Assembly (NCBI GenBank): GCA_001796515.1
Contig: MGMS01000009.1
Coordinates: 28,054 to 92,053 of the forward strand
Direction of reading: 5' to 3'
DNA: 64,000 bases
From: Chloroflexi bacterium RBG_13_51_36
GTDB lineage: Bacteria; Chloroflexota; Dehalococcoidia; GIF9; AB-539-J10
Shown here: piece by piece, positions 1 through 64,000 of the stretch
Layout: every line of letters begins with the position of its first letter
How positions within the stretch are numbered: the first letter of the stretch is position 1
Notes under the pieces: model-generated
The model's input: the letters and a program-made list of their open reading frames with translations, nothing else
What the model was told of the DNA's origin: nothing
The model's database searches: none
Position numbers and translations under genes: made by a program

Positions 1-216
1 TTCCTTTTCTCACACTAGGCAACGCCAATTTGCTTCGACTTTGAAACGTCAAGCGTGTGACCTGGCTGCAATTCTTGACATTTCTTCAAGCTGTTAGAAG
101 GTGATTGACATAATTGCTGAGTCATGCTAATATATGAACAGTAATATGCGTATCACATTTCATAATTATATATTGGTGCTTGGGTGATGTCAATGCATCA
201 ACGTCAGGAGGACTGA

Positions 217-507
217 TTGGAGAAAGGGTGGTGGGCTTTTCTCTCTAACCACGGGCGGGTGTTCGTATATATTACCAAACACCCGAAAAGCACGACGGAG
301 GTAATATCTCGGGAAGTAGGGCTTACCCAGAGGGGTGTCCAGAAAATAATCGGCGAACTTGAGGCGGGCGGGTATGTTACCCGGCGCAGGGAAGGCAGAT
401 GTAATGTCTATGCGGTCCGTCCCGAATTGCCGATGCGTCACAAGCTAGAGCGAGACCATGCCGTTGGAGACCTGCTGGTCGCGCTGGGATGCGAGCCCGA
501 GAAGTAG
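217..507 (+). CDS. winged-helix HTH transcriptional regulator (MarR/ArsR-like fold)
   Basis: 96-aa ORF. HTH-like segment 'EVISREVGLTQRGVQKIIGELEAGGYVTRRREGR' followed by a predicted wing. Sigma70-like TTGACA..TAATAT sits upstream (~105-140). Confidence 0.55.
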   Translation: MEKGWWAFLSNHGRVFVYITKHPKSTTEVISREVGLTQRGVQKIIGELEAGGYVTRRREGRCNVYAVRPELPMRHKLERDHAVGDLLVALGCEPEK

Positions 508-544
508 TGCTCCACTTAACATAGCCCGTTCTACACAGGAGGTC

Positions 545-581
545 AGAGGTTCAAATTCTCTACCGCCCACCATAGGTAGTT
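545..581 (+). other. orphan tRNA 3' fragment (T-arm + acceptor 3' strand + CCA); possible att remnant
   Basis: 'GGTCAGAGGTTCAAATTCTCTACCGCCCACCA' has a T-loop TTCAAAT with a 5-bp stem, a 7-nt acceptor strand, a discriminator and CCA. No matching 5' acceptor strand (GGGCGGT) or D-arm is present upstream. Confidence 0.35.
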
Positions 582-684
582 AGATTGCCTCGCAAGGTAT
601 GGTGGTGTTGTGTATAGGATCCTTTAGCCGCTGCTGGCTTTGAAGAACAGGATGCTATTCGAGAGGCATTGAGACTACTTCTGT

Positions 685-1074
685 CTAATGATGCTCTTCT
701 GCTTCAGCCTTGTCGGCCTCAGCCTTCGTCTTGTGCACAGTCTTGTCAGGATGGTTGGGAGGAGAATAGATTGTGTATAGCTTCACCTTAGCGGTCTTTG
801 AAGCGTTTGTTACACTATGGTACGTGCCCGCTGGCACTATGACGGCATCGCCATCTTTCACCACGTGTTTTTCCTTTCCTGCCAAAACAAATGTTGCCTC
901 ACCCTGCTCGATGCGGAAGAACTGGTCCACGTTTTTATGCACCTCGTTGCCAATTTCCTCCCCCGGTTTTAGGGTCATCACGACGAGCTGAGCGTGTTTT
1001 CCGGTAAACAATACTTTTCTGAAATACTCATTGTCCAGAGTCTGTTTCTCAATTGCGCCTACGTATCCTGCCAT
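685..1074 (-). CDS. cupin domain protein
   Basis: 129 aa. Cupin motifs '...G(X)5H.H...E' and 'PAGTYHSVTN'. Conserved small-barrel length. Confidence 0.7.
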   Translation of the reverse strand: MAGYVGAIEKQTLDNEYFRKVLFTGKHAQLVVMTLKPGEEIGNEVHKNVDQFFRIEQGEATFVLAGKEKHVVKDGDAVIVPAGTYHSVTNASKTAKVKLYTIYSPPNHPDKTVHKTKAEADKAEAEEHH

Positions 1075-1213
1075 CTTTGCGTTCTCCTCCTTTCCTTTGC
1101 TTCATATTATATAAGGCCGATAGGTCCCGGACAACTCGAAGCAACCCCAAAGGCACCTGACGCTCTCCGATTCCAGTAACTTGACTGGTTCGGCGCACCG
1201 GATGTTTTTTTGC

Positions 1214-1753
1214 CTAATCCATATGTTCGAATGTTTTTTGCGGAGGCACAGGTTCTTTCCCTGACAACACCATACCAAAGTGCTCCAGCTTCTGCTGTGT
1301 TCTGGGGTCCACATCGTGCCAGCGGGCCAGGAATTCCTCTTCCGTCAGCCATGTTCTGTGAAAAGATGACGGGTCTTCAAAAACAACAATATTGCCGGAG
1401 TGAGCAATAACAATCACGTAGTGGCCATCGTCGTTGTCCGACTTCCAATCTTCAAGGGTCATGTATCTTTCTGCCCACGCCTGCACCAGTACAATCACCG
1501 GACGGTTTCCATCCACCAAGCGTTTCACTTGATCCAGAGAAAACCCACATTGCGCGACGACCTTGAACCCTTGTGCTTCGGCCACAGATATCATATTTCG
1601 CACAGGGATTCCGTCAGCGTCGCATCTCAGTTCTTCTATCAGTTCGCCTTCCGGGATATCTATGCCGTAATAAGCCATGACAATCTGCAAGGCTTTCGCC
1701 CCACAGTCAAAATCAAATGTCTGTCTACCGGTCGGCAGTTCAATCATTGCCAT
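1214..1753 (-). CDS. C39-like (papain-fold) cysteine peptidase domain protein
   Basis: 179 aa. 'FDFDCGAKALQIVMAYYG' is the catalytic Cys-containing motif of Peptidase_C39_2-like proteins. 'DGHYVIVIAH' supplies the His. Confidence 0.55.
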   Translation of the reverse strand: MAMIELPTGRQTFDFDCGAKALQIVMAYYGIDIPEGELIEELRCDADGIPVRNMISVAEAQGFKVVAQCGFSLDQVKRLVDGNRPVIVLVQAWAERYMTLEDWKSDNDDGHYVIVIAHSGNIVVFEDPSSFHRTWLTEEEFLARWHDVDPRTQQKLEHFGMVLSGKEPVPPQKTFEHMD

Positions 1754-1998
1754 GGGCTCCGGCTGTGTACATATCGGCTGGAAGTCAGATAGCCTCGTTC
1801 ACAGAGCATTATGTCTTCAATTCCCGAACCTATCTTTGCGTATTATACATCCCAATAGGCGTTGTCGTCTCATCGAGGCGATGCAATAGACTGCTGCAGC
1901 GCCAGAATCAACCTCTTCTCGAACAAGAGTTTCGAAACGATTCGCCCAGGGCTTTGATTGATGACCGAACAATGTCGATGCTATATTCTGTCTAGGGA

Positions 1999-2439
1999 AT
2001 GCATGTGAACACTCGCCTGTTGAAGATAGGCATCCGTGTTTGGCTCGTTGACACCTTGATTGCCGCCTTCAACTTCTTCGTACTCATGAATCTTGTTTAC
2101 GAACCACGGTGGGGCCCTCTTGTAGCGCATCAAATCGGCATGTCTACCAGAATTGTCGTGACATTTGTCCTGGCATATTTCCTGCTCAGGTACGTCAAGC
2201 AGTACACTCGCAAAGGCTTGATTCTCATTGGATTGGTATGGTTGGGTCTCGAGGAAATATTCGAATGGGGAGGTAGCTTCATCCTCCGGCGATCGGTTGA
2301 AGAAATCCTGGTTGGCTGGAACATATTTGCGGGCTATATGTGGCCTTACGTAATGTTGGCGTATCTGCTGTCAAATCTGATTGTGGGTGTAACGCTACAC
2401 CCGGGCAAGAAGGAGGCGGTCCCAAAAGACATTCGATGA
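1999..2439 (+). CDS. hypothetical integral membrane protein
   Basis: 146 aa with 4 predicted hydrophobic helices and no recognisable motif. Confidence 0.4.
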   Translation: MHVNTRLLKIGIRVWLVDTLIAAFNFFVLMNLVYEPRWGPLVAHQIGMSTRIVVTFVLAYFLLRYVKQYTRKGLILIGLVWLGLEEIFEWGGSFILRRSVEEILVGWNIFAGYMWPYVMLAYLLSNLIVGVTLHPGKKEAVPKDIR

Positions 2440-2549
2440 GATTGGAGACAGCCTCTTGTCGTACATTGGCTGGAGCCAGCTCACTCTCTGGGAATTCCGA
2501 GCCTTGGCGATAGCGTGCAGAATCCTCTCAAATACTACTGCTCTGGCTC

Positions 2550-3923
2550 TCACGATACCAGCCGGATATGAACGGGGGCACGTTCGAAATCGGCCGCAGC
2601 GAGCAAAGCTTGCGGATGGAGTCCGGCCATAGCTGCCACAAATCGGTCGGGTATTATATCTAGCCTGGTGTTGTAGAAGGTAGCAATGTTATTGAAGTAG
2701 TCGCGCGCCAGGGCAATGCGCTGTTCCGTATCTGCCAGTGCGTGCTGGAGTTGCAGGAAAGATTCACTGGCTTTCAGTTCGGGATAACGCTCAACTATTA
2801 CGGCGAGCATCGGTGCGATTCCTTTAGGATCAGGTCCCGGTTCACCTGGCGGCGTTGTCTCTATCTGCCCGCGTATTTCCGCCAACAGCCTCTGTGTTTC
2901 GCTTTCGTGGGTGCGATATCCTTCTATGGTTCCTACCAGATTGGGAATCAGGTCGTGCCGTCGCTTAAGTTGTACATCAACCTGTGACCTGCCCTGACCG
3001 ACCATGTTACGGAGGTTGATTAGGCTGTTGTACGTAGTCCAAACCCAACCGAGTAGCATTGCGGCAATAAACGCGCCGGTCGCAATTGCAGGCGGTTGCC
3101 ATATGATGCTTCCCGTTTCGAGCACACTATAACCTATTGCACCTGCGATGACCGCCCCCAACCCCGGAATTGACCATAGCCAGAACGACAATGCGTACCT
3201 TCGGCTAACTTGCTTCTCCGTCCGGGTTGAAATCAAAAACATGGGCGCGTCCTTATCATGTGCCACTTCAGCAGCAACGATGTCCTCTCTCTCACGCGCC
3301 TGTCCCACGATATAGAGCATGGAATGTAGGGGCACCGCGGTCTCCAGGAAATGCCGTCTGTGAGTAGAATCAGCTACCTCGCTCGGCGGCCCTTTGCCAA
3401 AATAGACAGAACTACCTCTGGAGCAAGTCTGGTCAAGTACCTTGACACCATGGATAGTGGCGCCTTCAGGAACGATACGGATGACACCGGAATCGTCCCT
3501 CAAATAGAATGGGATAGCCTGACCGCCGCCGGCCACTCTGGTCCAGCCGCTCTCCGTGCGGGTGCGCCTCTGGGTGTGACCTTCGGAATCGGTATATGTC
3601 TCGACGACAGTCCTTGACCAGTGTTCATCGACTTGCCAAACATATTGTACGCAGCGAGTCTCAGCCAGATAACTGGTCAGAGGGTTCTCGGTTTCCGCCG
3701 TGCCCTGAAGCTCGACAAAACCGATAAATACGCCCTGCGCTTTCGAAGTCGGCACGTCATCGGTGAGGCGCTTCCGACGCAAAGCAAAAAAGGCTCCAAC
3801 CAGACACCCGAGGGATGCCAAAGAGCCGGCGAGCACCGATAACAGGCTATATGTCATGTCTTGATTGTGCGACGCAGATGAGCCTTTTGTCAAAGTGGGT
3901 GAGGGAGCTGCTGCATCTTTCAT
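2550..3923 (-). CDS. GIDE-like domain / LemA family fusion membrane protein
   Basis: 457 aa. N-terminal TM, then a GIDE-like region ('GVFIGFVELQGTAE...QYVWQVDEHW...'). A central TM pair precedes a C-terminal LemA signature ('YNSLINLRNMV...DVQLKRRHDLIPNLV...GYRTHE...'). Confidence 0.7.
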   Translation of the reverse strand: MKDAAAPSPTLTKGSSASHNQDMTYSLLSVLAGSLASLGCLVGAFFALRRKRLTDDVPTSKAQGVFIGFVELQGTAETENPLTSYLAETRCVQYVWQVDEHWSRTVVETYTDSEGHTQRRTRTESGWTRVAGGGQAIPFYLRDDSGVIRIVPEGATIHGVKVLDQTCSRGSSVYFGKGPPSEVADSTHRRHFLETAVPLHSMLYIVGQAREREDIVAAEVAHDKDAPMFLISTRTEKQVSRRYALSFWLWSIPGLGAVIAGAIGYSVLETGSIIWQPPAIATGAFIAAMLLGWVWTTYNSLINLRNMVGQGRSQVDVQLKRRHDLIPNLVGTIEGYRTHESETQRLLAEIRGQIETTPPGEPGPDPKGIAPMLAVIVERYPELKASESFLQLQHALADTEQRIALARDYFNNIATFYNTRLDIIPDRFVAAMAGLHPQALLAAADFERAPVHIRLVS

Positions 3924-4042
3924 AGCGGCGGAACCACCGGCTTATTCTCAAACAAGCGTCAGAATCTGTGTCGCGTGACCCATGATTGGCAATTGGATTA
4001 CAGATTTTCTCTAGAGTTCATAGCCCCTGGATGAAGTGCCTC

Positions 4043-4097
4043 TTGACAAAACTGTGGCCGAGTGTATAATAATATCTAGATATATCTAGATATTATT
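4043..4097 (+). promoter_or_regulatory. sigma70-like promoter (TTGACA-16-TATAAT) overlapped by a perfect 30-bp palindrome; putative PadR operator
   Basis: TTGACA at 4043-4048 and TATAAT at 4065-4070. 4068..4097 'AATAATATCTAGATATATCTAGATATTATT' equals its own reverse complement. It lies 39 bp upstream of the PadR start. Confidence 0.55.
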
Positions 4098-4135
4098 TAC
4101 GCCATATTGGTTAATGAGGCAGAAAGGAGGTTTAA

Positions 4136-4648
4136 ATGTTCAGAGGCCGCATATTTCACGAAGAGCGATTCTTTCGCGGGTCACGGAGAGGGGCTTCATT
4201 TCATAGAGGTGACCTCAAATACGTAATACTAGACCTGTTGAAGGACAGACCAAGACACGGTTATGACATTATTCGGGAGCTTGAGGAACTTTCCTACGGT
4301 TTTTATAAGCCGAGCCCCGGAGTCATCTATCCTACCCTCCAGATGCTGGAAGAGATGGGATATGCCAGCTCCACTGAGCAGGAAGGCAAAAGGATTTACT
4401 CTATTACGGAAGAGGGGCGCAAGTTTCTGGAGAATCAAAGTAATATCGCCGACGACGTGCGACGGCACATGAAACATAAGTGGGGTTTCAAGAATATTGG
4501 CAGGATGGTCAGAGTGATGGCAGAATATCATGCGCTCGAAGATTTGCTTGGCAAGGGCTTTCGCAGACTGGATTCCGACAAAGCGGAGCTGATTTGCGGA
4601 ATTCTCTCTCGGGCTTATAATGAGATCGAGTCTGTGCTACAAGAATAA
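4136..4648 (+). CDS. PadR family transcriptional regulator
   Basis: 170 aa. 'YVILDLLKDRPRHGYDIIRELEE...GVIYPTLQMLEEMGY' is the canonical PadR winged helix. RBS AAAGGAGG upstream. Confidence 0.8.
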   Translation: MFRGRIFHEERFFRGSRRGASFHRGDLKYVILDLLKDRPRHGYDIIRELEELSYGFYKPSPGVIYPTLQMLEEMGYASSTEQEGKRIYSITEEGRKFLENQSNIADDVRRHMKHKWGFKNIGRMVRVMAEYHALEDLLGKGFRRLDSDKAELICGILSRAYNEIESVLQE

Positions 4649-4665
4649 GACGAAGGAGGGCTAAA

Positions 4666-4866
4666 ATGGGTTACTTTAGAATATTGGCGGCGATACCCGG
4701 TTTCTTCCTGAGTTCGTTCTTCCTCATGCTTCTCTGGGGTCCTATTGCTGCCAGACTGGGTATCGGTGTGGATATTGACTATGTCACAGCCATGCTGATA
4801 AACATTACCCTCTGGATAGCGGTAGCTCCGCTGGCGGCGGTCGGCCGCAAAAAGATATGTGGTTGA
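4666..4866 (+). CDS. small membrane protein (co-transcribed with PadR)
   Basis: 66 aa, two TM helices. RBS GAAGGAGG 7 nt upstream, 17 nt after the PadR stop. Confidence 0.5.
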   Translation: MGYFRILAAIPGFFLSSFFLMLLWGPIAARLGIGVDIDYVTAMLINITLWIAVAPLAAVGRKKICG

Positions 4867-5165
4867 TTAGGACTGTGCCGTAAGCGCTTGGCTTGGCGGC
4901 GAGCGCGGCAAGCCTACATACACGAGGGCAGAGTTTTAACTCCTCTGCCGCCCGCCGCTCGCTGGGCCATGAAGTTTTCGCAGAAGCTGGCAACCGAGCC
5001 GCCGGAGAGGGCCATCTTCATAACGCCACTCTTGAAGGAAATGAGGTCTTGATAGGGAATTCGACAAAAGATATAATGCCCCCATAGCATGATGGGTTAC
5101 CTGGTCACCTGCCCCAGGCGTGGAGGGATTGCTTCCCAGGTAACGGCAACGCTGGAGGTGTTTAA

Positions 5166-5624
5166 ATGGCAAGAGGGAAAAAAGCTGAAGTGAAGATTCG
5201 GCGCATGACACGTAACGACATTCATGAGGTCCTATTTCTCGATAGAATAATCACGGGCCAGAGGCGTGATGTCATAAAGTATGAAGACCTGGCTTCCGCT
5301 GACCCGGGGACACCGCCTGACTTGAGTTTTATAGCTGAGATTGACGGCAAGATGGTGGGTTTCTCAATCAACCGGTCGACATATCTGATGGTCCCGCTTA
5401 CTGAAGTGTGCATTATTCACGCTATACTTGTCCACCCGGACTATCGGGGGCTGGGCATCGGTGGCAAATTGGTTGAGGCGCTGCTGAAGCATTGCCAAAC
5501 CGAAGGTATTGGGACAGTTCGGGCTCTTATTCCGACAGGCAACAAAGAACTGCAAGACATCTTCAAGAGGCACGGTTTCAAGCGTAGCCGCATAACTAAT
5601 TTCGATAGGGCATTCGAGAGTTAG
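5166..5624 (+). CDS. GNAT family N-acetyltransferase
   Basis: 152 aa. 'VHPDYRGLGIGGKLVEALL' is the acetyl-CoA binding motif A (R/Q-x-x-G-x-G/A). Confidence 0.75.
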   Translation: MARGKKAEVKIRRMTRNDIHEVLFLDRIITGQRRDVIKYEDLASADPGTPPDLSFIAEIDGKMVGFSINRSTYLMVPLTEVCIIHAILVHPDYRGLGIGGKLVEALLKHCQTEGIGTVRALIPTGNKELQDIFKRHGFKRSRITNFDRAFES

Positions 5625-5695
5625 ATGAGAAGCCTGCAGAACAGAGTTGCCCGGGAATGGTTGGGTCGGCGGGGATAGTCGAATACTCATCGGGA

Positions 5696-5953
5696 CTATC
5701 TGCCATATCTTAGCTTGGCATATAACATAGCCCATCCCAGGGCAAAGGTTATTGCGTTCCATATAATTAATGACGCCAGCCCCATTGAAATTCCGTAGGA
5801 CAGCCAGAAACCTATGCCCGCGATGAAGAATGCTGTGAACGGCAAGCTTATCTCATGGGCGCTCCTGAGCCTGAACAGACGCCACACCTGGGGGATGAAT
5901 CCCATTGTGGTCAAAGCTCCACCGACGAATCCGAGCAATTCCTTCCAGTCCAA
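5696..5953 (-). CDS. SemiSWEET / PQ-loop (MtN3-like) sugar transporter; probable TTG start
   Basis: The 3-TM PQ-loop core 'FVGGALTTMGFIPQVWRLFRLRSAHEISLPF...' is typical of ~85-aa SemiSWEETs. The ORF track extends 36 codons upstream with an Arg-rich tail. An internal TTG at 5951-5953 has a strong RBS (AAAGGAGG, 6-nt spacer). Confidence 0.6.
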   Translation of the reverse strand: MDWKELLGFVGGALTTMGFIPQVWRLFRLRSAHEISLPFTAFFIAGIGFWLSYGISMGLASLIIWNAITFALGWAMLYAKLRYGR

Positions 5954-6312
5954 GATGTGCCTCCTTTTCCGTATGTTGTGACAGCCTATCTGTCGCTTTC
6001 TCACACCGAAGCCCTGCCGCCAATTATACCATCGGAGCCAGGGGGAACACCGTCTGGACATGTTCAGGGGATGCGCCTGTGAGGAAAAGACGGTGAATGC
6101 CGCCAGCGCCGATGACGGTATCCGGGGGCAAGGGCCTGAACGTGCAAGAAGTGCAGAAGACTTGACATTGGGCGCTGTCAGGAAAGAGCCGACCTTGACA
6201 GAGCGACGCAGAAACTCACTCCTGAGATGTTGGGAAATAGCAGATTTCCCTCCCTCACTCTGGAACCTCAGGTCACTATTATCAAGGCCGTAATCCGTAA
6301 CAGACCGGTGGA

Positions 6313-6669
6313 TTAGTATCTGCGTCGTCCGCCGCCACCACCTCCTCCACCACCAAATCTACTACCTCCTCCTCCTCTACCTCCTCCGCCAAAACCACCA
6401 CCGCCAAAGGGCCTCCTGCCGCCTTCGGTGCGAGGGCGCGCCTCACTAACACTGAGCGTGCGCTCTTTCATCGATGTTCCGTTAAGGCCGTTAATGGCAG
6501 CCTGCGCCTCGGTTTTGGTTGCCATCTCAACAAAGCCAAAACCTCTAGATTCGCCGCTGTATCGGTCCTTGATGATGCTTACAGATGTGACCTGCCCGAA
6601 AGCCTCAAATGCCTTGCGTAGTTCGTCTTCGCTGACCTCGCGAGATAGATTACCCACATATATGTTCAC
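6313..6669 (-). CDS. glycine-rich RNA-binding protein (RRM domain)
   Basis: RNP2 'IYVGNL' and RNP1 'RGFGFVEM'. C-terminal GGGGFGGGGRGGGG tail. Confidence 0.85.
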   Translation of the reverse strand: MNIYVGNLSREVSEDELRKAFEAFGQVTSVSIIKDRYSGESRGFGFVEMATKTEAQAAINGLNGTSMKERTLSVSEARPRTEGGRRPFGGGGFGGGGRGGGGSRFGGGGGGGGGRRRY

Positions 6670-6807
6670 ACTATTAACCCCCCTTTCGATTTTTATTGTC
6701 CTGGCCTGCGTGCAGGCAGCCCTTCCTGGGCATGCTGAAACCCACTGTTTCTAAACCTTCGGGGGCTGGCTTTGGTTCCAGCCCCCTATGAATCCAGCTA
6801 CGGCAGA

Positions 6808-7113
6808 TTACGTGCGAGTGCTTGGCTTAATCTTGGTGTAGCATTCGCTACAATACACTGGCCGGCCCTCTCGAGGCTCGAAGGGCACTTCACATTCCTT
6901 GCCACACTCAACACATACCGCGGCATGCATCTGGCGGCTGGTTCTGGGCCCTCTGGCGTTGTTGTACTGAGACCTCTTTGCCTCACGGCAAGCAGGGCAA
7001 CGCTTGGGCTCATTAGTGTATCCCCTACCAGCATAGAACTCCTGTTCCTCGGCGGTGAAGGTGAATTTGGCACCACAGTCAGAACATTGCAGCGTTTTGT
7101 CCGCAAATCCCAT
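6808..7113 (-). CDS. zinc-ribbon protein (two CxxC...CxxC units)
   Basis: 101 aa with 'CSDCGAKF...CPACR' and 'CVECGKE...CSECY'. Same strand as, and just upstream of, the RRM gene. Confidence 0.5.
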   Translation of the reverse strand: MGFADKTLQCSDCGAKFTFTAEEQEFYAGRGYTNEPKRCPACREAKRSQYNNARGPRTSRQMHAAVCVECGKECEVPFEPREGRPVYCSECYTKIKPSTRT

Positions 7114-7310
7114 TGGATGACCTCCTTTCTTTCAAAAATACTTGGCTCGAGTCTCGGTCATCCAACGTTCGCGAATGGGCCCGGAAGAGCTCTCACAGAG
7201 ACGTGGCAACCTACACTGATAATCACTGTCTAAGTATAATAAGGCACCTGAAAAATTGCAACTAGTCGGGTGCAAAAGGGTCAAGGCCGGTAATGGCTAC
7301 ATGAGTAACG

Positions 7311-7460
7311 CTACTTTTTCAGGGCGGGGATGACGGCCATTACTCCCAACACGATAAGAGCGATCCCCAGGATCCATCTTATCAGCTCAGGGAGCGCTAT
7401 AATCAGTATTCCGACAATGATCGCAATTATCCCCATCCATAATCCGGTTATTCTAAGCAT
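7311..7460 (-). CDS. small membrane protein (DUF3096-like), not in ORF track (<60 aa)
   Basis: Minus-strand translation 'MLRITGLWMGIIAIIVGILIIALPELIRWILGIALIVLGVMAVIPALKK'. RBS AAGGAGG 8 nt upstream. Confidence 0.4.
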   Translation of the reverse strand: MLRITGLWMGIIAIIVGILIIALPELIRWILGIALIVLGVMAVIPALKK

Positions 7461-7627
7461 ATTAATCCTGTACCTCCTTTGTTCGCTTTGAGGCTATAGC
7501 CTTCATTACAATTCTAGGGACGAAATATCACGAAGTCAATAGCCCGTCTCACGTCCACCATGTGAGCCGAAGCTAGCCATTACTCAAATTGCTCAGGGGC
7601 ACGGGGAAATGCTGAGCAACTATTATG

Positions 7628-7656
7628 TTGACCCATAGCAGTCTTACAACTATAAT
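7628..7656 (+). promoter_or_regulatory. sigma70-like promoter TTGACC-17-TATAAT
   Basis: TTGACC at 7628-7633, a 17-nt spacer, TATAAT at 7651-7656. It lies 30 bp upstream of the 7686 start. Confidence 0.45.
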
Positions 7657-7685
7657 GTCGTGATCAAAAACAGAGAGGTGACGCT

Positions 7686-8798
7686 ATGATCAAATCGAGA
7701 TTGTGTGACCGGCTGGGAATCAAATATCCCATTATACAGGCAGGGATGGGCCCCTTCAGCAACAACAACCTCTGTGTGGCTACAGCCAACGCAGGTGTTC
7801 TTGGGTTGCTTTCCACCAGCGGCGTTTTCAACAGAGATGATCAGCCGTGGATTTACCGCGACTTCGTCAGGACGGGAGAAGCCGACCCCGAAGACGACAT
7901 GGCTACGGTATTGGAAAAAGTACTGAGACGGACATACAGGCTGGTGAAGGACAAGGGTGGTATTTTCGGAACCAATGTGATGGTTTCGACCGAAGTTCTC
8001 CCGGCTGCACAAATCATGATTGACACAGCCATCAGGGTCCGTGAGGAGACCCCTGATATGAAGAAGCATTTCAAGGTGATGTATACATCCGCCGGTGACC
8101 CTCTTGGCTGGGGTGAAAAAATAAAGGGAGCGGGATTTACCTGGATACATATTGTCCCATCTGTTAGGGCAGCTTTGCGCTGCAAGAAAGCTGGCGTCGA
8201 CGTAATAGTTGCGTCCGGCCACGAAGGCGGTTTTCATACATCATGGGAGCCGGTACATTCAATGATTTTGCTTCCAGCCGTAGTGGAGGCGGTATCAGAT
8301 AACGAGGCATTGGTTGTCGGTGCCGGTGGGTTCTGCGATGGCAAGACACTGGCGGCTGCGCTGGTCATGGGGGCGGATGGTGTCCTGATGGGGACGCGCT
8401 TTCTGGCGACACAGGAGAGTGATTTCCATCAGATTTGGAAACAGGCAGTGGTGGATGCAGGCGATAGGGCAACCCTTGTGGCGCGTGGCTTTGTCGGGCC
8501 TGCCCGCTGGCTGAAAACACCCCGCAGCCAGGAACACGCCAGGAACACTCTTCAGAAATCTCCCGGCGTTTTTCTGGGTACGCCCGATGATTACACAACG
8601 ATTGACATGTCTTTGATTGAGTATGAAATCGAATCAATGAAAGCCACCTTCGAAGGAAATAAGGAAAAGGCACTCATGGCTGCGGGTGAGGTGGCTCAGC
8701 GAATCAAAGATATGCCCAGGGTCGACGATTTGGTGCAGCAAATTGTCAGGGAAGCAGAAACTGTCCTCAGGGAAGTCCCAAAAAAGCTTCTGGGGTAA
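7686..8798 (+). CDS. nitronate monooxygenase / FabK-like enoyl reductase family (TIM-barrel flavoprotein)
   Basis: 370 aa. 'LGIKYPIIQAGMGP' N-terminal motif and 'GGFCDGKTLAAALVMGADGVLMGTRF' FMN-binding segment of the NMO family. Confidence 0.8.
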   Translation: MIKSRLCDRLGIKYPIIQAGMGPFSNNNLCVATANAGVLGLLSTSGVFNRDDQPWIYRDFVRTGEADPEDDMATVLEKVLRRTYRLVKDKGGIFGTNVMVSTEVLPAAQIMIDTAIRVREETPDMKKHFKVMYTSAGDPLGWGEKIKGAGFTWIHIVPSVRAALRCKKAGVDVIVASGHEGGFHTSWEPVHSMILLPAVVEAVSDNEALVVGAGGFCDGKTLAAALVMGADGVLMGTRFLATQESDFHQIWKQAVVDAGDRATLVARGFVGPARWLKTPRSQEHARNTLQKSPGVFLGTPDDYTTIDMSLIEYEIESMKATFEGNKEKALMAAGEVAQRIKDMPRVDDLVQQIVREAETVLREVPKKLLG

Positions 8799-8871
8799 TG
8801 TCTGAGCCGAACCGATGGGAAAGGCAGTTCTCTCAGTTTGCCCGGGGGCTAGTGCTACTTCTCGAGCTTGT

Positions 8872-9852
8872 CTAAATGTGAAACTCGACTATGTCTCCGT
8901 CCTGGAGGACGTGTCCCTTGGCGACCCTCTGTCCGTCATACTTTCCTGAGCCCCAGACGACGGCATACTTCAAGTTCTGGTAGAAGTCCTTATGGAGCGC
9001 CTCGGCGGCTTCCTCCAATGTGCTGCCCTTCTCCAGCACCATGGGATCGGTCAGGTCGGCTTTACTGCCTGGGGTCTTAGTATAAACCCTGATTATATTC
9101 AGGGCTTGATAGATTGCTCTTTTGAACTCCTCCAGGCCCCGACCTCCCTTGGCTGAAACGGAGACCAGAGGAAACAGCTTAGAATATTGCGAGCGCAAGC
9201 GCTCCCAATTTCTGCTGGAATCTGCCAGGTCATTCTTGTTTCCCACGACCAACATCTTGCGAGGATAGCTTCCCGGAGTTACTTGCGTCCCGTCAGCTGT
9301 TAAGGGCTCTATTCTGGCCTCTCTCAGCCCCTGCAAAGCTGTCTCTACCTGGCCTACCGGCTCCCGGGATAAATCTATTACAATGGCAATGATGTCAGCG
9401 CTTCTCAGGATATTTGATAGCAGCACTCGCACCTCTTTGTAGCCTATGGGCGGCGTATCCACCAGCTGTATCTGGAGACCTTCAAACTTCATCATGCCCG
9501 GCACAGGAGTCTTGGTCGTGAAGGGATATTCAGCTATCTCGGGAATGGCTTCAGATACCGCCGCCAGCAGCTGTGATTTTCCGGTATTGGCCGGTCCGAC
9601 TAACATCACCTGTCCGGCACCCTCCCGCTGGATATAGAAACCCGCTCTGCGGGCCGTAGCCAATTTCCTTTCTGCCTCCTGGGACAACTTGGCAATCTTC
9701 TGTGTTAGGACAGCACGGAGCCTATCGGTGCCTTTATGGTGGGGCATAATGGCCAGCATTTGCTCCAGAGCCGCAATCTTCTCCTCTGGCTCCTTGGCTG
9801 CCCGTAATCTCTTCTCGGCCTCGAAATACTGTGGCGGTAGATTTGCTGGCAT
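8872..9852 (-). CDS. DRG-type (Obg-like G domain + C-terminal TGS) GTPase
   Basis: G1 'GPANTGKS', G2 'FTT', G3 'DTPP', G4 'NKND'. C-terminal 'RVYTKTPG...KYAVVWGSG...GDIVEF' matches the DRG/TGS pattern. Start moved to the internal ATG at 9852 (MPANLPPQ); the upstream extension looks non-coding. Confidence 0.75.
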   Translation of the reverse strand: MPANLPPQYFEAEKRLRAAKEPEEKIAALEQMLAIMPHHKGTDRLRAVLTQKIAKLSQEAERKLATARRAGFYIQREGAGQVMLVGPANTGKSQLLAAVSEAIPEIAEYPFTTKTPVPGMMKFEGLQIQLVDTPPIGYKEVRVLLSNILRSADIIAIVIDLSREPVGQVETALQGLREARIEPLTADGTQVTPGSYPRKMLVVGNKNDLADSSRNWERLRSQYSKLFPLVSVSAKGGRGLEEFKRAIYQALNIIRVYTKTPGSKADLTDPMVLEKGSTLEEAAEALHKDFYQNLKYAVVWGSGKYDGQRVAKGHVLQDGDIVEFHI

Positions 9853-9985
9853 ATTGCCAATTTTAGCATTATGTGCCCTCCGTCGGAAATTCAGTGGTCT
9901 CTCCGTCCGTTTGCCAACCCGGAGGATGATATAATCTACGCTAACATTCTTGGCAGGCCAGCCATCAACGAAAAGGAGGACAAAG

Positions 9986-11020
9986 ATGTGGGATGCTTCA
10001 AAGTGTAACCTGTGCGGCGACTGTCTGGTGAACTGCAGGTATGTCAATTACGACAGGGATAAGGCGATTGCAGAGATTGAGCTGCTCATAGAGGGCAAAG
10101 GCGCTGAAATACTGAACAAGTGCACTACCTGCATGGCCTGCAGCAGTTACTGCCCTACGGGAGCTGACCCTGCCGACCTTATCTTCAAGATGCAGGAGAA
10201 GATAGGGACATCTCCCATAGTAGCTGTTGGCAAACCCGCACGCGAAGCATTGGTCAGGGCATTTGAGAAAGCAGAAGACCCCGCGCAGTTGATACCGGGC
10301 GATCCTGATAAGCCGGCTCTGTCACTCGACTCCTTCCGCTTCGAGAACTTCCCCGAGGGCACATTCGACAGCCAGCTATTCAAGGGCATGACCATAGTGA
10401 GAGGTGGTCAGTATGCCTCTCTTGCCGGCTACGTGCATATGGGTGGGGCGAGCCTGGTCGAGAAATACGGTCGGCGGGTCCTGGATAATCTAGCCAGCCT
10501 GGGCAAAGACATTGTGTATCTTCATAATGAAGGCTTTGTCCTCGCGCACGTCAAGGCCAGGGAGTACGGTTTTAGAGTTCCCTTCAAGTACATGCACCTC
10601 TTCGAGTACCTGCGCAACTATCTGAAGGCCCACAAGAAGAACATCACCAGGCTGAACAAGAAGGTTGCCTACCAGGCTAACTGCGGTACCCGGTGGATAC
10701 CCGAGTATGATGCCTTTCTGGACGAGGTTTTCAGGCTTGTCGGCGTGGAGCGGCCCGAAAGAAAATACGAGCACCTGGATGCCCTCTGCTGTAGCGGCCC
10801 ACTTATCTACACTAACCGGGAGCTCGCCGTTGAAATTCAGAAGAATAACTTCGAAGACGCCATTGCCTGTGGCGCGGATGCCATTATAACCTCCTGCCCT
10901 ATATGTTACGGAGTGTTCAGGCGATCCAGCGCGCAATTCAATCTACCCGACATATTCATTACTGACCTGTGCCGCATTGCCCTTGGCGAAAAGCCCTGGC
11001 CGGATAGCTCCCGGCAGTAG
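9986..11020 (+). CDS. heterodisulfide reductase D-like (Fe-S)-binding protein with two CCG domains
   Basis: 'CNLCGDCLVNC...CTTCMACSSYCP' are two 4Fe-4S motifs. 'CGTRW...CCSGPL...ITSCPICY' are CCG cysteine-rich repeats. RBS AGGAGG before the ATG at 9986. Confidence 0.7.
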   Translation: MWDASKCNLCGDCLVNCRYVNYDRDKAIAEIELLIEGKGAEILNKCTTCMACSSYCPTGADPADLIFKMQEKIGTSPIVAVGKPAREALVRAFEKAEDPAQLIPGDPDKPALSLDSFRFENFPEGTFDSQLFKGMTIVRGGQYASLAGYVHMGGASLVEKYGRRVLDNLASLGKDIVYLHNEGFVLAHVKAREYGFRVPFKYMHLFEYLRNYLKAHKKNITRLNKKVAYQANCGTRWIPEYDAFLDEVFRLVGVERPERKYEHLDALCCSGPLIYTNRELAVEIQKNNFEDAIACGADAIITSCPICYGVFRRSSAQFNLPDIFITDLCRIALGEKPWPDSSRQ

Positions 11021-11143
11021 GGCTACAAGGAGTCTATCATACGGGGAGCGCCGCTGTTCTGCCATAGCCTTGCAGGCTTTCGTTCAACATAAGCGACCGT
11101 AGCTTGGCATGTGGTATGATTGTCCGTACCAGGGCAGTGACTC

Positions 11144-11857
11144 ATGGTCAGTTCCGGAACAATTAAGAAGAGGATAATTCAATACGGAGCAGACATCTGT
11201 GGGGTGGCTCCGGCGGCCCGGTTTGTGTATGCTCCGAAAGGCTTCCATCCGTGTGATATCTATCCCAATTGTAAATCGGTAATTGTCTTTGCATCTCATT
11301 TTCCCTTAAGCACGCTTCAAGCCAAAACCAATGCGCCCTATACTCTGGTCAGAAACAAAATGGTCGACAAATTGGACGGAATTTCCTTCTGTGTGTCCGG
11401 TGAACTGGAAACGGAAAACATTGTGTCAGTTCCGGTCCCCTCCGCTGAGCCGTATGACTATTGGGATACGGGCCGGAATCACGGGAGAGGGATTCTATCC
11501 TTGAAACACGCAGGCGTCCTCGCCGGGCTGGGTGTACTTGGGAAGAATACTCTTCTCATTAACGAAAGATTCGGAAACATGATCTGGCTGGGGGCTATTC
11601 TTGTACCTGTTGATTTAGAGCCCGATCCGATTGCATCTTATGAAGGTTGTATCTCTGGATGCACGTTGTGTATGGATTCATGTCCGCAGCATGCTCTTGA
11701 TGGGACAACCATTGACCAGAAGCTTTGTAGAGAGCGTTCTATTTCCTACAACCATGGTGGCGGCTGGGTCCTTTCGTGCAATGTCTGTCGAAAAGTTTGC
11801 CCCTATCACAAAGGTCTTCTGAAAAAGCGACGGAAAAAGACATCGGTTAAGGCTTAG
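11144..11857 (+). CDS. QueG-like (epoxyqueuosine reductase family) 4Fe-4S protein, short form
   Basis: 237 aa. The N-terminus resembles the QueG DUF1730 region ('IQYGADICGVAPA'). C-terminal 'CISGCTLCMDSCP...CNVCRKVCP' are two ferredoxin-type clusters. Confidence 0.5.
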   Translation: MVSSGTIKKRIIQYGADICGVAPAARFVYAPKGFHPCDIYPNCKSVIVFASHFPLSTLQAKTNAPYTLVRNKMVDKLDGISFCVSGELETENIVSVPVPSAEPYDYWDTGRNHGRGILSLKHAGVLAGLGVLGKNTLLINERFGNMIWLGAILVPVDLEPDPIASYEGCISGCTLCMDSCPQHALDGTTIDQKLCRERSISYNHGGGWVLSCNVCRKVCPYHKGLLKKRRKKTSVKA

Positions 11858-11886
11858 TCGTGGTCTGCATTTGCTCGTCTGGCTAT

Positions 11887-12228
11887 TCAGTGCTGAGACC
11901 TGAACAGCCTATGCCACCATCTTTGCTTATGGGTATGCTTATGGGCTTCCAGGAGCAATAATCGTTCTTGGAGGAATTCTGCTTTAGCTTTCCAGTACCC
12001 GACTTCCTGGGATAGTTGCTCTATTCTGTTGATGAGGGGTTGGGCTGGCTGGCTGTCGTCTGATAAGGGCTTGCTGGGCAGGGGCAGGTCTTCGATAACA
12101 TAGGACTCCCCGAACTTGGTAGGGACCAACCTGGCCTTGAGCTTGCCGGACTTGATATAGCGGCGGATGGTGACTATGGAGACCCCTAATGCCTGAGCAG
12201 CCTCTCTCAGTGTATAACCACTCATCAA
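11887..12228 (-). CDS. excisionase/MerR-type HTH DNA-binding protein
   Basis: 'YTLREAAQALGVSIVTIRRYIKSGKLKA' is an excisionase-family HTH. It lies just outside the tRNA-Lys att repeat, so it may be a remnant of an older element. Confidence 0.55.
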   Translation of the reverse strand: MMSGYTLREAAQALGVSIVTIRRYIKSGKLKARLVPTKFGESYVIEDLPLPSKPLSDDSQPAQPLINRIEQLSQEVGYWKAKAEFLQERLLLLEAHKHTHKQRWWHRLFRSQH

Positions 12229-12320
12229 TAATATTGTAACACCTTAGTCAATGTCCTTGAAACAGGGCTGATCAGTCTGATGGGGGTACGGCTAAACATA
12301 TTGAGCGGGGAGAAGAAGAA

Positions 12321-12362
12321 TGAGCCGTGCGAGACTCGAACTCGCGACACCCTGATTAAAAG
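12321..12362. repeat. attL: 42-bp direct repeat identical to tRNA-Lys 3' portion (17215..17256)
   Basis: 12321..12362 is identical to 17215..17256 across 42 bp. It covers the tRNA-Lys anticodon loop through the 3' end. The flanks diverge immediately on both sides. Confidence 0.85.
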
Positions 12363-12457
12363 ATACAAGAGATTTGTCCGTGAGCGTGAAAAGGGGTAAT
12401 CCCTGATACCTTTCTGTTGACAATTTAGCTGCGATTTGTACCGTTAGATACCTTCTG

Positions 12458-12504
12458 GTTTTTCGTGGTGGTGAAAAGTTCGTTAGCAAAAATGTTAGCA
12501 TCTC
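12458..12504. repeat. arm-like repeat copy A (TTTCGTGGTGGTGAAAAGTTCGTTAGCAAAAATGTTAGCA)
   Basis: Shares ~80% identity over ~38 bp with copy B (14817..14858). It shares a near-identical 20-bp 'CGTTAGCAAAA(A)TGTTAGCA' with copy C (17171..17193). It has an internal GTTAGCA direct repeat. Confidence 0.6.
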
Positions 12505-12506
12505 TA

Positions 12507-14714
12507 CTAGGATGTCAGAGGTAGCGGACCAATATTGGCATCGGTGTTGGTTGGAAGGTAGAGTTTGTTGAATCTAAGATTGTTTTCAACAACATCAATT
12601 TCGTCGTCTGAAAGACCGAGTAGTCTGTATATAGCCTGGTCGATAGCGTAGAAATGGCCAGCTATTCGAGCATTGTAATTATTGACGAACTCGACTTGGA
12701 CATGGGTGTTCTTTCTGACGTAGGATTTGTTGAACTCAGCAATGAACTTGTGTTCTTCTCTAATGATGTGGTCGAAGGTATCGTTAATTAAGGTGATTTG
12801 CTCTTGTGAATCGGGTCTATTCAGTGTGATTATAGGAAGGCGCAGGGTGCTGAAGACTCTAGGGTCCGTGAAGTCTGTAGTGCCATGTCTATTGAGCAGA
12901 TACCATAAGCAAAACGACGACTTGAGGAAGGCTACGAGGAATCTCATACCATAGAATGAAGTCAATGGTTCGGGATGTAGCTTCATAAGCGGGTGTCTAG
13001 CTATCTTACAATAGAAGGGGTAGTCGTACTTTGAGTAATAAATGGCACCTTGCGGGACAATGTAAATGGTTTCTTTCAATTTGGCCTTGGGGACAGGATG
13101 TTGGACGAGCCATAGAGGCAAGGTATGTCTCGAATATGCACGGTCTAGACGAGCTGGGGTAGTGTCTTGGATATAAAAGAGGTTGCCGCGAGCACAACCA
13201 ATTATATGTGGGAATTTTAGCAATCGTTGGAGCTGACTATCGTTTAAAGTGACAGGTTCAGGAATAACTGGTGTCGCCCTTATTTTGAAGCTATTCATTT
13301 CGAATTTCCGCAATACGGGTAGTGATACGGTGAGATTCTTTATTTGAAGACAGTCAGCTTCAACAGCTTGAAGTCGATTGACTATATTGGCCTGAACGTC
13401 TTTGAGGACGTTCTCTTGTACCAGTGATTCTATCTCAGAGGCAGAAAGAGTAACGATTTTGCTTTTGCGGATTGAATATATTGAAGGGTCGCCCTCTATA
13501 TTTACCAAGCTAGTTCCCTTGGTGAAATAGAGAGAGAGTATGAATCTTCTGTTTTGGAGTTCATAGTGTTTCACTTGTGGTATGTCCACAGAAAAGAATG
13601 GTTCAAGTTTACGGAGGTGAGGGAAAGCCGTATCGATAATATGTGAAATCTCGGTGACGATTGTGTTGTTTGCAGATGGGGATATGCCGACCTTGCTCTT
13701 ATTCTCTGTTAGTCCCAGGAGAATATAACCACCCGCAGAATTGTTTAGGGCACAGGTGAGTTTGAGAAAATATCGGATGTCATCTTCAGATTCGAGTTTT
13801 GTTATACCGAAGGAATTATTCAGTTCTGTAAGGTTATTCAATATTTTAGTAGTTGATGGTTGCTCTGTAAAGAATGACTCCAATGGATTTAGGAACGCTT
13901 TTCTGAGTGATTGAAAGGACGGGTCTTCAAGTTTTGCCCAGGTGAAGACGTTGCCAACATCTGAAGGAACATGCGCATCCGAGCATTTTAGAAATGCTAG
14001 TGGTCTTGTACGCTTATATTGAGGGGTCGATAATAACCTGACGATGTTGTCGCGCTGAGTCTCGCTTTTGTAGCAAACGCCAGATAATTGTTCGGACCGG
14101 AAGCAGTGAATTCTTTCTGCTCCCTTCAATTCCTGCCAAATACCTTTGTCGGAATCGGTATGAGCATCAATAAGGATGCAGTCGTGAGTTGTTGTTTTTT
14201 CGAGGAGAGTAACGATATCCCAGCTAGGCAGAATCGGTGATTCCGTCTTAGCCAAGTTCTCAGGTTTGTGGCCAGCGTCTGAAAGGAATTGCTCAATTGA
14301 CTGGGGATTAACCGAGGTGTTGAATATTAGAAGAATATGAATACCAGGCCTGACCGTGAGTTCTACGCCCGGAAGGACCAAAACACCTTCGAAGAGTGAT
14401 AATCTGGTTTTAATCTCTGCTAATCTCTTGTTTGCTTGTTGAGAGTCTGTGATTGTTGACAGGGATTGTTGTTCAAGCAACAACTTATCCTTGAGGGAGT
14501 TTATTTTCTTGTATCCCTCAATTGTATTGTGGTCCGTAACTGCAATAATTCTGATTTCCTTGGATTTCGCATTTTGAAGAATATCGTAATATTCCTGGTC
14601 ATTTGTGTCGCCGGTGTCGCGATTATAGCCTGAAGAGGCAGGCGTATGAACATGGAGGTCGACTCTTACAAAATCTTCTTTGGTATCGGTTTTGCTGGCC
14701 ATTTTGTTGCTCAC
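12507..14714 (-). CDS. PHP-domain phosphoesterase fused to Schlafen/AlbA_2-like domain; large uncharacterised cargo protein
   Basis: 735 aa. The N-terminal ~260 aa carry the PHP motifs 'VDLHVHTPASS', 'AVTDHNT', 'GVELT', 'IDAHTD' and 'CSDAHVP'. The middle 'KLTCALNNSAGGYILLGLTENKSKVGI' resembles the AlbA_2/Schlafen nucleic-acid-binding core. The C-terminal ~300 aa have no recognisable family. Confidence 0.8.
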   Translation of the reverse strand: MSNKMASKTDTKEDFVRVDLHVHTPASSGYNRDTGDTNDQEYYDILQNAKSKEIRIIAVTDHNTIEGYKKINSLKDKLLLEQQSLSTITDSQQANKRLAEIKTRLSLFEGVLVLPGVELTVRPGIHILLIFNTSVNPQSIEQFLSDAGHKPENLAKTESPILPSWDIVTLLEKTTTHDCILIDAHTDSDKGIWQELKGAERIHCFRSEQLSGVCYKSETQRDNIVRLLSTPQYKRTRPLAFLKCSDAHVPSDVGNVFTWAKLEDPSFQSLRKAFLNPLESFFTEQPSTTKILNNLTELNNSFGITKLESEDDIRYFLKLTCALNNSAGGYILLGLTENKSKVGISPSANNTIVTEISHIIDTAFPHLRKLEPFFSVDIPQVKHYELQNRRFILSLYFTKGTSLVNIEGDPSIYSIRKSKIVTLSASEIESLVQENVLKDVQANIVNRLQAVEADCLQIKNLTVSLPVLRKFEMNSFKIRATPVIPEPVTLNDSQLQRLLKFPHIIGCARGNLFYIQDTTPARLDRAYSRHTLPLWLVQHPVPKAKLKETIYIVPQGAIYYSKYDYPFYCKIARHPLMKLHPEPLTSFYGMRFLVAFLKSSFCLWYLLNRHGTTDFTDPRVFSTLRLPIITLNRPDSQEQITLINDTFDHIIREEHKFIAEFNKSYVRKNTHVQVEFVNNYNARIAGHFYAIDQAIYRLLGLSDDEIDVVENNLRFNKLYLPTNTDANIGPLPLTS

Positions 14715-14816
14715 CTCTCGTCAATAATTCTAATCGGTGATTATATCGCAAATTGGTGTTTTTGACTATTGATTTGTAAGTGGTATAGCTTGGGCTGGTA
14801 CCGATAGGTCAGTCTT

Positions 14817-14858
14817 CGTCTTTCGTGGTGAAAAGTGCGTTGGCAGAGATCTTGGCGG
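14817..14858. repeat. arm-like repeat copy B in divergent promoter region
   Basis: 'TTTCGTGGTGAAAAGTGCGTTGGCAGAGATCTTGGCG' lies between the PHP gene start (14714) and the LuxR gene start (14925). Confidence 0.55.
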
Positions 14859-14924
14859 AATGAGAGACTTGACAAATCATTAAGAATATGGTACTGTGGT
14901 ACTATATTTGCTAGGGTGTCAAAT

Positions 14925-15335
14925 ATGAATGAATATGGAATGAGTATAAATCCTCGGAGTAAATGGAGCAAAGACTCAAGGGAAGCAAAAGTATCTGTGA
15001 GAGAGCTGGAGATACTGATTTTGCACAGCGAAGGAAGGTCGAACGAGGAAATAGCTGAGACCCTTGATATTAAGTATCAGACTGTAAAGAACATGTTGTA
15101 CAGTCTGAACAAGAAGCTAGATGCAACAACCAATGCGCAGGCTATTATGAAAGCGATTTCAGAGGGTCTAGTGAGGGTGAATATACATAACAAGGATGAA
15201 AGGGACCTTGCCGAGAAGATAATGTGGGCTATACAAACCGATGTATTGGTGTCGAAGGAGGACGCGGGTCTAATAAACATAATAAAGAAGTGGAGAAGAG
15301 AGCGAAAGTCGAAGAGTGAACAAGGGGGTAAGTGA
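14925..15335 (+). CDS. LuxR/GerE-type HTH transcriptional regulator
   Basis: 'VSVRELEILILHSEGRSNEEIAETLDIKYQTVKNMLYSLNKKL' is the LuxR C-terminal HTH. Start placed at an in-frame internal ATG. Confidence 0.65.
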   Translation: MNEYGMSINPRSKWSKDSREAKVSVRELEILILHSEGRSNEEIAETLDIKYQTVKNMLYSLNKKLDATTNAQAIMKAISEGLVRVNIHNKDERDLAEKIMWAIQTDVLVSKEDAGLINIIKKWRRERKSKSEQGGK

Positions 15336-16204
15336 AAGGTGAGGGAATCATTGAGTCGGTGGAGCGAACAAGTAACGCGAGGCGATGCTGGCGAGGGCGG
15401 TGGCGGCAGCCACTCGCCCGCCCATCCTTCTTTCCTTGTCTTAATATGAATAATGTCAACGCTGAGCTTTGGAGAGCACAGAGTTTATTGGCATTGTGGG
15501 ACTTCCTGGAGTATAAAGGACGTATTGGTAGGACGCATGTGATTCTGCATAAGGTGAATGAGCCTTCACTTTTGAAGATTATGCCTACAAAGTGTAGAAG
15601 TAGATACTTTGATGATGGGCGGCTGTATATGTCAGGGAGAATCCGAATACGGCTTGGTAGATACCATAAGGTGCCAGGATTGATGGAAACGCTAACCTAT
15701 GATACGAAGAGAATTGGGAAGAGAGAGGCATGGGCTAGCTTTGGGCAAGATACCAGGCGGTTTCTAAATGGGGTAAACCAGTATAGAAAGAGAAGAGGCT
15801 GGCGAAGGTTACACTATTTGTGGGTTGTAGAAGTGCAGCGTGGGACCGGTTATCCGCATGTGCATATCTTCTTTCCGAACCTAAGGTGGCTGGCACCGCT
15901 TAAGGTTATCAACGGTAATTGGGGAGAAGGTAGGGCTAACGTTGAGAGTCCTAAGAAGATCAAGGTTAGTTGTGCGGCTTATGTTTCAAAGTACCTGCGC
16001 AAGATGGAGGGGTGGCTAGACCTTCACCTAGCCATGCTTTGGTGTGGCAAGTGCCGGATGTACGGCTTTTCCAGAGGCTTCTCGTGCAAGATTGGAAAGA
16101 GAGAATCGGAATGGCGGAGATGGCAAATTGTGGAAACTGGGGATCGTGAACGGTTGGAAAAGGTCCTTGAGGAGGGGGCATATGCAATTGAACAGGGGTG
16201 TTGA
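15332..16204 (+). CDS. HUH rolling-circle replication initiator (Rep)
   Basis: HUH motif 'YPHVHIFF' and catalytic Tyr motif 'AAYVSKYLRK'. The GTG at 15332 has RBS AAGGGGG 5 nt upstream. An alternative start is the ATG at 15446. Confidence 0.65.
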   Translation: MKGEGIIESVERTSNARRCWRGRWRQPLARPSFFPCLNMNNVNAELWRAQSLLALWDFLEYKGRIGRTHVILHKVNEPSLLKIMPTKCRSRYFDDGRLYMSGRIRIRLGRYHKVPGLMETLTYDTKRIGKREAWASFGQDTRRFLNGVNQYRKRRGWRRLHYLWVVEVQRGTGYPHVHIFFPNLRWLAPLKVINGNWGEGRANVESPKKIKVSCAAYVSKYLRKMEGWLDLHLAMLWCGKCRMYGFSRGFSCKIGKRESEWRRWQIVETGDRERLEKVLEEGAYAIEQGC

Positions 16205-16376
16205 TAACAGGCTGTGCATAACAGTGCCGGAAGCAGCGGAAATGCTCGGCATATCAAGGAATTCTGCCTATGAATTGGTGAAGCAAGGGAGATTTCCTGT
16301 GATAAGGTTTGGGAAAAGGCTTCTAATACCAAGATTGGCATTGGAGAAAATGCTGGAGAAAGGCGTCACGAAGTAG
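16182..16376 (+). CDS. excisionase-family HTH DNA-binding protein (Xis-like)
   Basis: 'ITVPEAAEMLGISRNSAYELVKQGRFPVIRFGKRLLIPRLALEKML' matches the excisionase HTH_17 pattern. The internal ATG at 16182 has a GGAGGGGG RBS. It overlaps the rep 3' end. Confidence 0.65.
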   Translation: MQLNRGVDNRLCITVPEAAEMLGISRNSAYELVKQGRFPVIRFGKRLLIPRLALEKMLEKGVTK

Positions 16377-16393
16377 GTCAAAGGAGGGCCGAA

Positions 16394-16885
16394 ATGGATG
16401 AAATGCTGGTTATTTGGACTGCGGTGAATGCGTCGGCAACAATAGCTATGGTGGTGGTGTTGTTTCGGACACTGAGAGGTACATTTGCACAAGTTAGGGC
16501 GATGCGACAGGCGCAGGAGTTGCAGGGACGTGCACATGAATTGCAGGGATTTGTGAAGGTTGCAGATTGGCTGCAAAGAGAAGAGGTTAGGAGAGCTAGA
16601 GGAAGAGTTTATGAGTTAGAGGATATAAAGTACAAGAGATGGGCTCGGGCAGACAGGGAAGAAGCTAGAGTCGTGTGCTACAACTTTGATGTTGTGGGGG
16701 ACATGTTAGACAGGAAACTGATAGATGAAGGTGTGTTGGATAAGTGGGGATGGACAATAAGTAGGTGTTGGGTAACAGTGGAACCGATGGTGAAAGAGGA
16801 GAGGGAGAAGAATCCGCGATTATTTGATCAGTTCGAGCGGCTGGCGGAGGTGGTGTATAAAGAATACACGAACAAGTTGAGGTAA
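16394..16885 (+). CDS. hypothetical protein with N-terminal TM helix (element-borne)
   Basis: 163 aa. Strong RBS AAAGGAGGG. No recognisable motifs. Confidence 0.45.
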   Translation: MDEMLVIWTAVNASATIAMVVVLFRTLRGTFAQVRAMRQAQELQGRAHELQGFVKVADWLQREEVRRARGRVYELEDIKYKRWARADREEARVVCYNFDVVGDMLDRKLIDEGVLDKWGWTISRCWVTVEPMVKEEREKNPRLFDQFERLAEVVYKEYTNKLR

Positions 16886-16899
16886 GAGGTGAGAAAGGC

Positions 16900-17190
16900 A
16901 TGAAAGGTCATATCTGTCAAAGAGCGAAAGGTAGCTGGACAATTGTTTATGATCTACCGATGGATGCTGTAACAGGTAAGCGGCGGCAGAAGTCGCAAAC
17001 GGTAAAGGGTACGAAAAGGGATGCTGAACGCGCCTTGCGTGAGGTACTGCTGTCACTTGAGCAGGGGTCATACGTTAAGCCCAACAAGATGACGTTAGGT
17101 GAATTGCTGAGGCAGCGGCGGAGAAGTTTGACAGGATTTTTGATGTGGATGAGGATGAAAAGTCATATGCGAACGTTAGCAAAATGTTAG
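16900..17190 (+). pseudogene. tyrosine integrase, N-terminal arm-binding/SAM-like fragment only (catalytic domain deleted)
   Basis: 'GSWTIVYDLPMDAVTGKRRQKSQTVKGTKRDAERALREVLLSLEQGSYVKPNKMTLGELL' is the typical phage-integrase N-terminus. The ORF stops after 96 aa, 24 bp before the tRNA-Lys 3' end. The stop codon lies inside repeat copy C. Confidence 0.6.
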
Positions 17191-17193
17191 CAG
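17171..17193. repeat. arm-like repeat copy C (CGTTAGCAAAATGTTAGCAGAT)
   Basis: Near-identical to 12481..12503. Located 22 bp from the attR/tRNA 3' end. Confidence 0.55.
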
Positions 17194-17214
17194 ATTCTGG
17201 TGATTTAGCTAGTG

Positions 17215-17287
17215 AGCCGTGCGAGACTCGAACTCGCGACACCCTGATTAAAAGTCAGGTGCTCTACCAACTGAGCTAACGGCCCAT
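17215..17287 (-). tRNA. tRNA-Lys (anticodon TTT)
   Basis: Reverse complement 'GGGCCGTTAGCTCAGTTGGTAGAGCACCTGACTTTTAATCAGGGTGTCGCGAGTTCGAGTCTCGCACGGCTCA'. Canonical D-loop, anticodon loop CTTTTAA and T-loop TTCGAGT. Acceptor stem has one G-U pair. No encoded CCA. Confidence 0.9.
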
Positions 17288-17310
17288 GATTCAGCGAAAC
17301 TATGTGCAGC

Positions 17311-17586
17311 CTATTTTTCTACTGACAGAAGATTGGAGATGTAGATGGCGAAGGCAGGATGAATGTCGCAGACAAATCCCCCATCCACCGCCTCCACAGA
17401 GAAGGTTACCCTGTTGGGCTTTCTGAGAGGATCGCCAAATTTATTAAGCCCCGTTTCATCCCAGGGCATGTTGTGGCCCAAGATTTCCAGTAGACCCTTG
17501 ACGTCCCTCGGGTCTTCTACTATAACTTCGAAGGGGAGCTGATGTGCCAACCCTGCCAACTGGCTATTATTTAACTTTATCCTCAT
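17311..17586 (-). CDS. hypothetical protein
   Basis: 91-aa ORF between tRNA-Lys and the tRNA-Gly fragment. No motif recognised. Confidence 0.3.
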   Translation of the reverse strand: MRIKLNNSQLAGLAHQLPFEVIVEDPRDVKGLLEILGHNMPWDETGLNKFGDPLRKPNRVTFSVEAVDGGFVCDIHPAFAIYISNLLSVEK

Positions 17587-17625
17587 CTTCTAATCCGCAT
17601 TCTCGTTGTTTGTAGATATCACCAC

Positions 17626-17668
17626 AGCGGGTGATGGGATTCGAACCCACGACGTCTTACTTGGGAAG
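17626..17668 (-). other. tRNA-Gly-like 3' fragment (anticodon loop to 3' end); att-type remnant
   Basis: Reverse complement 'CTTCCCAAGTAAGACGTCGTGGGTTCGAATCCCATCACCCGCT' has the CCC anticodon-loop half, a T-arm and an acceptor 3' strand. It has no 5' half or D-arm. It differs in T-arm and acceptor from the intact tRNA-Gly 730 bp away. Confidence 0.5.
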
Positions 17669-17920
17669 CGCATATTTGCAGGGAATGACTATTGACCTCC
17701 TAAGCCCCATAATTCATAGTATGTCAAAAATGGCGAAAATGTCAAGGCAAATGAGTGAGGGAGTGAAAACGTTAGAAGTCTCGGCTCATATCCCGTTTCG
17801 GAGACTTTATAGTGAGATGGTTTTAGTAGTATCGGAGGTTCTGAGCCCTGTATCGGAAGATTGTTGGTGAGTTTGACTCTGGGGCTGGTAGAGGTTACGA
17901 TAAGAGCAGGAAGAAAGAAC

Positions 17921-18319
17921 ATGGAATCTAGTGCTAATCGTAGGAGTGGGCTGCTTACCGCTGGTGGAGTACTGAGCATAATAGCAGGGGCATCTCAGAT
18001 AATCTTCGGACTGATAGTGCTGGGTTTAATGATAGGCTTTGCCATCTGGGGTGGATATAATCCTTTTCCACATATACCTTGGATGCCAGACAATCGGTTA
18101 GAGATTACGGTATATCCTTTGTTCCCAACGTGGCTCACTATTGTGGGAGTGCCTGCTCTAGCTTTAGGCATAGTGGCCATAATAGGCGGTATCTACGCCC
18201 TAAGAAGGAAGAGTTTTGGCTTGTCCTTAGCTGGGGCTATGTGCGCCCTGCCATCAGTCATTTTGGGAATACTGGCAGTTATCTTTGTATCACTGTCAAA
18301 GAAGGAATTTGAGGCATAG
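17921..18319 (+). CDS. hypothetical 4-TM membrane protein
   Basis: Start taken at 'MESSANRRSG'. Gly-rich TM helices. Sits between the tRNA-Gly fragment and the intact tRNA-Gly. Confidence 0.45.
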   Translation: MESSANRRSGLLTAGGVLSIIAGASQIIFGLIVLGLMIGFAIWGGYNPFPHIPWMPDNRLEITVYPLFPTWLTIVGVPALALGIVAIIGGIYALRRKSFGLSLAGAMCALPSVILGILAVIFVSLSKKEFEA

Positions 18320-18398
18320 AAATAGATGCGGAAGTGGCGGAATGGCAGGTGAAGCACTGGCGGTTGGCTGAGTGATTAGGATAGTTAGAAGGGAAGTG

Positions 18399-18470
18399 AG
18401 CGGGAGACGAGACTCGAACTCGCGACTCTCTGCTTGGGAAGCAGATGTTCTACCACTGAACTACTCCCGC
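18399..18470 (-). tRNA. tRNA-Gly (anticodon CCC)
   Basis: Reverse complement 'GCGGGAGTAGTTCAGTGGTAGAACATCTGCTTCCCAAGCAGAGAGTCGCGAGTTCGAGTCTCGTCTCCCGCT'. Anticodon stem TCTGC/GCAGA and loop TTCCCAA. Confidence 0.85.
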
Positions 18471-18533
18471 GTGAGTGCTGTAATGGCTATTGGTGGCGGA
18501 ATAGTTCATTATCAAATGGAATGAGCATTGATG

Positions 18534-19784
18534 TCAAGAATGAGTCGGCTCGGGTGGTATGAGCGTCAGCAGCTTCCTTACAATCTTAGGATATTTGGCA
18601 ATGAAGAGCAATTCATCTTCGATCAGGGGTTTTTGGGCCTCCACGTTAGCATACCTGGCTAATTCCAGAACCTCTTCAGCTTGCGTCGCGTTTTCGAATG
18701 ACACCTCGATTTTGCCCATTACGTGTTTGAAACCGGATATTCCGCTGTATTCTCCCGAGCATATCTCTCTGCCGGTTTCCACAAGCTCCGGTTCGCCTCT
18801 GCCTACTTCATCAAAGCTGTATAGCTCGTAGTTGTGGGGGTCCTTCAACACACCGTCAGCGTGAATACCGGATTCGTGGGCGAAGGCATTGGCTCCGACG
18901 CCCGGCTGGTTTATGGGGACCGGGACCTCAAAGGCGTAGCTAGCGAATCTGCTTATCTTCCAGGCCTTCTTGAGGTCTACGGGCTTGGCCAGTTGATATT
19001 TTTCGGCGAACCCCTTGGATTTGGTGACAGCCAGGACGGTGGCGACAAGGTCAGCATTGCCGGCCCTTTCTCCGATGCCGTTGATGGTGGTGTTGATGTA
19101 GGCATCTTGCCCACCGTCTATGGCCCCTTTAGCCCCGGCAATCGAATTGGCCACAGCCATGCCCAGGTCGCCATGACAATGGAGTTCGATGGGGATTCCG
19201 ACGTTCTCTGCGACAGTCCTGGTGCTTTGGTAGATGGTAAACGGGTTGTCATAGCCCAGGGTATCGCAATATCTAAATCGTTGAGCTCCATGTTCCTTGA
19301 CTGCGGAGGCGAATGTAATCAGGAAATCCGTATCGGTTCGGGACGCATCCTCGGCATTTACGCCTATGCTTTGAGTTCCGTGGGAGCGAGCGGCTTCCAA
19401 AGCATCGACCATCATGCTCACGACATCGTCCCGGCTCTTGGCGCCCTGGAATTTGCCCTGAATCATCTGGTCCGACGTGGAAATAGAAAGATTAACGTGC
19501 TGAAGTCCCGGGACAAGCTTGAAGGCCTTTTCAACATCATCTACGACGGCCCTTATCCACCCCCCCAGCCGAATGGGTTTCAGGACGCCCGTCTCGGCCA
19601 GTTCCAGGTTCGCCTGAAGATAGTATTGTTCGTGTCTGGTGGTCGGGAACCCAAATTCGGACTGAAAGACCCCCATTTCGTTGAGGTACATATTTATCAT
19701 GGTCTTTTCCAGCTTGGATAGACCGAGGTGTGCAGTCTGAACGCCGTCGCGATTGGTAACATCTATGAGATAAATCCCGGACAT
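18534..19784 (-). CDS. 2-isopropylmalate/homocitrate/citramalate synthase family protein (short form, no LeuA regulatory domain)
   Basis: 'LIDVTNRDGVQ' N-terminal DRE-TIM signature, 'HCHGDLGMAVANS' and 'HESGIHADG' metal-binding motifs. 416 aa. Confidence 0.8.
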   Translation of the reverse strand: MSGIYLIDVTNRDGVQTAHLGLSKLEKTMINMYLNEMGVFQSEFGFPTTRHEQYYLQANLELAETGVLKPIRLGGWIRAVVDDVEKAFKLVPGLQHVNLSISTSDQMIQGKFQGAKSRDDVVSMMVDALEAARSHGTQSIGVNAEDASRTDTDFLITFASAVKEHGAQRFRYCDTLGYDNPFTIYQSTRTVAENVGIPIELHCHGDLGMAVANSIAGAKGAIDGGQDAYINTTINGIGERAGNADLVATVLAVTKSKGFAEKYQLAKPVDLKKAWKISRFASYAFEVPVPINQPGVGANAFAHESGIHADGVLKDPHNYELYSFDEVGRGEPELVETGREICSGEYSGISGFKHVMGKIEVSFENATQAEEVLELARYANVEAQKPLIEDELLFIAKYPKIVRKLLTLIPPEPTHS

Positions 19785-20017
19785 CTTTGCCTCCCAGGAA
19801 GTGTGAGTACAACAACGATAGCATTATTCTTTCACGTTATCAAGTTCTGGCTGCGCTGGGTTTGTCTGTCTTCCGAACCTGAGAAGCAGCGCAAGGTCTG
19901 GATTCTTCGCTTCGCCGAGAATGACAGCAGGCAAAGGGCTCAGAAAGGCAAGAGGGCGTTACCAAAGGCTTATTCAGAACTTCCTTTATGTTCGTGCTTT
20001 CGATTATACTAAGAACG

Positions 20018-21055
20018 ATGACGACTAAAACAATAGAATGGCTTGATGGCAAGCTAAGAATATTGGACCAGAGCAGGCTTCCACGTGAGCAAATCTTCGC
20101 TGATCTGGATAATTACCACGATGTAGTCCTAGCTATTAAGGAAATGAAGGTCCGCGGGGCGCCGGCCATCGGGATCGTTGCTGCCTATGGGATAGCGCTG
20201 GGTGCAGCAGGCATTAAGACGACAAACAAGGATGATTTTCTCGCTCAGTTGAATCAGATTATGCAGGCCTTTGCCACCTCCAGACCTACTGCGGTCAACC
20301 TCTTTCAAGCAATCAGCAAGATGAAGAAGGCTGCTGAAGGAGATAGCGTCACTGAAGTTAGAAAGTCGCTTATCAATGAAGCAAGGCGGATTCACCAGGA
20401 AGAGATAAGCGCAACCGAGAAGCTCAGCCGGCTGGGAGCCAGACTCATCAGGGATGGATTCACCGTGCTTACTCATTGCAACGCCGGTTCTCTGGCCACC
20501 GCGGGTTATGGCACCGCCCTGGGCGTCATCAAAGCTGCTAGGGAGCAAGGAAAGAAAATGAGTGTCTTTGCCACGGAAACCCGTCCCCTTCTCCAGGGAG
20601 CCAGACTCACTACGTGGGAACTAATGCAGGAGGGCATCCCGGTGACTTTGATTACCGATTCCATGGCTGGCTATTTCATGAAGCGGGGAGAGATAGACTG
20701 CGTCATCGTGGGCGCCGACAGGATTGCGGCCAATGGCTATACTGCCAACAAGATCGGTACCTACGCTCTGGCGGTCCTTGCCAATGCCCACGGTATCCCG
20801 TTCTATGTCGCTGCTCCGACAAGCACCATTGACCTCTCCCTGACCAGTGGCTACCAGATTCCAATTGAAGAGCGAAGCCCTGAGGAAGTAACTCATATCC
20901 AGGGAGTAGCTATTGCTCCGGTGGGCGTGAAGGCAGCTAATCCGGCCTTCGACGTCACTCCCCCTAGTCATGTAACGGCCATAATCACTGAGAAGGGCAT
21001 AATAAGGGCGCCCTACACAGAAGGACTGAAAGAGGTAAGCTCCGGATCTTCATAG
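20018..21055 (+). CDS. mtnA: S-methyl-5-thioribose-1-phosphate isomerase / eIF-2B family
   Basis: 'VRGAPAIGIVAAYGIAL', 'THCNAGSLAT' and 'GADRIAANG' are eIF-2B/MtnA family signatures. Start moved to 'MTTKTIEWLDG'. Confidence 0.7.
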   Translation: MTTKTIEWLDGKLRILDQSRLPREQIFADLDNYHDVVLAIKEMKVRGAPAIGIVAAYGIALGAAGIKTTNKDDFLAQLNQIMQAFATSRPTAVNLFQAISKMKKAAEGDSVTEVRKSLINEARRIHQEEISATEKLSRLGARLIRDGFTVLTHCNAGSLATAGYGTALGVIKAAREQGKKMSVFATETRPLLQGARLTTWELMQEGIPVTLITDSMAGYFMKRGEIDCVIVGADRIAANGYTANKIGTYALAVLANAHGIPFYVAAPTSTIDLSLTSGYQIPIEERSPEEVTHIQGVAIAPVGVKAANPAFDVTPPSHVTAIITEKGIIRAPYTEGLKEVSSGSS

Positions 21056-21245
21056 TCCAGGTCTTCAATGGTCGTGCAGCACAAAGACAAAGCCGTGCAC
21101 CTCGTTTGCTTACAAGGCAATTTTGAGGGGCAGGGCTTGTCCCTACCGATTCTTTCTTATTGGTGGATATCTCACTAAGCTTTGAAGGGAAAATGTTGCT
21201 TTACCTTTCAACAGTTGCAGTGGTAAAATAGTGTAAAGGATAGCG

Positions 21246-21998
21246 ATGTCAGGACATTCTAAGTGGGCAAATATTAAGCGGCAGAAGGGAGCGGCTGATG
21301 CGAAACGCGGGCAGGTATTTACCAGGCTTGCTCGAGAAATCATAGTTGCCGTACGTCAGGGCGGGGTCAGTCTGGATAGTAATTTCCGATTGCGTTTGGC
21401 AGTCCAGAAAGCCCGAGATAGCAACATGCCTTCGGATAATATAGAGAGGGCCATAAAGAGAGGCAGCGGTGAGGCTGGGGAAGCAGCGCTGACCGAAATA
21501 AGGTTTGAAGGCTATGGGCCGAGCGGCATAGCAGTTCTGGTGGACGCCCTGACTGATAACCGCAATCGCACTGTCCAGGATGTGCGCCGTATGTTCACCC
21601 GCCACGGTGGCAATCTGGGTGAGACTGGCTGTGTCTCCTGGCTCTTTGAGAATAGAGGAGTAATCACTGTGGAAAGCGATGCCTCAGATGCCGAAGGAAT
21701 AGTGCTGCGGGCTATTGATGCCGGAGCCGAAGATGTCAAGACCGATAATAGCTTTGTGGAGATTTACACGCAACCACAGGATTTAGAGAGGATAAGGAAG
21801 GTCATTGAAGAGAAAGAACATGTGGTTTCGGCAGAGGTGTCGCTGACACCCAAGACTACAGTGATACTGGACGAAAATAAAGCAGTTCAGGCCTTGAATT
21901 TCCTCGACGAGCTGGAAGCCTTAGACGACGTACAAAATGTCGTCTCCAATCTCGATTTTTCGGATACTACCCTAGAAAGGCTGCGCAGTCAAAGCTAA
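21246..21998 (+). CDS. yebC: YebC/PmpR family DNA-binding transcriptional regulator
   Basis: 'MSGHSKWANIKRQKGAADAKRGQVFTRLAREI' is the canonical N-terminus. 250 aa. Confidence 0.9.
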   Translation: MSGHSKWANIKRQKGAADAKRGQVFTRLAREIIVAVRQGGVSLDSNFRLRLAVQKARDSNMPSDNIERAIKRGSGEAGEAALTEIRFEGYGPSGIAVLVDALTDNRNRTVQDVRRMFTRHGGNLGETGCVSWLFENRGVITVESDASDAEGIVLRAIDAGAEDVKTDNSFVEIYTQPQDLERIRKVIEEKEHVVSAEVSLTPKTTVILDENKAVQALNFLDELEALDDVQNVVSNLDFSDTTLERLRSQS

Positions 21999-21999
21999 T

Positions 22000-22500
22000 A
22001 TGCGTATTCTCGGGGTTGATCCTGGTACTATAAACCTAGGATACGGTGTGGTGGATGGCGAAGAGGAGATGCGTATGGTGGATTGCGGAGTAATCAAGTT
22101 GTCGCGTAGACTTTCCATGGAGGAAAGGCTGCGCTCTCTTTACCACGAATTAAGCAAAATCATCGCCAGGTATCAGCCCGGAGAAGTGGCCATTGAAGAG
22201 CCTTTCATCGGCCACAACGTAAAATCAGCGTTCGCTATCGGCAAAGCACAGGCTATAGCTATCCTGGCAGCAGTCAACCAGGAATTGCCCGTCTACTATT
22301 ACTCGCCAGCCAAGGTAAAGCAGCAAATAACCAGCTATGGACAAAGCGACAAGCAACAGGTTCAAGAAATGGTAAGAGTCCAGCTCGGGCTCGCTGAGCT
22401 ACCTCAGCCTAGCGATGCTGCGGATGCTCTGGCTGTAGCTATGTGCCACATCCAGCAAAGGCACCTTAGTCACTGGCTCACCGAACATACGCCGGAATGA
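22000..22500 (+). CDS. ruvC: crossover junction endodeoxyribonuclease RuvC
   Basis: 'MRILGVDPGTINLGYGVV' and a conserved acidic catalytic set. Follows yebC as in many bacteria. Confidence 0.9.
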   Translation: MRILGVDPGTINLGYGVVDGEEEMRMVDCGVIKLSRRLSMEERLRSLYHELSKIIARYQPGEVAIEEPFIGHNVKSAFAIGKAQAIAILAAVNQELPVYYYSPAKVKQQITSYGQSDKQQVQEMVRVQLGLAELPQPSDAADALAVAMCHIQQRHLSHWLTEHTPE

Positions 22501-23078
22501 TAGCTACATTAGAAGGAGTACTGGAGTATCGCGGTACCGACTCCGTTATCATTAATGTCGGCGGAATAGGTTTTCTGTTGTATGTCCCCAGCTCAACTTT
22601 GGGCCGATTAGGAGCTGGCAAGGGCAAGGTCTTCCTCTATACCCATCTCCACGTGAGAGAGGACAATATTTCCCTTTACGGTTTTGCCTCAAGCGAGGAA
22701 TTAGCTTTATTTAAGAACCTTGTTTCCGTCTCCGGAATTGGGGCCAAGTTGGCTTTAGCTCTACTCTCGGCGTGGAATCCCGAGCGACTTGTGGTGGCCA
22801 TAACCAGCGGCGATATCGATCTACTGAGCCAGACCCCGGGCATCGGCAAGAAAATGGCCGGCCGCCTCGTTGTCGAACTGAAGGGTAAATTGGAGAAGGA
22901 GTGGAAAGAGATAGGCCTGCCCCTGGCCCCGGAGAATACCGACATCATAGCTGCTTTGACTGGCCTGGGCTACTCTGTGGCGGAAGCCAGTAAAGCTATC
23001 TCCAGGCTTCCGAATTCTGAAGGGCTGAGCTTAGAAGAGAAGCTTAAGATGGCACTGCAGCAGATGGCAAAGGGATAG
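22497..23078 (+). CDS. ruvA: Holliday junction DNA helicase RuvA
   Basis: 'MIATLEGVLE...VGGIGFLLYVP' OB-fold N-terminus and HhH motifs 'VSGIGAKLALALL' and 'PGIGKKMAGRLVVEL'. 4-nt overlap with ruvC. Confidence 0.9.
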   Translation: MIATLEGVLEYRGTDSVIINVGGIGFLLYVPSSTLGRLGAGKGKVFLYTHLHVREDNISLYGFASSEELALFKNLVSVSGIGAKLALALLSAWNPERLVVAITSGDIDLLSQTPGIGKKMAGRLVVELKGKLEKEWKEIGLPLAPENTDIIAALTGLGYSVAEASKAISRLPNSEGLSLEEKLKMALQQMAKG

Positions 23079-23254
23079 GTTGGCAGAGGCAGAGCCAAGG
23101 AAGAAAGGCATGATTGCTCTTCCTTCGAAGCTGATGTTGCATGATATAATGAGGTGTTGTTTTTCATTTTTCCTGCCCGAGCGGACAACGAGGCAGATTT
23201 GGCCGAAATAGAATGTGCAAATGCGACCATACTTCGTGAGTTGGAGAGGGAACT

Positions 23255-25678
23255 ATGAAGTTTGTGAAATGGTTTGATGAGATCGGAGCAGAAGACGTAG
23301 CTTTGGTCGGTGGTAAGAATGCGTCTCTTGGTGAAATGATAAGAAGTCTGGGCAAGAAAGGGGTGAATATTCCGCCCGGGTTCGCCATTACTGCTGAAGC
23401 GTACAAGTATCTAGTGAAGAGAGCAGGCATTAGGCAGAGAATCAAAGGCATTTTAGCGGATCTGGATACACATGATATGGAGGATTTGGCGGACAGAGGC
23501 GAGAAGCTGCGGAATTTGATAGCACATTCTCGCTGCCCAAGAGACCTGGAAGAGGAAATAGTAATTTCCTATCGGAAGCTGGAAGAGAGATTTGGAAAGA
23601 GTGTGGATGTTGCCGTGAGAAGTAGTGCCACTGCCGAGGATCTGCCTACAGCCTCGTTTGCGGGACAGCAAACGAGTTACTTGAACGTGCGCGGAGAAGG
23701 TGATCTCCTGGAAAGGGTGATGGATTGCTTTGCATCCTTGTTCACAAACCGGGCGATATCCTACCGGGTGGATAAGGGATTCGACCATCTAAGTGTCTAC
23801 GTATCAGTGGGAGTGCAAAAGATGGTGCGGTCGGATCTAGCCTGCGCCGGTGTCATGTTTTCCATAGATACAGATTCAGGTTTCCGGGATGTGGTCTACA
23901 TAACTGCTGCCTATGGTCTGGGAGAAAATGTGGTACAGGGAATTGTTGACCCGGACCAGTTCTACGTTTTCAAGCCCACTCTGAAGAAGGGTTTCAGACC
24001 CATTGTCGAGAAGAAGCTGGGCCTGAAGGATAATAGATTGGTCTACATGAGACATGGGTCCGGAGCGGAGCAGAAACAGGTCAAGGTTGAAGAGCAAAGA
24101 CAGTTCGCATTAAATGACGATGAGATCTTGACTCTGGCCAGATGGGCTTGCATTATAGAAGAACACTATGGCGTACCCATGGATATTGAATGGGCAAAAG
24201 ATGGAACAAACGGGGAACTTTTTGTAGTCCAAGCCCGGCCAGAGACGGTGCATTCGCAGGTAGACTTAACTTCACTGAGGACCTACGTGCTTGAAGAGAG
24301 AGGGAGATTACTGGCTAGAGGGGAGCCGGTGGGTACAAAGATAGGGCAAGGTGAAGTACATGTAATAGAAGATAGCAGTGAAATCCAAAAATTCAAGAGC
24401 GGTCAGGTCCTGGTCGCTGATATGACAGACCCCGACTGGGAACCGATAATGAAGATTGCCAGTGGCATAGTCACCAACAAAGGTGGCAGGACCTGTCATG
24501 CAGCCATAGTTAGTCGTGAGCTCGGCGTACCATGTGTAATCAGCACGGGCAATGGGACGGAAGTCTTGGAGGAGGGACAAGAGGTCACGATAAATTGCTC
24601 AGGGGGTGAGGGCAGGGTATATGAAGGGAGACTGAAATACAGAATAGATGAGGTAGAAGTGACTAAGGTCCCCAGGCCCAGGACCAGAATAATGATGAAT
24701 TTCGGCATTCCTGGCGGTGCGTTTATTCAAAGCCAAATTCCCAACGACGGTGTAGGTCTGGCTCGGGAGGAGTTCATCATTAACTCCTACATCGGCATAC
24801 ATCCGATGGCGCTAATACAATATGATGAGCTGAAGAAAGCAGCGAGCGGAGACGAGAAGCTGACAAAGGTTATCAAAGAGATAGATCAGAAGAGCGTGCC
24901 GTATAGGGACAAGAAGGGGTTTTTCATTGACAATTTGGCGATGGGGATAGCGAAAATAGCTGCGGGATTCCATCCCAACGATGTCATCGTTCGGTTTTCT
25001 GATTTCAGAACAAATGAGTATGCCAATTTGGTCGGGGGATATCGTTACGAGCCCAAGGAGAGAAATCCCATGCTTGGCTGGAGGGGAGCATCTCGCTACT
25101 ATGATAAGAGATTCAAGCCCGCCTTTGGTTTGGAATGCCTGGCTATAAGGAAAGTGAGAGATGAGATGGGCCTGACCAACGTCAAGGTGATGATTCCTTT
25201 TTGCCGGACGCCGGAAGAGGGGATGAAGGTCATGGAAGCCATGGAAGAGTTTGGCCTAAGGCGAGGAGAAAATGGATTGGAGGTGTATGTGATGTGCGAG
25301 ATACCATCAAATGTGATACTGGCTGAAGAATTCGCCGATGTATTTGATGGATTCAGTATAGGGTCGAACGATTTAACGCAGCTAACTCTTGGTTTGGATA
25401 GAGACTCCGAACTCGTGGCACACATATTTGATGAAAGAAATGAAGCAGTGAAACGATTGGTAAAGCAACTCATATATGCTGCACACCGCCACAAACCGAG
25501 GAGAAAAGTGGGGATATGCGGGCAGGCGCCGAGTGATTTCCCCGAATTTGCCGAGTTCCTGGTTGAATGCGGGATAGATTCAATGTCTCTAAATCCGGAT
25601 GTGGTGCTGGCAACGAGGTTGAATATCGCAGAGGTGGAGAAAAGAATAAAGTCAAAGACCAGAAGAAAGCAGAAGTGA
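23255..25678 (+). CDS. ppsA: phosphoenolpyruvate synthase (pyruvate, water dikinase)
   Basis: 807 aa. 'GGKNASLGEM' ATP-grasp N-terminus, phospho-His region 'GGRTCHAAIVSRELGVPCV', C-terminal PEP-utilising TIM barrel. Confidence 0.9.
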   Translation: MKFVKWFDEIGAEDVALVGGKNASLGEMIRSLGKKGVNIPPGFAITAEAYKYLVKRAGIRQRIKGILADLDTHDMEDLADRGEKLRNLIAHSRCPRDLEEEIVISYRKLEERFGKSVDVAVRSSATAEDLPTASFAGQQTSYLNVRGEGDLLERVMDCFASLFTNRAISYRVDKGFDHLSVYVSVGVQKMVRSDLACAGVMFSIDTDSGFRDVVYITAAYGLGENVVQGIVDPDQFYVFKPTLKKGFRPIVEKKLGLKDNRLVYMRHGSGAEQKQVKVEEQRQFALNDDEILTLARWACIIEEHYGVPMDIEWAKDGTNGELFVVQARPETVHSQVDLTSLRTYVLEERGRLLARGEPVGTKIGQGEVHVIEDSSEIQKFKSGQVLVADMTDPDWEPIMKIASGIVTNKGGRTCHAAIVSRELGVPCVISTGNGTEVLEEGQEVTINCSGGEGRVYEGRLKYRIDEVEVTKVPRPRTRIMMNFGIPGGAFIQSQIPNDGVGLAREEFIINSYIGIHPMALIQYDELKKAASGDEKLTKVIKEIDQKSVPYRDKKGFFIDNLAMGIAKIAAGFHPNDVIVRFSDFRTNEYANLVGGYRYEPKERNPMLGWRGASRYYDKRFKPAFGLECLAIRKVRDEMGLTNVKVMIPFCRTPEEGMKVMEAMEEFGLRRGENGLEVYVMCEIPSNVILAEEFADVFDGFSIGSNDLTQLTLGLDRDSELVAHIFDERNEAVKRLVKQLIYAAHRHKPRRKVGICGQAPSDFPEFAEFLVECGIDSMSLNPDVVLATRLNIAEVEKRIKSKTRRKQK

Positions 25679-25736
25679 GGGTGCTGCTGAAGCAGACTAA
25701 GGATTTTGCGTTGACCTGCAATACTATAGTGATTCC

Positions 25737-26774
25737 ATGGTTAACAAGCCTCATATACGCGAACAGACAGAAGAAAGAGAAGAAAGCCTTTCCCCCTGCG
25801 CCGCCAAGAGCAAGTTCAGTCGCGGCCGGCTGAAGTGGGAAGAACCCTGTCCGATAAGGACTAGTTTCCAACGTGACCGTGACCGTATCATCTACTCCAA
25901 GGCCTTCCGCCGGCTGAAACATAAGACACAGGTTTTCATCGCCCCGATGGGTGACCACTATGTGACCAGGCTCACTCACACTCTGGAGGTATCTCAAATA
26001 GCCAGGACTATAGCTCGGGCTCTAAATCTCAACGAAGACCTGGCCGAGGCCATCGCTCTCGGACATGATTTGGGGCATACTCCTTTCGGTCATATAGGCG
26101 AGGAGGTGTTGAATGGGTTGTATCCTGGTGGCTTCAGGCATAATGAGCAAAGCCTGAGAGTAGTTGATTTACTGGAAAGGGAGGGACATGGGCTGAATCT
26201 CACATGGGAAGTGCGAGATGGTATTCTTAATCATTCCAAGGGACAGGTTGATATCCTGGGAGACGGATGGGGAGATGTTCACACTCTGGAGGGACAAATA
26301 TGCAAGATAGCTGATATCGTGGCCTATGTTAACCACGACGTCGAAGATGCTATTAGAGCCGGTATTATCTCCCAGAAGGATCTGCCCGAGGCGGTAGCAG
26401 CGGGTCTGGGACATACGCATTCACAGCGAATTAATACCCTGGTTTGTGATATCATAAATTGCTCCTGGCCTGTTAGAGGCAATGGCAATTTGACTAATCC
26501 AACCATAGCCATGAGTCCCGAAATCATTGGAGCTACTAACATATTCCGCCAGTTTCTATTTGACAGGGTATACCATCCCAGTTTGGCTGGCGAAGATGCA
26601 GTAAAAGCGAGGCAGGTATTGACTTTGTTATATTCTTACTTTCTAGCGCATGAGGACGGATTGCCTCGGGAATTTGCCTGTTTGCCGGACGATGAAGGGC
26701 GCAAAGTGATTGATTACATTGCAGGGATGACCGACCAATATGCACTGAGACTGGCTGACGAGATATCTCGATGA
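25737..26774 (+). CDS. dgt: dGTP triphosphohydrolase-like HD-domain protein
   Basis: 'FQRDRDRIIYSKAFRRLKHKTQVF' and 'HTLEVSQIARTIA...ALGHDLGHTPFGH' are the dGTPase family HD motif. Confidence 0.85.
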   Translation: MVNKPHIREQTEEREESLSPCAAKSKFSRGRLKWEEPCPIRTSFQRDRDRIIYSKAFRRLKHKTQVFIAPMGDHYVTRLTHTLEVSQIARTIARALNLNEDLAEAIALGHDLGHTPFGHIGEEVLNGLYPGGFRHNEQSLRVVDLLEREGHGLNLTWEVRDGILNHSKGQVDILGDGWGDVHTLEGQICKIADIVAYVNHDVEDAIRAGIISQKDLPEAVAAGLGHTHSQRINTLVCDIINCSWPVRGNGNLTNPTIAMSPEIIGATNIFRQFLFDRVYHPSLAGEDAVKARQVLTLLYSYFLAHEDGLPREFACLPDDEGRKVIDYIAGMTDQYALRLADEISR

Positions 26775-28561
26775 GCAAAATCACAGAGGTAAAACAGAGG
26801 CTAGACATAGTAGAGCTTGTCTCTGAGTACGCTACTCTGCAAAAAGCAGGGCGCAATTTCAAGGGCTTGTGCCCCTTCCACAGCGAGAAGCACGCTTCTT
26901 TTTATGTCTTTCCGGAGCAACAGAGCTGGCATTGCTTTGGCGCGTGTGGGACCGGCGGCGACGTTTTTTCCTTTGTCATGAAGAAGGAGAGCATTGACTT
27001 CGGCCAGGCTCTTCGTCTTCTGGCTCAAAGGAGCGGCATAACTCTAGGCCCTCCGGAGGCGCCAAGCAAGGCTGAGGATGAGAAGAAAGAGAAATTATTT
27101 CAGATTAATGAGGCGGCCACTGAATACTACCGTCACCTGCTTTCGAGCGCCAAGGCAGGGGAGGTAGCAAGAAGCTATCTGGCGAAAAGAAAGGTCATGC
27201 CCGAGACTGTCAAGGAATTCCGCCTCGGTTTCAGTCCAGACGCCTGGGAGACCATCAAGAATTACCTGCTGGGAAGAGGCTACACGGAAAAGGAGCTGGT
27301 AGAAGCCGGTCTAACAGTTGAGAAAGAGGAAGGTGGTAGTTATGACCGATTTCGCAACCGATTGCTGTTTCCCATATGTGATATCCAAGGGCGAGTCACC
27401 GGTTTCGGAGCGAGAGTATTGGATGATTCTCTGCCTAAATATATCAACTCCCCCCAAACGCCAATTTTCGATAAGAGTAGCAGCTTGTATGGCATCGATA
27501 AGGCTAAATCTGCCATCAGAAAGAAAAACCTGATAATAATCGTGGAAGGCTACATGGATGTCCTCACAGCTCACCAGCACGGGTGGCAAAATGTAGTCGG
27601 CTCAATGGGAACTTCTTTAACCGAGAAGCAAGTGGAAGGCATGAAAAGGCTGACCAACAATATAACTCTCGCACTTGATGCCGATCTTGCCGGAGAAGAG
27701 GCTACGTTGCGGGGCAAAGCGATACTGGCCTACTCTAATGCTGAAGCGAACGTCATATTATTACCTCCGGGCAAAGACCCGGACGAAGTGGTAAAAGAGG
27801 AGCCTGCTCTCTGGCAGAAGCTTGTAGAGGAAGCTCTGCCTATTATGGACTTCGCCTTCAAATCCGTGATAAGTAAGGTCGATATGAACAAAGCCAGGGA
27901 CAAGTCTCTGGCTGTACAGAAACTACTGCCATCAATCTATGAGATTAAAGACCCCGTGCAACAATCCCATTACCTGAAGAAACTGGCACGTGAACTAAAA
28001 ATCGAAGAGTCTGCCATAAGAACCGCCTTGCGAGAATCGAAAGTCGGTCCTAAAAAGTCTCAACCTGGCAAACCAGCAGGACAATCTCGCCTTGCCCGCC
28101 AGCTTGTTTCCAGCCCTATTGAAGAACGCTGCCTGGCACTCTTGCTTCAATTCCCGGAGCTCCGTCCCCTGGCACAAGAGCTATCACCAGAACACTTCGA
28201 ATCCACGGAGAATCGGGAGGTCTTTTTGGCATGGCAACATTCCGCAGATGGCTCGAACCTTGAAGGCAAACTTGACACCAGTTTATTAGAACATTTATAT
28301 TACTTGGTTAAAAAAAATTTCCCACCGGCTATACGGGAAAGCGAGCGAACGCGACAGCGTGATTTGGCCCAGTGTATTCGCCGTCTACAGGAGAAGTTGT
28401 GCAGGAGATTAGAGCTTGAGAAAGAGGCGACGCTTGAGATTGAGAGAGAAAAGGGCGGCGTAGGCTCAGAGTTGTCAAAACTAGAGGAACAAGGAATAGA
28501 GTCCGGGCAAAAACTTCAAGAAGTCTTTATCAAGAAAGAAAGAAACCATGGATTCAATTAA
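26771..28561 (+). CDS. dnaG: DNA primase DnaG
   Basis: Zinc-ribbon '[13 protein letters not shown]...WHCFGCG', TOPRIM '[10 protein letters not shown]...[11 protein letters not shown]'. 4-nt overlap with dgt. Confidence 0.9.
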
Positions 28562-30026
28562 GGAAGAACGTATTAACCTGGATGGTGATGAGGTGGTGGC
28601 TGAGGGCCTCCTCAGTGATGAAGCCGAAGTCGAGGATGTCAGCACGTTAGCTGAGGAAGTCGAAGAGAAGGAAGAGGGCGAAGAGTTTCTAGCTGAGGAG
28701 ACTGAAGAAATCAAGCCCCCGGCGCCGTTGGAAGAGCATGAGATAACCGATGACTCGGCCCGGATGTATCTTCAGGAAATCGGCAGAGTGCCACTTCTAA
28801 ATGTTAGTGAAGAGAAGCTGCTATGCCGCAAGATAGAACTGGGCAGGAGCCTGGAGGGAATCGAAGAAAACCATTTCAGAAAATATAAGAAGCTTCCTTC
28901 ACCCGTTGACATAGTCCTTCACGTAATGTCTCAATTAATTAAAGCATACCTCGTTGTTCAGATTGTCGTCGAGCACGTTGGTATAGATCGCTCCAGCAAT
29001 GTAGTGGCGACGATTAAGAATCTTAAATTTCGTTCCGCCATTGATGATGTTATAGACGCATCGTTAATAGAGGCGACTGCTAAGGGCTTGGGCAAGGGAG
29101 CCGATGCAGCCGAGGATGCTATAGTGAATCTGTCCATAAACAGTCAACTTTTGCCGCCGCAGTTGCTAGAGATTTTAGCCAGGGACAAGACTTCATGGCA
29201 AAGGCTGAAAACCATTCATACCAACAACAAGTTCTTATCTCGTATGGAGCCTATTGCCAATGAGTTCAAAGGTTACTTTGGACAGGTGCAGACTGAAGCG
29301 AAGGCATCGGAAAGGCACCTCACTGAGGCAAACCTGCGCCTGGTGGTGAGCATAGCCAAGAAATATATCGGGCATGGAATGCCTCTCCTTGAGCTTATCC
29401 AGGAAGGGAATATTGGCCTTATTCGAGCTGTAGATAAGTTTCAGTACAGGAAAGGCTATAAGTTCAGCACCTATGCAACATGGTGGATCAGGCAAGGCAT
29501 CACCCGATCTATAGCTGACCAATCCCGCGCCATTCGCATTCCCGTACACATGGTAGAGACAATCAACAAGCTGTTACGCACCATGCGGCAGTTAGTTCAA
29601 GAACTCGGACGCGAGCCAAGTTACGAAGAAATTGGCGGCCGCCTGGGTATGTCGCCGGAAAGAGTGGAGGAAGTCATGGCCCTATTCTTCCGTGAGCCCA
29701 TATCGCTGGATATGCCCATTGGCGAGGATGAAGACAGCCGGTTGGGCGACCTTGTTGAAGACCATGCCAGTTTGGCGCCGACTGAAGCCACTTCACAGCA
29801 GCTGCTCAAGGAACAAATAGACAAAGTACTTGGCGAACTTACCGATCGTGAGAAGAAGGTATTGCAGCTCAGATTTGGCCTAAAAGACGGACATGCTCGG
29901 ACCTTGGAGGAGGTGGGCAAAGAATTCAATGTGACTCGAGAAAGGATACGACAGATTGAAGGCAAGGCTCTGCGGAAATTACGTCATCCCACCCGCAGTC
30001 GGAAGCTCAAGGGTTATCTAGACTAG
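28548..30026 (+). CDS. rpoD: RNA polymerase sigma-70 factor RpoD
   Basis: Acidic region 1.1, region 2 '[27 protein letters not shown]', region 4 '[28 protein letters not shown]'. Confidence 0.9.
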
Positions 30027-30135
30027 ACCAACCTACGGAAATCTGGCAATTTTGATGAGAACCCAGCGGATCTGAAATCAAAGCATTAGAGGCCCCCAAG
30101 AGTCGCAGGACTTTCAGGGTGCTTTTAGAACGGTC

Positions 30136-31476
30136 TTATCTCAAGGGAATATCAAACATAGTCCCCATCTTCTTGGGTAGCTTGCCCCGTGTCAATGACT
30201 TGGTCAATTTCTGTATCTCCCGAAACTGGTTGAGAAGTTGATTGACGTCTTTGGACGTAGTGCCGCTCCCCCGGGCAATACGGCTTCGCCGTTTGCCATC
30301 GATGATGGCTGGATTGCGCCGCTCCTCATAAGTCATGGATAGAATCATAGCCTCTATCTTCTTTAGCTGTTTCTCACCTTGGTCATCCGGCAAATGTGAA
30401 GCCAATTTAGAGAAGCCCGGCATCATTTCCACCAGTCGCCCTAGCGACCCCATCTTGTGGATTTGACGCATTTGACCGAGAAGGTCCTCAAGGTCAAAAT
30501 CCCCGCTACGCATCTTTCCTTCCAGATTCTTGGCCTGTTGCTGATCAAAGGCCGTCTCAGCTCGCTCGATGAGGGTCAGCATATCTCCCATACCCAGAAT
30601 ACGAGATGCTAAACGGTCGGGATGAAATACTTCCAGCGCGTCTATTTTCTCACCCGTGCCCAAGTATTTTATGGGCACCCCGGTGACAAATCTTATAGAG
30701 AGAGCAGCCCCGCCTCGAGCATCTCCGTCCATCTTCGTCAGAATAAGTCCTGTGAGCCCGATGCGGCTATGGAATTCCTCAGCGACTCTTACGGCATCCT
30801 GCCCAATCATGGCATCTACCGTGAGTAATACTTCTGAAGGCTGTACCAAGGATTTAATGTCAACCAATTCCTGCATTAGGGCTTCATCGATATGCAGACG
30901 ACCCTGAGTATCTACTATGACCCAGTTCGCCTCTTTTTCTCTGGCCTGCTTCAGAGCGTGCTGGCAAATTGCCGTTGCTGTTGCGCCACCATCTTCACTG
31001 TATACCGGGATATCGTTTCGCTCACCCAGCAATTTGAGTTGTTCAATAGCAGCAGGTCGGCGAGTATCGGCAGCTACCAACAGCGGCCGCTGTCCTTGAT
31101 GTTTAAGGTGAACGGCTAACTTGACCGCGGTGATGGTCTTACCAGAGCCCTGCAATCCTACCAGCAGAGCGACCGCTGGCAAACCAGTAAGCGAAGCTAA
31201 ACGGCTAGCCTCTCCACCAAGGATAGCGATCAACTCTTCGTTGACAATCTTGATGATCTGCTGTGCCGGTGTCAGACTGCGCAATACTTCAGAGCCAAGA
31301 GCACGCTCTCGCACCTTGGTCAAGAACTGCTTGACCACCCTGAAATTCACGTCCGCTTCCAAAAGCGCCAGCCGTACCTGACGCAGCGCATCGTCAACGT
31401 CCCCTTCGCTGAGCTTGCCTTTCCTGCCAAGCTTATCAAATACAGCGGTCAATTTCTGGGTCAAAACTTCAAGCAT
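30136..31476 (-). CDS. ffh: signal recognition particle protein Ffh
   Basis: N/G domain 'GLQGSGKTIT' and 'DTQGR'. M domain, Met/Lys-rich C-terminus. Confidence 0.9.
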   Translation of the reverse strand: MLEVLTQKLTAVFDKLGRKGKLSEGDVDDALRQVRLALLEADVNFRVVKQFLTKVRERALGSEVLRSLTPAQQIIKIVNEELIAILGGEASRLASLTGLPAVALLVGLQGSGKTITAVKLAVHLKHQGQRPLLVAADTRRPAAIEQLKLLGERNDIPVYSEDGGATATAICQHALKQAREKEANWVIVDTQGRLHIDEALMQELVDIKSLVQPSEVLLTVDAMIGQDAVRVAEEFHSRIGLTGLILTKMDGDARGGAALSIRFVTGVPIKYLGTGEKIDALEVFHPDRLASRILGMGDMLTLIERAETAFDQQQAKNLEGKMRSGDFDLEDLLGQMRQIHKMGSLGRLVEMMPGFSKLASHLPDDQGEKQLKKIEAMILSMTYEERRNPAIIDGKRRSRIARGSGTTSKDVNQLLNQFREIQKLTKSLTRGKLPKKMGTMFDIPLR

Positions 31477-31602
31477 GCTACCCCTGAACTATTCTATTCT
31501 TAGCTGAATCCCGCAGTCAACTCATCTCGCCACGTCCGGAATTCTTCGTCTCAGACCAAGGATCCTATTGCACTTAGCCCGGAATCAGCATACTATATAG
31601 AT

Positions 31603-32079
31603 TTGATGGAACATCTTTGGGCGCCATGGCGGGTAGAATATATACATAGCGCCGCGGACAGCCGCTGCATTTTGTGTCAAAAACCGAGGGAAAGCAACGA
31701 CGAAGCAAACTGCATTCTTTATCGTGGTCAACACAATTTCATAATCCTGAACGCCTTTCCCTATAATCCAGGGCACTTGATGATCGCTCCTTATCGGCAT
31801 ATAGCAGGTTTGCAGGACTTGACAGATGAGGAAGCAAAGGAACATTTCGACGTTGTCAAGAAAGGCTTAGAGCTTCTAAAGGAGGTAATGAATCCCACGG
31901 GGTTCAATATCGGCTTGAATATGGGCAAAGTCGCTGGAGCCGGAATAGCGGAGCATATGCATACTCACATAGTGCCGAGGTGGCAAGGCGACACCAATTT
32001 CATGCCGGTGTTATCTGATACGAAAGTCGTATCGGAAGCTGTAAGTAGCACATACAGCAAGCTCAAGGCGAAGTTGTAG
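31603..32079 (+). CDS. HIT family hydrolase
   Basis: Histidine triad 'HMHTHIVPR' and 'NAFPYNPGHLMIAPYRH'. Confidence 0.8.
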   Translation: MMEHLWAPWRVEYIHSAADSRCILCQKPRESNDEANCILYRGQHNFIILNAFPYNPGHLMIAPYRHIAGLQDLTDEEAKEHFDVVKKGLELLKEVMNPTGFNIGLNMGKVAGAGIAEHMHTHIVPRWQGDTNFMPVLSDTKVVSEAVSSTYSKLKAKL

Positions 32080-32159
32080 CATAGCTGCCGGATTCTATTG
32101 AGACCGTTCAGTTACTCTCGTCGTAGTCAGAACGATAGCCAGATATAAAGGGGTTCGTC

Positions 32160-33299
32160 GTGTATTTCATCATTCTCCTGGGGATTGTCAGCCTATTCGG
32201 AGATATAACCTATGAAGGGGCCAGGAGTGTCACGGGGCCCTATCTCGCTACACTGGGGGCAAGTGCCGGTGTCGTCGGTTTGGTGGCTGGCGTCGGCGAA
32301 TTCGTGGGCTATGCTCTACGCCTGGCCTCTGGCCACCTGGCCGATCGCACCAAGGCATACTGGCTTCTGACCTTTATTGGATATGGACTGCTCTTGTCCA
32401 TTCCCTTGCTGGCATTTACTGGTCATTGGCAGCTTGCCGCTGTGCTTATCATTTTGGAGCGAATCGGGAAAGCGATAAGAAGTCCAGCGAGGGACACGAT
32501 GCTTTCTTATGGTGCAAAAGAGGTGGGGAGGGGCTGGGGGTTTGCGGTTCACGAGGCATTAGACCAGATTGGGGCTGTCACTGGCCCTATCTTCTTTTCC
32601 CTTGTCTTCTTTTTCCACGGTGGCTATGGTGAAGGCTTCACTCTGTTGTGGATACCCGCTTCGCTGACTATGGTCGTTCTGGCCATAGCCAGAAAGAAAG
32701 TCCCTTTACCGCAGAGACTCGAGCCTCCAGAGGAAGCGGGCAGACAAGACATTCAGGGCAAGCTTCCGCGAGTTTTCTGGCTCTATACTGTGTTCACTCT
32801 GTTTTCGATAGCCGGATTTGCTCATTTCCAGATAATTTCCTATCATCTGAAAGTCCAGTCCATTGTCCCGGATACTCAAATTCCCTTGATTTACGCCATT
32901 GCTATGGGTGTGGACGCCGTGGCAGCTCTTCTCGCGGGCAAAACGTACGATAGAGCGGGGCTTATGTCATTGTTGGCGGTGCCATTGTTAGCTGTGCCCA
33001 TCCCCTTCCTTGTTTTTTCCCATAGCTATACTCTGGTGATAGTTGGCATGGCATTATGGGGTGCGGTGATGGGAATCCAGGAGACGATTATGCGTGCCGC
33101 TATCGCCGACCTAACGCCTGTGGAGAGAAGAGGGTTTGCCTATGGGATCTTCAATACGGCATATGGAGCATCATGGTTTCTAGGGGCTGCCCTGATGGGG
33201 CAGCTCTATGAGCTTTCCATTTACTACTTAGTCTTGTTTGCCGTTGTCATGGAGCTAGTATCGATTCCGCTGCTTTTCGCGGTCAGAAGAGCAACCTAA
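32160..33299 (+). CDS. MFS transporter
   Basis: 379 aa, ~12 predicted TM helices. 'GHLADRTKAY' is the loop 2-3 D-R-x-G-R-like motif. GTG start. Confidence 0.75.
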   Translation: MYFIILLGIVSLFGDITYEGARSVTGPYLATLGASAGVVGLVAGVGEFVGYALRLASGHLADRTKAYWLLTFIGYGLLLSIPLLAFTGHWQLAAVLIILERIGKAIRSPARDTMLSYGAKEVGRGWGFAVHEALDQIGAVTGPIFFSLVFFFHGGYGEGFTLLWIPASLTMVVLAIARKKVPLPQRLEPPEEAGRQDIQGKLPRVFWLYTVFTLFSIAGFAHFQIISYHLKVQSIVPDTQIPLIYAIAMGVDAVAALLAGKTYDRAGLMSLLAVPLLAVPIPFLVFSHSYTLVIVGMALWGAVMGIQETIMRAAIADLTPVERRGFAYGIFNTAYGASWFLGAALMGQLYELSIYYLVLFAVVMELVSIPLLFAVRRAT

Positions 33300-33472
33300 C
33301 GATTGCCACGTCTAGTCGCAGGGCATCGCGAGTACAAGAGACGGGGCTCGCCCAGACTATCTCTCGAGATTGCCGCGCAGAGTTCACTCTGAGTGAAGGT
33401 AAGTTGTTCGCTTAGCTCAGGATGACAGAGAGCGAAGTGCTTCGCAATGACGATTCGAGTTGCCAGATCACT

Positions 33473-34288
33473 TCAGGCGGCTTGGGGGTAGGAGCCGAGT
33501 ATCTTAATGAAAGTAGTCTCTCTCTGTAATTCTGTCATGGCTTCTTGGCAAACCTCGCCATCTATATGACCCTCGAAATCAGCATAAAAAACGTATTCCC
33601 ACGGCTTCCTGCGGCTTGGTCTGGACTCCAATTTTGTCAAATTTATGTTCCTCGTGGCGAAGATACCCAGAATCCTGTATAGGGAGCCAGGCTTATGTTC
33701 AGTGGCAAAGACGAGAGAGGTTTTGTTTCTCTGCGCAGGTTTAGCTTTCTGCTTCGAGATAGCCACGAATTTGGTGTAGTTACTGGCACTCGTCTCAATC
33801 TCAGGTGCCAGGATTTCCAGTCCATAAATATCGGCGGCTCTTTTGCTGGCTATGGCAGCGCAATTCTTCAACTTTTTCTCTTTTATCATTTTGGCACTGC
33901 CCGCCGTATCATAGACGGGCATAGTTTCGACATTTACCTTACCTAGAAATCTCTCACATTGAGCCAGGGCTTGGGGATGAGAGTAGATCGTTGTTATATC
34001 CGCTAATTTCTGCCCCGGCAAAGCCATCAGACAATGGCTTACTCTGAGAATGACTTCAGAAAATATATTCAGAGGGTATGCCAGTAACAAATCGTACGTC
34101 TCGTTGATACTGCCGGCTTGAGAATTCTCCAGGGGGACTACCCCGAATTCAACCCTGTCCTTCGATACAAGTTCGAAAACCTCTTTCAGCCGGATACACG
34201 GCGAGAAATCAATGCTGCTGCCAAAAAGCTTCGCCGCAGCGTCCTCGCTGAAAGCGCCTCTTTCCCCTTGAAAAGCAACCTTGACCAT
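33473..34288 (-). CDS. pheA: prephenate dehydratase
   Basis: PDT domain 'VKVAFQGERGAFSEDAA...VPLENSQAGSINETYDLL' plus a C-terminal ACT domain. Confidence 0.85.
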   Translation of the reverse strand: MVKVAFQGERGAFSEDAAAKLFGSSIDFSPCIRLKEVFELVSKDRVEFGVVPLENSQAGSINETYDLLLAYPLNIFSEVILRVSHCLMALPGQKLADITTIYSHPQALAQCERFLGKVNVETMPVYDTAGSAKMIKEKKLKNCAAIASKRAADIYGLEILAPEIETSASNYTKFVAISKQKAKPAQRNKTSLVFATEHKPGSLYRILGIFATRNINLTKLESRPSRRKPWEYVFYADFEGHIDGEVCQEAMTELQRETTFIKILGSYPQAA

Positions 34289-34342
34289 GAGTCTATGACG
34301 AAGTATAGCTTAAACCTGCTTTGAGCTTCCAGTGTAGCCTGA

Positions 34343-35767
34343 TTAGCCCTTCCAGAAGCGCGGGGAGAATATCATGAAAACGGTAAACAGCTCCAACCGC
34401 CCCAGCCACATACAGAAGATCAAGATAACCTTGGCTGCACTGGGCAGCCAGGCAAAATTCGCAGCAGGACCTACTGCCCCCAGCCCGGGGCCACAGTTTG
34501 CCTGACAAGTCGCTACCGCCGAGAGCGACGTTTCTAAATCAAGTCCCAGGAAACAAAGCACTATTGAAGCTATAACTGCGACAAGAATATAGAGGAAGAA
34601 GAACGAGATCACATCTCTCATTACTCCCTCGGAGAGAGGCTTCCGGTTATATTTCACCGGAATCACAGCGTTAGGTGAAATAGCCTTTCTCATCATTACT
34701 CTCGCATATTTCAGTAGGGCTAAAATCCGCGCCACTTTTATTGCTCCCCCAGTAGAGCCACCACACGCTCCAATGAACATCAATGCCAGAAGCACGGCTC
34801 TGGTGCCGAAGTGCCAGGAGGCGAAATCGGCGGTGGCAAACCCGGTGCAAGTCATGATGGAGACTGCCTGAAAAAGCCCGTCCCTACATGAACTGAGACC
34901 CTGGGAAGCAACCAACACCAACGTAGCCACTAATAGGAGAACTGTGTAAAGTCTGAATTCTTCATCTTTAAGGATTCTGAAATTTCCTCTAAAGAATTGA
35001 TAATGAATGGCGAAGTTTGTGCCGCCAAGGAACATGAAGACTATGATGATATATTCCGCTAGGGGACTAGCGTAGGCCGCAATACTTGCCGTGGTAGGGG
35101 TAAACCCGCCCGTGGAAAGAGTCGTAAAAGAGACGCAAATCGAGTCGAAGAGCGGAAGCCTGGCCAGGAAATACAGGAGCGCTATTTGAGCGGCGGTAAA
35201 ACCTACGTAGATTGTCCACAGGAGCCTGGCTGTGGTGGTGAATCGGGGACGAAGCCTGTCAGGCATAGGACCAGTGGTCTCAAATTCAAAGAGCTGGGAA
35301 CCTCCTACGCCCAATTTGGGCAAGATAGCAATAAAGAGAATAATCACACCCATTCCACCCAGCCATTGAGTGAGGCTACGCCACAAGAGCGCGCTCTTGG
35401 GTAACGCTTCCACCACCGTCAATATGGAGGCTCCGGTGGTGGTGAAGCCAGACATGGCCTCGAAAAAGGCATCCAGAAAACCTAGCCCCAAGAATACATA
35501 GGGGAGCGTGCCAAAGAGGGAGATGAAAAGCCATGTGAAAGCTACTATGCTAAAGCCATCGGCACGCTCTATTTCCCTCGCGGTTTTGAATCCGAATTGA
35601 AGAATTAGCCCGACGCCGAGAGTGAGCAGCAGAGCATACAGGTAGATACGCCACCCCTCCTCGCCATAGTAAAGAGCTACACATAAGGGGAAAATGTAGG
35701 CTAAGGCGAAGTACTTTAGAAGTGAGCCAGTGATGTGTAGGGTTAGACTTACCCTTTGGCGAACCAT
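34343..35767 (-). CDS. trkH: TrkH/KtrB family potassium uptake protein
   Basis: 474 aa polytopic protein. Repeated selectivity-filter-like 'TTGAS', 'STGGF' and 'CTGFA' motifs of the TrkH family. Confidence 0.85.
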   Translation of the reverse strand: MVRQRVSLTLHITGSLLKYFALAYIFPLCVALYYGEEGWRIYLYALLLTLGVGLILQFGFKTAREIERADGFSIVAFTWLFISLFGTLPYVFLGLGFLDAFFEAMSGFTTTGASILTVVEALPKSALLWRSLTQWLGGMGVIILFIAILPKLGVGGSQLFEFETTGPMPDRLRPRFTTTARLLWTIYVGFTAAQIALLYFLARLPLFDSICVSFTTLSTGGFTPTTASIAAYASPLAEYIIIVFMFLGGTNFAIHYQFFRGNFRILKDEEFRLYTVLLLVATLVLVASQGLSSCRDGLFQAVSIMTCTGFATADFASWHFGTRAVLLALMFIGACGGSTGGAIKVARILALLKYARVMMRKAISPNAVIPVKYNRKPLSEGVMRDVISFFFLYILVAVIASIVLCFLGLDLETSLSAVATCQANCGPGLGAVGPAANFAWLPSAAKVILIFCMWLGRLELFTVFMIFSPRFWKG

Positions 35768-36405
35768 TTATTCATGAACTCGGTCCCGCGTTTGGTAACT
35801 TCCCGATTCACAATGAGAGTCAGCCAGTCTTTCGGCCGCATCTCCTTGTCCTCATCCAGATATTTTTCCACTCTCTGTACCACGAGGACCTTCACACCGA
35901 TTGGAGCTGCTAACTCGGACACGCTCCGCCCGACACACTTCATGCCCTCCTCAATCTCTATTTCGAAGATCTCCGCCCTTTCGAAAGAGAGAAAGTCCTT
36001 GACATAAGGGTGTGAAATCAGGCGGTGGATGTGCCTGGCTGCTACTATGTCCGGGTTGACCTGTAGGTTAATTCCAGCCTGCCTGAAGGTTTCCGTATGC
36101 TCTGCTTCATCCACAAGAGAAATCACCGTTTTTACCCCCATATCCTTGGCCATCATGCAAATCATCAAGTTTTCCGAATCGTCACCAGCTGCAGCCACAA
36201 AGGCATGGGCGCTCCTCACTCTCGCCTCTTCGAGGGTAGACTTCTGACTGGCGTCTCCTGTGATCGCTACAACCTCAGAGTTTTCTGCTATCGCTGTGCA
36301 TCTGGCGGGGTCCCGGTCTATAACCAGTACCTCATTCCCTTCTTTGGCAAGGAGCTCTGCCAAATTCTTCCCAATATCACTTAGGCCTGCTACTACGATA
36401 TACAT
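35749..36405 (-). CDS. trkA: TrkA/KtrA potassium uptake NAD-binding subunit
   Basis: 'MYIVVAGLSDIGKNLAELL' Rossmann GxGxxG motif and a C-terminal TrkA-C domain. Overlaps the trkH start. Confidence 0.85.
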   Translation of the reverse strand: MYIVVAGLSDIGKNLAELLAKEGNEVLVIDRDPARCTAIAENSEVVAITGDASQKSTLEEARVRSAHAFVAAAGDDSENLMICMMAKDMGVKTVISLVDEAEHTETFRQAGINLQVNPDIVAARHIHRLISHPYVKDFLSFERAEIFEIEIEEGMKCVGRSVSELAAPIGVKVLVVQRVEKYLDEDKEMRPKDWLTLIVNREVTKRGTEFMNKWFAKG

Positions 36406-36615
36406 TGCTTATCTTTGATAGCCAGTCAACTTTGCCATACTTTCAATGAACTGCAGAACTGATACTGAATAGAAGGAGCTTCGAATCAAGAAGCAAACAG
36501 ACTTGAAGACTGACCTAGAATGCTGGCCACACTCCATTCGCATACTTCAATGTTTCACAGCTTTCAAGCATCGAGCGATTTTACCCCCCACCAACATGCT
36601 TGTCAAGTACTGAGT

Positions 36616-37455
36616 TCACCGGGCAGGGATTTCCTTTCTCAACTCTGCTAGCCAGGTCAGTGACTTAAGCTCTCGCTGCAAAATGTATCTTATGTACTGC
36701 TGAAGTACCTGCTCCAGCTCGCTGGACAATTCCGGTTTCACTCTAACTCGCGTTGCCGTGGCATAGTCACAGCTTTGCCACAGACGAAGAACCTTCAAGG
36801 CCCCGACCGAAACGGGAAGATGGGGTGCTAGTGAAGTTGGTTCGTTTTGCTCGTAACGGTCAGCTTCTTCGGCACCACAATCAGGGCACAAGAACCCCCC
36901 CTTGCCGGGGCTGAAGAAATTGACTACTGGCTTGAGGGACGAATCGCAGTTAACACAACGGCGCAACTGTGGACGATAGCCGAGGTGGTGGAGAAGATGT
37001 AGCTCAAAATAACGCAGCACGGTCTCATTGCTACGCTGCTCGCTTAACTGGTTTAAGATGTCCAGCAACAAGTCAAACAAAGGACGACTTTCGCCCCCTT
37101 CAACAGTGAAGGAATCAATAAGCTCCAGGATGTAGAACCCACAAGCCATCCGCCATAAATCGCTTTTCAAAGCCAGGAAACCATTTATCGTTTGGCTTTG
37201 GGTAATAATGTCGAGATTACGTCCTTTGGCCAGCAGCATCAAGCTGTATGTCAGAGGTTCCACGTTGCCACCCAGTTTGCTCCCGGGACGGCAGGCTCCT
37301 TTGGCTACCGCCTTCAACTTGCCAAACTCTGGGGTATAGATAGTGACAATCTTGTCGGCTTCGCCCAGCTTGATTTGTTTCAAGATGATGCCTTGTGTTT
37401 GATAATTCCGAGACGCGCCCACCTTAGGCCTCAGCCTGCAGATACAGAATACCAA
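36616..37455 (-). CDS. recO: DNA repair protein RecO
   Basis: N-terminal OB fold 'QGIILKQIKLGEADKIVTIYTPEFGKLKAV' and C-terminal zinc motif 'CVNCDSSL...CPDCG'. The true start may be an internal GTG (VGASRNY). Confidence 0.75.
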   Translation of the reverse strand: MVFCICRLRPKVGASRNYQTQGIILKQIKLGEADKIVTIYTPEFGKLKAVAKGACRPGSKLGGNVEPLTYSLMLLAKGRNLDIITQSQTINGFLALKSDLWRMACGFYILELIDSFTVEGGESRPLFDLLLDILNQLSEQRSNETVLRYFELHLLHHLGYRPQLRRCVNCDSSLKPVVNFFSPGKGGFLCPDCGAEEADRYEQNEPTSLAPHLPVSVGALKVLRLWQSCDYATATRVRVKPELSSELEQVLQQYIRYILQRELKSLTWLAELRKEIPAR

Positions 37456-37619
37456 ACGAATCCAAATGTCTAGTCAAAGTTCAAAGCTTCTTTTTGGAGG
37501 AGCGTTTGGATTCCAGCAAGTGTAATAGAGATTATCTTCATTGCCGCAAGACTCCCTTCTGGTATTATACCTTGGTCAGTTCGGCAATCATAATTGAGAG
37601 CAGCTACCTGAGTCTCAGC

Positions 37620-39056
37620 CTAAGACTTCTGGGAATGTTTCTCGGCGTGGGTCAATACTAGATCTATGGCATTGGCGGCAGTGGCAAAAGAGAAGTACAC
37701 AGGCAACTCAGACGCAATAGCACCACGAATGGCAGCCAGAATGGCCGCAGCCTCTTCGGGCATAATACTGGGTTCAAGCACCATGGCCAGCGGCTTGGGG
37801 AAGAATCCCTGCTTTACTGGGAAGCTGGTCATTAACAAATTCCTGACCCAGGTGTCTGATATCCGAGATGTTGTGAATTGACCTGTTCTGACAAATATGA
37901 CCAATAGATCAATTCCTTCCCACCTTGATAGTATATCGAATGTTTTGATTACGCCCTCAGTATTCGTCATGGCCTGTGAATAATCCACGGGGTTTCGCAA
38001 GATATTGCCTGCGACAGGAGTAAACTCTCGTATCTGTGCAACGATATGCGGGGGGATTGGAGGGATTTTTAGCCCTCTGCTTTCAAACTCATCGGCGATT
38101 AGGACGCTGGCCCCCCCTCCAGCGCCGAATAACAACGCATTCCTGCCTCTTAGGAGCGGGAGGAACAGAAGTGTAACCAATACATCGATCATTTCTTCGA
38201 TGCTGCTGACTTTGATGATTCCCAGCTGCTTGCAGAGGGCATCCCAGGTGGCCTTGCTTCCAGCGAGTGCCGCAGTATGGCCGGCAGCGGCTCGAGCGCC
38301 TCCCTCAGTGGCGCCTCCTTTGAGCAATATCACCGTCTTTTCCTTCGTTGCCTCCTCCATGGCTCTGCGGAATCGCTTCCCATCCTTAATTCCTTCAATG
38401 TAAAGGGCTATTATTTTGGTATCTGCATCTTTGGCAAGATATTCAAGCAAATCACTTTCATTGATGTCGCATGCGTTGCCGTAGCTGATGACCTTGCTGA
38501 AGCGTATGCCTCGCAACGCTGCTTGCCTGACCAAGAAAATGGAATTGCCCCCGCTCTGACTGATGACTCCCACCGGGCCACTTTCTTTGGGGAATTCTGG
38601 ACTGTAGGATAGGCGCGATTGGGGACAGTAGATGCCCATGCAGTTAGGCCCGAGAATCCTGATGCCTTTCTTGCGGGCTATTTCCGCCAGTTCGTTTTCC
38701 AGCTTAATTCTCTCTTCTTCACCAGTCTCACTAAAGCCCGCTGTGCAGAAGTGAATTGCCTTTACGCCCTTGTCGGCACATTCCTCCACGAGCCTGGGAG
38801 CAATCTGAGCATTAACCAGGCCAATTACGTAATCGACGTTGCCAGGCACGTCTCTGAGACTGGTATAGACCTTGTGACCTTTAATCTCGCCTCCCTTGGG
38901 ATTAACAAGATAGAGAGGGCGGTCGAACCCAATCTCTAGGAGGCCCTCCAGGAAGGTGAGTGTCCAGTGCCAGGTCTGGGCAGTTGTGATGCCAACGAGG
39001 GCGACCGAATTAGGGTGGAACAGAAAGTCCAGGTCATCTTGGCGTGAATTCTTCAT
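37620..39056 (-). CDS. ADP-forming acyl-CoA synthetase alpha-like (CoA-binding + succinyl-CoA-ligase-like) protein, paralog 1
   Basis: 'SVALVG...' CoA-binding Rossmann fold, 'LGPNCMGIYCP' and 'GVISQSGG' ligase-CoA motifs, 'AGHTAALAGS' phospho-His loop. Start moved to 'MKNSRQDD', which aligns with the paralog N-terminus. Confidence 0.75.
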   Translation of the reverse strand: MKNSRQDDLDFLFHPNSVALVGITTAQTWHWTLTFLEGLLEIGFDRPLYLVNPKGGEIKGHKVYTSLRDVPGNVDYVIGLVNAQIAPRLVEECADKGVKAIHFCTAGFSETGEEERIKLENELAEIARKKGIRILGPNCMGIYCPQSRLSYSPEFPKESGPVGVISQSGGNSIFLVRQAALRGIRFSKVISYGNACDINESDLLEYLAKDADTKIIALYIEGIKDGKRFRRAMEEATKEKTVILLKGGATEGGARAAAGHTAALAGSKATWDALCKQLGIIKVSSIEEMIDVLVTLLFLPLLRGRNALLFGAGGGASVLIADEFESRGLKIPPIPPHIVAQIREFTPVAGNILRNPVDYSQAMTNTEGVIKTFDILSRWEGIDLLVIFVRTGQFTTSRISDTWVRNLLMTSFPVKQGFFPKPLAMVLEPSIMPEEAAAILAAIRGAIASELPVYFSFATAANAIDLVLTHAEKHSQKS

Positions 39057-39475
39057 ATTTCCTATTCCTTCATACTTCATTCGCTCAGGCGAATGGCCAG
39101 GCAATTTCAAGGTGAAGAAGTTGCGTGGTTATACTGATACGAATCTGCTAACTCTTTGTATCAACTTTCCTGAGGTTGCCATGCCATTCAGCGTCCTGTG
39201 AGTAAAAATGCATAGCTAGCTACCTTCCGCCGAAGTATAGCAAAGAGTCTGTGTATTGTAAATCTTGCTCTGGAATCGACGATTTACTCTGAAGGAGCTG
39301 CTCGACAGTGTTTCCAGAAGCACATTCGACGAAGTGATTTGATGACTCGACGGGAATGTGGTAAATTACGTTCGGTTTTTGGAACAACCAGAAGTGTTGA
39401 ATGAAGCTTCTGCCGTAACTTGGCCGTTGTCCGGTCTAGGAATTCTCAGCTCACTTAGTAATTAGGAGACTTGTA

Positions 39476-40927
39476 TTGAATGCAGAAAAACTGGCGAAAC
39501 TCGACTATATCTTCTACCCAAGAACGGTAGCTGTAATAGGCGCTTCCGACAGCGATGGGTTCTCGCAGGCTATGATGGGCACGAGAATCAGAGAAGATCT
39601 GTTCTTGGTTAATCCCAAATACAAGGAACTTCACGGCAAGAGATGCTATGCCAGCATCTTGGATATAGAAGGTGAGATTGACTATGTTGTTATAGCGGTG
39701 CCGGCGTTGCTTGTGCCCCGAGTTTTGGGCGAATGTATAGAAAAGGGAGCAAAAACGGTCCATGTCTTCACAGCCGGTTTTAGTGAAACCGGGTCAGAAG
39801 AAAGGAAGATTCTGGAGGACGAAGTGCGGGAGATAGCCAGAGGTAAGGTCAGCCTGATTGGTCCGAACTGCATGGGAATATGTTGTCCTAAGTCCGGATT
39901 GGCTTTTGTTCCCGATATCTTGACTGAGGAAGGTCCGGTAGGGGTGATTTCACAGAGCGGCACTTTTGCTGAGCAATTCTTGTCTATCGGGAAGCTAAGA
40001 AATGTGAAATTCAGTAAAGTCATTAGCTATGGGAATGCCATAGACCTTGACTGTCCTGACTTTCTGGAATACCTAACGTATGACCCTGATACCAAGGTCA
40101 TAGCTTTGTATATAGAGGGTACAAAAACGGGTGAGCGTCTCAAAACTGCACTGAGTGAAGCTGCGAAACTAAAGCCAGTGCTGGCACTTAAAGGCGGGGT
40201 AAGCGAGCACGGCCGGCGGGCAGCATCTTCTCACACAGGTTCATTGGCCGGTTCACCAGAAATCTGGAGTTCACTCTTTAAACAGGCCGGGGCAGTCCAG
40301 GTGGGAGATTTCGATGAACTGCTGGATGCCGCTCTGGCATTATCCTGCGTTCCGCTGCCCGCAGGGAAAGGGACCGCCATCATTACCAACTCTGGTGGTT
40401 TCAGCGTGGTTGAAACTGATTTGTGCGTGAAAGCAGGATTGGAGGTCCCTCAATTCACGAAGGGGACTATTGCCGAATTACGCAAAATGGTTCCCATAGC
40501 GGGAACAAGCATAAATAATCCCCTGGACGCTTGGCCGATATACTATAACATGACTGGAACGGCGGGGACACTTGCGGACGCTATCAAGGCCGTGTCTCAT
40601 GATAAGAATATTCATGCAGTAGTGTTGCACTTCGATGAGGTGCGTTACCTGCGGCATGTCTTTGGCGAGGCAACTGAAGGCTTCCTGAAGGAACTTGTCA
40701 AGATCATGGTTCAGGGGTGTAAATATGCTCGAGATGAAATGGGCAAGACCGTAATGATTTGTGTTTCACTCGATGCCTATTCAGAGGATGAAAAGGACAG
40801 AGAATATCACTTTCTGGCCAAGAGAGCTTTCGAGGGCGAGCAATTCCCCGTATATTCCACGCTTGGTGCCTCAATCAAGACTCTGTCCAATTTGTACAGG
40901 TATAAGGCTCAGTGTCGCAACCGATAG
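39476..40927 (+). CDS. ADP-forming acyl-CoA synthetase alpha-like protein, paralog 2
   Basis: Colinear with paralog 1 ('TVAVIGASD', 'IGPNCMGICCP', 'GVISQSG', 'SSHTGSLAGS'). Divergently transcribed. Confidence 0.8.
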   Translation: MNAEKLAKLDYIFYPRTVAVIGASDSDGFSQAMMGTRIREDLFLVNPKYKELHGKRCYASILDIEGEIDYVVIAVPALLVPRVLGECIEKGAKTVHVFTAGFSETGSEERKILEDEVREIARGKVSLIGPNCMGICCPKSGLAFVPDILTEEGPVGVISQSGTFAEQFLSIGKLRNVKFSKVISYGNAIDLDCPDFLEYLTYDPDTKVIALYIEGTKTGERLKTALSEAAKLKPVLALKGGVSEHGRRAASSHTGSLAGSPEIWSSLFKQAGAVQVGDFDELLDAALALSCVPLPAGKGTAIITNSGGFSVVETDLCVKAGLEVPQFTKGTIAELRKMVPIAGTSINNPLDAWPIYYNMTGTAGTLADAIKAVSHDKNIHAVVLHFDEVRYLRHVFGEATEGFLKELVKIMVQGCKYARDEMGKTVMICVSLDAYSEDEKDREYHFLAKRAFEGEQFPVYSTLGASIKTLSNLYRYKAQCRNR

Positions 40928-41071
40928 ACTCTGTCAATGTCACCTACAGTCAACTTCGGCAGACCTAGCGGCCTCAGATTTCTTGAGTCGCCAAACATAT
41001 GTCAGACGCGGACCGGTTAAGGGTCACCCCCCAGATGATGCCTCGTAAACTGCCTATCACAGGAAGGGATT

Positions 41072-42205
41072 TCAGACCAGTCCAATCTTCTGGGCCACTA
41101 TCTCTCTGTGGAAATCAGTGTTGCCAAAAGCGATATCCGCAGCCTTGCTTCTGCGGTAGTAAAACGGGATGTCGTGGTCAGCGCTGGTAGCGATTGCCCC
41201 ATGCAGTCTCACCGCCCACTTGGCAACATCCTTATAGACCTCGTTGACATAGGCCTTTGCCATAGAGGCTTCCTTGGCGCAGGGAAGTCCCTCCGACTCC
41301 ATCCAGGCTACTTCATAAACCAGATAGCGGCTAGTTTCCATCGCAGTCCACATATCAGCGAACTTGTGTTGAAGCGCTTGGAAAGAGCCTATGGGCCTCT
41401 CATATTGAACCCTTTCTTTGGAGTAGGCCACGGTCATTTCTACGCAGGTTTCTACAGCGCCTATGGATTCGGCACACTTAGCGATGGCGCCTTTGCGTAG
41501 CATCATTTCCACAATGGGCCATCCCTCATCCAGCTTGCCCAGTATGTTCTTCTTGGGCACACTGACGTCTTTGAAACGCACTTCACATAATTTGTCTGCG
41601 GCGGTGGTAGGCATTACCTCATGACTTATTCCCGGGGTTTTCGAGTCGACAATAAAAACGGTTACTCCCTTCTCGGGCGAGGCGCCGGCCGTTGTCCTAG
41701 CTACACAAAGGATGTAGTTGGCTACATGGGCCATCTCCACGAAGAGCTTCGTGCCGTTTATTACGAAGTCATTTCCCTTTGGTGTTGCCTTAGCAGTGAT
41801 TCCAGAAGCATCGAAGACACCTTCAGCTTCGAGAAGCGCCGTGGTAAGAATCAGTTCGCCCTGGGCTATCTTGGGAAGTAAAGCCTTTTTTTGCTCTTCA
41901 GTTCCTGCTTGGAGTATGGGGAAAGTCCCAGTTATGGTAGCTATTAGTGGTCCGGGGAGGATATTCCTGCCTATCTCCTCTAGGAGAACAATAAGGTCCT
42001 GGAAGGTATAACCCATGCCCCCGTATTCCTCAGGTATGATGAGGCCCATCCAGCCCAGCTCGGCCATCTTCTTCCAGAGTTCGGGAGAGTATCCTTCCTC
42101 GCTCTGTTCCAGTTTTCTGACCAGGGTTTTGGGACATTCTGTACTAAGAAAGTCCCGTGCCATCTTCTTCAGTATCTCTTGTGTTTCGGTAAATCTAAGA
42201 TCCAT
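41072..42205 (-). CDS. acyl-CoA dehydrogenase
   Basis: 377 aa. ACAD N/M/C domains and a C-terminal 'YRRSKAADIAFG...REIVAQKIGL'. Confidence 0.85.
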   Translation of the reverse strand: MDLRFTETQEILKKMARDFLSTECPKTLVRKLEQSEEGYSPELWKKMAELGWMGLIIPEEYGGMGYTFQDLIVLLEEIGRNILPGPLIATITGTFPILQAGTEEQKKALLPKIAQGELILTTALLEAEGVFDASGITAKATPKGNDFVINGTKLFVEMAHVANYILCVARTTAGASPEKGVTVFIVDSKTPGISHEVMPTTAADKLCEVRFKDVSVPKKNILGKLDEGWPIVEMMLRKGAIAKCAESIGAVETCVEMTVAYSKERVQYERPIGSFQALQHKFADMWTAMETSRYLVYEVAWMESEGLPCAKEASMAKAYVNEVYKDVAKWAVRLHGAIATSADHDIPFYYRRSKAADIAFGNTDFHREIVAQKIGLV

Positions 42206-42228
42206 GATCCCTCCTTATCGAAGCGTGG

Positions 42229-43419
42229 TCATCTTATCCTGGGCAGGCCGAGGCCGTACCAGGCGATGATATTCCTTTGTATCTCATTTGTTCCCATGGA
42301 CACAGTGGTTATAAAATGTTCGTGGAACATTCTCTCCCATACCCCGTTCATAGGAGCCCACCGTGAAGTCTTGACCTGACCATAGGGACCTAAAATGTCT
42401 GTGGCCACAAAAGCAAAACGCTCGCCCAGTTCACTGAAGAAAATTTTGCCTGCCGAGGCATCCATCAGAGACATTTCGTTTCTGTTCTGTAAATCAGCGA
42501 CACGGTACGCCAGAGCACGGGCTGCCTCTAGTTGGCACGCCAGCTCAGCCAGCCGATTGCGGACAAGCGGGTTCTTGGCCAGTGGCTGCCCGTGGCGTTT
42601 GGTCTGGTTGCAGAACTCCACTAGGTCTTCTAACCCCCGGATCATGGTCATGATTTCGTTTATACCGGATCTCTCGAAACCAGCCAAAAGATTCACAACA
42701 GCCCAGCCTTCGTGTTCTTGGCCGACGATATTCTTGGCTGGCACGTGGACATCGTCGAAATAGACCTCGCAATAAGGAGCGTGACCATCCAGGTACGGGA
42801 TTGGCCTTATGGTAATCCCCGGCGTCTTCATATCGAGTAGGATGAAGGTCATGTTATGATGTTTCCGAGCAGATGGGTCTGTCTTGAACACGCCAAAGCC
42901 CCAGTCACCTTTGTGAGCGCCGGTGTTCCAGGTCTTCTGACCATTTATGATGTACTCGTCACCCTTTCTTATTGCTGTTGTGGATAGAGAGGCAAGGTCT
43001 GAGCCGGCATTGGGCTCGCTCCATAGCTCACACCACATAGCTTCTCCGCGGGCAATAGGTGGTAGAAATTCTCTCTTTATTTCCTCACTTGCGGCCTGTA
43101 ACAAGGTTGGGGCAAGCATTTGCACTCCGAAGATATCTACCCCGGGAACGCCATGGTATCCCCTGGCTTCAGCAAATAGGACGCGATCCATCATATCGCC
43201 TTTGCCGCCGTATTCCGGTGGCCAGCCTAGGGCCAGCCATCCCTTTTTGGCAAATTCCCTGGCACAATGCAGGTTGTACTCCCAACACTTGTCGTCTTCA
43301 TAGATGGTCTCGAATCCTAGGAAGTTTGGTGGTCTCTTTTTTTCGAGTTCTTTGCATGTGTCGTAGAATTCTTGTTTGCGGACTTTCTGTTCATCTGTTA
43401 GGGCAAGGTCCATATGCAC
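42229..43419 (-). CDS. acyl-CoA dehydrogenase
   Basis: 396 aa. 'WCELWSEPNAGSDLASL' middle-domain motif and 'GTNEIQRNIIA' C-terminal motif. Confidence 0.85.
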   Translation of the reverse strand: MHMDLALTDEQKVRKQEFYDTCKELEKKRPPNFLGFETIYEDDKCWEYNLHCAREFAKKGWLALGWPPEYGGKGDMMDRVLFAEARGYHGVPGVDIFGVQMLAPTLLQAASEEIKREFLPPIARGEAMWCELWSEPNAGSDLASLSTTAIRKGDEYIINGQKTWNTGAHKGDWGFGVFKTDPSARKHHNMTFILLDMKTPGITIRPIPYLDGHAPYCEVYFDDVHVPAKNIVGQEHEGWAVVNLLAGFERSGINEIMTMIRGLEDLVEFCNQTKRHGQPLAKNPLVRNRLAELACQLEAARALAYRVADLQNRNEMSLMDASAGKIFFSELGERFAFVATDILGPYGQVKTSRWAPMNGVWERMFHEHFITTVSMGTNEIQRNIIAWYGLGLPRIR

Positions 43420-43527
43420 CTCCTTTGATTTGAAGATGTTGTAATAGCGTCGCTCGAAGCGGCCGCCTTATTTTATATGGTGGAAAGGAAATTGTCAAAA
43501 GACCTGTGGTGATGGTTCAGTATAAAC

Positions 43528-43782
43528 GTGGTTGATTTTCATAGTATAATGTCTCCTGTGAAAAAGGGGCTAGAGTTATGGCAATATATCATCTCTTTTG
43601 CGATAACCATTCTACTAGGTATCCCTTGGACTATATTGTTTGATTTCCTTAAAACTCTACTTAATAGCACCCTATGGGATATATTCTGCTCAATCCTTTA
43701 TATTCTCGGACTTATCAGCTTTTTCTTCTGGTTTTCCCGCTATCTTGGAAAATCTAGTTCTGATGACTCCAATTCTGATTAA
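43528..43782 (+). CDS. small hypothetical membrane protein in AT-rich patch
   Basis: 84 aa, two TM helices. Low-GC region. Confidence 0.3.
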   Translation: MVDFHSIMSPVKKGLELWQYIISFAITILLGIPWTILFDFLKTLLNSTLWDIFCSILYILGLISFFFWFSRYLGKSSSDDSNSD

Positions 43783-43879
43783 GTATTTAGCTATGTAATA
43801 GGAATTGCCTATTCCTAGTACCAGAGCTACCATAATCAGGAAGTCCGTAGCTGAAAGGTGTCCCATATTCTTAGCCTCA

Positions 43880-44869
43880 CTATTTAAGTGTTGTTACACT
43901 AGTCTGAATAAACGCTCTCTGTTTTAAGCCTTTTGGCTTTCTCTTCGGGTGTTTCCTCTTTACAATAGGCTTTTGTAGCATAGATTTTAGCCTTGTGAAT
44001 GATGTTAGGTTTGGTTTTACGCTCGGTTTTACGTGCCATATAACCTTTGCTCGGCTAACAACTTCAGCCCAATTCCTGAAAGGTGTAGGTATGCCCATCT
44101 TTTGTGCCGGGGGTATATTGCCTAACGTCTCATGTTCCTTGAAGAAGTTGTAGTGGACTAGCCAAGCATCGGTTAGTAGCTCACCTGTTTTCATGCTCTT
44201 GAAGCCACGTACAATTTTCGTTCTATCCTTTAGTGTTCCTTGAAACCGCTCAATAATATTGGTCGAATTTACATCGGTGAAAGGCGTACTCTGAATGTGT
44301 TTCGTATCAGCCCCAAAGACAAGTTCTATTCCATCTATATACGCCCCCATCTTATCGGTAAGAATCCGCTTTGGCGATTTACCCGCTCTGCGTTTCGCTT
44401 CGTTCATTACTAAAGCTGCTTCTTTGGTTGCTCTGCTTTCCGTCAATCGGCTTGCGAGTAGATAGCGTGTCTTTTCGTCTATCACATCGAAGAACCAAAC
44501 TTTCTTCCCCCCGACACGCAATACTGTCTCATCCGCTATCCAAGTGTCGCCGACAATCGGGTGAAAGTCCTTTATCCTTTCTACCGCTTCTTTAGAGAAA
44601 CGCTTTACCCAGTTGTAGATGCCCATTTCCGAATAGTAAGTGCCGAATTGCTGATGTAGATGTCTCTGAATAGCATCTAGAGGCATACCGCCAAAGTAGC
44701 AACTTAAAGCTGCCGATATTATCTTCACGTCCGTTTTCATTTTAGGCAACGTGCCCAATACGAATTTTCGTTTACAGTCCTTGCACCAATAACGCTGGAT
44801 GCCCTGAAAAGTGCCAAATTTGACTACGTTTGGTGAACCGCAGTATTTGCATAAGATATTATTCTCCAT
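43880..44869 (-). CDS. IS6/IS240-family DDE transposase with N-terminal zinc finger
   Basis: 'CKYCGSPNVVKFG...YWCKDCKRKF' zinc finger. 'WIADETVLRVGGKKVWFFDVIDEKTRYLL...ILTDKMGAYIDG' matches the IS240 D-D/E core, with E in 'HYNFFKEHETLG'. Confidence 0.7.
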   Translation of the reverse strand: MENNILCKYCGSPNVVKFGTFQGIQRYWCKDCKRKFVLGTLPKMKTDVKIISAALSCYFGGMPLDAIQRHLHQQFGTYYSEMGIYNWVKRFSKEAVERIKDFHPIVGDTWIADETVLRVGGKKVWFFDVIDEKTRYLLASRLTESRATKEAALVMNEAKRRAGKSPKRILTDKMGAYIDGIELVFGADTKHIQSTPFTDVNSTNIIERFQGTLKDRTKIVRGFKSMKTGELLTDAWLVHYNFFKEHETLGNIPPAQKMGIPTPFRNWAEVVSRAKVIWHVKPSVKPNLTSFTRLKSMLQKPIVKRKHPKRKPKGLKQRAFIQTSVTTLK

Positions 44870-45245
44870 CTAAAAACTCCTCTTGGTCTTTCACATACTT
44901 CTTCATATCCACACCTAGTTGTGTAGCCATATAAGTAAGCATTAAGAAGGTTGCCTTCTCCCCCCTGAACTTTAGTTTCTCCCTTTCTTCCCTCAGTTCA
45001 TATTCCTTTTGCCTTTGCTTCTCGATTTCATCATGTCTGCGTTCCTCTTTGATAGTGTAAACCCACCCTGCGATGAATGAAACGAATCCAGCTACTACTA
45101 GCACAAAGGCAAAGTCACTCCACGTCGGTTTCTCTATAAGGATTAAAGCACCTATAGGAATTAACATAGCCCCAATAGCAGTCCAAAATCCACTCATAAT
45201 AACCCTCCCTTTTAACCTCTTTAAGAGGCTTACTATGTTAGTCAT
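44859..45245 (-). CDS. hypothetical membrane protein (coiled-coil tail), AT-rich
   Basis: 128 aa, 2 TM helices then a Glu/Lys/Arg-rich segment. Ends 11 nt into the transposase ORF. Confidence 0.35.
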   Translation of the reverse strand: MTNIVSLLKRLKGRVIMSGFWTAIGAMLIPIGALILIEKPTWSDFAFVLVVAGFVSFIAGWVYTIKEERRHDEIEKQRQKEYELREEREKLKFRGEKATFLMLTYMATQLGVDMKKYVKDQEEFLDGE

Positions 45246-45496
45246 AGTTCACCTCCAGAGAGGTTTTTGGGGAAAGTATACCACCGCAAGGTGGCATCAA
45301 CCATGAGTATACTGAACCAACGAGAACAGCCCCTTATGTGATTTTGGAGACTGCGTCTTCTGATTGCAGAAGCTACCGGGGAGCGACTAGCATCCGCTCC
45401 TACAAATCTTATTAGCCTCTCCAGGGACTGTGAAAGAGGCTGTGCATATGATTTCGAGATTGACAGCCGCTGCGCATTCGTTGCTATCAATCCTGA

Positions 45497-45724
45497 CTAT
45501 ACTATTTCCAGTCTGACTCTGGTATCCTGTTTCGCTGCTTTCACGCGAAGCAGCGTCCGTAGCGCCTGAGCTACGCGACCTTGTCTGCCGATGACCCTTC
45601 CTTTGTCATCGGGGGCAACCTCTAATTTAATCAGCAGGCCTTCTTCACTAGTTTCTTCGGTGATCTTCACTGCATCAGGCTCTGCCACAATGGCCTTAAT
45701 GATGTATTCCAGCAGGTCTTTCAT
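45497..45724 (-). CDS. KH-domain RNA-binding protein (UPF0109/YlqC-like)
   Basis: 'GRVIGRQGRVAQALRTLL' GXXG KH motif. Follows rpsP as in the conserved rpsP-KH-rimM-trmD cluster. Confidence 0.8.
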   Translation of the reverse strand: MKDLLEYIIKAIVAEPDAVKITEETSEEGLLIKLEVAPDDKGRVIGRQGRVAQALRTLLRVKAAKQDTRVRLEIV

Positions 45725-45740
45725 TTCGCCTCCTTAACAG

Positions 45741-46010
45741 TTAGTTTTGGCCTGAGGTCGGCTTGATTCTGTCCATAATACCTAGTTTGCCTAGCAAGCT
45801 ACGTACCGTGTCTGTAGGCTGAGCTCCACATCTAAGCCACTTTAAAGCCTTTTCTTCATCGATGCTGACAGTTGCGGGGTCAGTCAAAGGATTGTAATGG
45901 CCGATAATATCAATAGATTCACCGTCACGTGGAGAACGTCTATCGGTTACTACTATTCGATAGAATGGTTTGTTTCTCCTCCCCATACGGCGTAGTCTGA
46001 TTCTTACCAT
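45741..46010 (-). CDS. rpsP: 30S ribosomal protein S16
   Basis: '[30 protein letters not shown]' is the canonical N-terminus. Confidence 0.9.
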
Positions 46011-46123
46011 TAGCGGTGATTATCTCTTAAACGCCAGTGTTTGTCAATGGCCATTGGCTTAGAGAGCATACTCTGTCGGCTCTGCGGCAAAGCAATGAAA
46101 CAACTAGGCGACGGTCCGGCAAC

Positions 46124-46600
46124 TCATACGATAATTCTGGGAGAGAATACATATACGGTCGTCGTTTTGAACTTCTTCCTTAACAAAGCAAGTTGCGGTC
46201 TGTATATCCTGATCCTTCTCTCCTCGCATGCAACGGGCATGCTAAGCGTTTTTGATATAACTTTCTCCTCTACTTTTCCTTCACACATTATAGCTGCTTC
46301 AGCTTGATTTGCTCCCAGCTCTATAAGCATGGGCAATGGCAGTGCTTGTTGCTCCTCAGTACTCAATATGCTTGTCAGATACGCAAGTTCACTTTTTTTG
46401 AAGAAATGAGTGCTACCGTCGCTGCACACTACGTGAGGATGTTCTTCGTTCAATACATCTGACAGCCTCTTCTGACTCTTTGGCAACCCGGCATTTACTA
46501 CCCTGAGTTCGCCTCTCAAGCATTCCTGGAGCATTTTCTCATAGGGGGATTGTCTCGCTCCATCTTGCAGTGGATTAAGCATTTGTCTATTCTCGGGCAA
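46124..46600 (-). CDS. UPF0216/DUF61-like protein (archaeal-type) at end of A-ATPase operon
   Basis: The pattern 'EEHPHVVCSDGSTHFFKKSELAYLTSIL..EEQ..LPLPMLIE...KVISKTL...YRPQLALLRKKFKTTTVYVF' matches the recalled DUF61 consensus. It overlaps the atpD stop by 14 nt. Confidence 0.5.
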   Translation of the reverse strand: MPENRQMLNPLQDGARQSPYEKMLQECLRGELRVVNAGLPKSQKRLSDVLNEEHPHVVCSDGSTHFFKKSELAYLTSILSTEEQQALPLPMLIELGANQAEAAIMCEGKVEEKVISKTLSMPVACEERRIRIYRPQLALLRKKFKTTTVYVFSPRIIV

Positions 46601-47216
46601 CCAACACCTTCACACGTTTGAGCCGTGCTTTTTCTTCTCTATCTCTTTCCTCAAACTTCATATTCAAGTAGCTTATTGTCGCGTGCAGTCTTGGGATTAT
46701 CACATATTCTAAGGCATTAGTTATCCTTTTTGTCCTATTTATCTCCATTGCCAGTAATTCAAAACTCCTCTGGAGCTCAGCCAACTCCACAATAGCTGTA
46801 AGATATTCTTCGGACAACTCTGCTGCACGGTCTAACCACGAAGAGGTATCAACCAGACTATATCCTTTCATTGGCTTTCGAGCGTCTGTTAGTTCGAAGG
46901 ATGGAAATCGTACACCAGCTATGTTTCTCAAGCCAGCGGTAACTTTCAATTCGGTCTCACTGGCAACTAATTCCTTCTCCATAGCTATATATCCGTGATA
47001 TCCGGCGGCAACAGACAGCGCTTTATAGGCCTGTGATGCTTGATCAAGCAATTTGCTTTTGGCTTCCACTGTATCTCTTGCTGTCTGTAGAAATTCCATG
47101 GTTAATATAGAAAGCCTGTCCTTCACTATTTTTTGCACTCTCTGGGCCAGTGAAAGCCGGCGTTTGAGTTTGACCAGCTCGATTTTTGTAGGCCTGACTT
47201 TGATTAATTCCGGCAT
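46587..47216 (-). CDS. atpD: A/V-type ATP synthase subunit D
   Basis: 'MPELIKVRPTKIELVKLKRRL' and coiled-coil organisation. Operon position after subunit B. Confidence 0.85.
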   Translation of the reverse strand: MPELIKVRPTKIELVKLKRRLSLAQRVQKIVKDRLSILTMEFLQTARDTVEAKSKLLDQASQAYKALSVAAGYHGYIAMEKELVASETELKVTAGLRNIAGVRFPSFELTDARKPMKGYSLVDTSSWLDRAAELSEEYLTAIVELAELQRSFELLAMEINRTKRITNALEYVIIPRLHATISYLNMKFEERDREEKARLKRVKVLVARE

Positions 47217-47234
47217 TTTCCCCCAGATTTGCTT

Positions 47235-48632
47235 CTACTTCCGGTATTTGGGAAGGTACTTCTTGATGAAGTCTTCTTTGATTAATTTCAAGTCTTCTTC
47301 AGGCAGTGCTGAAAATAGCCCCCAGGCGGTATCCAGGGTGTTTTCTACCGTTCTTTTCTCCGACTCGCCTTGAGATATGAATCTTCTCTCGAACTCATCC
47401 GCGGCAGTCAGATATATCTTGTCCCTTTCACCCAGTGCCTCAGCACCTATAATGGTGGATATCTCCCTGAGATAACATCCTTCAGCATAGGCAGCATAGG
47501 ATTGCATGAAGACGTTATTGTGGTCCTCCCTGGTCTTACCCGGCCCGATCCCCTCCTTCATCATTCGGGAAAGCGACAAGAACACGTCTATTGGCGGGTA
47601 TATCCCTTTTCTTTCCAGATTCCGGGAAAGGACGATCTGTCCCTCGGTTATATAGCCGGTAAGATCGGGTATGGGATGCGTTATATCATCGTCAGGCATG
47701 GTTAGTATGGGCATTATGGTTACCGAGCCTTCTTTGCCAGAAATCCTGCCTGCCCTCTCATACATCGTAGCCAGGTCAGTGTACATGTAACCGGGATACC
47801 CTCTTCTTGAGGGTATCTCTTCGCGCATGGAAGAGAGTTCGCGGAGAGCTTCGCAGTAATTGGTCATGTCGGTGAGTATAACCAGCACGTGCATATGCTG
47901 TTTCCAGGCCAAGTATTCGGCTGCGGTTAAAGCCAGCCTTGGTGTTGATATTCGCTCGATAACAGGGTCTGACGCGGTATTAATGAAGGCCACAGTTCTC
48001 TCCAGCGCGCCCGTCCTCTCGAGATCTCTCATGAAGAAAGAGGCATCATCGTAACTGATGCCAATCGCGGCAAATACCAAGGCGAATCTTTCTTCCTTGC
48101 CCTTCACGGTTGCCTGTCTGATTACTTGAGCCACAATTCGGTTATGAGGTAGGCCCGAGCCGCTAAATATGGGCAATTTCTGTCCTCTAACCAGTGCGTT
48201 TAGGCCGTCTATCGCCGAGATTCCCGTTTCGATAAACTCCGCTGGAGGCTCGCGGAGTGCGGGGTTCATAGGCTCACCGTTAATATCCAGGTAATCTTCG
48301 GGAATCAGCCGGGGCCCTCCGTCTATTGGCTCTCCCATCCCGTTGAATATCCTTCCTAAAATATCGTTAGAGACTGGCAATTTTAGAGTTTCGCCTTTGC
48401 ACCTTATCGTGCTTCCCACGAGGTCCACTTCACTGACGCCGCCAAATACCTCGACTATAGTTGCATCCTCACTGATATCTATTGCTTGACCGCTTTTCAC
48501 CTCGCCGTTGCCAAGCCGAACATCGACCATCTCATTGAATTGTATGCCAGGTATGCTTTCAGCTATGAGCAAAGCCCCCTTAGCTTTGCTGATCGCCCTT
48601 CCTTCTTTAACGTAAAGTGAGGAGAAATCCAT
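47235..48632 (-). CDS. atpB: A/V-type ATP synthase subunit B
   Basis: 465 aa. Non-catalytic nucleotide-binding fold with 'SGSGLPHN' and '[22 protein letters not shown]'. Confidence 0.9.
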
Positions 48633-48649
48633 AAAAACCCTCCTTTTTG

Positions 48650-50401
48650 TCAGGGAACGCGCTTACCAGTCACCAAGCTCTGTTCCATCTCCGACCACAA
48701 TTCCTTGACTTTCTGTTCAAAATCCTCATTGGGTATATCCTTCATCCTGGATATTCTGTAGACCATTGCTGATGAGCGGATGCTCTCCATGCCTGCCCCC
48801 GAATTTAGCATCTCCTGAGTGAGTTCATAAAACTTCATTATAGTTTTGAGCATGAGGCCGGCTTTGGCTGGCGCACAGTAAGTGTCGACTTCGTTATAGG
48901 CGCTTTGCTGGAGAAAATCCTCGCGAATCATCCTGGCGGTAAGAAGCAATAATTTGTCTCCTTCGGGTAAAGCTTCGGGACCCACGAGTCTCACAATTTC
49001 CTCCAGCTCAGCCTCCTGCTGCAATATTCTCAAGGCACCAGCCCTGGTATGTTCCCAGCCTGGATCATGTTCATTCCACCAATCCTTTACTGCATCTACA
49101 TAGAGGCTGTAACTGGTGAGCCAGCTTATGGCAGGGAAATGCCTCTTGTTTGCTAGCGAAACATCCAAGGCATACAAAGCATCTATTATTCTGAGTGTAT
49201 TTTGAGTTACCGGTTCACTGAAGTCAGCCCCTGGGGGACTTACGGCACCAGCTACTGTCACCGAACCTTCTCTTTCAGGACTTCCCAGGCACTTGACCAT
49301 TCCTGCTCTTTCATAAAAAGAAGAAAGGCGAGAGCCCATATACGAAGGGAAGCCTTCCTCCCCTGGCATTTCCTCCAGTCTTCCGCTCATCTCCCTCATG
49401 GCTTCAGCCCATCTCGAAGTTGAATCAGCAACCAGCAGAATGTCGTAACCCATGTCCCGAAAGTACTCGGCCATAGTTATGCCAACAAAAATACTTGCCT
49501 CCCTGGCCACAACAGGCATGTTAGAGGTGTTTGCTATAAAGATCTCTTTCTCCTGTAACAGTCTTCCCGTGTTAGGGTCCTTGAGTTCTCTAAAGCTACT
49601 GAGCACGTCTGCCATCTCGTTACCCCTCTCGCCGCAGCCAACATAGATGTTCAGATGTGTCTGAGCCCACCTGGCCAGCTGCTGCAGGGCAACGGTTTTT
49701 CCAGTACCAAATCCGCCGGGTATCGAAGCCTTGCCCCCAAGAGCTAAAGGGAACATGTAATCCAGAATTCGCATGCCGGTAGTGAGCAAGCCCGAAGGAT
49801 CGGACCTCTGCTTATAGGGTCTGGGCTTTCTCACTGGCCACTCTTGCATCAACGTGAGTTCTTTTACTTCTCCATTGTACTCTACCCAAGCTACCGGCTC
49901 TTCAACAGTGTAGTCGCCCTGGCGTATCTCCTTTATCTTGCCTTTGATCCCCAACGGCACCATAATTCTGTGTTCTACGAGATTAGTCTCGGGCACCGTT
50001 CCTATTATGTCTCCCTGACTAACAGCATCCCCGGCCTTCACTTTAGGTGTGAACTGCCATTTTTTGTTGCGGGGAAGGGCCGAAGCTTTGGCGCCACGTT
50101 TTATGAACGGACCAATATTCTCACCCAGCGTTAGTAGAGATTTTTGTAGGCCATCGTAAATAGAACCCACGAGCCCGGGACCCAGCTCCGCACTTAGCAC
50201 TCTTCCCATTCCTCTCACCACCTCGCCCACCTTCAACCCCAGAGTATCCTCATGTGCTTGGATTATCGCCTTGGTTCCCTCCAGTCCCACTATCTCCCCG
50301 ACAAGCCCTTCCTCGCCTATCTCGACAACTTCATAAACCTGAGCGCCTTTCATATCATCGGCGATAACCAGAGGACCAGAAACTCTCCATATTTTGCCCA
50401 T
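48650..50401 (-). CDS. atpA: A/V-type ATP synthase catalytic subunit A
   Basis: 583 aa. Walker A 'GGFGTGKT', 'non-homologous region' insert, '[16 protein letters not shown]'. Confidence 0.9.
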
Positions 50402-50430
50402 GTCTTTATCCTCCTACTCTTGCCATAATC

Positions 50431-50781
50431 TCAAATCTCTACTTCAAACCCTATCGATTCCCGGATGAGGGCCCTGTAATATTCCTTAGCATTCGGGTAC
50501 TTTGTACCAAATTTCGAAGGGACTTCGACAATTACGAGAGTTGTTCCCCTCTTTTTTCTAACTTGTGTCACTAGGTCTTCAACATATTGTGCGTAGTCTT
50601 CCAGCATGATTGCTATACCAACATCAGGGTCAGCCAACAGCTCGGCCAAAGCTTTCCTGGTATCTTCCCGGGCATCGTGATTACCCTTCATTGTGTAATA
50701 TTTGCTGATACCGGCCAATCGCAAGGCGTTGACCAGTTCCTCGTCTCCGATGACAGCTATATCTAGTTGTTTGGTAGACAT
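50431..50781 (-). CDS. atpF: A/V-type ATP synthase subunit F
   Basis: 116 aa. 'IAVIGDEELVNALRLAGI' Rossmann-like subunit F signature. Confidence 0.8.
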   Translation of the reverse strand: MSTKQLDIAVIGDEELVNALRLAGISKYYTMKGNHDAREDTRKALAELLADPDVGIAIMLEDYAQYVEDLVTQVRKKRGTTLVIVEVPSKFGTKYPNAKEYYRALIRESIGFEVEI

Positions 50782-50785
50782 CGCG

Positions 50786-51820
50786 TCACAGCACCAAATA
50801 GTCCTTTATCTCCTGAACGGAGCCGTCGTCAATGATTGTTTTGAGAATTAGCCGCAAGTTCCGTATTTCAACTTCTTTCAGGACTAAGTACCAGGCCATC
50901 ACCAGCGGCGACAGCACACGGGGCGACAAAATTTCCTTGAGCATCCTGAACTTATGCTTATCGATAATCTCATCAACGGCTGTGATGGTCTTGGTCCTAT
51001 CATAATTAGCGGACACTTCGTCTGCTATATCCTGATACTGGGAATCCCCCAACCTGGCGGGTATGTCCGCTATTTTAAGGGCTAGCAATTCTTTAAGCGT
51101 TTTATCCGTAATCCTATAGCCGCCAGCAATGATGAGGTCAGCAGCATCAAGTCCTATGCCTGCAATTATGGCTCTCGAGGCAATTTGTAGGTTTGTCAGG
51201 TCTATCAACAAGCCGAAGGCACTAGCGAGTACGAAGCCGTCTCTTATTCTTCTGGCCATGTTCAGGATGTTTCTATAGTACTCGCCATCCAGTTTGGCTT
51301 CAGCAGTAAACCTAGACTTTGTGCCCTTATCAACTTTGTACTGTTCCAGGGCAGGAACGTAATCTCCCAGTTTGCATTTGACAAGTAACTGGGCGATGTC
51401 AGCTGCATCCTCGGCTTTGGAAAGTGCGTCCAGCAGTCCGCTGCTGTGGATAGTACCGATAGGTATCATGCGGGCTCTTTTGCCAGTCGCAATGCCTTGT
51501 AGGGCAGCTTTGACATTTGAGACATCATATTTCACTACATATGCTTTGGATATCTTTAGTACATCTTCGGGCAGGAACTTGAATGATTCCACGTAGTCAA
51601 TGCGTTGGGCGAGATAGCGCCACAAGCATTCATCTATATCATCAAAAGTCTTGACAGACAATTCCTCCAGATAGTCTCCTATGTTGGTCTCTCTAATAAT
51701 TGCCAGAGCATCCTGAAGGTTGGACGTTGCCGTCATCCTGTCTATATGTTCAGGGGTGACAGTCTTGGCTTCCTCACCTTTCAGGCAAGCAGATATAAAT
51801 GCGTATCTTGGATTGAGCAC
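50786..51820 (-). CDS. atpC: A/V-type ATP synthase subunit C (d)
   Basis: 344 aa. All-helical. Position between E and F. Confidence 0.75.
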   Translation of the reverse strand: MLNPRYAFISACLKGEEAKTVTPEHIDRMTATSNLQDALAIIRETNIGDYLEELSVKTFDDIDECLWRYLAQRIDYVESFKFLPEDVLKISKAYVVKYDVSNVKAALQGIATGKRARMIPIGTIHSSGLLDALSKAEDAADIAQLLVKCKLGDYVPALEQYKVDKGTKSRFTAEAKLDGEYYRNILNMARRIRDGFVLASAFGLLIDLTNLQIASRAIIAGIGLDAADLIIAGGYRITDKTLKELLALKIADIPARLGDSQYQDIADEVSANYDRTKTITAVDEIIDKHKFRMLKEILSPRVLSPLVMAWYLVLKEVEIRNLRLILKTIIDDGSVQEIKDYLVL

Positions 51821-51829
51821 AACATTCCC

Positions 51830-52411
51830 TTACTGAGCCTCAAAGAGTCTCTTGCTTATCTCTGGCAACAACTTCGGTAGCAAGGTCTCAAGTCTGGTTT
51901 CGTAAGTATTATCTATTCGGAGCTTCCCCTCAACATCCTCAGCGATGACCCCTCCCATGATATTGGATTCCCTGACCTCCAATATCTTGCCGGACAATTC
52001 TCTATCTGCTGCAAGCAGCTTTTTTGCGGTAGCTACATCCTTTGGAGAGACGTAAATTCTGCCCTTGTCCGCGCCGAGTGCGTTTATGGCCTCCTTGATC
52101 AATTTCAGGAGGTGACTTTCATCGCTTGAAACTTGGGACAATTCCTGCCGCGCCCCCTCAACTATCTTGACAATTGTGCTAGCTTTCGCACTCGATAGCT
52201 GCTGCCGCGCCTTGATGGAGGCCTGAGCTAGAACTCTGGCAGCTTCCTCCTTTGCCTCTCCCAGTATCCTGTCCTTCTCTTCCGCGAGCCGCGCATCCTT
52301 TTGCTTCTTGGACTTCTCTATCTCTTCTTGTGCCTTCTTCTCAGCCTCTTGGGTTATGCTTTGGGCTTCTGCCTTCACTTTGCTTAGGACAGCTTGACTT
52401 ATTTTCTCCAT
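51830..52411 (-). CDS. atpE: A/V-type ATP synthase subunit E
   Basis: 193 aa. N-terminal long coiled-coil 'AEAQSITQEAEKKAQEEIEKSKK', C-terminal globular domain. Confidence 0.8.
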   Translation of the reverse strand: MEKISQAVLSKVKAEAQSITQEAEKKAQEEIEKSKKQKDARLAEEKDRILGEAKEEAARVLAQASIKARQQLSSAKASTIVKIVEGARQELSQVSSDESHLLKLIKEAINALGADKGRIYVSPKDVATAKKLLAADRELSGKILEVRESNIMGGVIAEDVEGKLRIDNTYETRLETLLPKLLPEISKRLFEAQ

Positions 52412-52424
52412 TTTCAGTATGTCC

Positions 52425-52925
52425 CTAGAAAAGTCCTAACAGGCTTAGCACCAATACGGTGAACACTATGCCCAATATACCCCACAGTTCAACCAGCACT
52501 GCCAAAATCATGGTGGTAGTTAGTAGTTTTCCCTTTGTCTTGGGTAAGAGCGAGATGCCTGAAGCGCAGATAACGCCCTGATATGCTGCCGAGAAACCCT
52601 CGGCGGCCGCCACGAAAATGCCGCAGCCCAGCACGGCCAGACCGTTGCCCATGGTAGTTATGTTGTCTAACACCGTGCTTATGATAAGGATAAGAATTAT
52701 GAGCCCGTAAAAGGTCTGTGTCATAGGGAGAGACGATAGCAGGATAACATTCCTAAACTGGCCGGGCTCTTCGGACAACGTGCCGGCTCCCGCGGATGCC
52801 GCTAAACCAACACCTATCGAAGAACCGGCCATGCCGCCAGCCAGTCCTATGGCCCCGCCCAGAATTGCTAATGCTGTTGGATCCAATGCCATTTCACGCT
52901 CCTTTCTAAGATTTTGCTTTGACAA
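52425..52925 (-). CDS. atpK: A/V-type ATP synthase proteolipid subunit K (c)
   Basis: Two hairpin repeats of Gly/Ala-rich TM helices ('GLAGGMAGSSIGVGLAASAGAG', 'AAAEGFSA'). The start may be an internal Met. Confidence 0.8.
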   Translation of the reverse strand: MSKQNLRKEREMALDPTALAILGGAIGLAGGMAGSSIGVGLAASAGAGTLSEEPGQFRNVILLSSLPMTQTFYGLIILILIISTVLDNITTMGNGLAVLGCGIFVAAAEGFSAAYQGVICASGISLLPKTKGKLLTTTMILAVLVELWGILGIVFTVLVLSLLGLF

Positions 52926-54897
52926 ACACGGGTCGAGTCTTCAACCGGAACGGACTGTACTCTCTGCCGCTACCCTCGTAAAACTTGAGGAGAAATTCCA
53001 CAAAACACAGCCTGAGAGAATGCACAAAACATGAGATACCGCTAAGGGCAGCATTGATTATATGGCCAACAAGCAAGATTATCACTGCCAGCACCGGGCC
53101 GGCAACGACTTGAATTGCCGCCGGCATCAAACCAGGTAATATGGTAGACATCAGATTGAAGGCGTAAGCGAGGTAATACGTAGCTAAGCCCACACCTGCC
53201 AGGCGGCAATACGACATGACATCGCCCAGGATTCCCGTCACTTCAGATAGTGAAAAAATCCCCCCCAAAAGGATGCCATTCATTCTGAGATAAGAGACAA
53301 CGATCAAGATTAAGCCCCCAGCCGCAACATATAATAGTATGGGATATGCCTGTTCCGGCAATATAGGGATATCCACGTGAAGCAGCTTATGCACAATCCA
53401 GGGGATTGCTCCAATCTCAAGCAAGAATAGGCCAATCTTACTGACCACTGTTCCCTTACTGCGTGCCTTTGCCCCCTTAATGAGCGTCAGTACATGCGCT
53501 ATGTTTACATGAATCAAACCTATGAATATTGAGAGAATTATGAACTTTATTGGATCTCCGAGCAGCGATTGAATCCACCCGGAAAGAGCCAGACTCTCAA
53601 TCCCGAAAAGCTGGACAAAATTTCCGAGGTAGCTGCCCGTAAGCAACCCAAAGACAAGACCGGCCCCGCCACTTATATAGAGCATTTTCTGAAATAGCTT
53701 AAATCCTTCGGTTTCGGGGTCGTCAACGAACTTCCTCAAGCCGCGATTAGCGAATAACAGAAGTATGGCCGAATACGCCACATCGTTCATCATCAGACCG
53801 AAGAAGAAAGGAAAGGAGTACGATATTATGGGTGTCGGGTCCCATTCCCTGTACTTGGGAACGCCAAATAGCTTTATCACGACCTGGAAAGGCCGAAGAG
53901 CAGGAAAATTCCTGAATTTGGTGGGCGGCTCCTCAATCTCCTGAGGCTTCTTGGTGTCAATGAACACATAGTCCACCTTGTCTTTAATCTGAGAAATCGT
54001 ATCCTCTGCGCTAGCCTCTGGAATCCACCCCTCGATTAGGGTAACGTATTTCGCCTCACAGGCTTTGGTCAGAACTGCCAGTCTTTCCGTTTCGGCTGAC
54101 AACGCCTCCCGAAAAAGGATAAGCGTCTTCGAATTCTCCTTCGTCTTGTTTTCAATCTCGATCTGAAGTTTTGCCAGTTCCTCTTGAAATCTATTAATGT
54201 TACTGTCGGCGGCCTGGAGAAACTCCCTGAGGGCCAAATCCTTTTCTGGTATCTGTAGAATCCTGCCGCCGCCATCCTTGACCGAAGACTCTATGGCTTC
54301 TCGATCTTCAACTCTGGCAATAGCGTAGAGGATGGTTTGGTCTTCAGTTGTGACCACAGTATTCTCAAGCAGATAGTCTCCAAGTTTAGAATATGAAGGC
54401 TCAAATAGCTCATTGGGAAACACTAAGACCCGCGAGAATAGGTAACCTCCAGAAAAACTCAAATCAATCAACTTGAAGTCAGCTTGCCGCTCCAGAGGGC
54501 GAAGACACTTACCCAGTTCTGCTAGTTCCTTAATGTTCTCGTTGAGTTTGGCTGCTATTTGATGCATCTTACCGAGCTTGGTACACAATGCCCTTACTTC
54601 GCCGTCGATTTCGCCAAGGGGTTTGGCATAGATAAGCTCCACATCTTCTCCCAGGGACACTCTTTCTCCCTTTGGCAAATAAGCTAACACATCGTTGATG
54701 TTCGTCAGTAGTTCGTTGACCTTCCTTCTTTCCCGTTCAATGGTTTCTTTGTCTACAGGTTTTAGCTCTTCGCTTTCCTCAACGTGAAGCACGCCAGCAC
54801 TATGTAGAGTTTTGAGGGTCTCTGTAGAGTAATCCTTGGGGGTCATTACCCTGACTTTAACCATGGGGTCAGGTGTATTGACGATTAGGGGTATCAT
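52906..54897 (-). CDS. atpI: A/V-type ATP synthase subunit I (a)
   Basis: 663 aa. N-terminal hydrophilic coiled-coil domain plus a C-terminal 7-8 TM domain with the conserved Arg ('SYCRLAGVGLAT'). Confidence 0.85.
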   Translation of the reverse strand: MIPLIVNTPDPMVKVRVMTPKDYSTETLKTLHSAGVLHVEESEELKPVDKETIERERRKVNELLTNINDVLAYLPKGERVSLGEDVELIYAKPLGEIDGEVRALCTKLGKMHQIAAKLNENIKELAELGKCLRPLERQADFKLIDLSFSGGYLFSRVLVFPNELFEPSYSKLGDYLLENTVVTTEDQTILYAIARVEDREAIESSVKDGGGRILQIPEKDLALREFLQAADSNINRFQEELAKLQIEIENKTKENSKTLILFREALSAETERLAVLTKACEAKYVTLIEGWIPEASAEDTISQIKDKVDYVFIDTKKPQEIEEPPTKFRNFPALRPFQVVIKLFGVPKYREWDPTPIISYSFPFFFGLMMNDVAYSAILLLFANRGLRKFVDDPETEGFKLFQKMLYISGGAGLVFGLLTGSYLGNFVQLFGIESLALSGWIQSLLGDPIKFIILSIFIGLIHVNIAHVLTLIKGAKARSKGTVVSKIGLFLLEIGAIPWIVHKLLHVDIPILPEQAYPILLYVAAGGLILIVVSYLRMNGILLGGIFSLSEVTGILGDVMSYCRLAGVGLATYYLAYAFNLMSTILPGLMPAAIQVVAGPVLAVIILLVGHIINAALSGISCFVHSLRLCFVEFLLKFYEGSGREYSPFRLKTRPVFVKAKS

Positions 54898-55211
54898 GCT
54901 GACTTTTTCCCCCTGACAATATTCACCACAAGCTCCGTAATTTCCTTCACTTTCTTGTCGGCGGCGGTTTTGATTTCAGTAGCTTCTTTCTCAGAGTCCT
55001 TGATCTTTCTATCGGCTTCCGCCTTGGCCTTACCCACAATCTTGTCGCGCTCAGTCTTTGCCTCATCGACTATCAACCGAGACGAAAGTATTCTCTTGGC
55101 TTCCTCCTTGGCTTCAAGGAGGATTTCGCCGGCTCTGGTCTTTGCCTCTGCGAGTATCTTTTCGGCTTCACCCTCCAGGGCTTCTACGCTACTGGTGATC
55201 TCTTCAGGCAT
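54894..55211 (-). CDS. atpH: A/V-type ATP synthase subunit H (G-like stator stalk)
   Basis: 105 aa, entirely charged coiled-coil (AEAK/EEAK repeats). First gene of the operon; 4-nt overlap with atpI. Confidence 0.65.
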   Translation of the reverse strand: MPEEITSSVEALEGEAEKILAEAKTRAGEILLEAKEEAKRILSSRLIVDEAKTERDKIVGKAKAEADRKIKDSEKEATEIKTAADKKVKEITELVVNIVRGKKSA

Positions 55212-55446
55212 GTCATCGCTCCTTGGTAAGAGTCTGGGCTGATACTAGACAACGCTTGTACGCAAGCTGTTTTGTAGTCGGATGGATAATCATTTCAGTG
55301 ACTGATGGTCAGCCTTATCTGTGATTATAACAGAGTAGTCGGTTTCCGCCAAGCTGATGTTTTTGATAAGAAGCCATGGCCTTCACATCCGAGAGACTTC
55401 AATGTTTGTTATTACAGTGGAATGCTTTATAATTCAACATATGAGA

Positions 55447-56142
55447 GTGCAGAAGTTGCATGGGTGGGTGGTGAGTGTTGCCCAAGCCAGGGCAATACAA
55501 TTGAACCTGGCGAGACGAGTGGCGACTGAACGCGAAGTTGTTGACCCGCGCCTCGTGGCTGGTATTGACATATCTGCTCCTGATGCTCAGGGCATAGCCA
55601 GAGGAGCAGTGGTGGTTCTCCGTTACCCTGAGCTCAGTATCTTCGAGATTGGGATTGCTGAAGGTAAGATTACATTTCCCTATATTCCTGGGCTGTTGTC
55701 CTTTCGAGAAAGCCCCTTGATTCTGGCTGCCTGTGAAAAACTATGCAGCATTCCCGACCTTGTTCTGATTGATGGTCAAGGGATTGCTCATCCCAGAAGG
55801 TTCGGGCTGGCTTCGCATGTGGGGGTCTTTCTAGATTTGCCTACTATCGGCTGTGCAAAATCCATTCTTTGTGGCCAGCATCAGCCCGTGGGAGAAGAGG
55901 TCGGCTCTCATGCTGAGTTGCTTGACAAGGGGGAGCTTATCGGAGCAGCTTTAAGGACTAAATCGGGAGTGAAGCCAATGTATGTTTCCGTTGGCCATGG
56001 AATCGACCTGGCATCGGCTTTGCAGTGGGTGATAAGGTGCTGCCGTGGTCATAGACTTCCTGAGCCCACTCGTCTAGCTCATCTCGCTGCTGGAGGGATG
56101 TTGCGCAGGGAGCCGAGTTACCAGAAAAAGTCATTAGATTAG
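55447..56142 (+). CDS. nfi: endonuclease V
   Basis: 'AGIDIS' catalytic Asp region, 'IPGLLSFRE', 'LIDGQGIAHPRRFGLASHVGV' and 'IGCAKS'. Start moved to 'MRVQKLHG'. Confidence 0.8.
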   Translation: MQKLHGWVVSVAQARAIQLNLARRVATEREVVDPRLVAGIDISAPDAQGIARGAVVVLRYPELSIFEIGIAEGKITFPYIPGLLSFRESPLILAACEKLCSIPDLVLIDGQGIAHPRRFGLASHVGVFLDLPTIGCAKSILCGQHQPVGEEVGSHAELLDKGELIGAALRTKSGVKPMYVSVGHGIDLASALQWVIRCCRGHRLPEPTRLAHLAAGGMLRREPSYQKKSLD

Positions 56143-56154
56143 GGAGTATTCAAC

Positions 56155-57253
56155 ATGCAGGAAGAGAAAGAAAAGCTAGAAGCCTTGCTTCGCCAGATCT
56201 CAGACATAATGGTGCATCTTTGACATCCCTGGCAAGGAAAGAGAGATTACTGGCATAGAGGCCGAGTCGGCCCAACCTGATTTCTGGCGCGACCCAACTA
56301 AAGCCCAAGCTAGCATGCGTGAGCTCAGGGGCAAGAAGAATCTGGTCAATGCTTGGCGAGGGATGGAGAAGAAAGCCGCTGACCTTCTGGAAATGACTGC
56401 TCTGGCTGTCGAAGAAGAAGATTACTCTCTTAAGGAAGAGATACAACTGGAACTAAAGAAGCTAGGCTCGCGGTTTGAACAGTTCGAGAGCCAGCAGCTT
56501 TTTACTGGCGATTATGATAGTCGAAATGCTATGCTCGCTCTTCATGCTGGTGCAGGCGGGACGGAGTCTCAGGATTGGGCAAACATGTTGCTCAGGATGT
56601 ACTTGAGATGGGCGGAGCGGCATGATTATGAGGCTGAGGTCTTGGATGTCTCCTCGGGAGAAGAGGCTGGTATCAAAAGCGCTATCGTCGAGATTAAAGG
56701 AGACTATGTATATGGCTATCTCAAAAGTGAACACGGGGTGCACAGGTTGGTGAGGCTGTCCCCTTTTGATGCTGACCATGCTCGCCACACATCTTTTGTC
56801 CTTGTGGAAGTCCTGCCTGAAGCAGAAGAAGCGGTGGATATCAAGATAAACCCGGAAGATTTGAGAATAGATACTTTCAGGTCCAGTGGTCCCGGCGGAC
56901 AACATATGCAAAAGACAAGCAGCGCCGTCAGAATAACTCACTTGCCTACAGGACTGGTAGCTACTTGCCAGGGTCAGCGGTCTCAGCACCAAAACAAGGA
57001 AGCTGCTCTGAAAGTTCTTTATTCTCGTCTTCTGGAACTTGACCGCAAGAAGAAAGAAGAGGAGAGGGCCAAGCTGAAAGGGGAGCGTATTGAAGCGGCT
57101 TGGGGCAACCAAATCAGGAGTTATGTTCTTCATCCCTACAAGATGGTGAAAGACCACCGCACTGATTACGAGGTTCATGATGCCGAAGCTGTGTTGGATG
57201 GAGAATTAGATGGATTCATGGCTAGCTACCTTCGGTCTAAAGTGGGGAAATGA
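56155..57253 (+). CDS. prfB: peptide chain release factor 2 with programmed +1 frameshift (join 56155..56220, 56222..57253)
   Basis: Frame 0 'MQEEKEKLEALLRQISDIMVHL' ends at the in-frame TGA within 'CTT TGA C'. The +1 frame continues 'DIPGKEREITGIEAESAQPDFWRDPTKAQ...SGPGGQHMQKTSSAVRITHLPTG'. Confidence 0.85.
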
Positions 57254-58500
57254 TTAGACGCATCGCTTTGATAACACTGGCACTTCTCGTGTTTCCGATG
57301 CCTTCACTCGTGGCAGCCGAGTCTGGCATTACAGTTATAGCCAGTCATGTAGAAGTGGATTTCCCCGGCCAGGCTGTGTTCACTGTCGAGGCCGAAAGCA
57401 ATGTTGATATTGTGAATGTTCGTCTTTATTACCAGGTGGATAAGATGAACTACGCTGAAGTGGTCAGTGAAGGTTGGGCCGATTTTGCCCCGGCAAACAG
57501 GGTAGGGGCTGATTGGGTATGGGATATGACGAATGCCAGCTTGCCCCCTGGCGCGGAAGTCACATACTGGTGGGTGATTGAGGATGCCGATGAGAATAGA
57601 GTTGAGACCTCTCCTGCGATAATGTATTTTGATGACGGTCGCTATACTTGGCAGAGCTTGACTAGTGCTGTACCGCAAGGTGGGGAGATGACCATTTTCT
57701 GGTATGAAGGTAGTAATTCCTTCGCTCAGGAATTGATGGATACTTGTGAGACAGGACTTGCCAGGTTGACCCAGGATATTGGCGCTTATCCAGACAGACC
57801 CATCAAAATATATGTTTATGCCTCCACCGGTGATTTACAGGGGGCTATGATTTTTCCTCAGGAATGGAGTGGCGGCGTTGCTTTCACTGACTTTGGCATA
57901 ATTGCCATTGGTATCCAGCAGAGTGAACTTGATTGGGGCAAGGGGGCGCTGGTTCACGAGTTGACGCATCTTATTGTTCGTCAGGCAACTTTTAGCCCTT
58001 ATGGGGAACTTCCTATCTGGCTTGACGAAGGGTTGGCTATGTACAACGAGGGCGAACTTGATCCCGCTTTTCGTTCCGCTTTGGAACAAGCTATTTTGGA
58101 AGATGAGCTTATTTCGGTGCGCAGCTTATGTAGTCCCTTTTCTGCCTATGCCGACAAAGCTCGCCTTTCCTATGCTCAAAGCTATAGCCTGGTGGAGTAC
58201 CTTCTTGATAATTATGGACAGGAGAAGATGTTGGATTTACTGACTGTTTTGAAGCAGGGTAATACCTATGACGAAGCTTTGACTGAGGTCTACGGTTTTG
58301 ACATAAATGGTCTCGACGATGGTTGGCGAGCGACCCTGGCGACCCCGGTAGTTGCAGATCAAAGGGCAGAGTCGCATTTTGCCTTGATTGCTGTGCTAGT
58401 TGCATTGGCTACAGGATTGATTCTGTGGGGCGCTCTGGCTCTCAAGAAGCGGACCAGGCGGACATCGTCTGGGGCATCGACTCTGTCGGACAAACCATGA
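57250..58500 (+). CDS. secreted/anchored zinc metallopeptidase-like protein (peptidase MA clan, HExxH)
   Basis: N-terminal signal peptide, 'HELTHLIV' zincin motif and a downstream 'DEGLAMY' Glu. C-terminal TM anchor plus a basic tail. Confidence 0.6.
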   Translation: MIRRIALITLALLVFPMPSLVAAESGITVIASHVEVDFPGQAVFTVEAESNVDIVNVRLYYQVDKMNYAEVVSEGWADFAPANRVGADWVWDMTNASLPPGAEVTYWWVIEDADENRVETSPAIMYFDDGRYTWQSLTSAVPQGGEMTIFWYEGSNSFAQELMDTCETGLARLTQDIGAYPDRPIKIYVYASTGDLQGAMIFPQEWSGGVAFTDFGIIAIGIQQSELDWGKGALVHELTHLIVRQATFSPYGELPIWLDEGLAMYNEGELDPAFRSALEQAILEDELISVRSLCSPFSAYADKARLSYAQSYSLVEYLLDNYGQEKMLDLLTVLKQGNTYDEALTEVYGFDINGLDDGWRATLATPVVADQRAESHFALIAVLVALATGLILWGALALKKRTRRTSSGASTLSDKP

Positions 58501-59186
58501 AAGAGTCTTTCACAGTTCACGACCTACCAATCGATGAGCGCCCGAGGGAGAGGCTGTTGAAGCTGGGCAGCGAAGCTCTCTCTGCCCAGGAGATTCTGGC
58601 TATAATCCTGGGTCGAGGGACCAAAGGTGAGTCTGTCATGATGATTAGCCAGAAGATGTTGAGCCGGTTCGGCAATCTGAAAAGCATTGCCGATGCCTCC
58701 GTGGAAGAGTTGACTCAGACGAAAGGTATTGGACCAGCCAAGGCGGCGCAGATCAAAGCTGCCCTGGAATTAAGCAAGAGGCTGGAAGCGGATGCCGGTG
58801 AAGGGCCGAAGCCCATGCTCAAGTCCCCCGAGGATGTAGCTGCCGCGGTGAGGAGCCAACTGAAAGGCAAGAAGAAGGAGCATTTCTTGGTACTTTGCCT
58901 GGATACCAGAAATAGGTTAATTAAACGTATGCTGGTTTCCATGGGTAGCCTGGACACCAGCATTGTTCATCCCCGGGAGGTGTTTAAGGAAGCGGTATCT
59001 TCCTGTGCGGCCTCAGTAATTTTTGCTCATAACCATCCGTCGGGTGACCCCGAGCCATCCAAGGAGGATGTTGAGCTAACCAAGCGGTTGGCTAAAGCTG
59101 GAGAGATTATGGGCATCGATGTCCTTGACCACATCATCGTCTGCGATAAGAGTCACGTGAGCCTGAAAGCGAGGAACTTGTTCTAG
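58497..59186 (+). CDS. radC: RadC-like JAB domain protein (UPF0758)
   Basis: HhH 'ELTQTKGIGPAKAAQIKAALEL' and JAMM motif 'HNHPSGDPEPSKED'. 4-nt ATGA overlap with the upstream gene. Confidence 0.85.
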   Translation: MKESFTVHDLPIDERPRERLLKLGSEALSAQEILAIILGRGTKGESVMMISQKMLSRFGNLKSIADASVEELTQTKGIGPAKAAQIKAALELSKRLEADAGEGPKPMLKSPEDVAAAVRSQLKGKKKEHFLVLCLDTRNRLIKRMLVSMGSLDTSIVHPREVFKEAVSSCAASVIFAHNHPSGDPEPSKEDVELTKRLAKAGEIMGIDVLDHIIVCDKSHVSLKARNLF

Positions 59187-59230
59187 GTCAATTTACTGCA
59201 CGTTAATTTCTGGGATATACTGTTGAGCAA

Positions 59231-60364
59231 GTGAGTATCGTGAAGACCAGCGAAAGAAGCGAAGTTTTCTTCTTCCCCTATGACAAGGGAAGGGCTTTCC
59301 TCAGAGGGTTGAGGATTCTCTTCTCCAAGGTAGCCGATGTTGTCTCTGAAGGTGATTCGGTAGCAGTGAAGGTGCACATGGGAGAGTATGGAGGGAGTGC
59401 TTATTTGCGCCCGCCGATAGTGCGCCGGGCCTGTGATTTGATCAAAGAGGCTGGAGGCAGACCGTTTGTGACCGATACCACTACTCTCTATCCCGTAGGG
59501 AGATTCACTGCCAGCAAATATCTGGCTACGGCGGCCCGCAATGGCTTCACCGAGGAATCGGTGGGAGCGCCCGTGATTATCGCTGATGGAGAACGGAGCT
59601 ATGATGGAGAATGGGTCGATGTCCCCGGACAGATCGCTGACCGCCCCTTGGATAAGGCAAAGGTAGCCAGTAGGATTTTCAGCGCTGACTCTATGGTAGT
59701 TCTGTCCCACTTGAAGGGACATGAACGGGCGGGCTTTGGCGGCTCTATCAAGAATGTGGCCATGGGCTGTGTTACCAAGGAGTCGAAAGCCGGTCAACAT
59801 AGGGCAAATCGGGCTGTCATTGATATCTCCAAATGCAACGGCTGTGGAAAGTGCGTTGAGGCATGCCCGTTTGACGCTCTGTCGCTGGTCGAGGAAAAGA
59901 TGGTGCGTGATGATGTGAAATGTATGGATTGCAGTCATTGCCTTTATCTCTGCCCGGAGAGTGTTTACTCTTTGCCGCCGCGGGCCAAGGAGAAGTTTCA
60001 AGTTTATCTGGCTCATGCTGCCGTTGGGGTGCTAAGCCGGTTTCACTCCAAAGTGGCTTTCATCAATTTCGTTCAGGATGTGACCCAGTCATGTGACTGT
60101 GTGGCGCCGTCAGGTTTTCCGGTCGTTTCCGATATTGGTATCCTGGACTCCACGGACGTGGTGGCCATTGACAAGGCATCGTTGGATTTGATTGCTCAAA
60201 GCAAGCCCTTGGGGAAATTTGCTGGCACTGGCTCTCCCGATATACTGGGCGAGATAAATGGCACGGATAGCCTGTCAAATAAGGACCGCCCAGGAGCTTG
60301 GCCTGGGCAACATAGAATACCACCTGTAACGGCAAAAATAATCGAACAACCGAAGTTCGCATGA
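59231..60364 (+). CDS. DUF362 domain protein with 4Fe-4S ferredoxin insert
   Basis: 'AVKVHMGEYGG' DUF362 N-terminus. 'CNGCGKCVEACP' and 'CMDCSHCLYLCP' are two ferredoxin motifs. Confidence 0.65.
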   Translation: MSIVKTSERSEVFFFPYDKGRAFLRGLRILFSKVADVVSEGDSVAVKVHMGEYGGSAYLRPPIVRRACDLIKEAGGRPFVTDTTTLYPVGRFTASKYLATAARNGFTEESVGAPVIIADGERSYDGEWVDVPGQIADRPLDKAKVASRIFSADSMVVLSHLKGHERAGFGGSIKNVAMGCVTKESKAGQHRANRAVIDISKCNGCGKCVEACPFDALSLVEEKMVRDDVKCMDCSHCLYLCPESVYSLPPRAKEKFQVYLAHAAVGVLSRFHSKVAFINFVQDVTQSCDCVAPSGFPVVSDIGILDSTDVVAIDKASLDLIAQSKPLGKFAGTGSPDILGEINGTDSLSNKDRPGAWPGQHRIPPVTAKIIEQPKFA

Positions 60365-60413
60365 TCAGAGCAGATTTGATATTCCTCAGGATCTGAACAC
60401 TGTTTACAATAAC

Positions 60414-60839
60414 ATGGAAGATATTGACCTGGCTCGCTCTCTTTTGAAGGACGACAAGCAGCATCTCGTTATAGTGAAAAAGGGACAGGTTCTTTTCACT
60501 TCCAGAGAGCGGGGAATAGCTCCCTTCTTCCAGGCCGTCAAGAGCATGGAAAAAGATTTACATAATGCTGCCGTGGCTGACCGCGTCGTGGGCTTAGCGG
60601 TAGCTATGCTGTGTCTCCATGCTCGAATAGCTTCGGTATACGGTGGCATAGCGAGCCAGAAGGCGCTTGATATGCTGAAAAAGAAAGGGGTGGCCGTTAG
60701 TAGTGGAAACACAGTGCCCTATATCTCGAACTACGATGGCACAGACTTGTGTCCTTTCGAGAAGCTGGCAGAGAGTTGCCGAAAGCCTTCTCAGTTGTTT
60801 GCGGCGTTATTGGCTCTTTTCGCCGAAGGGGGCCAGTGA
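60414..60839 (+). CDS. small conserved hypothetical protein (possibly DUF1893-like)
   Basis: 141 aa. 'LVIVKKGQVLFTSRERGIAPFF'. Family assignment is from memory only. Confidence 0.4.
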   Translation: MEDIDLARSLLKDDKQHLVIVKKGQVLFTSRERGIAPFFQAVKSMEKDLHNAAVADRVVGLAVAMLCLHARIASVYGGIASQKALDMLKKKGVAVSSGNTVPYISNYDGTDLCPFEKLAESCRKPSQLFAALLALFAEGGQ

Positions 60840-62416
60840 AGAAAAACTGGCATCGTGTCGTATTGTCTATCCTCCTAGCGGCCTTATTGGCTTCCCCTTC
60901 GATCGCTTGCCAGTTCTTCAGCCCCCAGGGCGATCTGGCCCTCTGGGATACTGGACCGCTAACACTTGATCCGGCGATTTCTGCCGACACGTCTTCTCAT
61001 AGCTACGTTATGCAAATCTTCTCTGGATTGGTCCGTCTCGACCGGGAGCTAAAAATAGTGCCCGATATTGCCGAGAGATGGGAGGAAAGCCCCGACGGCA
61101 AAACATATACTTTCCACCTCCGCCACGGGGTGAAATTCCATGATGGCAATGAGGTTGAAGCTGCCGATTTCAAATACTCATGGCAGCGGGCTTGTGACCC
61201 TGCTACTGGTTCTGGCACGGCCGCTACGTATCTGGGCGATATCGTTGGAGCCAAGAATATGTTGGCAGGAGAGACAGAAGAAATCTCCGGCGCAGAAGTC
61301 GTCGATGAGTACACCCTTCGAGTTACCATTGATGCTCCCAAAGCTTATTTCCTGGACAAGCTGGCTTATCCCACCGCTTTTGTGGTGGATAGGGCAAATG
61401 TGGAGTCCGGGCAAAACTGGTGGCTAGAGCCAAACGGCACTGGGCCATTCAAGCTGCAAGAATGGAGACCGGGACAGTGGCTGATTCTGGCGCGTAATCA
61501 GACGTATTACGGCGAACCTGCCAAATTAGAGCAGGTCGTTTTCCGACTTCTCGCTGCTCCGGCCATGGCCTTATACGAAATGGGGCAGATTGATGTCGCC
61601 CCCGTTTCCACGAGCTATATTGACCAGGCTAGTGATGAGGCCGGCCCACTTCATCTGGAGATGGCCGTAACGCCTGAGCTCGGTCTGTATTACGTTGGCT
61701 TTAACACTGCTGAACCTCCCTTCGACGATGTTAATGTGCGTCGTGCCTTCTGTCATGCTGTGGACAAAGAGCATATTGTCAAGGTGATACTGAGGGACAT
61801 GGTAAATGTAGCCGACGGGATTCTGCCGCCGGGCATGCCTGGCTATAATGAGGCTCTCGAGGGACTGGACTACGACGTAGAAGAGGCGAAAGCTCTCATC
61901 GCTGCCTCGAAATACGGGGATGTCTCAAACTTACCTCCCATTACCCTGACCGTTGACGGCTATGGCAATAACATCCCCAGCTATCTGGGCGCCATCATTC
62001 AGGAATGGCAGCGAAACCTCGGCGTGGAAGTCTCGGTCAGGCAACTGGAAACAGGGAGATTCCTTTATAACTTGAAACAAGAGAAGGATGAGATGTTCAT
62101 GCTGGGATGGATAGCTGACTACCCCGACCCGCATAATTTCCTGGATATCCTTTTTCATACCGGCAGTGAGAACAATATCTTCGAATACAGTGACCCCAGC
62201 CTGGATGCTTTACTTGACCAGGCAGCAATAGAACAAGACGAGACAGAGCGTCTGGCTATGTACCAACAGGCGGAGCAGTTGGTAGTTGATGATGCCCCTT
62301 GTATTCCCCTGTTTCATGGCGCCAACTATATCCTGGTGAAGTCCTATGTCGAAGAGTATGAGCTCAGCCCCCTGGGTATTCCCGACCTGAGCAGGGTGTA
62401 CATCGACAACGGCTGA
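60836..62416 (+). CDS. ABC transporter substrate-binding lipoprotein, family 5 (peptide/nickel type)
   Basis: GTG start overlapping the upstream stop. Signal peptide with Cys lipobox 'LASPSIAC'. SBP_bac_5 motifs 'GLVRLDRELKIVPDIAERWE' and 'FHLRHGVKFHDG'. Confidence 0.8.
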   Translation: MKKNWHRVVLSILLAALLASPSIACQFFSPQGDLALWDTGPLTLDPAISADTSSHSYVMQIFSGLVRLDRELKIVPDIAERWEESPDGKTYTFHLRHGVKFHDGNEVEAADFKYSWQRACDPATGSGTAATYLGDIVGAKNMLAGETEEISGAEVVDEYTLRVTIDAPKAYFLDKLAYPTAFVVDRANVESGQNWWLEPNGTGPFKLQEWRPGQWLILARNQTYYGEPAKLEQVVFRLLAAPAMALYEMGQIDVAPVSTSYIDQASDEAGPLHLEMAVTPELGLYYVGFNTAEPPFDDVNVRRAFCHAVDKEHIVKVILRDMVNVADGILPPGMPGYNEALEGLDYDVEEAKALIAASKYGDVSNLPPITLTVDGYGNNIPSYLGAIIQEWQRNLGVEVSVRQLETGRFLYNLKQEKDEMFMLGWIADYPDPHNFLDILFHTGSENNIFEYSDPSLDALLDQAAIEQDETERLAMYQQAEQLVVDDAPCIPLFHGANYILVKSYVEEYELSPLGIPDLSRVYIDNG

Positions 62417-62694
62417 ATGTCAGGCCGCAAAGGCCAAATTCCAAAATCCAAACGACAAAACTACTCCTTCCTGGAGCTTCGTTCGAGTTTTGAGCTTTGA
62501 CATTTGAGCCTTGTCGGTCGATATTTCTTGCGGTCCAGGAATTAGTATTTGGAGGCTCTCTTAAGTGCTTGGGATTCAGCATTTTTGTGCCGCAGGGCTG
62601 GGGCTTATCCCTTGCCGCACCGCTGCCTGACAGTCCGATGGCTATGTCGGGGTAGTATGTGGTGGTATAATCATAAGGGATGGAAAGGGAGGCG

Positions 62695-63690
62695 ATGTTG
62701 TATGAGGCGCTCCCTGGTGGTATGGCCAGGTGTCACGTTTGCCAGTGGAGATGCCTTATCAACCCCGGTAAGCTGGGCGTCTGTCGGATGCGCATCAATC
62801 GGGATGGCAAAATCTTTGCAATGAACTATGCCGAGGTGTCTTCCATGGCGCCCGACCATATTGAAAAGAAACCTCTATTTCATTTCTTCCCTGGCACCTA
62901 TGCATTTTCCCTGGGCGGTTGGGGATGCAATTTTCACTGCAAAGGATGCCAGAATTGGGAAATTTCCTGTACGGATATCCCGCGCGGTTCCCAGCAATTG
63001 CTCCCGGAGAGAGAGATTGAGCTGACCAAGAACCATAACTGCCAGGGCATTGCCTGGACTTACAACGAGCCGGCAATTTGGCTTGAATATACCCTGGATT
63101 CAGCCAGGCTGGCCAAAGAAAACAAGCTCTACACCGTTTATGTGACCAATGGTTATGCCACGGCTGAGGCTCTGGATGCCATAGGGCCGTGGCTCGATGC
63201 CTGGAGGGTGGATGTCAAGGGCTTCACCGACCGGTTCTATCGCCAGTTAGCCAAAATCCCTCACTGGCAGGGCATTCTGGAGGTCGCCAGGCGGGCTAAA
63301 GAGAAATGGCACATGCATGTCGAGGTGGTAACCAATATCATTCCCACGATGAACGACGACGAAGAGCAGCTCAGGAACATTGCTACCTGGATTCGAGATG
63401 ATCTGGGTGAGCTTACCCCCTGGCACGTGACTCGTTTTCACCCGCTGCACGAATTCACTAATCTGTCAGCTACCCCATTATCGACGTTGGAGAAGGCTCA
63501 CAAGATTGGGAAAGAGGCCGGGCTGAAGTTCGTCTATCTGGGTAATGTGCCGGGGCACGCGTATGAGAATACCGTTTGTTATTCCTGTGGCAAAGAGATT
63601 GTTCATCGCATCGGGTATGACACTCAGGTAGTGGGTTTGGACGGCTCGAAGTGTAAATTCTGCGGAGCCGAGCTTAATTTCCGGGCATAG
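62695..63690 (+). CDS. AmmeMemoRadiSam system radical SAM enzyme
   Basis: N-terminal 'CHVCQWRCLINPGKLGVCRMR' zinc ribbon and radical SAM 'GGWGCNFHCKGCQNW'. C-terminal 'CYSCGKE...CKFCG'. RBS GGGAGG before the ATG at 62695. Confidence 0.8.
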   Translation: MLYEALPGGMARCHVCQWRCLINPGKLGVCRMRINRDGKIFAMNYAEVSSMAPDHIEKKPLFHFFPGTYAFSLGGWGCNFHCKGCQNWEISCTDIPRGSQQLLPEREIELTKNHNCQGIAWTYNEPAIWLEYTLDSARLAKENKLYTVYVTNGYATAEALDAIGPWLDAWRVDVKGFTDRFYRQLAKIPHWQGILEVARRAKEKWHMHVEVVTNIIPTMNDDEEQLRNIATWIRDDLGELTPWHVTRFHPLHEFTNLSATPLSTLEKAHKIGKEAGLKFVYLGNVPGHAYENTVCYSCGKEIVHRIGYDTQVVGLDGSKCKFCGAELNFRA

Positions 63691-63810
63691 TAGTTGCCCA
63701 ATTCATTGGGCAAGAGAAGCCTGTCGAATCAGGCAACTACATATGTTCTTGCCCTCACCTTGATCCTCTCCTATCCGGGGGAGGGAAAGGGATGGGAAGG
63801 GAGGTGTCAT

Positions 63811-64000
63811 ATGGCAGAAGGGGAGCTTCATCCTGTAGTGAAGCTGGCCAAGGAAGCGGTGGAAAGCTATGTTCGAGAGGGTAGAATACACAAACCGAAG
63901 GAGCTGACACCGGAAATGAGAGAGCAGGCAGGGGTCTTTGTTTCCCTTCATGAACACGGGCAACTAAGAGGGTGCATTGGCACCTTTGAACCCGCCAAAT
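63811..64000 (+). CDS. AMMECR1 domain protein (5' partial, runs off window)
   Basis: '[21 protein letters not shown]' is the AMMECR1 signature. RBS GGGAAGGGAGG upstream. Confidence 0.75.

Follow-up and report, generated by a model that had tools for sequence, protein, structure and literature searches.

Several described elements serve for comparison below. In pSAM2, a rep-xis-int operon serves an element with rolling-circle replication, and attP lies directly 3′ of int (PMC2440964). In Mx8, attP sits within int, in its 3′ coding end, and integration gives the gene a new 3′ end (PMC6070905; PMC4383910). SSV-type integrases, for their part, divide into non-functional N and C halves upon integration (PMC5861418), and the cargo-carrying tycheposons of Prochlorococcus occur in tandem arrays and also decay to remnants, whose cargo stays behind at tRNA 'seeds' (10.1101/2020.12.28.424599). 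Here we describe a locus comparable to these systems in a 64-kb stretch of DNA from Chloroflexi bacterium RBG_13_51_36 (hereinafter the window, to which all coordinates refer).

The locus is marked by a 42-bp direct repeat, TGAGCCGTGCGAGACTCGAACTCGCGACACCCTGATTAAAAG, which has exactly two copies in the window (12321–12362 and 17213–17254; 42/42 identity, 0 expected by chance in 100 shuffles). These enclose ~4.9 kb of DNA, with a GC content of 44.8% against about 52–55% in the flanks, adjoining a tRNA-Lys(TTT) gene (17212–17285, minus strand; ARAGORN; Rfam tRNA, 72.8 bits) that is the integration target (attB). The right copy (attR), the tRNA-proximal att core recovered by ARAGORN, Rfam and repeat search, covers the functional tRNA gene from the anticodon loop to its 3′ end, and the left copy (attL), the tRNA-distal core, is a displaced duplicate of the same 3′ 42 nt, as seen from the exact repeat and the empty site in the related locus L100. 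A preliminary description of this DNA had recognized the exact duplication, and two copies are indeed present; however, it placed the right one at 17215–17256, off by two positions. It had also proposed looking for relatives with an element-free tRNA-Lys site, and such relatives were found: in metagenome contigs L100–L109, orf91, the tRNA-Lys gene and a gene coding for an HTH_17 protein are contiguous. The alignments of L100 to the window flanks (17755–17216 and 12362–11880) overlap by 39 nt, corresponding to a single core copy. The flanks thus meet at one core copy in these relatives, bearing out attL and attR in tRNA-Lys, and the DNA between the repeats is one integrated copy of an element. 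The HTH_17 gene at 11887–12228, previously taken for one of two Xis-like genes of the element, lies outside the repeat and beside tRNA-Lys in the element-free relatives, and therefore belongs to the chromosomal flank.

The conserved module of the element opens with a LuxR/GerE-type HTH regulator (14835–15335, plus strand; Pfam GerE, 4.5e-11), likely starting at the ATG at 14925; it is conserved upstream of Rep in related loci and presumably has a regulatory role. Both this gene and the rolling-circle Rep that follows (15332–16204, plus strand; likely start ATG at 15446) had been recognized earlier. The latter proved to be a genuine HUH Rep by its Pfam matches (REP_ORF2-G2P, PF23343), its conserved HUH and Y motifs (HVHIFF and YVSKY), with all catalytic residues present, and a high-confidence structure model matching HUH folds; the modeled fold is that of a two-tyrosine HUH endonuclease. 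Overlapping the Rep stop codon is the one Xis-like gene that does belong to the element, an HTH_17 excisionase or recombination directionality factor (16182–16376, plus strand; Pfam HTH_17, 1.4e-14; NCBIfam TIGR01764 'excise', 44.5 bits against a cut-off of 28.8), which in relatives invariably separates Rep from Int. Between Xis and Int comes a second variable slot, smaller than that of the main cargo; it holds a DUF4760 membrane protein in the window (16394–16885, plus strand; Pfam DUF4760, 7.8e-9) and DUF5677, 140-aa zinc-ribbon membrane proteins or 471–473-aa proteins in relatives. Promoter and terminator scans stayed at background level, and neither a replication origin nor a nick site was found.

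The main cargo gene (12507–14714, minus strand), which like the DUF4760 ORF had been left unnamed, codes for a 735-aa protein combining PHP and AlbA_2 (Schlafen-like) domains with an uncharacterized C-terminal half (Pfam PHP/PHP_C/SLFN_AlbA_2). Its N-terminal domain is a PHP phosphoesterase of the Ppl/TrlF type, and AlbA_2 is a DNA-binding domain. The protein matches the PADLOC Ppl profile (1.2e-18) only over residues 16–282, no match to these families extends beyond residues ~15–290, and its matches to the NCBIfam TrlF (1.8e-38) and Ppl (7e-25) profiles fall far under their cut-offs (133 vs 350 and 87 vs 1000, respectively). It thus shares the PHP domain with Ppl/TrlF, whereas their AAA-like ATPase part is replaced by AlbA_2 and the unknown C-terminal half. 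On these domain matches it is likely a candidate anti-phage gene. No homologue of it was found among about 90 related loci.

The integrase gene survives as a pseudogene (16900–17279, plus strand; tblastn, DNA alignment to intact int genes, Pfam Arm-DNA-bind_4). Int codons 1–72, the arm-binding domain, are native, and the DNA alignment places after them an internal loss of ~895 bp between two GAGGCA hexamers, joined in the hexamer at 17109–17114, plus a frameshift. The resulting 96-aa Arm-DNA-bind_4 ORF (16900–17190) stops 22 nt ahead of the tRNA gene, while the original last ~55 codons persist in another frame (ORF 17145–17279), crossing the att core and running antisense through tRNA-Lys, an overlap shared with all intact relatives. 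Queried with the 424-aa Int of the related locus L001 (3.8e-82 to the PHROG integrase), tblastn matched the window only with residues 1–82 (16900–17175) and 367–424 (17103–17276), and the residues kept are only 1–72 and about 367–424; no second family integrase was found in the 64-kb window by tblastn. The loss takes out the core-binding domain along with the catalytic one (Arg, HxxR, Tyr), so that the element is unable to move by itself and is stranded in the chromosome. This agrees with the earlier suggestion of a probably immobilized element that keeps its cargo gene, the ORF of which is intact, and with the 96-aa ORF and absent catalytic domain noted before; the lesion, however, is an internal deletion with a frameshift and a retained 3′ end rather than a simple truncation, and the gap to the tRNA is 22 nt rather than 24 bp. 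Among related loci, int is intact in 36 of the 39 that could be assessed, and intact relatives encode an Int of 422–424 aa that ends inside the tRNA when integrated.

Tandem GTTAGCA pairs next to both cores are the predicted arm-type sites for the integrase. One lies in the P′ arm (12363–12506, plus strand), at 12482–12488 and 12494–12500, and the other in the P arm (17175–17192, plus strand), within the int 3′ coding remnant; all four sites are intact in the window copy. The P′ arm is conserved in sequence in 33 elements, and in length in 32 of them (155 nt from core to site pair); its pair recurs in the 33 arms and keeps a fixed offset in 7/7 delimited elements. The P pair, GTTA[GT]CA with 11-nt spacing, lies ~20–30 nt ahead of the core in 6/7 delimited elements and, in about 38 loci, precedes the 3′ end of int; in L001 one of its sites has a mismatch. 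As int crosses the att core, its last codons differ between the two states: ...LIKSQVLYQLS* when integrated, and ...LIKRYKRFVREREKG* in the predicted excised circle, where the first 13 P′ arm codons would complete the ORF. The excised-form tail, which would take up 9–14 codons of the P′ arm, is conserved across 33 elements, with a weak coding signal (codon-position entropy 0.66/0.48/0.72 against 0.68/0.73/0.76 in the control). The end of the P′ arm recurs in decayed form (14760–14857, plus strand; repeat family D5; 81% over 32 nt; 26/34 positions equal to the arm consensus) in the stretch that separates the cargo gene from the LuxR promoter region; L023, L024, L037, L044 and L048 carry exact second copies of the arm.

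The LuxR-Rep-Xis-Int arrangement is common to ~90 loci with a Rep gene, found in MAGs of Dehalococcoidia and in metagenomes. Both att copies are present in 17 of these, 3.9–7.0 kb apart, and the targets at the int end are tRNA-Lys TTT (16), tRNA-Lys CTT (14) and tRNA-Gln CTG (1), with no tRNA in five. Different members with different cargo occupy one chromosomal site (L001, L085, L098 and L030). The cargo slot lies between the P′ arm and the regulator and is variable in content: among the 59 ORFs it holds in 38 elements are OLD/ABC-type ATPases (5), RelA_SpoT, NACHT, HATPase_c_3, HNH, GmrSD_N, HEPN, FRG and others, pointing, by domain matches, to mostly defense-type genes. The window element is a member of a common and apparently undescribed family of very small integrative, presumably self-replicating elements in Dehalococcoidia. 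Tandem and solo remnants were observed in L013 and L085, and a second element remnant at tRNA-Gly. No circular (attP) form was seen: contigs break at the core (L011), and the junctions of int 3′ end, core and P′ arm in L013 and L085 are explained equally well by tandem copies.

In all, these elements very probably constitute an integrative plasmid-like family of 3.9–7.0 kb, with the window copy being one inserted member stranded by the int deletion. In the cycle we propose, the 424-aa heterobivalent tyrosine integrase would bind the tandem GTTAGCA sites of both arms and recombine the attP core, equal to tRNA-Lys from its anticodon loop to its 3′ end, with the tRNA gene of the chromosome. The HTH_17 excisionase would direct excision, and the excised circle would be copied by the two-tyrosine HUH Rep through rolling-circle replication, the LuxR-type regulator standing first in the closely spaced LuxR-Rep-Xis-(small variable gene)-Int block. 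With both att cores, Xis, Rep, LuxR and the PHP/AlbA_2 cargo gene intact, the window element would be mobile only with a related integrase in trans, and otherwise a fixed carrier of its cargo gene.

The state of the window copy could be read in other ways. The source is a metagenome-assembled genome, in which the repeat and the truncated int might be artefacts of the bin; yet the structure, int lesion included, recurs in independent assemblies of further samples (L014, 99.7% identical; L016, 99.1%), the deletion joint is the same in L014, L016 and L015, and the junction and neighboring genes are reproduced at 99–100% in L014, L016 and L017 and at 91% in L015. The repeat is therefore no assembly artefact, a reading that these three near-identical assemblies and L015 refute for practical purposes and leave with virtually no probability. 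Practically none attaches, either, to an SSV-type integrase with attP within int, a gene split by integration and its missing C-terminal part at the other element end. It is true that int runs across the att core and that the 80 database homologues found for the 96-aa fragment are all short (54–159 aa); however, contig ends, other lesions and what seems to be a length bias of the search account for that list, no int-like ORF adjoins the other repeat in the window, and the idea is refuted by the alignment and tblastn of the window gene and by integrated relatives with an uninterrupted 422–424-aa int, only the last ~12 codons of which lie beyond the crossover region. It is quite unlikely, too, that the element is domesticated and the 96-aa product (72 native residues plus a tail) retained as a stand-alone arm-binding protein on the GTTAGCA sites, where it would, for example, keep incoming relatives from integrating or excising, or regulate the module. 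The intact arm sites, the identical lesion in the L015 lineage (~6% diverged in flanking genes) and a dN/dS of 0.06 for codons 1–73 between the two lineages (10 nonsynonymous vs 28 synonymous changes) would fit such a role. But synonymous divergence in this segment (pS 0.55) exceeds that of chromosomal flank genes (0.15–0.27), so purifying selection probably acted mostly on genes that were still intact and carried by different elements; further, the L015 interior belongs to a different family member, the out-of-frame tail is not conserved (P0002 ends earlier), and other members carry unrelated, decay-typical lesions.

As to the nature of the family, its members could be minimal phage satellites (PICI-, PICMI- or PICI-like tycheposon-like), in which Int, Xis and Rep would serve induction and amplification on helper infection, exit would take place in helper capsids and cargo would hamper competing phages, the window copy being a dead satellite. 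The size of only 4–7 kb, the int-xis-rep core, the defense-like cargo, the absence of any conjugation or transfer gene from every element examined, the naming of PF23343 for ssDNA-phage initiators and the finding of tycheposons, similar in logic, in viral particles (10.1101/2020.12.28.424599) lean this way. We nevertheless consider it unlikely: no Rep relative occurs in IMG/VR viral contigs or in 50,697 phage records, the match of Rep to PHROG is weak (6e-4), no terminase, capsid or packaging-signal genes were recognized and no helper phage is known. Some integrative mobilizable elements (IMEs) use HUH Rep-type proteins as relaxases, and the family, which itself encodes integration and excision functions and lacks a transfer apparatus, might be taken for IMEs in which replication is secondary. 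This is very unlikely, since the nearest folds to that of Rep are replicative/transposase Y2 HUH domains (Helitron, parvovirus NS1) and not relaxases, neither the window element nor the inspected flanks of related loci contain a coupling protein, T4SS gene or FtsK-like translocase, and conjugative systems are not known in Dehalococcoidia.

An integrative plasmid-like family, the reading we prefer, also bears differently on the known systems than the preliminary description had it. The likeness it drew to pSSV/pRN fails: the SSV/pRN plasmids of Sulfolobales are likewise small, integrative and extrachromosomal, with tRNA targets and att inside the int ORF, but they are archaeal and the SSV-type int is split on integration, whereas here the 424-aa int stays whole in integrated relatives. 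The pRN replicases are not known to be HUH rolling-circle initiators. The family resembles tycheposons in small size, tRNA targeting, the presence of a tyrosine recombinase along with an excisionase, a small replication module and variable cargo of an adaptive or defense kind, as well as in remnants (L013, L085 and tRNA-Gly) and duplicated arms (L023, L024, others and 14760–14857 of the window). Tycheposons, however, have a primase/helicase and an inward int, against an HUH Rep and an int directed outward toward the tRNA here; the host phylum differs. Nearer parallels are the rep-xis-int module of pSAM2-type AICEs and the attP within int of Mx8. Mx8 is a 49-kb tailed phage, unlike this 3.9–7.0 kb family, but its int likewise changes its 3′ end with integration; in this family int ends in the tRNA when integrated and would end 9–14 codons into the P′ arm when excised. 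AICEs share integration by a tyrosine integrase into the 3′ portion of a tRNA gene, a rep-xis-int block under a regulator, with attP right after int, an HUH-type initiator with (here presumed) rolling-circle replication of the excised form, and frequent decayed copies lacking parts of the module. They are actinobacterial elements of 9–24 kb with RepSA, and their FtsK-like transfer genes, spread genes, Kor/Pra regulators and Nudix protein Pif are all absent here, whereas the dehalococcoidial family combines a PF23343 Rep with a LuxR/GerE-type regulator and a defense-type cargo slot within 3.9–7.0 kb.

The 42-bp core TGAGCCGTGCGAGACTCGAACTCGCGACACCCTGATTAAAAG occurs in exactly two copies in the window, at 12321-12362 (attL) and 17213-17254 (attR), and matched nothing in 100 shuffles with up to three mismatches allowed. 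The perfect duplication in a tRNA-Lys gene reported in the preliminary description is thus sustained, with its right-hand coordinates (17215-17256) shifted by 2 bases. The tRNA-Lys(TTT) gene itself lies on the minus strand at 17212-17285 (ARAGORN; Rfam 72.8 bits), the right-hand core copy constituting its part from the anticodon loop to the 3′ end. The 4.9-kb insert between the cores has a GC content of 44.8%, as against ~52-55% on either side. The locus hence combines the features by which Islander-type searches recognize tRNA islands: an intact tRNA with a displaced 3′ repeat fragment, and a target that is unoccupied in relatives. The latter is seen in the related loci L100-L109, where a gene for a 91-aa protein (17311-17586 in the window; encoded at 93% identity on contigs of other metagenomes), tRNA-Lys(TTT), an HTH_17 gene, and an HdrD-like gene are contiguous with nothing intervening. 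In the alignment with L100, the window flanks 17755-17216 and 12362-11880 overlap by 39 nt, corresponding to a single core copy; these loci therefore present the vacant attB that the preliminary description proposed to look for. Given that this empty site holds the HTH_17 gene at 11887-12228, the gene, previously counted as a second Xis-like gene of the element, lies outside the repeat and is part of the chromosomal flank. It scores 23.8 bits against the NCBIfam excisionase model, below the cut-off of 28.8. Membership in this or an older element was also considered for it and rejected, as it has no homologue in the related elements and sits at the empty site. Its HTH_17/MerR-like product has a C-terminal coiled coil and is encoded next to tRNA-Lys in element-free relatives; adjoining an integration hotspot, it could have a much older mobile origin. 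Finally, the occupied locus is found again in separate assemblies of other samples (L014 at 99.7% identity over 5.9 kb and L016 at 99.1%), so that an assembly artefact is excluded for practical purposes.

Using Pfam and NCBIfam, we assigned the ORFs of the element as follows: a 735-aa protein with PHP and AlbA_2 domains on the minus strand (12507-14714) and, on the plus strand, a LuxR/GerE regulator (14835-15335), a REP_ORF2-G2P protein (hereinafter Rep; 15332-16204), an HTH_17 ‘excise’ protein (Xis; 16182-16376), a DUF4760 membrane protein (16394-16885), and a 96-aa ORF with an Arm-DNA-bind_4 domain (16900-17190). The genes earlier attributed to the element are all present within the repeat except for the flanking one at 11887-12228. 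They are tightly packed, LuxR overlapping Rep and Rep overlapping Xis. A second variable slot lies between Xis and Int (16394-16885 in the window, and the same position in L004, L005, and L009-L012); in place of DUF4760 it elsewhere holds DUF5677, 140-aa zinc-ribbon membrane proteins, a 170-aa membrane protein, or unannotated proteins of 471-473 aa.

The reading of the Rep as an HUH rolling-circle initiator is upheld by its conserved motifs, Pfam, and fold matches in agreement. Its sole Pfam match is PF23343 (48 bits, cut-off 27.8) and it has no match in NCBIfam, which rules out a RepSA identity. The ordered motifs I (uuTu; TLTY, 82-85), II (HUH; PHVH, 137-140), and III (YxxKY/YxxK; YVSKYLRK, 179-186) are conserved with almost no exception in 82 homologues (25-62% identity), with T84, P137-H138-x-H140, and Y179-x-x-K182-Y183-x-x-K186 all present in the window Rep. 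A structural model computed with these 82 diverse homologues (pLDDT 93; the one from a shallow alignment was unusable, with pLDDT 36) displays the HUH nuclease fold, and its best Foldseek matches, if weak, are all HUH Rep domains. The sole relative in PLSDB, again a weak match, is Thermococcus prieurii pTP2, which we take to be related to pRT1. On account of this match, and with the pRT1 Rep having been placed in Rep-Arvir (PMC13107129), we considered a Rep_trans/Rep-Arvir (TBP-fold) identity; this is ruled out by the HUH and Y motifs and the fold matches. No Rep relatives were recovered from phage-genome and viral-contig collections, and sequence searches of PDB with the Rep and with the cargo protein returned nothing. 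The Rep family is of modest size (365 clusters at 50% identity; at least 250 at 90% identity). One copy, in L010 (9950-10715), is broken by frameshifts and stops.

Searches with the Rep protein yielded related loci from genomes (10) and metagenomes (80), with 3 more added by exact look-up. In nearly all Rep-bearing loci, a tyrosine integrase of 422-424 aa directly follows Xis. It comprises arm-binding, SAM-like, and catalytic domains (e.g., the Int of locus L001 against the PHROG integrase family, 3.8e-82), and its frame, antisense to the tRNA, crosses the 3′ half of that gene and stops in the 5′ half. L001 Int aligns to the window only with residues 1-82 (16900-17175) and 367-424 (17103-17276), in different frames; the native sequence extends to codon 72, leaving residues 1-72 and ~367-424 of the 424. 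DNA alignment with intact genes places the joint at a GAGGCA hexamer (17109-17114). As this hexamer is found in intact int genes at both codon ~71 (CTGAGGCAATGG) and codon ~370 (CAAGAGGCAGCGGCG), ~895 bp were lost between short direct repeats, with a frameshift. The missing part covers the SAM-like and catalytic domains, including the GLRRGE Arg, HDLRHT, and LDLYGHV Tyr of the L001 protein, bearing out the earlier view of an immobilised element whose integrase has lost its catalytic domain. The gene is, however, not simply cut off 24 bp before the tRNA, as had been thought: the deletion is internal, with the 3′ end retained as an ORF at 17145-17279. No other integrase of this family was found in the 64-kb window, and no functional integrase inside its island, whereas 36 of the 39 assessable Rep-bearing loci have an intact one; the other 3 are frameshifted, and none has the deletion of the window. 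These frameshifts are in L008 (11058-11129), L026, and L043. In other family members, P0003, P0019, P0045, and P0067 are int stumps on contigs of 12-93 kb, with lesions unrelated to that of the window. An SSV-type split integrase had been suspected because all 80 database homologues of the 96-aa fragment were short. That list held only proteins of 54-159 aa, even though many 424-aa relatives exist, suggesting a length bias. The split is ruled out both by the full-length int of integrated relatives and by the short homologues being contig-end fragments or carriers of other lesions; likewise, no C-terminal part of int was found at the opposite end of the window element.

The family has a conserved order, namely P′ arm (the element end beside attL; 12363-12506 in the window), cargo slot, LuxR, Rep, Xis, small variable slot, Int, and core, and the GerE-Rep-HTH_17 block is kept even around a Rep only 34% identical to that of the window. 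Both att copies are present in 17 loci, spaced 3.9-7.0 kb apart. The targets are tRNA-Lys(TTT) (16), tRNA-Lys(CTT) (14), and tRNA-Gln(CTG) (1), with 5 showing no tRNA at the int end. In L004 (6387-12888) and L012 (~116-5135), which have no tRNA at the int end, the element ends share only 15-17 nt (…CACCCTGATTAAAAG), which is also the extent of their match to the core. This points to secondary integration sites and puts the crossover where the core covers the anticodon loop. Each arm has a GTTAGCA pair in tandem. The P′ pair has a 12-nt spacing and closes an arm that, counted from the core, is 155 nt long in 32 of 33 elements; the P pair has an 11-nt spacing and sits ~20-30 nt before the core, inside the int 3′ coding end. 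We infer that these pairs are the arm-type sites to be expected for an Arm-DNA-bind_4 integrase. As the core lies within the int frame, the terminal codons of int differ between the integrated and the excised element: the integrated form terminates inside the tRNA (...LIKSQVLYQLS*), and the excised form is predicted to terminate in the P′ arm (...LIKRY[KR]R[YF]VP..E..*). In 33 elements, the latter tail, of 9-14 codons, is conserved together with its stop; a codon-position test for its translation gave a weak signal.

A short motif, GATTTAGCT (CAATTTAGCT in the window, at 12425-12436 and 17202-17212), is found both in the P′ arm (consensus positions ~70-80) and, in the P arm, directly adjoining the core. 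In many P′ arms, though not in that of the window, there is additionally an 8-bp hairpin, AGGTGGTAC-TGTTTA-GTACCACCT. The motif and the hairpin may serve as sites for Xis or for a host factor, as a terminator, or as an origin. A promoter and terminator scan remained at background level, and neither a circular form nor an origin or promoter was found. Among the contigs screened for circular forms, L011 simply ends within the core, which we attribute to a repeat in a k=31 assembly graph (30 nt of core stand at its start), and the junctions in L013 and L085 fit tandem copies.

The site also bears traces of accretion. A decayed second P′ arm end (GTGGTGAAAAGTGCGTTGGCAGAGATCTTGGC) lies at ~14760-14857, just upstream of the LuxR gene, so that the cargo gene of the window is bracketed by two arm copies, an arrangement suggesting capture of the cargo by tandem integration followed by deletion. 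Exact second arm copies are present in L023, L024, L037, L044, and L048, each of which has two P′ arm site pairs. In L013 (1-230) and L085 (30-260), a junction of int 3′ end, core, and P′ arm precedes a complete element, which fits tandem integration and subsequent internal deletion, a course reported for tycheposons (10.1101/2020.12.28.424599). In L013, moreover, a P′ arm passes at its GTTAGC site straight into the end of int and the core that belong to the following copy (the 3′ end of int), a fusion suggestive of recombination between arm sites. Beyond tRNA-Lys, at a distance of 350 bp, the segment 17626-17672 exactly reproduces the 3′ part of the tRNA-Gly(CCC) that L001, L085, and L098 carry at the corresponding place, and a complete but different tRNA-Gly(CCC) follows 773 bp further on. 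In L049 and L100, this tRNA-Gly interval is occupied by an element with a 385-387-aa integrase; in the window (~17677-18470), it contains only an ORF for a 152-aa membrane protein (17861-18319) and a 78-aa ORF called in sister contigs. The tRNA fragment and the integrase element in the same interval argue that 17677-18398 is what is left of a further integrative element, more decayed than the first and 350 bp away from it.

The cargo slot, between the P′ arm and LuxR, varies between elements, measuring 0.7-3.8 kb. A survey of 59 cargo ORFs from 38 elements recovered as recurring domains OLD/ABC-type ATPases (5; best PADLOC matches NsnB, AriA, GajA, and PtuA), RelA_SpoT (2), NACHT (2), HATPase_c_3 (2), and HNH, along with GmrSD_N, HEPN, FRG, HD-CE, and LRR; one cargo is a fusion of an Hsp70 substrate-binding domain to a pPIWI-associated nuclease domain. 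The 735-aa cargo protein of the window is unique to its own lineage. Its resemblance to the anti-phage PHP proteins Ppl and TrlF is confined to the PHP domain in the first ~290 residues and falls far below the family cut-offs: residues 15-298 align to the NCBIfam Ppl model with 87 bits (cut-off 1000), and the PADLOC Ppl profile is covered only at positions 8-247 of 894. It thus lacks a full-length Ppl match (PHP plus ATPase), and its part beyond the PHP domain consists of the AlbA_2 domain and an uncharacterised half. A role in defence may nevertheless be reasonably proposed for it.

The identical GAGGCA joint recurs in a further related locus, L015 (1128-1504 on the reverse strand, to be compared with 16900-17279 of the window). 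Its interior belongs to a different family member, with another LuxR type and no Rep, and its flanking genes are ~6% diverged from those of the window. Over the first 73 int codons, the two are separated by 28 synonymous changes as against 10 nonsynonymous ones (dN/dS 0.06), and the pS of these codons, at 0.55, exceeds the 0.15-0.27 of the flanking chromosomal genes. Three readings remain for these observations: the deletion may be old, with the interior swapped later; it may have arisen twice; or the arm-binding stump itself may be under selection. The last of these underlies a more far-reaching interpretation, wherein the elements form a class of gene shuttles not described before, minimal, integrative, and able to replicate themselves, which bring single defence genes into the tRNA-Lys of Dehalococcoidia, and the window copy is domesticated. 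Its 72-residue arm-binding stump would be kept by selection, or else the GAGGCA deletion would be recurrent, and the stump, bound to the intact GTTAGCA sites, would lock the locus and shut out incoming relatives. Taken as a whole, we regard this interpretation as quite unlikely.

As for the working of intact members, pSAM2 offers a precedent: an activator switches on its rep-xis-int operon, rolling-circle replication copies the excised form, and attP lies directly after int (PMC2440964). From this precedent, the gene order, and the tight packing, a similar sequence appears likely here: Int and Xis would carry out a regulated excision, Rep would amplify the excised circle, and the circle would re-integrate into tRNA-Lys. 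The element contains no gene for transfer or packaging; candidate routes from cell to cell are a helper phage, a helper conjugative element, vesicles, or transformation. The window copy has no recombinase, but its att cores are perfect, its arm sites and Xis are retained, and its Rep appears functional. It is consequently fixed in the chromosome unless a relative supplies Int.

All components are of known kinds, and a tRNA island stranded with a broken integrase is commonplace, making the window copy on its own an ordinary outcome. What had no description in the literature searched is the family: minimal (4-7 kb), abundant in Dehalococcoidia, and combining a Y2-HUH Rep with an overlap of int and attP like that of Mx8, a module headed by a LuxR gene, and a slot for defence-type cargo. 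It furnishes a clear example, in streamlined genomes, of defence genes being delivered and then locked in place, in that single genes would arrive in a tRNA gene and accumulate via tandem copies, with the recombinase lost thereafter. Dehalococcoidia are abundant, slow-growing, genetically intractable bacteria of the subsurface and of bioremediation. To our knowledge, they have no known plasmids or conjugation, and no shuttle or integration vector exists for them. A family member would bring together, in less than 4 kb of conserved sequence, a compact replicon of the rolling-circle type and an attP/Int/Xis system that is self-contained and directed at tRNA-Lys, parts on which genetic tools for integration and replication could be based.

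Among known systems, tycheposons may be compared with these elements, in which there are an integrase at one end, an adjoining replication module, and cargo, but int is transcribed outward toward the tRNA. Tycheposons are characterized by a lineage-specific tyrosine recombinase and by their hallmark primase, helicase, and polymerase, in place of which we find an HUH Rep. Phage satellites of the PICI/PICMI kind depend on a helper phage for induction and packaging; here, the viral collections returned no hits and no packaging genes were seen. The resemblance to pSSV/pRN-type plasmids suggested in the preliminary description does not hold, in that SSV-type integration splits int to opposite ends, whereas here int stays whole in the integrated relatives. 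A nearer parallel in layout is with pSAM2-type AICEs, defined by a rep-xis-int block beside attP and by tRNA integration (PMC2440964): the window element and its relatives likewise integrate into tRNA genes and have the order Rep-Xis-(slot)-Int-core. They are distinguished by a PF23343 Rep as against the RepSA initiator, and by the absence of an FtsK-like translocase, spread genes, Nudix Pif, and Kor/Pra from the six ORFs of the element, its relatives being equally small. In the organization of the recombination site, the family is akin to myxophage Mx8, in which attP lies within int and integration makes a new 3′ end (PMC6070905; PMC4383910): here too the att core is situated inside the int 3′ coding end, with predicted alternative C-termini for the integrated and excised states.

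Follow-up and report, generated by a model that had tools for sequence, protein, structure and literature searches.

Putative paired arm-type integrase sites and a decayed third copy in a tRNA-Lys(UUU) integrative element of a Chloroflexi bacterium

Three copies of a short repeat, here called A, B and C, lie in the 64,000-nt stretch of Chloroflexi bacterium RBG_13_51_36 DNA that was analysed (the window), two of them on either side of a PHP gene and the third at the end of an integrase gene. What these copies are, and whether all three are the same thing, is the question that this locus raises. The original prediction listed them from the sequence, and all three are indeed present at the positions it gave. 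From comparisons with related elements and phages, we consider it likely that A and C are the two arm-type site pairs of the attP of a tRNA-Lys(UUU) element and that B is what remains of a second int-distal arm. The features are collected in Table 1.

Table 1 Features of the integrative element in the window
Feature	Position	Strand	Remarks
attL core	12321..12362		42 nt; exact copy of the tRNA-Lys 3' half, from anticodon loop to 3' end; direct repeat with 17213-17254
int-distal (P') arm of former attP	12363..12500	+	138 bp, family-wide; full-length alignment in 10 relatives; nhmmer E=2e-38
Copy A core, proposed P' arm-type integrase sites	12477..12500	+	invariant block AGTTCGTTAGCAAAAATGTTAGCA; half-sites 12482-12488 and 12494-12500; 12-bp period
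Cargo gene, 735-aa PHP + Schlafen/AlbA_2 protein	12507..14714	-	N-terminal third resembles Ppl defence protein
Copy B, decayed P' arm duplicate	14774..14858	+	~85 bp; half-sites GTTGGCA 14839-14845 and CTTGGCG 14851-14857
LuxR promoter/operator region, conserved	14866..14924	+	TTGACA at 14869-14874; GGTACTGTGGTACT; left edge of backbone homology
LuxR/GerE-family regulator	14925..15335	+	Pfam GerE E=2.9e-11
Rolling-circle-type replication initiator (Rep)	15446..16204	+	Pfam REP_ORF2-G2P E=1e-12; HVH and YVSKY motifs in translation
HTH_17 excisionase-like protein	16182..16376	+	Pfam HTH_17 E=3.8e-15
DUF4760 protein	16394..16885	+	Pfam DUF4760 E=7.8e-9
Integrase pseudogene	16900..17279	+	arm-binding part 16900-17123, out-of-frame fusion to C-terminal tail 17109-17279
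Copy C core, proposed int-proximal (P) arm-type sites	17175..17192	+	GTTAGCAAAATGTTAGCA; half-sites 17175-17181 and 17186-17192; 11-bp period; within int 3' coding region
attR core	17213..17254		3' half of the intact tRNA
tRNA-Lys(UUU), integration target	17212..17285	-	ARAGORN; Rfam tRNA 72.8 bits

The tRNA-Lys(UUU) gene is the insertion site of a 4.9-kb element, which is bounded by the 42-nt att repeat. Direct repeats of the 3' part of a tRNA, with the intact tRNA-Lys at one end, are what a tRNA-targeting integrative element leaves, and the identity of the att repeats stops within the anticodon loop TTAAAAG. The genes are ordered as cargo, LuxR, rolling-circle Rep, Xis-like HTH protein, DUF4760 protein and int. 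The tRNA was the sole match both in an Rfam scan and in a blastn comparison of the element with plasmids, and a literature search found no account of a Dehalococcoidia element family of this type.

Copy A contains GTTAGCA-AAAAT-GTTAGCA and copy C contains GTTAGCA-AAAT-GTTAGCA, the second with a 4-nt instead of a 5-nt spacer, and the pair of B is degenerate (GTTGGCA-GAGAT-CTTGGCG). The motif with an N5 pair that had been ascribed to all three copies thus holds for A and, in degenerate form, for B, whereas C has in common with them the 18-nt pair alone and lacks 'TTTCGTGGTG'; the 'GAAAAGT' upstream of C is variable coding sequence in relatives. The similarity of A and B is well above background, with 81% identity across 32 nt and two matches of their common sequence GTGGTGAAAAGTNCGTTRGCA against 0.02 expected. 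The lone heptamer GTTAGCA is not enriched in the 64-kb window (7 observed, 6.5 expected), and four of the seven lie within A and C. The pair is no generic repeat, since it occurs nowhere else in the window and is essentially confined to element arms in relatives. The left spacer is constantly N5 and the right spacer N4, a point against an arm-site reading. An alifold consensus of 60 left arms gave no structure that would represent a conserved RNA or terminator; a GTAC-N6-GTAC-like palindrome alone recurs in these arms, and a full hairpin with a T-run was seen in one subfamily.

Ten relatives from Dehalococcoidales and related MAGs were gathered through the Rep protein, independently of the motif. 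Because metagenome matches and the first viral matches were ascertained by the motif itself, its invariance there would be circular, and the Rep- and Int-ascertained sets alone were counted. The 24-nt block AGTTCGTTAGCAAAAATGTTAGCA was 100% identical in all ten Rep-ascertained relatives, while the rest of the arm was conserved at about 70%, and left-arm homology ended directly after the pair, at the start of the variable cargo. Among the eight that have a right end, the right-arm pair was exact in six; the exceptions were L001, with one A-to-G change, and L004, with GTTATCA in both half-sites. Unlike its own right arm, the left arm of L004 retains GTTAGCA, so that recognition may be less strict than the invariance implies, or this may be a defective copy. 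The right pair lies in an otherwise variable integrase tail, and its third-codon positions are identical in the six exact-pair relatives.

The geometry is equally fixed. The pair lies 80 nt from the crossover on the C side and 119 nt on the A side in the window and seven relatives, with zero indels. Once rejoined, attP would measure about 218 bp, and its two pairs, whose starts would be separated by 199 nt, would flank the 42-nt core. Contiguous attP-like arrangements gave pair distances of 198 nt (L117), 203 nt (L021) and 205 nt (Paenibacillus phage HB10c2). Moreover, the same arm motif accompanies Lys-UUU, Lys-CUU and Gln-CUG cores. Between integrases of different tRNA cores (Lys-UUU versus Lys-CUU or Gln-CUG), identity is 0.76-0.94 in the arm-binding domain and drops to 0.58-0.67 in the core-binding and catalytic domains, with the arm motif unaltered. 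An arm-binding domain, repeats unrelated to the core on both arms, and a spacing that does not depend on the core are together the features of a heterobivalent attP.

The integrase of the window itself, as read from its sequence, is a pseudogene inactivated by an internal deletion. Its remnant still matches Pfam Arm-DNA-bind_4 (E=3.7e-7, window 16900-17190), and the intact integrases of relatives have 422-424 aa with an R..HxxR..Y catalytic region. As had been noticed, the open reading frame stops inside C, at a TAG (17188-17190) within the second half-site. The supposed link between C and the truncation did not hold, however: alignment with L001 by blastn places the junction of the ~895-bp deletion at 17109-17123, 52-66 nt upstream of C, where the missing segment is bounded by imperfect GAGGCAnnGGC repeats. 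The stop results incidentally from the frameshift, since TAG is part of GTTAGCA. The tail frame runs antisense through the tRNA, and no C-terminal integrase body was found at the left end. A split integrase of the SSV type, re-formed on excision, was also considered and rejected, as the last ~10-17 codons alone would differ between the integrated and excised forms. The element is now unable to move on its own.

Related phage integrases were surveyed with a motif-agnostic test for an exact 7-mer pair of 11- or 12-bp period between -70 and +60 of the int stop. Such a pair was present at 28 of 48 viral loci with related integrases, a count that takes in many near-identical prophages of the B. cereus group, compared with 27 of 854 control windows (3%). 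Together with the conservation and the geometry, this excess is why A and C are best read as putative arm-type integrase sites. The viral pairs comprised at least 14 distinct half-site sequences, frequently with an AAAT spacer. At L021, L018, L020 and in the B. cereus prophage phBC6A52, the pair borders attP or int, and no Rep homologue was detected in the neighbourhood searched; in L021 and phBC6A52 the pair is located past the int stop codon. The L021 integrase is a relative of the window integrase, and the N-terminal domains of the MKGHI... Arm-DNA-bind_4 integrases of phBC6A52 and Paenibacillus larvae phage HB10c2 are homologous to its own (44-53% identity). In both phages, a 7-mer, an AAAT-type spacer and the same 7-mer directly follow the int stop, and HB10c2 has a second pair 205 nt downstream. 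Their half-sites, GTTTGCA and GTTACCC (the latter in HB10c2), are one to three bases off GTTAGCA, and both are complete phages, in contrast to the 5-kb Rep element of the window. Literature searches found no annotation or characterisation of arm sites in phBC6A52 or HB10c2 and nothing relevant on the motif string together with integrase or attP, and no phage record matched the L021 int/attP region by megablast.

The original prediction that A and C, beside the att repeats, would be arm-type sites is therefore upheld as a sequence-based assignment: the pairs are near-invariant even at synonymous int positions, lie at a fixed distance from the crossover, accompany an Arm-DNA-bind_4 domain and follow the same plan beside distant phage integrases with no homologue of this Rep detected in the neighbourhood. 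We infer that integration split attP, leaving the A pair in attL and the C pair in attR. The N-terminal arm-binding domain of a heterobivalent tyrosine integrase would bind each GTTAGCA pair, direct repeats one helical turn apart, with the core-binding and catalytic domains of the enzyme acting at the crossover in the anticodon loop. The integrase would thereby bridge arms and core, and directionality may be given together with the Xis-like protein. B would have remained at the junction of cargo slot and backbone, probably after an earlier integration in tandem or at a secondary site and a subsequent deletion.

Copy B is longer than first noted. Positions 14774-14851 match the left-arm profile at positions 52-132 (nhmmer E=1.4e-5), and the copy is identical to the best family arm at 62 of 85 positions and to A at 59 of 85. 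It is old and decayed, no nearer to A than to other family arms, and is probably vestigial. As predicted, it lies in the divergent promoter region, with a PHP promoter-like site (14768-14740, minus strand) on one side and the LuxR promoter on the other. In an alignment of LuxR upstream regions (window, L001, L005, L010 and L065), conservation begins about 7 nt past it. A search ahead of B, at the canonical 117-120 nt, found no core remnant.

The slot at whose edge B lies holds different defence-type genes in each relative. In the window, the cargo protein matches Pfam PHP, PHP_C and SLFN_AlbA_2, all slightly under the curated cut-offs, and PADLOC Ppl (E=1.2e-18, residues 16-282). In relatives, the slot contains a Ppl-like PHP protein, an AAA_15 ATPase (GajA/AriA/NsnB type), GmrSD/NsnA, a PLD nuclease or HEPN, all being matches to models of known or candidate defence proteins or to nuclease domains. 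In L004, the same two-arm arrangement occurs with an equivalent second arm (E=3e-15) that has ATTAAAAG at the canonical distance. The idea that the PHP gene was acquired as a cassette is thus plausible given the variable slot, the arm relic and the L004 layout, although B is old and has no core remnant; homologous islands have other defence-type genes at the PHP position. No result supports regulation of PHP through the repeats.

A bolder reading of B is that the int-distal arm has more than a passive role, and that modules made of the crossover remnant ATTAAAAG, a full arm and a cargo gene stack by integrase recombination at secondary sites, so that a heterobivalent tRNA integrase would be an integron-like collector of defence genes, B a worn capture boundary and the recurrent hybrid scars the matching loss pathway. 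In this family, 14 of 65 left arms have just 7-17 nt of core before the arm, at the canonical distance and with no tRNA half. Additionally, two or three arm-plus-cargo units form direct arrays in L089, L060, L098 and L004, and eight 'solo' scars that are hybrids of A and C were found. We hold this reading to be unlikely. A true integron gene cassette was rejected. Integron cassettes lie between attC sites, which are imperfect palindromes, and are taken up by an IntI-type integrase that has no arm-binding domain, whereas the repeat here directly copies an attP arm and is no attC-like palindrome, and the integrase is heterobivalent.

The pairs might instead serve an accessory or regulatory protein, either the HTH_17 excisionase-like directionality factor or LuxR. 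Both are encoded by the element, B is directly upstream of the conserved LuxR promoter, and an inverted TGCTAAC beside the pair in some subfamilies makes a palindrome suited to a dimeric HTH protein. However, LuxR identity falls to 37-48% among relatives whose motif is invariant, and no LuxR homologue was detected beside the motif in L018, L020 and L021. Excisionase sites of lambda occur in one arm only, between arm sites and core, but the element has identical direct pairs at the outer ends of both arms, and the best-conserved protein segment is the arm-binding domain. This alternative is quite unlikely, and binding of Xis or LuxR at A and C is less likely than binding of the integrase.

The left-arm repeat and palindrome, as iterons of 11-12-bp period with a hairpin close by, would resemble the bind and nic loci of pMV158-type plasmids. 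The element encodes an HUH-type Rep, and direct arrays of arm copies exist in L089, L060, L124 and L139; the repeat could then be a double-strand origin with iterons, and duplicate arms such as B the products of errors in Rep initiation or termination. A replication origin would co-occur with a cognate Rep, yet within a few kilobases on each viral contig no Rep homologue was detected around the pairs at int 3' ends or attP of L021, L018, L020, phBC6A52 and HB10c2. The presence of a second pair across the core, at a constant distance, also speaks against an origin. Internal arm copies start precisely at the crossover sequence ATTAAAAG, at 119 nt from the pair, which points to the integrase and not to Rep activity. 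We regard an origin as very unlikely. Least credible, and largely refuted by the comparative data, is the suggestion that C is kept for the integrase-tail peptide VSKMLA and that A and B are integrase 3' ends left by tandem insertions, with no DNA site at all: intact integrases read C in frame (N-V-S-K-M-L-A), A gives KMLA in another frame, and A and B yield similar peptides in some frames, but the third-codon positions of C are identical where the flanking tail varies even in amino acids, the pair lies past the stop codon in L021 and phBC6A52, and A, with flanks unlike the int tail, belongs to a conserved non-coding arm and keeps its distance unchanged in elements whose integrases are intact.

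Arm-type integrase sites with a decayed extra copy, the reading that we hold to be most likely, are ordinary biology for small mobile elements. The analysis offers an explanation of the repeat, defines the island borders and the former attP to the base, and attributes the death of the integrase to an internal deletion. The comparison also defines a family of ~4-7-kb, tRNA-integrating elements with a rolling-circle Rep and a variable defence-like slot in Dehalococcoidales and related MAGs, and the conservation of the arm motif in these elements is very strong. It further predicts a rule for arm sites across a large integrase clade, namely that two identical 7-mers separated by a short A-rich spacer lie at the 3' end of int and recur ~200 nt away. 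This rule could aid the delimiting of prophages and islands and the design of minimal attP sites for organisms that are hard to manipulate.

P4-like satellites are small integrative elements that act as defence-gene hotspots, with a conserved backbone and one variable slot. The element family has the same variable-slot plan but an unrelated backbone (Rep, LuxR, Xis and Int), and its slot adjoins the int-distal arm, with extra arm copies at some slot boundaries. A tyrosine integrase inserts pSAM2-type elements into tRNA genes, and where they integrate in tandem an att copy remains between them (PMC2440964). These actinomycete elements share a rolling-circle Rep, an excisionase, an integrase and a tRNA target with the window element. 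However, they measure 10-25 kb and have conjugative transfer genes, whereas the 4.9-kb element has no transfer domain in any ORF between the att sites (PHP, LuxR, Rep, HTH_17, DUF4760 and the int remnant); its Rep is of another family (REP_ORF2-G2P), and its host phylum is Chloroflexota.

The attP of lambda contains five arm sites together with IHF, Xis and Fis sites. Lambda and the Lactobacillus phage mv4 share with the element a separate N-terminal arm-binding domain and short, core-unrelated direct repeats on both arms. The mv4 attP, as experimentally defined, spans 215 bp, and each of its arms ends in a pair of adjacent 11-bp arm sites in direct repeat; an AACTAG core was proposed for these sites, and integration occurs at a tRNA 3' end (bioRxiv 10.1101/2023.11.06.565760). 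The element, with a predicted attP of ~218 bp, likewise has one pair at each arm end and a tRNA target. Its half-site is GTTAGCA instead of AACTAG and, unlike in mv4 and lambda, its int-proximal pair of putative sites lies inside the int coding region.

All three repeat copies of the original prediction (A near attL, B between the cargo gene and the LuxR gene, C near attR) were present where it had placed them. The 21-nt pattern common to A and B was found twice, against 0.02 expected. The predicted pair of GTTAGCA half-sites separated by five bases occurs in A (GTTAGCA-AAAAT-GTTAGCA), whereas the spacer in C is one base shorter (GTTAGCA-AAAT-GTTAGCA). The heptamer alone was not enriched in the window (7 observed, 6.5 expected), four of the seven falling in A and C, and no GTTAGCA pair beyond the reported copies was found in the 64 kb. 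A and C most probably represent two pairs of arm-type sites of a tRNA-targeting tyrosine integrase, A being int-distal and C int-proximal. The arm-type role proposed earlier is supported comparatively, by conserved arms, fixed distances and integrase association, from which binding is predicted.

The element is limited by an exact 42-nt direct repeat corresponding to the 3' half of a tRNA-Lys(UUU) gene, and the identity of the att copies stops within the anticodon loop (TTAAAAG), where crossover by tRNA-targeting integrases usually takes place. Six genes lie between the att copies (see table). Directly outside attL is an excisionase-like ORF that could be what remains of an earlier element inserted there; the search to the left of this ORF gave no additional att or arm copy. 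Additionally, a 51-nt stretch ~770 bp upstream of the tRNA-Gly(CCC) gene showed 73% identity to the 3' part of that gene, with no tRNA call by ARAGORN. This stretch may represent a degenerate, att-like copy that brackets a small insertion containing a membrane-protein ORF.

Positions of the features discussed, in the window and in related loci (L handles)
Feature	Sequence	Positions	Strand
HTH_17/MerR-type (excisionase-like) ORF, 113 aa	window	11887-12228	minus
Region limited by the 42-nt repeat	window	12321-17254	
42-nt repeat copies	window	12321-12362; 17213-17254	
Half-site pair of A	window	12482-12500	
PHP + Schlafen/AlbA_2 protein, 735 aa	window	12507-14714	minus
LuxR/GerE regulator	window		
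REP_ORF2-G2P rolling-circle initiator (Rep)	window		
HTH_17 excisionase-like protein	window		
DUF4760 protein	window		
96-aa ORF, N-terminal Arm-DNA-bind_4 domain (integrase remnant)	window		
PHP gene 5' end and upstream region	window	14700-14790	
PHP promoter-like site	window	14768-14740	minus
Arm-profile match of B	window	14774-14851	
Conserved LuxR promoter	window	14869-14910	
Int tail frame	window	17106-17279	
Intact int frame	L001	5271-6545	
Int deletion junction	window	17109-17123	
Half-site pair of C	window	17175-17192	
TAG in second GTTAGCA of C	window	17188-17190	
tRNA-Lys(UUU) gene	window	17212-17285	minus
tRNA-Gly-like stretch	window	17626-17676	
152-aa membrane-protein ORF	window	17861-18319	
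tRNA-Gly(CCC) gene	window	18398-18470	
3' part of tRNA-Gly(CCC)	window	18399-18449	
Right pair	L004	12808-12825	
Left-arm palindrome	L005	~2150-2180	
Cargo gene region resembling PHP 5' region	L010	9190-9290	
Hybrid site	L041	~9782	minus
Hybrid site	L098	~11905	
Hybrid sites	L059, L078, L127, L103, L134, L110		
Left-arm array	L089	4865/6948/8076	
Left-arm array	L060	126/821	
Left-arm array	L098	10475/11905	
Left-arm array	L004	6523/8540	
Left-arm arrays	L124, L139		

Scanning the Rep protein against one genome per species yielded ten related loci, in the finding of which the motif played no part; seven were labelled Dehalococcoidales or Dehalococcoidia, and the others Chloroflexia or Brocadiaceae. 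In all ten, the left arm was alignable over 138 nt from the crossover to the pair. A 24-nt block of it, AGTTCGTTAGCAAAAATGTTAGCA, was 100% invariant, the remaining arm was ~70% conserved, and similarity ended directly past the pair. The right pair lies in the integrase tail, past the catalytic tyrosine, and was exact (GTTAGCAAAATGTTAGCA) in six of the eight relatives whose locus takes in the right end; L001 has a single A-to-G change, and L004 has the same G-to-T change in both half-sites (GTTATCA-AAAT-GTTATCA). The left arm of L004, unlike its right arm, keeps GTTAGCA, and no tRNA 5' half follows its right-side core. The start of C is 80 nt from the overlap end, which is 119 nt from the start of A, in the window and seven relatives, with zero indels. 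With window 17175-17254 joined to 12363-12500, the reconstructed attP measures ~218 bp and its pairs lie 199 nt apart.

The tRNA cores of the relatives are of three kinds, Lys-UUU, Lys-CUU and Gln-CUG. Between these classes the core-binding and catalytic domains of the integrase share 58-67% identity and the arm-binding domain 76-94%, with the arm motif unchanged. Such modularity would be expected of a protein whose N-terminal domain recognises the arms and whose remaining part recognises the core. Searching viral contigs for the pair gave several phage-like contigs with an integrase of the same N-terminal type (28-35% identity). The pair was located at the int 3' end in L018 and L020 and directly past the int stop codon in L021, with a second pair 203 nt downstream. 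Two phages retrieved by the arm-binding domain have the layout of the window element with slightly different half-sites: Bacillus cereus prophage phBC6A52 carries GTTTGCAAAATGTTTGCA 5 bases beyond the int stop, and Paenibacillus phage HB10c2 carries GTTACCC-AATT-GTTACCC after it and GTTACCT-TTTT-GTTACTC 205 nt beyond the first pair. In a motif-agnostic test, 80 viral loci were fetched by integrase similarity, 48 of them with at least 25 nt past the int stop. An exact 7-mer pair with an 11- or 12-bp period within -70 to +60 of the stop was found in 28 of the 48, compared with 27 of 854 control windows from those loci, although near-identical B. cereus-group prophages make up many of the 28, so that the effective sample is smaller. 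These pairs comprised at least 14 distinct half-sites, and the enrichment near the int stop is clear despite the redundancy.

Binding of the pairs by Xis or LuxR instead of Int appears improbable: LuxR identity drops to 37-48% among relatives while the motif stays fixed, no LuxR homologue was detected beside the motif in L018, L020 and L021, and excisionase sites in known systems are confined to one arm. A Rep replication origin is an unlikely explanation of the pair, which accompanies the integrase at phage-like contigs where no homologue of the window Rep was detected in the examined neighbourhood; moreover, internal arm copies begin at the integrase crossover. Three observations contradict a purely coding constraint: all third codon positions inside the pair are identical in the six exact right copies, although the codons around it differ even in the amino acids they encode; copy A is non-coding; and in L021 and phBC6A52 the pair comes after the int stop. 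An Rfam search of the arms matched no family.

A metagenome scan for the pair gave at least 120 loci, which were motif-selected and used for context only. Among all loci examined, these included, left-arm context was conserved at 83 of 164 motif occurrences. Eight of the 164 were hybrid "solo" sites, in which left-arm sequence precedes the pair and the int tail and tRNA 3' end follow it; they look like scars in which the whole interior between A-type and C-type pairs was lost by recombination. Six loci carry two to three left-arm copies in direct order with different genes after each (left-arm arrays in the table). The internal copies of L089, L060, L098 and L004 start with ATTAAAAG at the canonical distance, preceded by non-tRNA sequence. 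The repeated unit of L089 takes in the 3' end of paralogous quinone-reductase-like genes. Among 65 left arms with enough upstream sequence, 27 were preceded by the full tRNA 3' half, 14 by no more than 7-17 nt of core, whose end lies exactly 119 nt from the pair, and 24 were of other subfamilies or decayed. The group of 14 suggests secondary-site integration or accretion.

Copy B, described earlier as a motif copy of ~40 bp, is indeed a repeat, but the family left-arm profile (positions 52-132 of 138, E=1.4e-5) extends it to a decayed arm copy of ~85 bp with a degenerate pair (GTTGGCA-GAGAT-CTTGGCG). It is identical to the best family arm, that of L041, at 62 of 85 positions and to A at 59 of 85, and therefore is not a recent duplicate of A. 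As proposed, B occupies the divergent PHP/LuxR promoter region, spanning the gap from the PHP promoter-like site to the LuxR promoter, whose conservation across relatives begins ~7 nt past B. No core remnant was recognisable upstream of B at the canonical distance. A better-preserved, B-like arrangement occurs in L004, where a second arm copy (E=3e-15) has ATTAAAAG before it at 117 nt. B probably represents an additional, now vestigial arm where cargo and backbone meet. The conserved LuxR promoter bears GGTACTGTGGTACT across its -10 region, and many left arms of relatives contain a GGTAC-N6-GTACC palindrome, which in one subfamily is a perfect 22 bp followed by a T-run. This shared GGTAC element hints at one binding protein, perhaps LuxR. 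At its 5' end and in the sequence before it, the PHP gene is similar to an otherwise unrelated 104-aa cargo gene of L010, and different cargo genes may share a conserved divergent promoter and leader beside the LuxR promoter.

The segment from the left pair to LuxR (0.75-2.8 kb) differs in every relative. Among its products are, in L001, an ATPase (AAA_15) of the NsnB/AriA/GajA type; in L002, a GmrSD_N/NsnA-like protein; in L005, a HEPN protein; in L008, a PLD nuclease; and in L010, an Hsp70-like protein that has a pPIWI-associated nuclease domain. The suggestion that PHP was acquired as a cassette is therefore reasonable as arrival of a module, but its boundary is an attP arm and not an integron-kind cassette site. 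The N-terminal third of the PHP protein matches PADLOC Ppl (E=1.2e-18), a match confined to the first ~250 of the model's 894 positions. Next come a middle domain resembling Schlafen/AlbA_2 and a C-terminal half that is uncharacterised. The protein may be a variant, hitherto undescribed, of a single-gene defence system.

Integrases of the Rep-found relatives are 422-424 aa long. Alignment with L001 indicates that the window integrase is a deletion pseudogene, retaining ~224 nt of the gene at its start and ~190 nt at its end, with ~895 bp missing between two imperfect short repeats, GAGGCAnnGGC. The deletion causes a frameshift, and the new frame meets TAG within C. Thus, the ORF does stop in C as first noted, but the actual break lies 52-66 nt upstream, and the coincidence of C with the truncation point is a reading-frame accident. 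In L001 and other relatives, as in the corresponding window stretch, the integrase frame runs antisense across nearly the whole tRNA gene and ends in LIKSQVLYQLS. In the excised circle, this frame would cross attP into the left arm and end ~10-17 codons later (in LIKRYKRFVREREKG in the window), so that Int would have different last residues in the integrated and in the excised element, in a mild parallel to SSV-type integrases, whose gene spans attP.

The window element belongs to a well-known kind of system. Its family, the very strong conservation of the arm motif, the cargo slot of defence-like genes and the arrays of stacked arm-plus-cargo units merit mention, though a specialist would not be surprised by them. 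The experimentally dissected mv4 attP is described as a 215-bp site that has, at each end, one pair of adjacent 11-bp arm sites in direct repeat (bioRxiv 10.1101/2023.11.06.565760), and the attP of the window element, with its predicted sites, has the same architecture.

Follow-up and report, generated by a model that had tools for sequence, protein, structure and literature searches.

A PHP-Schlafen/AlbA_2 protein with a predicted target recognition domain, carried by a tRNA-Lys integrative element, is a candidate methyltransferase-less nuclease

Results

The gene is cargo of a decayed integrative element

The window, i.e. the whole 64,000-nt stretch of DNA from Chloroflexi bacterium RBG_13_51_36 that was analysed, carries an integrative element bounded by an exact 42-nt direct repeat (12321-12362 and 17213-17254) corresponding to the 3' part of a tRNA-Lys gene. 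Based on repeat comparison and Rfam, the tRNA-Lys(UUU) gene (17212..17285, minus strand) is the integration target with its 3' 42 nt as the proximal att core, and the copy at 12321..12362 is the distal att core; in the island region Rfam reported two tRNAs and nothing else. Next to the distal core lies an att-adjacent arm (12363..12500) directly downstream of the gene considered here, the PHP-AlbA_2-TRD gene (12507..14714, minus strand; TRD, target recognition domain), and a partial second arm copy (14797..14870) lies upstream of this gene. The two copies form an imperfect direct repeat of ~60-95 nt (12440-12500 and 14797-14870). The arm is conserved: relatives have a further copy of it upstream of the gene, and in related contigs too it flanks the gene.

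The remaining genes of the element, all on the plus strand, encode (i) a LuxR/GerE-type HTH regulator (14835..15335; Pfam GerE, 4.5e-11) that has the same gene position in a 78%-identical copy of the element, L089, (ii) a rolling-circle-type replication initiator of the REP_ORF2-G2P type (15332..16204; Pfam, 1.4e-12) with 87% nucleotide identity to L089, (iii) an HTH_17 excisionase-like protein (16044..16376; Pfam, 1.4e-14), (iv) an extra DUF4760 protein (16394..16885) that is missing from the L089 copy, and (v) an integrase remnant (16900..17190; Pfam Arm-DNA-bind_4). Comparison by blastn with the intact 373-aa integrase of L089 places a deletion junction at 17109-17119: the remnant consists of the Arm-DNA-binding N-terminus and the final few codons alone, and the ~890 bp lost include the catalytic domain. 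The element in the window is decayed by this internal deletion. The PHP-AlbA_2-TRD gene is its sole large gene, the others encoding 96-290 aa, and has a GC content of 0.40-0.45 compared with ~0.48-0.58 in the chromosomal flanks. The initial annotation had described the only large gene, AT-rich relative to its flanks, of a tRNA-Lys element and bracketed by arm-like repeats, and each part of this description holds, with the att repeat and the L089 copy with its intact integrase identifying the gene as cargo of a 5.3-kb integrative element.

The ORF list gives an uninterrupted reading frame of 735 aa from a GTG at 14714. This GTG sits within a Shine-Dalgarno-like GAGGTGA, and an ATG at 14702 follows at the correct spacing; since this ATG also agrees with the N-termini of homologues and with the GenBank model OGN97830.1 (731 aa), it is probably the true start. 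Residues are numbered throughout according to the 735-aa version, and those of the initial annotation are probably offset by +4. A consensus scan yields a candidate sigma-70-like promoter, TAGTCA-17-TATAAT, upstream of the gene (14740..14768, minus strand). An AF2 model of the full-length protein has a pLDDT of 86 and a pTM of 0.59, and with this pTM the geometry between the domains is uncertain.

A PHP domain with an invariant metal site precedes a degenerate Schlafen domain

The N-terminal domain (residues ~15-285; 13860..14672, minus strand) is a PHP metal-dependent phosphoesterase/nuclease domain with a helical insert at residues ~66-106. The Pfam PHP and PHP_C matches, taken alone, score under the gathering thresholds; membership in the superfamily follows from the metal motifs and from the fold, for which Foldseek gives a probability of 1.0 against 3o0f, RNase AM and the PolC PHP domain. 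Among 29 diverse family members the ligands D19/H21/H23, D61-H62-N63, E118, H126, D187 and, within the motif S245-D246-x-H248, D246/H248 are invariant, and H185 is kept in at least 90%. The PHP fold with a full metal site and the motifs HxH, DH, GxE, H and SDAH, as initially annotated, are therefore present and invariant or nearly so. The accompanying PolX/YciV-style reading is to be corrected: NCBIfam matches over residues ~15-290 (TrlF 1.8e-38, Spaf_1101 1e-27, Ppl 7e-25) and a PADLOC match to Ppl (1.2e-18), confined to the N-terminal quarter of Ppl, assign the domain by sequence profile specifically to the Ppl/TrlF/Spaf_1101 type and not to a generic PolX/YciV type.

PHP enzymes also include RNases, such as RNase AM, and phosphatases, which counts against assuming a DNA substrate.

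The middle domain (residues ~286-424; 13443..13859, minus strand) has the AlbA_2/Schlafen-type core that had been proposed. Pfam SLFN_AlbA_2 (PF04326) scores 28.5 bits for the isolated domain and 25.2 bits for the whole protein (gathering threshold 25.3), the family profile retrieves the PDB Schlafens SLFN12/13/14/5/11 at E 2e-11 to 1e-6, and Foldseek matches the domain to SLFN12, the SAMD9 tRNase domain and DIP2311; the segment 'SAGGYILLGLTENKSKVGI' occupies residues 326-344. Active Schlafen RNases (pSlfn, SLFN11-14, SAMD9, Avs9) are marked by the motif E-x4-(E/D)-x-K, as defined in PMC13056530 and PMC12680541, together with a downstream Asp. Neither this motif nor the Asp, nor any other conserved acidic or Lys residue, was found in residues 285-425 of the 29 members, where only P286, N325, G329 and G334 are invariant. 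The Pfam match begins at profile position 19, past the catalytic motif, and the catalytic Asp of SLFN13 'GVDD' aligns with the non-conserved T336/E337, with D in only 7/29 members. The domain is thus a genuine Schlafen fold that is predicted to be catalytically dead.

These observations bear on the possibility that the protein is a Schlafen-type tRNA- or RNA-cleaving abortive-infection effector in which the PHP domain and the C-terminus act as sensors. In bacteria, Schlafens joined to a variety of sensor domains are reported to defend by tRNA cleavage (PMC13056530), and the Schlafen fold is real. However, with its catalytic residues missing we reject an active Schlafen tRNase, and since the PHP metal site is invariant while the Schlafen catalytic residues are not conserved, sequence conservation marks the PHP domain as the likely enzyme of the protein. 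We consider this possibility very improbable, and the allusion of the initial annotation to tRNA-targeting Schlafen effectors finds no backing.

The C-terminus resembles a restriction-modification target recognition domain

The C-terminal ~300 aa had been assigned to no recognised family. At the sequence level this stands: no credible Pfam or PDB match was obtained, the query has no match to Pfam TaqI_C, Methylase_S or MmeI_TRD, only one of 22 family members reaches TaqI_C (E 0.085), and neither a profile search of the PDB nor hhalign comparisons with a Type IIG enzyme and with an HsdS gave a positive result. At the level of the fold it does not, because the predicted structure is that of a target recognition domain of restriction-modification (R-M) systems of the TaqI_C/HsdS/Type IIG kind. 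The AF2 model of the C-terminus alone (pLDDT 88, pTM 0.87) ranks HsdS, CamA, PglX and BpuSI at the top in Foldseek, with weak E-values, and the HsdS structure 1ydx also turns up in the full-length search. According to DSSP on the models, a long connecting alpha-helix (residues 425-473; 13296..13442, minus strand) packs with the C-terminal helices. It is followed by the predicted TRD core (residues ~474-632; 12819..13295, minus strand), with the conserved motifs G-x3-GN, R522, LR529, P554-x-G556, 'FLKSSxxLWY' and 'LRLPI', and by a helical hairpin and short helix (residues ~633-715; 12570..12818, minus strand) ending in 'IYxLLxLSxxEIxxIE', which is characteristic of TRDs of the TaqI_C/HsdS type. 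Across the family, 'LKSSxxLWY', 'LPI' and 'IYxLLxLSxxEIxxIE' are conserved as framework motifs. On the basis of these models the C-terminus is an R-M-type DNA target recognition domain, and this identity shifts the proposed mechanism in the direction of DNA.

The TRDs of classical R-M systems are hypervariable. In the family described here, by contrast, the TRD and the remainder of the protein diverge together, and the TRD carries loops that are conserved family-wide, suggesting that it may not provide a range of sequence specificities and that its ligand might be something other than DNA sequence. The idea that close relatives differ by a hypervariable or exchanged TRD was rejected, as the per-domain identities track each other.

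The family is patchily distributed and has no fixed partner

A TRD profile search returned 334 clusters at 50% identity, 271 of them at E<=1e-10. All 76 new full-length matches carry PHP and TRD and none has another N-terminus; the PHP-AlbA_2-TRD architecture is fixed across about 270 clusters (50% identity). The TRD-bearing family occurs in only ~20 of 185,579 GTDB species genomes scanned, patchily over four phyla (Chloroflexota, Bacteroidota, Cloacimonadota and Bacillota). By a raw neighbour count, ~13/22 loci adjoin defence or mobile genes, comprising R-M I/IIG/III, Mrr, AbiV, RT, OLD, NERD, pSlfn, PDC-S01, HicB, IS elements and recombinases. The gene lies between hsdS and hsdR (L092), directly after hsdR (L015), beside HEPN_AbiV, RT and an OLD-like nuclease (L003), beside IS21 and NERD (L007), and elsewhere near an MmeI-type IIG, Mrr, a canonical pSlfn, PDC-S01, a serine recombinase or HicB. 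Neighbours and distribution match what is generally expected of anti-phage genes, as does the absence of the gene from known defence catalogues, where PADLOC recognises only the N-terminal quarter of Ppl; on both points the initial annotation was right.

Two observations count against a role in defence: ~8/22 loci are solo insertions amid housekeeping genes, and searches of IMG/VR, INPHARED phages and PLSDB plasmids returned no family members, the PLSDB matches being TrlF PHP-ATPases only. The solo loci would fit a housekeeping or stress enzyme that processes or repairs nucleic acids and is on the island by chance, for example an exoribonuclease resembling RNase AM or a phosphoesterase that processes ends. 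In line with this idea, the nearest solved PHP folds are RNase AM and uncharacterised phosphoesterases, and a distant ~590-aa PHP-AlbA_2 family that lacks the TRD lies downstream of Hsp20-Lon in 26/31 Anaerolineae loci. Conserved core synteny, which had been named as a sign of a housekeeping role, is therefore seen in this distant family but not in the TRD-bearing one. The rarity of the TRD-bearing family across four phyla, its status as mobile-element cargo in the window, and the combination of an R-M-type TRD with a Ppl/TrlF-type PHP domain, which points to conflict systems, also speak against this explanation, and we regard it as unlikely.

Alternatively, the protein could serve the element itself as a selfish, TRD-guided PHP nuclease involved in homing-like spread, addiction or exclusion of competitors at tRNA-Lys. 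In the window, L091 and L009 the gene forms a cassette flanked by att and arm sequences; in another Dehalococcoidia genome, the same tRNA-Lys/HTH_17 framework holds diverged alleles (43% identity); and several copies stand alone, cleanly inserted between housekeeping genes. Also consistent with selfishness is the absence of a methyltransferase partner: in 22 neighbourhoods neither a conserved partner gene nor a methyltransferase partner was found, methyltransferases occurring only as parts of complete adjacent R-M systems. Most other loci, however, have no nearby integrase or att structure, embedding in Type I R-M operons and in defence islands suits immunity better, and conservation of the TRD across phyla with very different genomes makes a single homing site unlikely. 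In total, we find this alternative rather unlikely.

The loci next to hsdR suggest one more possibility, in which the protein is a nuclease-bearing specificity subunit whose HsdS-like TRD and coiled-coil attach it to an R-M complex already present in the cell, of Type I (HsdM) or another type. Docking would add an alternative PHP nuclease arm or couple the protein to methylation status. The position of one member is precisely that between hsdS and hsdR, a second member immediately follows hsdR, and the long helices flanking the TRD are like the conserved regions of HsdS; nevertheless, we judge this to be quite improbable.

Discussion

A model for a DNA-directed nuclease in single-gene defence

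Combining the Ppl-like PHP domain, the TRD fold and the fixed architecture with the element cargo status, the R-M and defence neighbours and the patchy distribution, we suggest that the product of the gene is a DNA-directed nuclease that works on its own, lacks a methyltransferase and functions in single-gene defence against phages or invading DNA as cargo of the tRNA-Lys element. We give this reading a probability of about one half. The proposal of a novel single-gene anti-phage or anti-mobile-element effector is thereby retained as far as the absence from catalogues and the defence-like context are concerned, but not with respect to a Schlafen effector role.

In this model, (i) the C-terminal R-M-type TRD and helical hairpin would bind double-stranded DNA, the hairpin possibly dimerising the protein by analogy with half-size HsdS subunits, (ii) binding would position the N-terminal PHP tri-metal phosphoesterase, which would hydrolyse DNA and, by analogy with Ppl as its closest characterised PHP relative, may act as a 3'-5' exonuclease from ends or nicks, and (iii) the non-catalytic Schlafen/AlbA_2 domain would serve as an extra nucleic-acid-binding, spacer or regulatory module in the place taken by the methyltransferase in Type IIG enzymes. 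Given that no methyltransferase accompanies the gene, host DNA would have to be spared in another way: the TRD could read a feature foreign to the host in a Type IV-like manner, e.g. a modified base in context. Alternatively, the nuclease could be latent until infection.

To our knowledge, no described restriction endonuclease uses the PHP fold, and PHP nucleases in defence are so far known mainly from Ppl. More tentatively, the family may represent a new class of restriction-like enzyme in which a PHP nuclease is guided by an R-M TRD without a cognate methyltransferase and a degenerate Schlafen domain takes the place of the methyltransferase as reader or regulator. If so, either recognition would depend on modification (Type IV-like) or the protein would be a latent exonuclease addressed by sequence, and the family would define a new methylase-free effector-reader pair in bacterial immunity, consisting of a PHP nuclease and an R-M DNA-reading module, on a compact scaffold that is re-targetable by TRD swap. 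Enzyme engineers could also take an interest in a small enzyme whose nuclease and recognition modules are separable and lie on a single chain. The family also provides an example of a Schlafen domain that is retained and yet, as predicted, catalytically inactivated, comes from uncultured anaerobes, organisms that are missed by screens built on relatives of E. coli, and raises the testable question of how a methyltransferase-less TRD nuclease discriminates self from non-self.

Comparison with known systems

The Anaerolineae PHP-AlbA_2 proteins of ~590 aa (e.g. L074:9980-11755) have the di-domain in common with the family (25-29% identity over residues 1-445) and a small unrelated C-terminal domain in place of the TRD. 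Their conserved synteny suggests that they are probably housekeeping genes of this lineage, and the presence of a PHP-AlbA_2 di-domain cannot by itself be taken as a marker of defence. PrrC/RloC-type genes are found in the same hsdS-[gene]-hsdR slot as the L092 member, but there is no sequence or fold relationship to them and most family members lie outside Type I operons.

With the pSlfn defence nucleases, mammalian SLFN and SAMD9 the family has in common the AlbA_2/Schlafen core, including the 'CALxNSxGG' signature, and the joining of this core to further domains in a context suggestive of defence. It differs in that acidic and Lys residues needed for catalysis are missing or unconserved and the enzymatic module is predicted to be the PHP domain. 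Among the architectures in the main text of the pSlfn survey PMC13056530, whose supplementary tables list 55, a PHP fusion does not appear.

The resemblance to Type IIG/IIL R-M enzymes (BpuSI, MmeI), gamma-class adenine methyltransferases (CamA, M.BseCI, M.TaqI) and BREX PglX is confined to the TRD, which here is invisible by sequence and not hypervariable within the family. The protein has no match to N6_Mtase, Eco57I or MmeI_Mtase and thus no detectable methyltransferase domain that would place it in Type IIG; in the AF2 model the AlbA_2 fold sits between nuclease and TRD, where Type IIG has its methyltransferase, and the nuclease is PHP instead of PD-(D/E)xK.

Ppl (Gao_Ppl), TrlF and Spaf_1101 have the same N-terminal PHP sub-type and are likewise single genes in conflict or mobile contexts, TrlF being present on 480 plasmids, most of them conjugative. 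Ppl is reported to be a PHP ssDNA 3'-5' exonuclease (PMC12904381). Inhibition of Ppl by NTPs is reported as well. These proteins are ~850-950 aa long and have an SMC/AAA-like NTPase after the PHP domain; the family protein has AlbA_2 and TRD instead, with no AAA/SMC match in Pfam, so that NTP-gated regulation by an ATPase cannot apply to it. Only profile positions ~5-280 are matched, and the scores lie far under the NCBIfam cut-offs (TrlF 132.9 vs 350, Spaf_1101 97 vs 475 and Ppl 87 vs 1000 bits), which places the family outside all three. Literature searches for PHP with Schlafen, PHP with target recognition domain, TrlF, and histidinol phosphatase with AlbA_2 retrieved no description of the architecture. 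Absent from defence databases and searchable papers, the family is a new combination of known modules.

Gene model and domain architecture

The gene is an unbroken ORF on the minus strand (12507..14714), 735 aa long when counted from GTG. This GTG, chosen by the ORF finder, sits within a Shine-Dalgarno-like GAGGTGA (window 14700-14714), and ATG 14702 follows GAGGTGA at the correct spacing, agrees with the N-termini of homologues and yields 731 aa, as in GenBank OGN97830.1 ('hypothetical protein', Chloroflexi bacterium RBG_13_51_36, the MAG to which the window belongs). ATG 14702 is the likely true start, so that residue numbers in the initial annotation are offset by +4; its 735-aa scheme is used throughout.

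The N-terminus gives only weak generic matches to Pfam PHP and PHP_C. In NCBIfam it matches the PHP modules of TrlF (the best match, 1.8e-38), Spaf_1101 (1e-27) and the anti-phage protein Ppl (7e-25), and in PADLOC it matches Ppl (1.2e-18); the TrlF, Spaf_1101 and Ppl matches are confined to residues ~15-290, corresponding to the first quarter of 850-950-aa PHP+ATPase profiles. Across 29 aligned family members (27-78% identity), the metal ligands D19, H21, H23, D61-H62-N63, E118, H126, D187 and D246/H248 are invariant or nearly so, and H185 is kept in at least 90%. Foldseek matches of the full-length AlphaFold model (pLDDT 86) include PHP phosphoesterases, RNase AM and the PolC PHP domain. These data bear out the PHP fold with a full metal site proposed initially, and the invariance of the site marks PHP as the enzyme of the protein. 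Its nearest characterised relative is Ppl, a PHP enzyme reported to degrade ssDNA exonucleolytically in the 3'-5' direction, under the control of NTPs and 3'-OH ends (PMC12904381).

The middle region is Schlafen/AlbA_2-like, as had been suggested: against Pfam SLFN_AlbA_2 the whole protein reaches 25.2 bits and the isolated domain 28.5 bits (gathering score 25.3), a family profile matches SLFN12/13/14/5/11 chains (E 2e-11 to 1e-6), and Foldseek retrieves SLFN12, the SAMD9 tRNase domain and DIP2311. Active Schlafens are defined by a catalytic E-x4-(E/D)-x-K motif and a downstream Asp (PMC13056530, PMC12680541). Both are absent from the middle domain in the 29-member alignment, and the Pfam match starts past the position of the motif. 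The same alignment contains no conserved acidic or Lys residue within residues 285-425, the sole invariant residues being P286, N325, G329 and G334; the Asp of SLFN13 'GVDD' aligns to T336/E337, where only 7/29 members have Asp. Because the catalytic motif, the Asp and any conserved acidic or Lys residue are missing, the domain is most likely non-catalytic, and an active Schlafen tRNase is the least probable of the alternatives considered here.

The C-terminal region, for which no family had been recognised, contains the conserved motifs 'FLKSSxxLWY', 'LRLPI' and a terminal 'IYxLLxLSxxEIxxIE' (29-member alignment), which we take to resemble the TaqI_C/HsdS framework; this resemblance prompted a test for the fold of a restriction-modification (R-M) target-recognition domain (TRD). 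The domain scored 12.7 against CamA, 11.7 against M.BseCI, 10.8 against BpuSI, 10.5 against BREX PglX, 8.9 against PacII S, 8.0 against BsaXI S, 7.8 against MmeI, 7.6-6.2 against five HsdS and 6.4 against both Esub1 and M.TaqI. The same proteins are also its top Foldseek matches, with weak E-values of 0.03-0.4. In the structural model the order of predicted modules is PHP nuclease, dead Schlafen, long helix, TRD and helical hairpin; the architecture includes no methyltransferase domain. Mean pairwise identity is 0.46 for PHP, 0.30 for AlbA_2 and 0.31-0.38 for the TRD, and the domain identities co-vary. Whereas classical R-M TRDs are hypervariable, the TRD loops here are conserved family-wide.

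Distribution and genomic neighbourhoods of the family

A word-indexed search returned ~40 full-length relatives, and a profile of the C-terminal region, run against 1.84 billion representatives, matched 334 clusters at 50% identity (271 at E<=1e-10, 135 at E<=1e-30). All 76 new matches of 650 aa or more combine PHP and TRD, none has another N-terminus on the TRD, and 70/76 match the AlbA_2 family profile; thus, the three-domain architecture is fixed, with a TRD subtype exclusive to this family. Full-length copies occur in ~20 species (GTDB, one genome per species), the carriers spanning Dehalococcoidia, Bacteroidales/Marinifilum, Cloacimonadota and many Clostridia. Searches of IMG/VR, INPHARED and PLSDB yielded no family member; what matched on plasmids were TrlF proteins. 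These TrlF-family PHP+AAA-like ATPases are present on 480 PLSDB records (e.g. NZ_MF788069.1 39047-39898), mostly conjugative Escherichia or Klebsiella plasmids, and no paper on TrlF function was found in the literature searched.

Among the loci carrying homologues (L-numbers), L092 has the family member inside a Type I system, flanked by hsdS and hsdR, and in L015 it comes immediately after hsdR. Elsewhere it adjoins HEPN_AbiV, a reverse transcriptase and an OLD-like nuclease (L003), IS21 and NERD (L007), an MmeI-type IIG enzyme and a PDDEXK_9 protein (L026), Mrr and PDC-S01 (L022), a canonical AlbA_2-HATPase-HTH prokaryotic Schlafen (pSlfn) and PDC-S01 (L012), ResIII (L013), a serine recombinase (L021) or HicB (L024). 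At ~8/22 loci it is a solo insertion among housekeeping genes. Neither a neighbour nor a methyltransferase is conserved among the 22 loci. A specificity subunit that bears a nuclease and docks on HsdM would fit the HsdS-like fold and the Type I loci, but we regard it as very unlikely. Between its hsdM and hsdS genes, the L092 operon also encodes a 322-aa protein (2084-3052) that matches nothing in Pfam, another uncharacterised R-M-embedded gene.

A separate family of ~590 aa (L074:9980-11755 and ~50 other loci, L032-L088) joins PHP and AlbA_2 to a small unrelated C-terminal domain. Its position downstream of Hsp20, Lon protease and a response regulator is conserved in Anaerolineae/Chloroflexota (Lon at 26/31 loci), and it probably serves the lineage in housekeeping or stress. 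The PHP-AlbA_2 pair by itself thus does not signify a defence role. Housekeeping synteny, named initially as evidence against a defence role, holds for this distant TRD-less family but not for the TRD-bearing one, which lacks a conserved neighbour; for the latter, a housekeeping processing enzyme is quite unlikely. The case for defence rests on the distribution of the TRD-bearing family itself.

The gene as a cassette in a tRNA-Lys island

The 3' 42 nt of tRNA-Lys(UUU) (17212-17285, minus strand) recur exactly at 12321-12362 and so bound an island of ~4.85 kb. Its other genes encode a GerE/LuxR regulator, a REP_ORF2-G2P rolling-circle initiator, an HTH_17 excisionase-like protein, a DUF4760 protein and an integrase stub of 96 aa that comprises the Arm-DNA-binding domain only. 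A homologue with 78% identity lies on a 5.3-kb contig (L089) with the tRNA-Lys att core at both ends, in the order integrase (373 aa, intact), HTH_17, Rep, GerE and gene. The att repeat and this relative corroborate the initial assignment of the gene as cargo of a tRNA-Lys element. Comparison of 16900-17212 with L089 132-1238 reveals an internal integrase deletion of ~890 bp that removed the catalytic domain and left the N-terminal Arm-binding part and the final codons; the element is decayed and probably immobile on its own, unless helped in trans. The DUF4760 gene (16394-16885) is absent from L089, and the GerE region has diverged.

The ~150 nt from gene stop to att core are conserved in L089, L091 and L009, and in several contigs this att-adjacent arm of ~150 nt ('TGCTAACATTTTTGCTAACGAACTTTTCACCACC...') is directly repeated on either side of the gene: at 12363-12500 and 14797-14870 in the window (upstream copy partial), at 985-1128 and 3395-3581 in L091, where the upstream copy contains a degenerate att core, and at 8622-8716, 9547-9622 and 12160-12275 in L009. 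The 'arm-like repeats' noted earlier are these copies, and the gene, thus flanked, behaves as an att-flanked cassette within the island, by tandem accretion or CIME-like. Its lower GC content was also correctly noted (0.40-0.45 versus ~0.48-0.58 in the chromosomal flanks). In L009 (Dehalococcoidia) the tRNA-Lys and HTH_17 framework is conserved (82-86% nucleotide identity) but the family member is just 43% identical, which is a hotspot pattern. A selfish cassette nuclease would suit this organisation; given the distribution of the family, we consider it unlikely.

Three further observations concern the surroundings. An HTH_17/MerR-like gene (11887-12228, minus strand) just beyond the distal att repeat has 82% nucleotide identity to the tRNA-Lys-adjacent gene of L009 (8988-9388), suggesting a shared hotspot framework or a remnant of an older insertion. 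A 51-nt segment (17626-17676) shares 73% identity with the 3' half of a tRNA-Gly close by (18399-18449) and receives no tRNA call from ARAGORN or Rfam; it could be a piece of a tRNA or the att scar of a different, earlier integration. GC skew is strongly positive (0.31-0.50) over the Rep/excisionase part (15000-17000), the maximum of the profiled 6-22 kb region, and may reflect rolling-circle replicon ancestry.

Proposed function and comparison with known systems

We suggest, with a probability of about 0.5, that the protein acts on its own in defence, as a DNA nuclease guided by its TRD. In this model, the predicted TRD fold points to dsDNA as the recognised target and would guide the PHP nuclease to act on DNA, the dead Schlafen domain may have a spacing or regulatory role or bind nucleic acid as a second module, and the long helices could mediate dimerisation by analogy with half-size HsdS. 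As there is no methyltransferase, self-sparing would have to come about either by reading, in a Type IV-like manner, something that host DNA lacks, which would fit the conserved TRD loops, or by latency until infection.

PADLOC-DB 2.0 has no model for the protein, and the literature searched, in which the pSlfn survey was covered by its main text, contained no paper combining PHP with Schlafen/AlbA_2 in this sense or PHP with a target-recognition domain, in agreement with the initial view that it is not a nameable defence system. Membership in Ppl/TrlF was rejected (no ATPase; scores far under family cut-offs), as were a Type IIG identity (no methyltransferase, different nuclease) and an active Schlafen identity (catalytic motif absent). 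Rather, the protein takes one module from each of Ppl/TrlF, Type IIG enzymes and Schlafens, and the predicted single-protein nuclease defence would represent a new combination of known modules.
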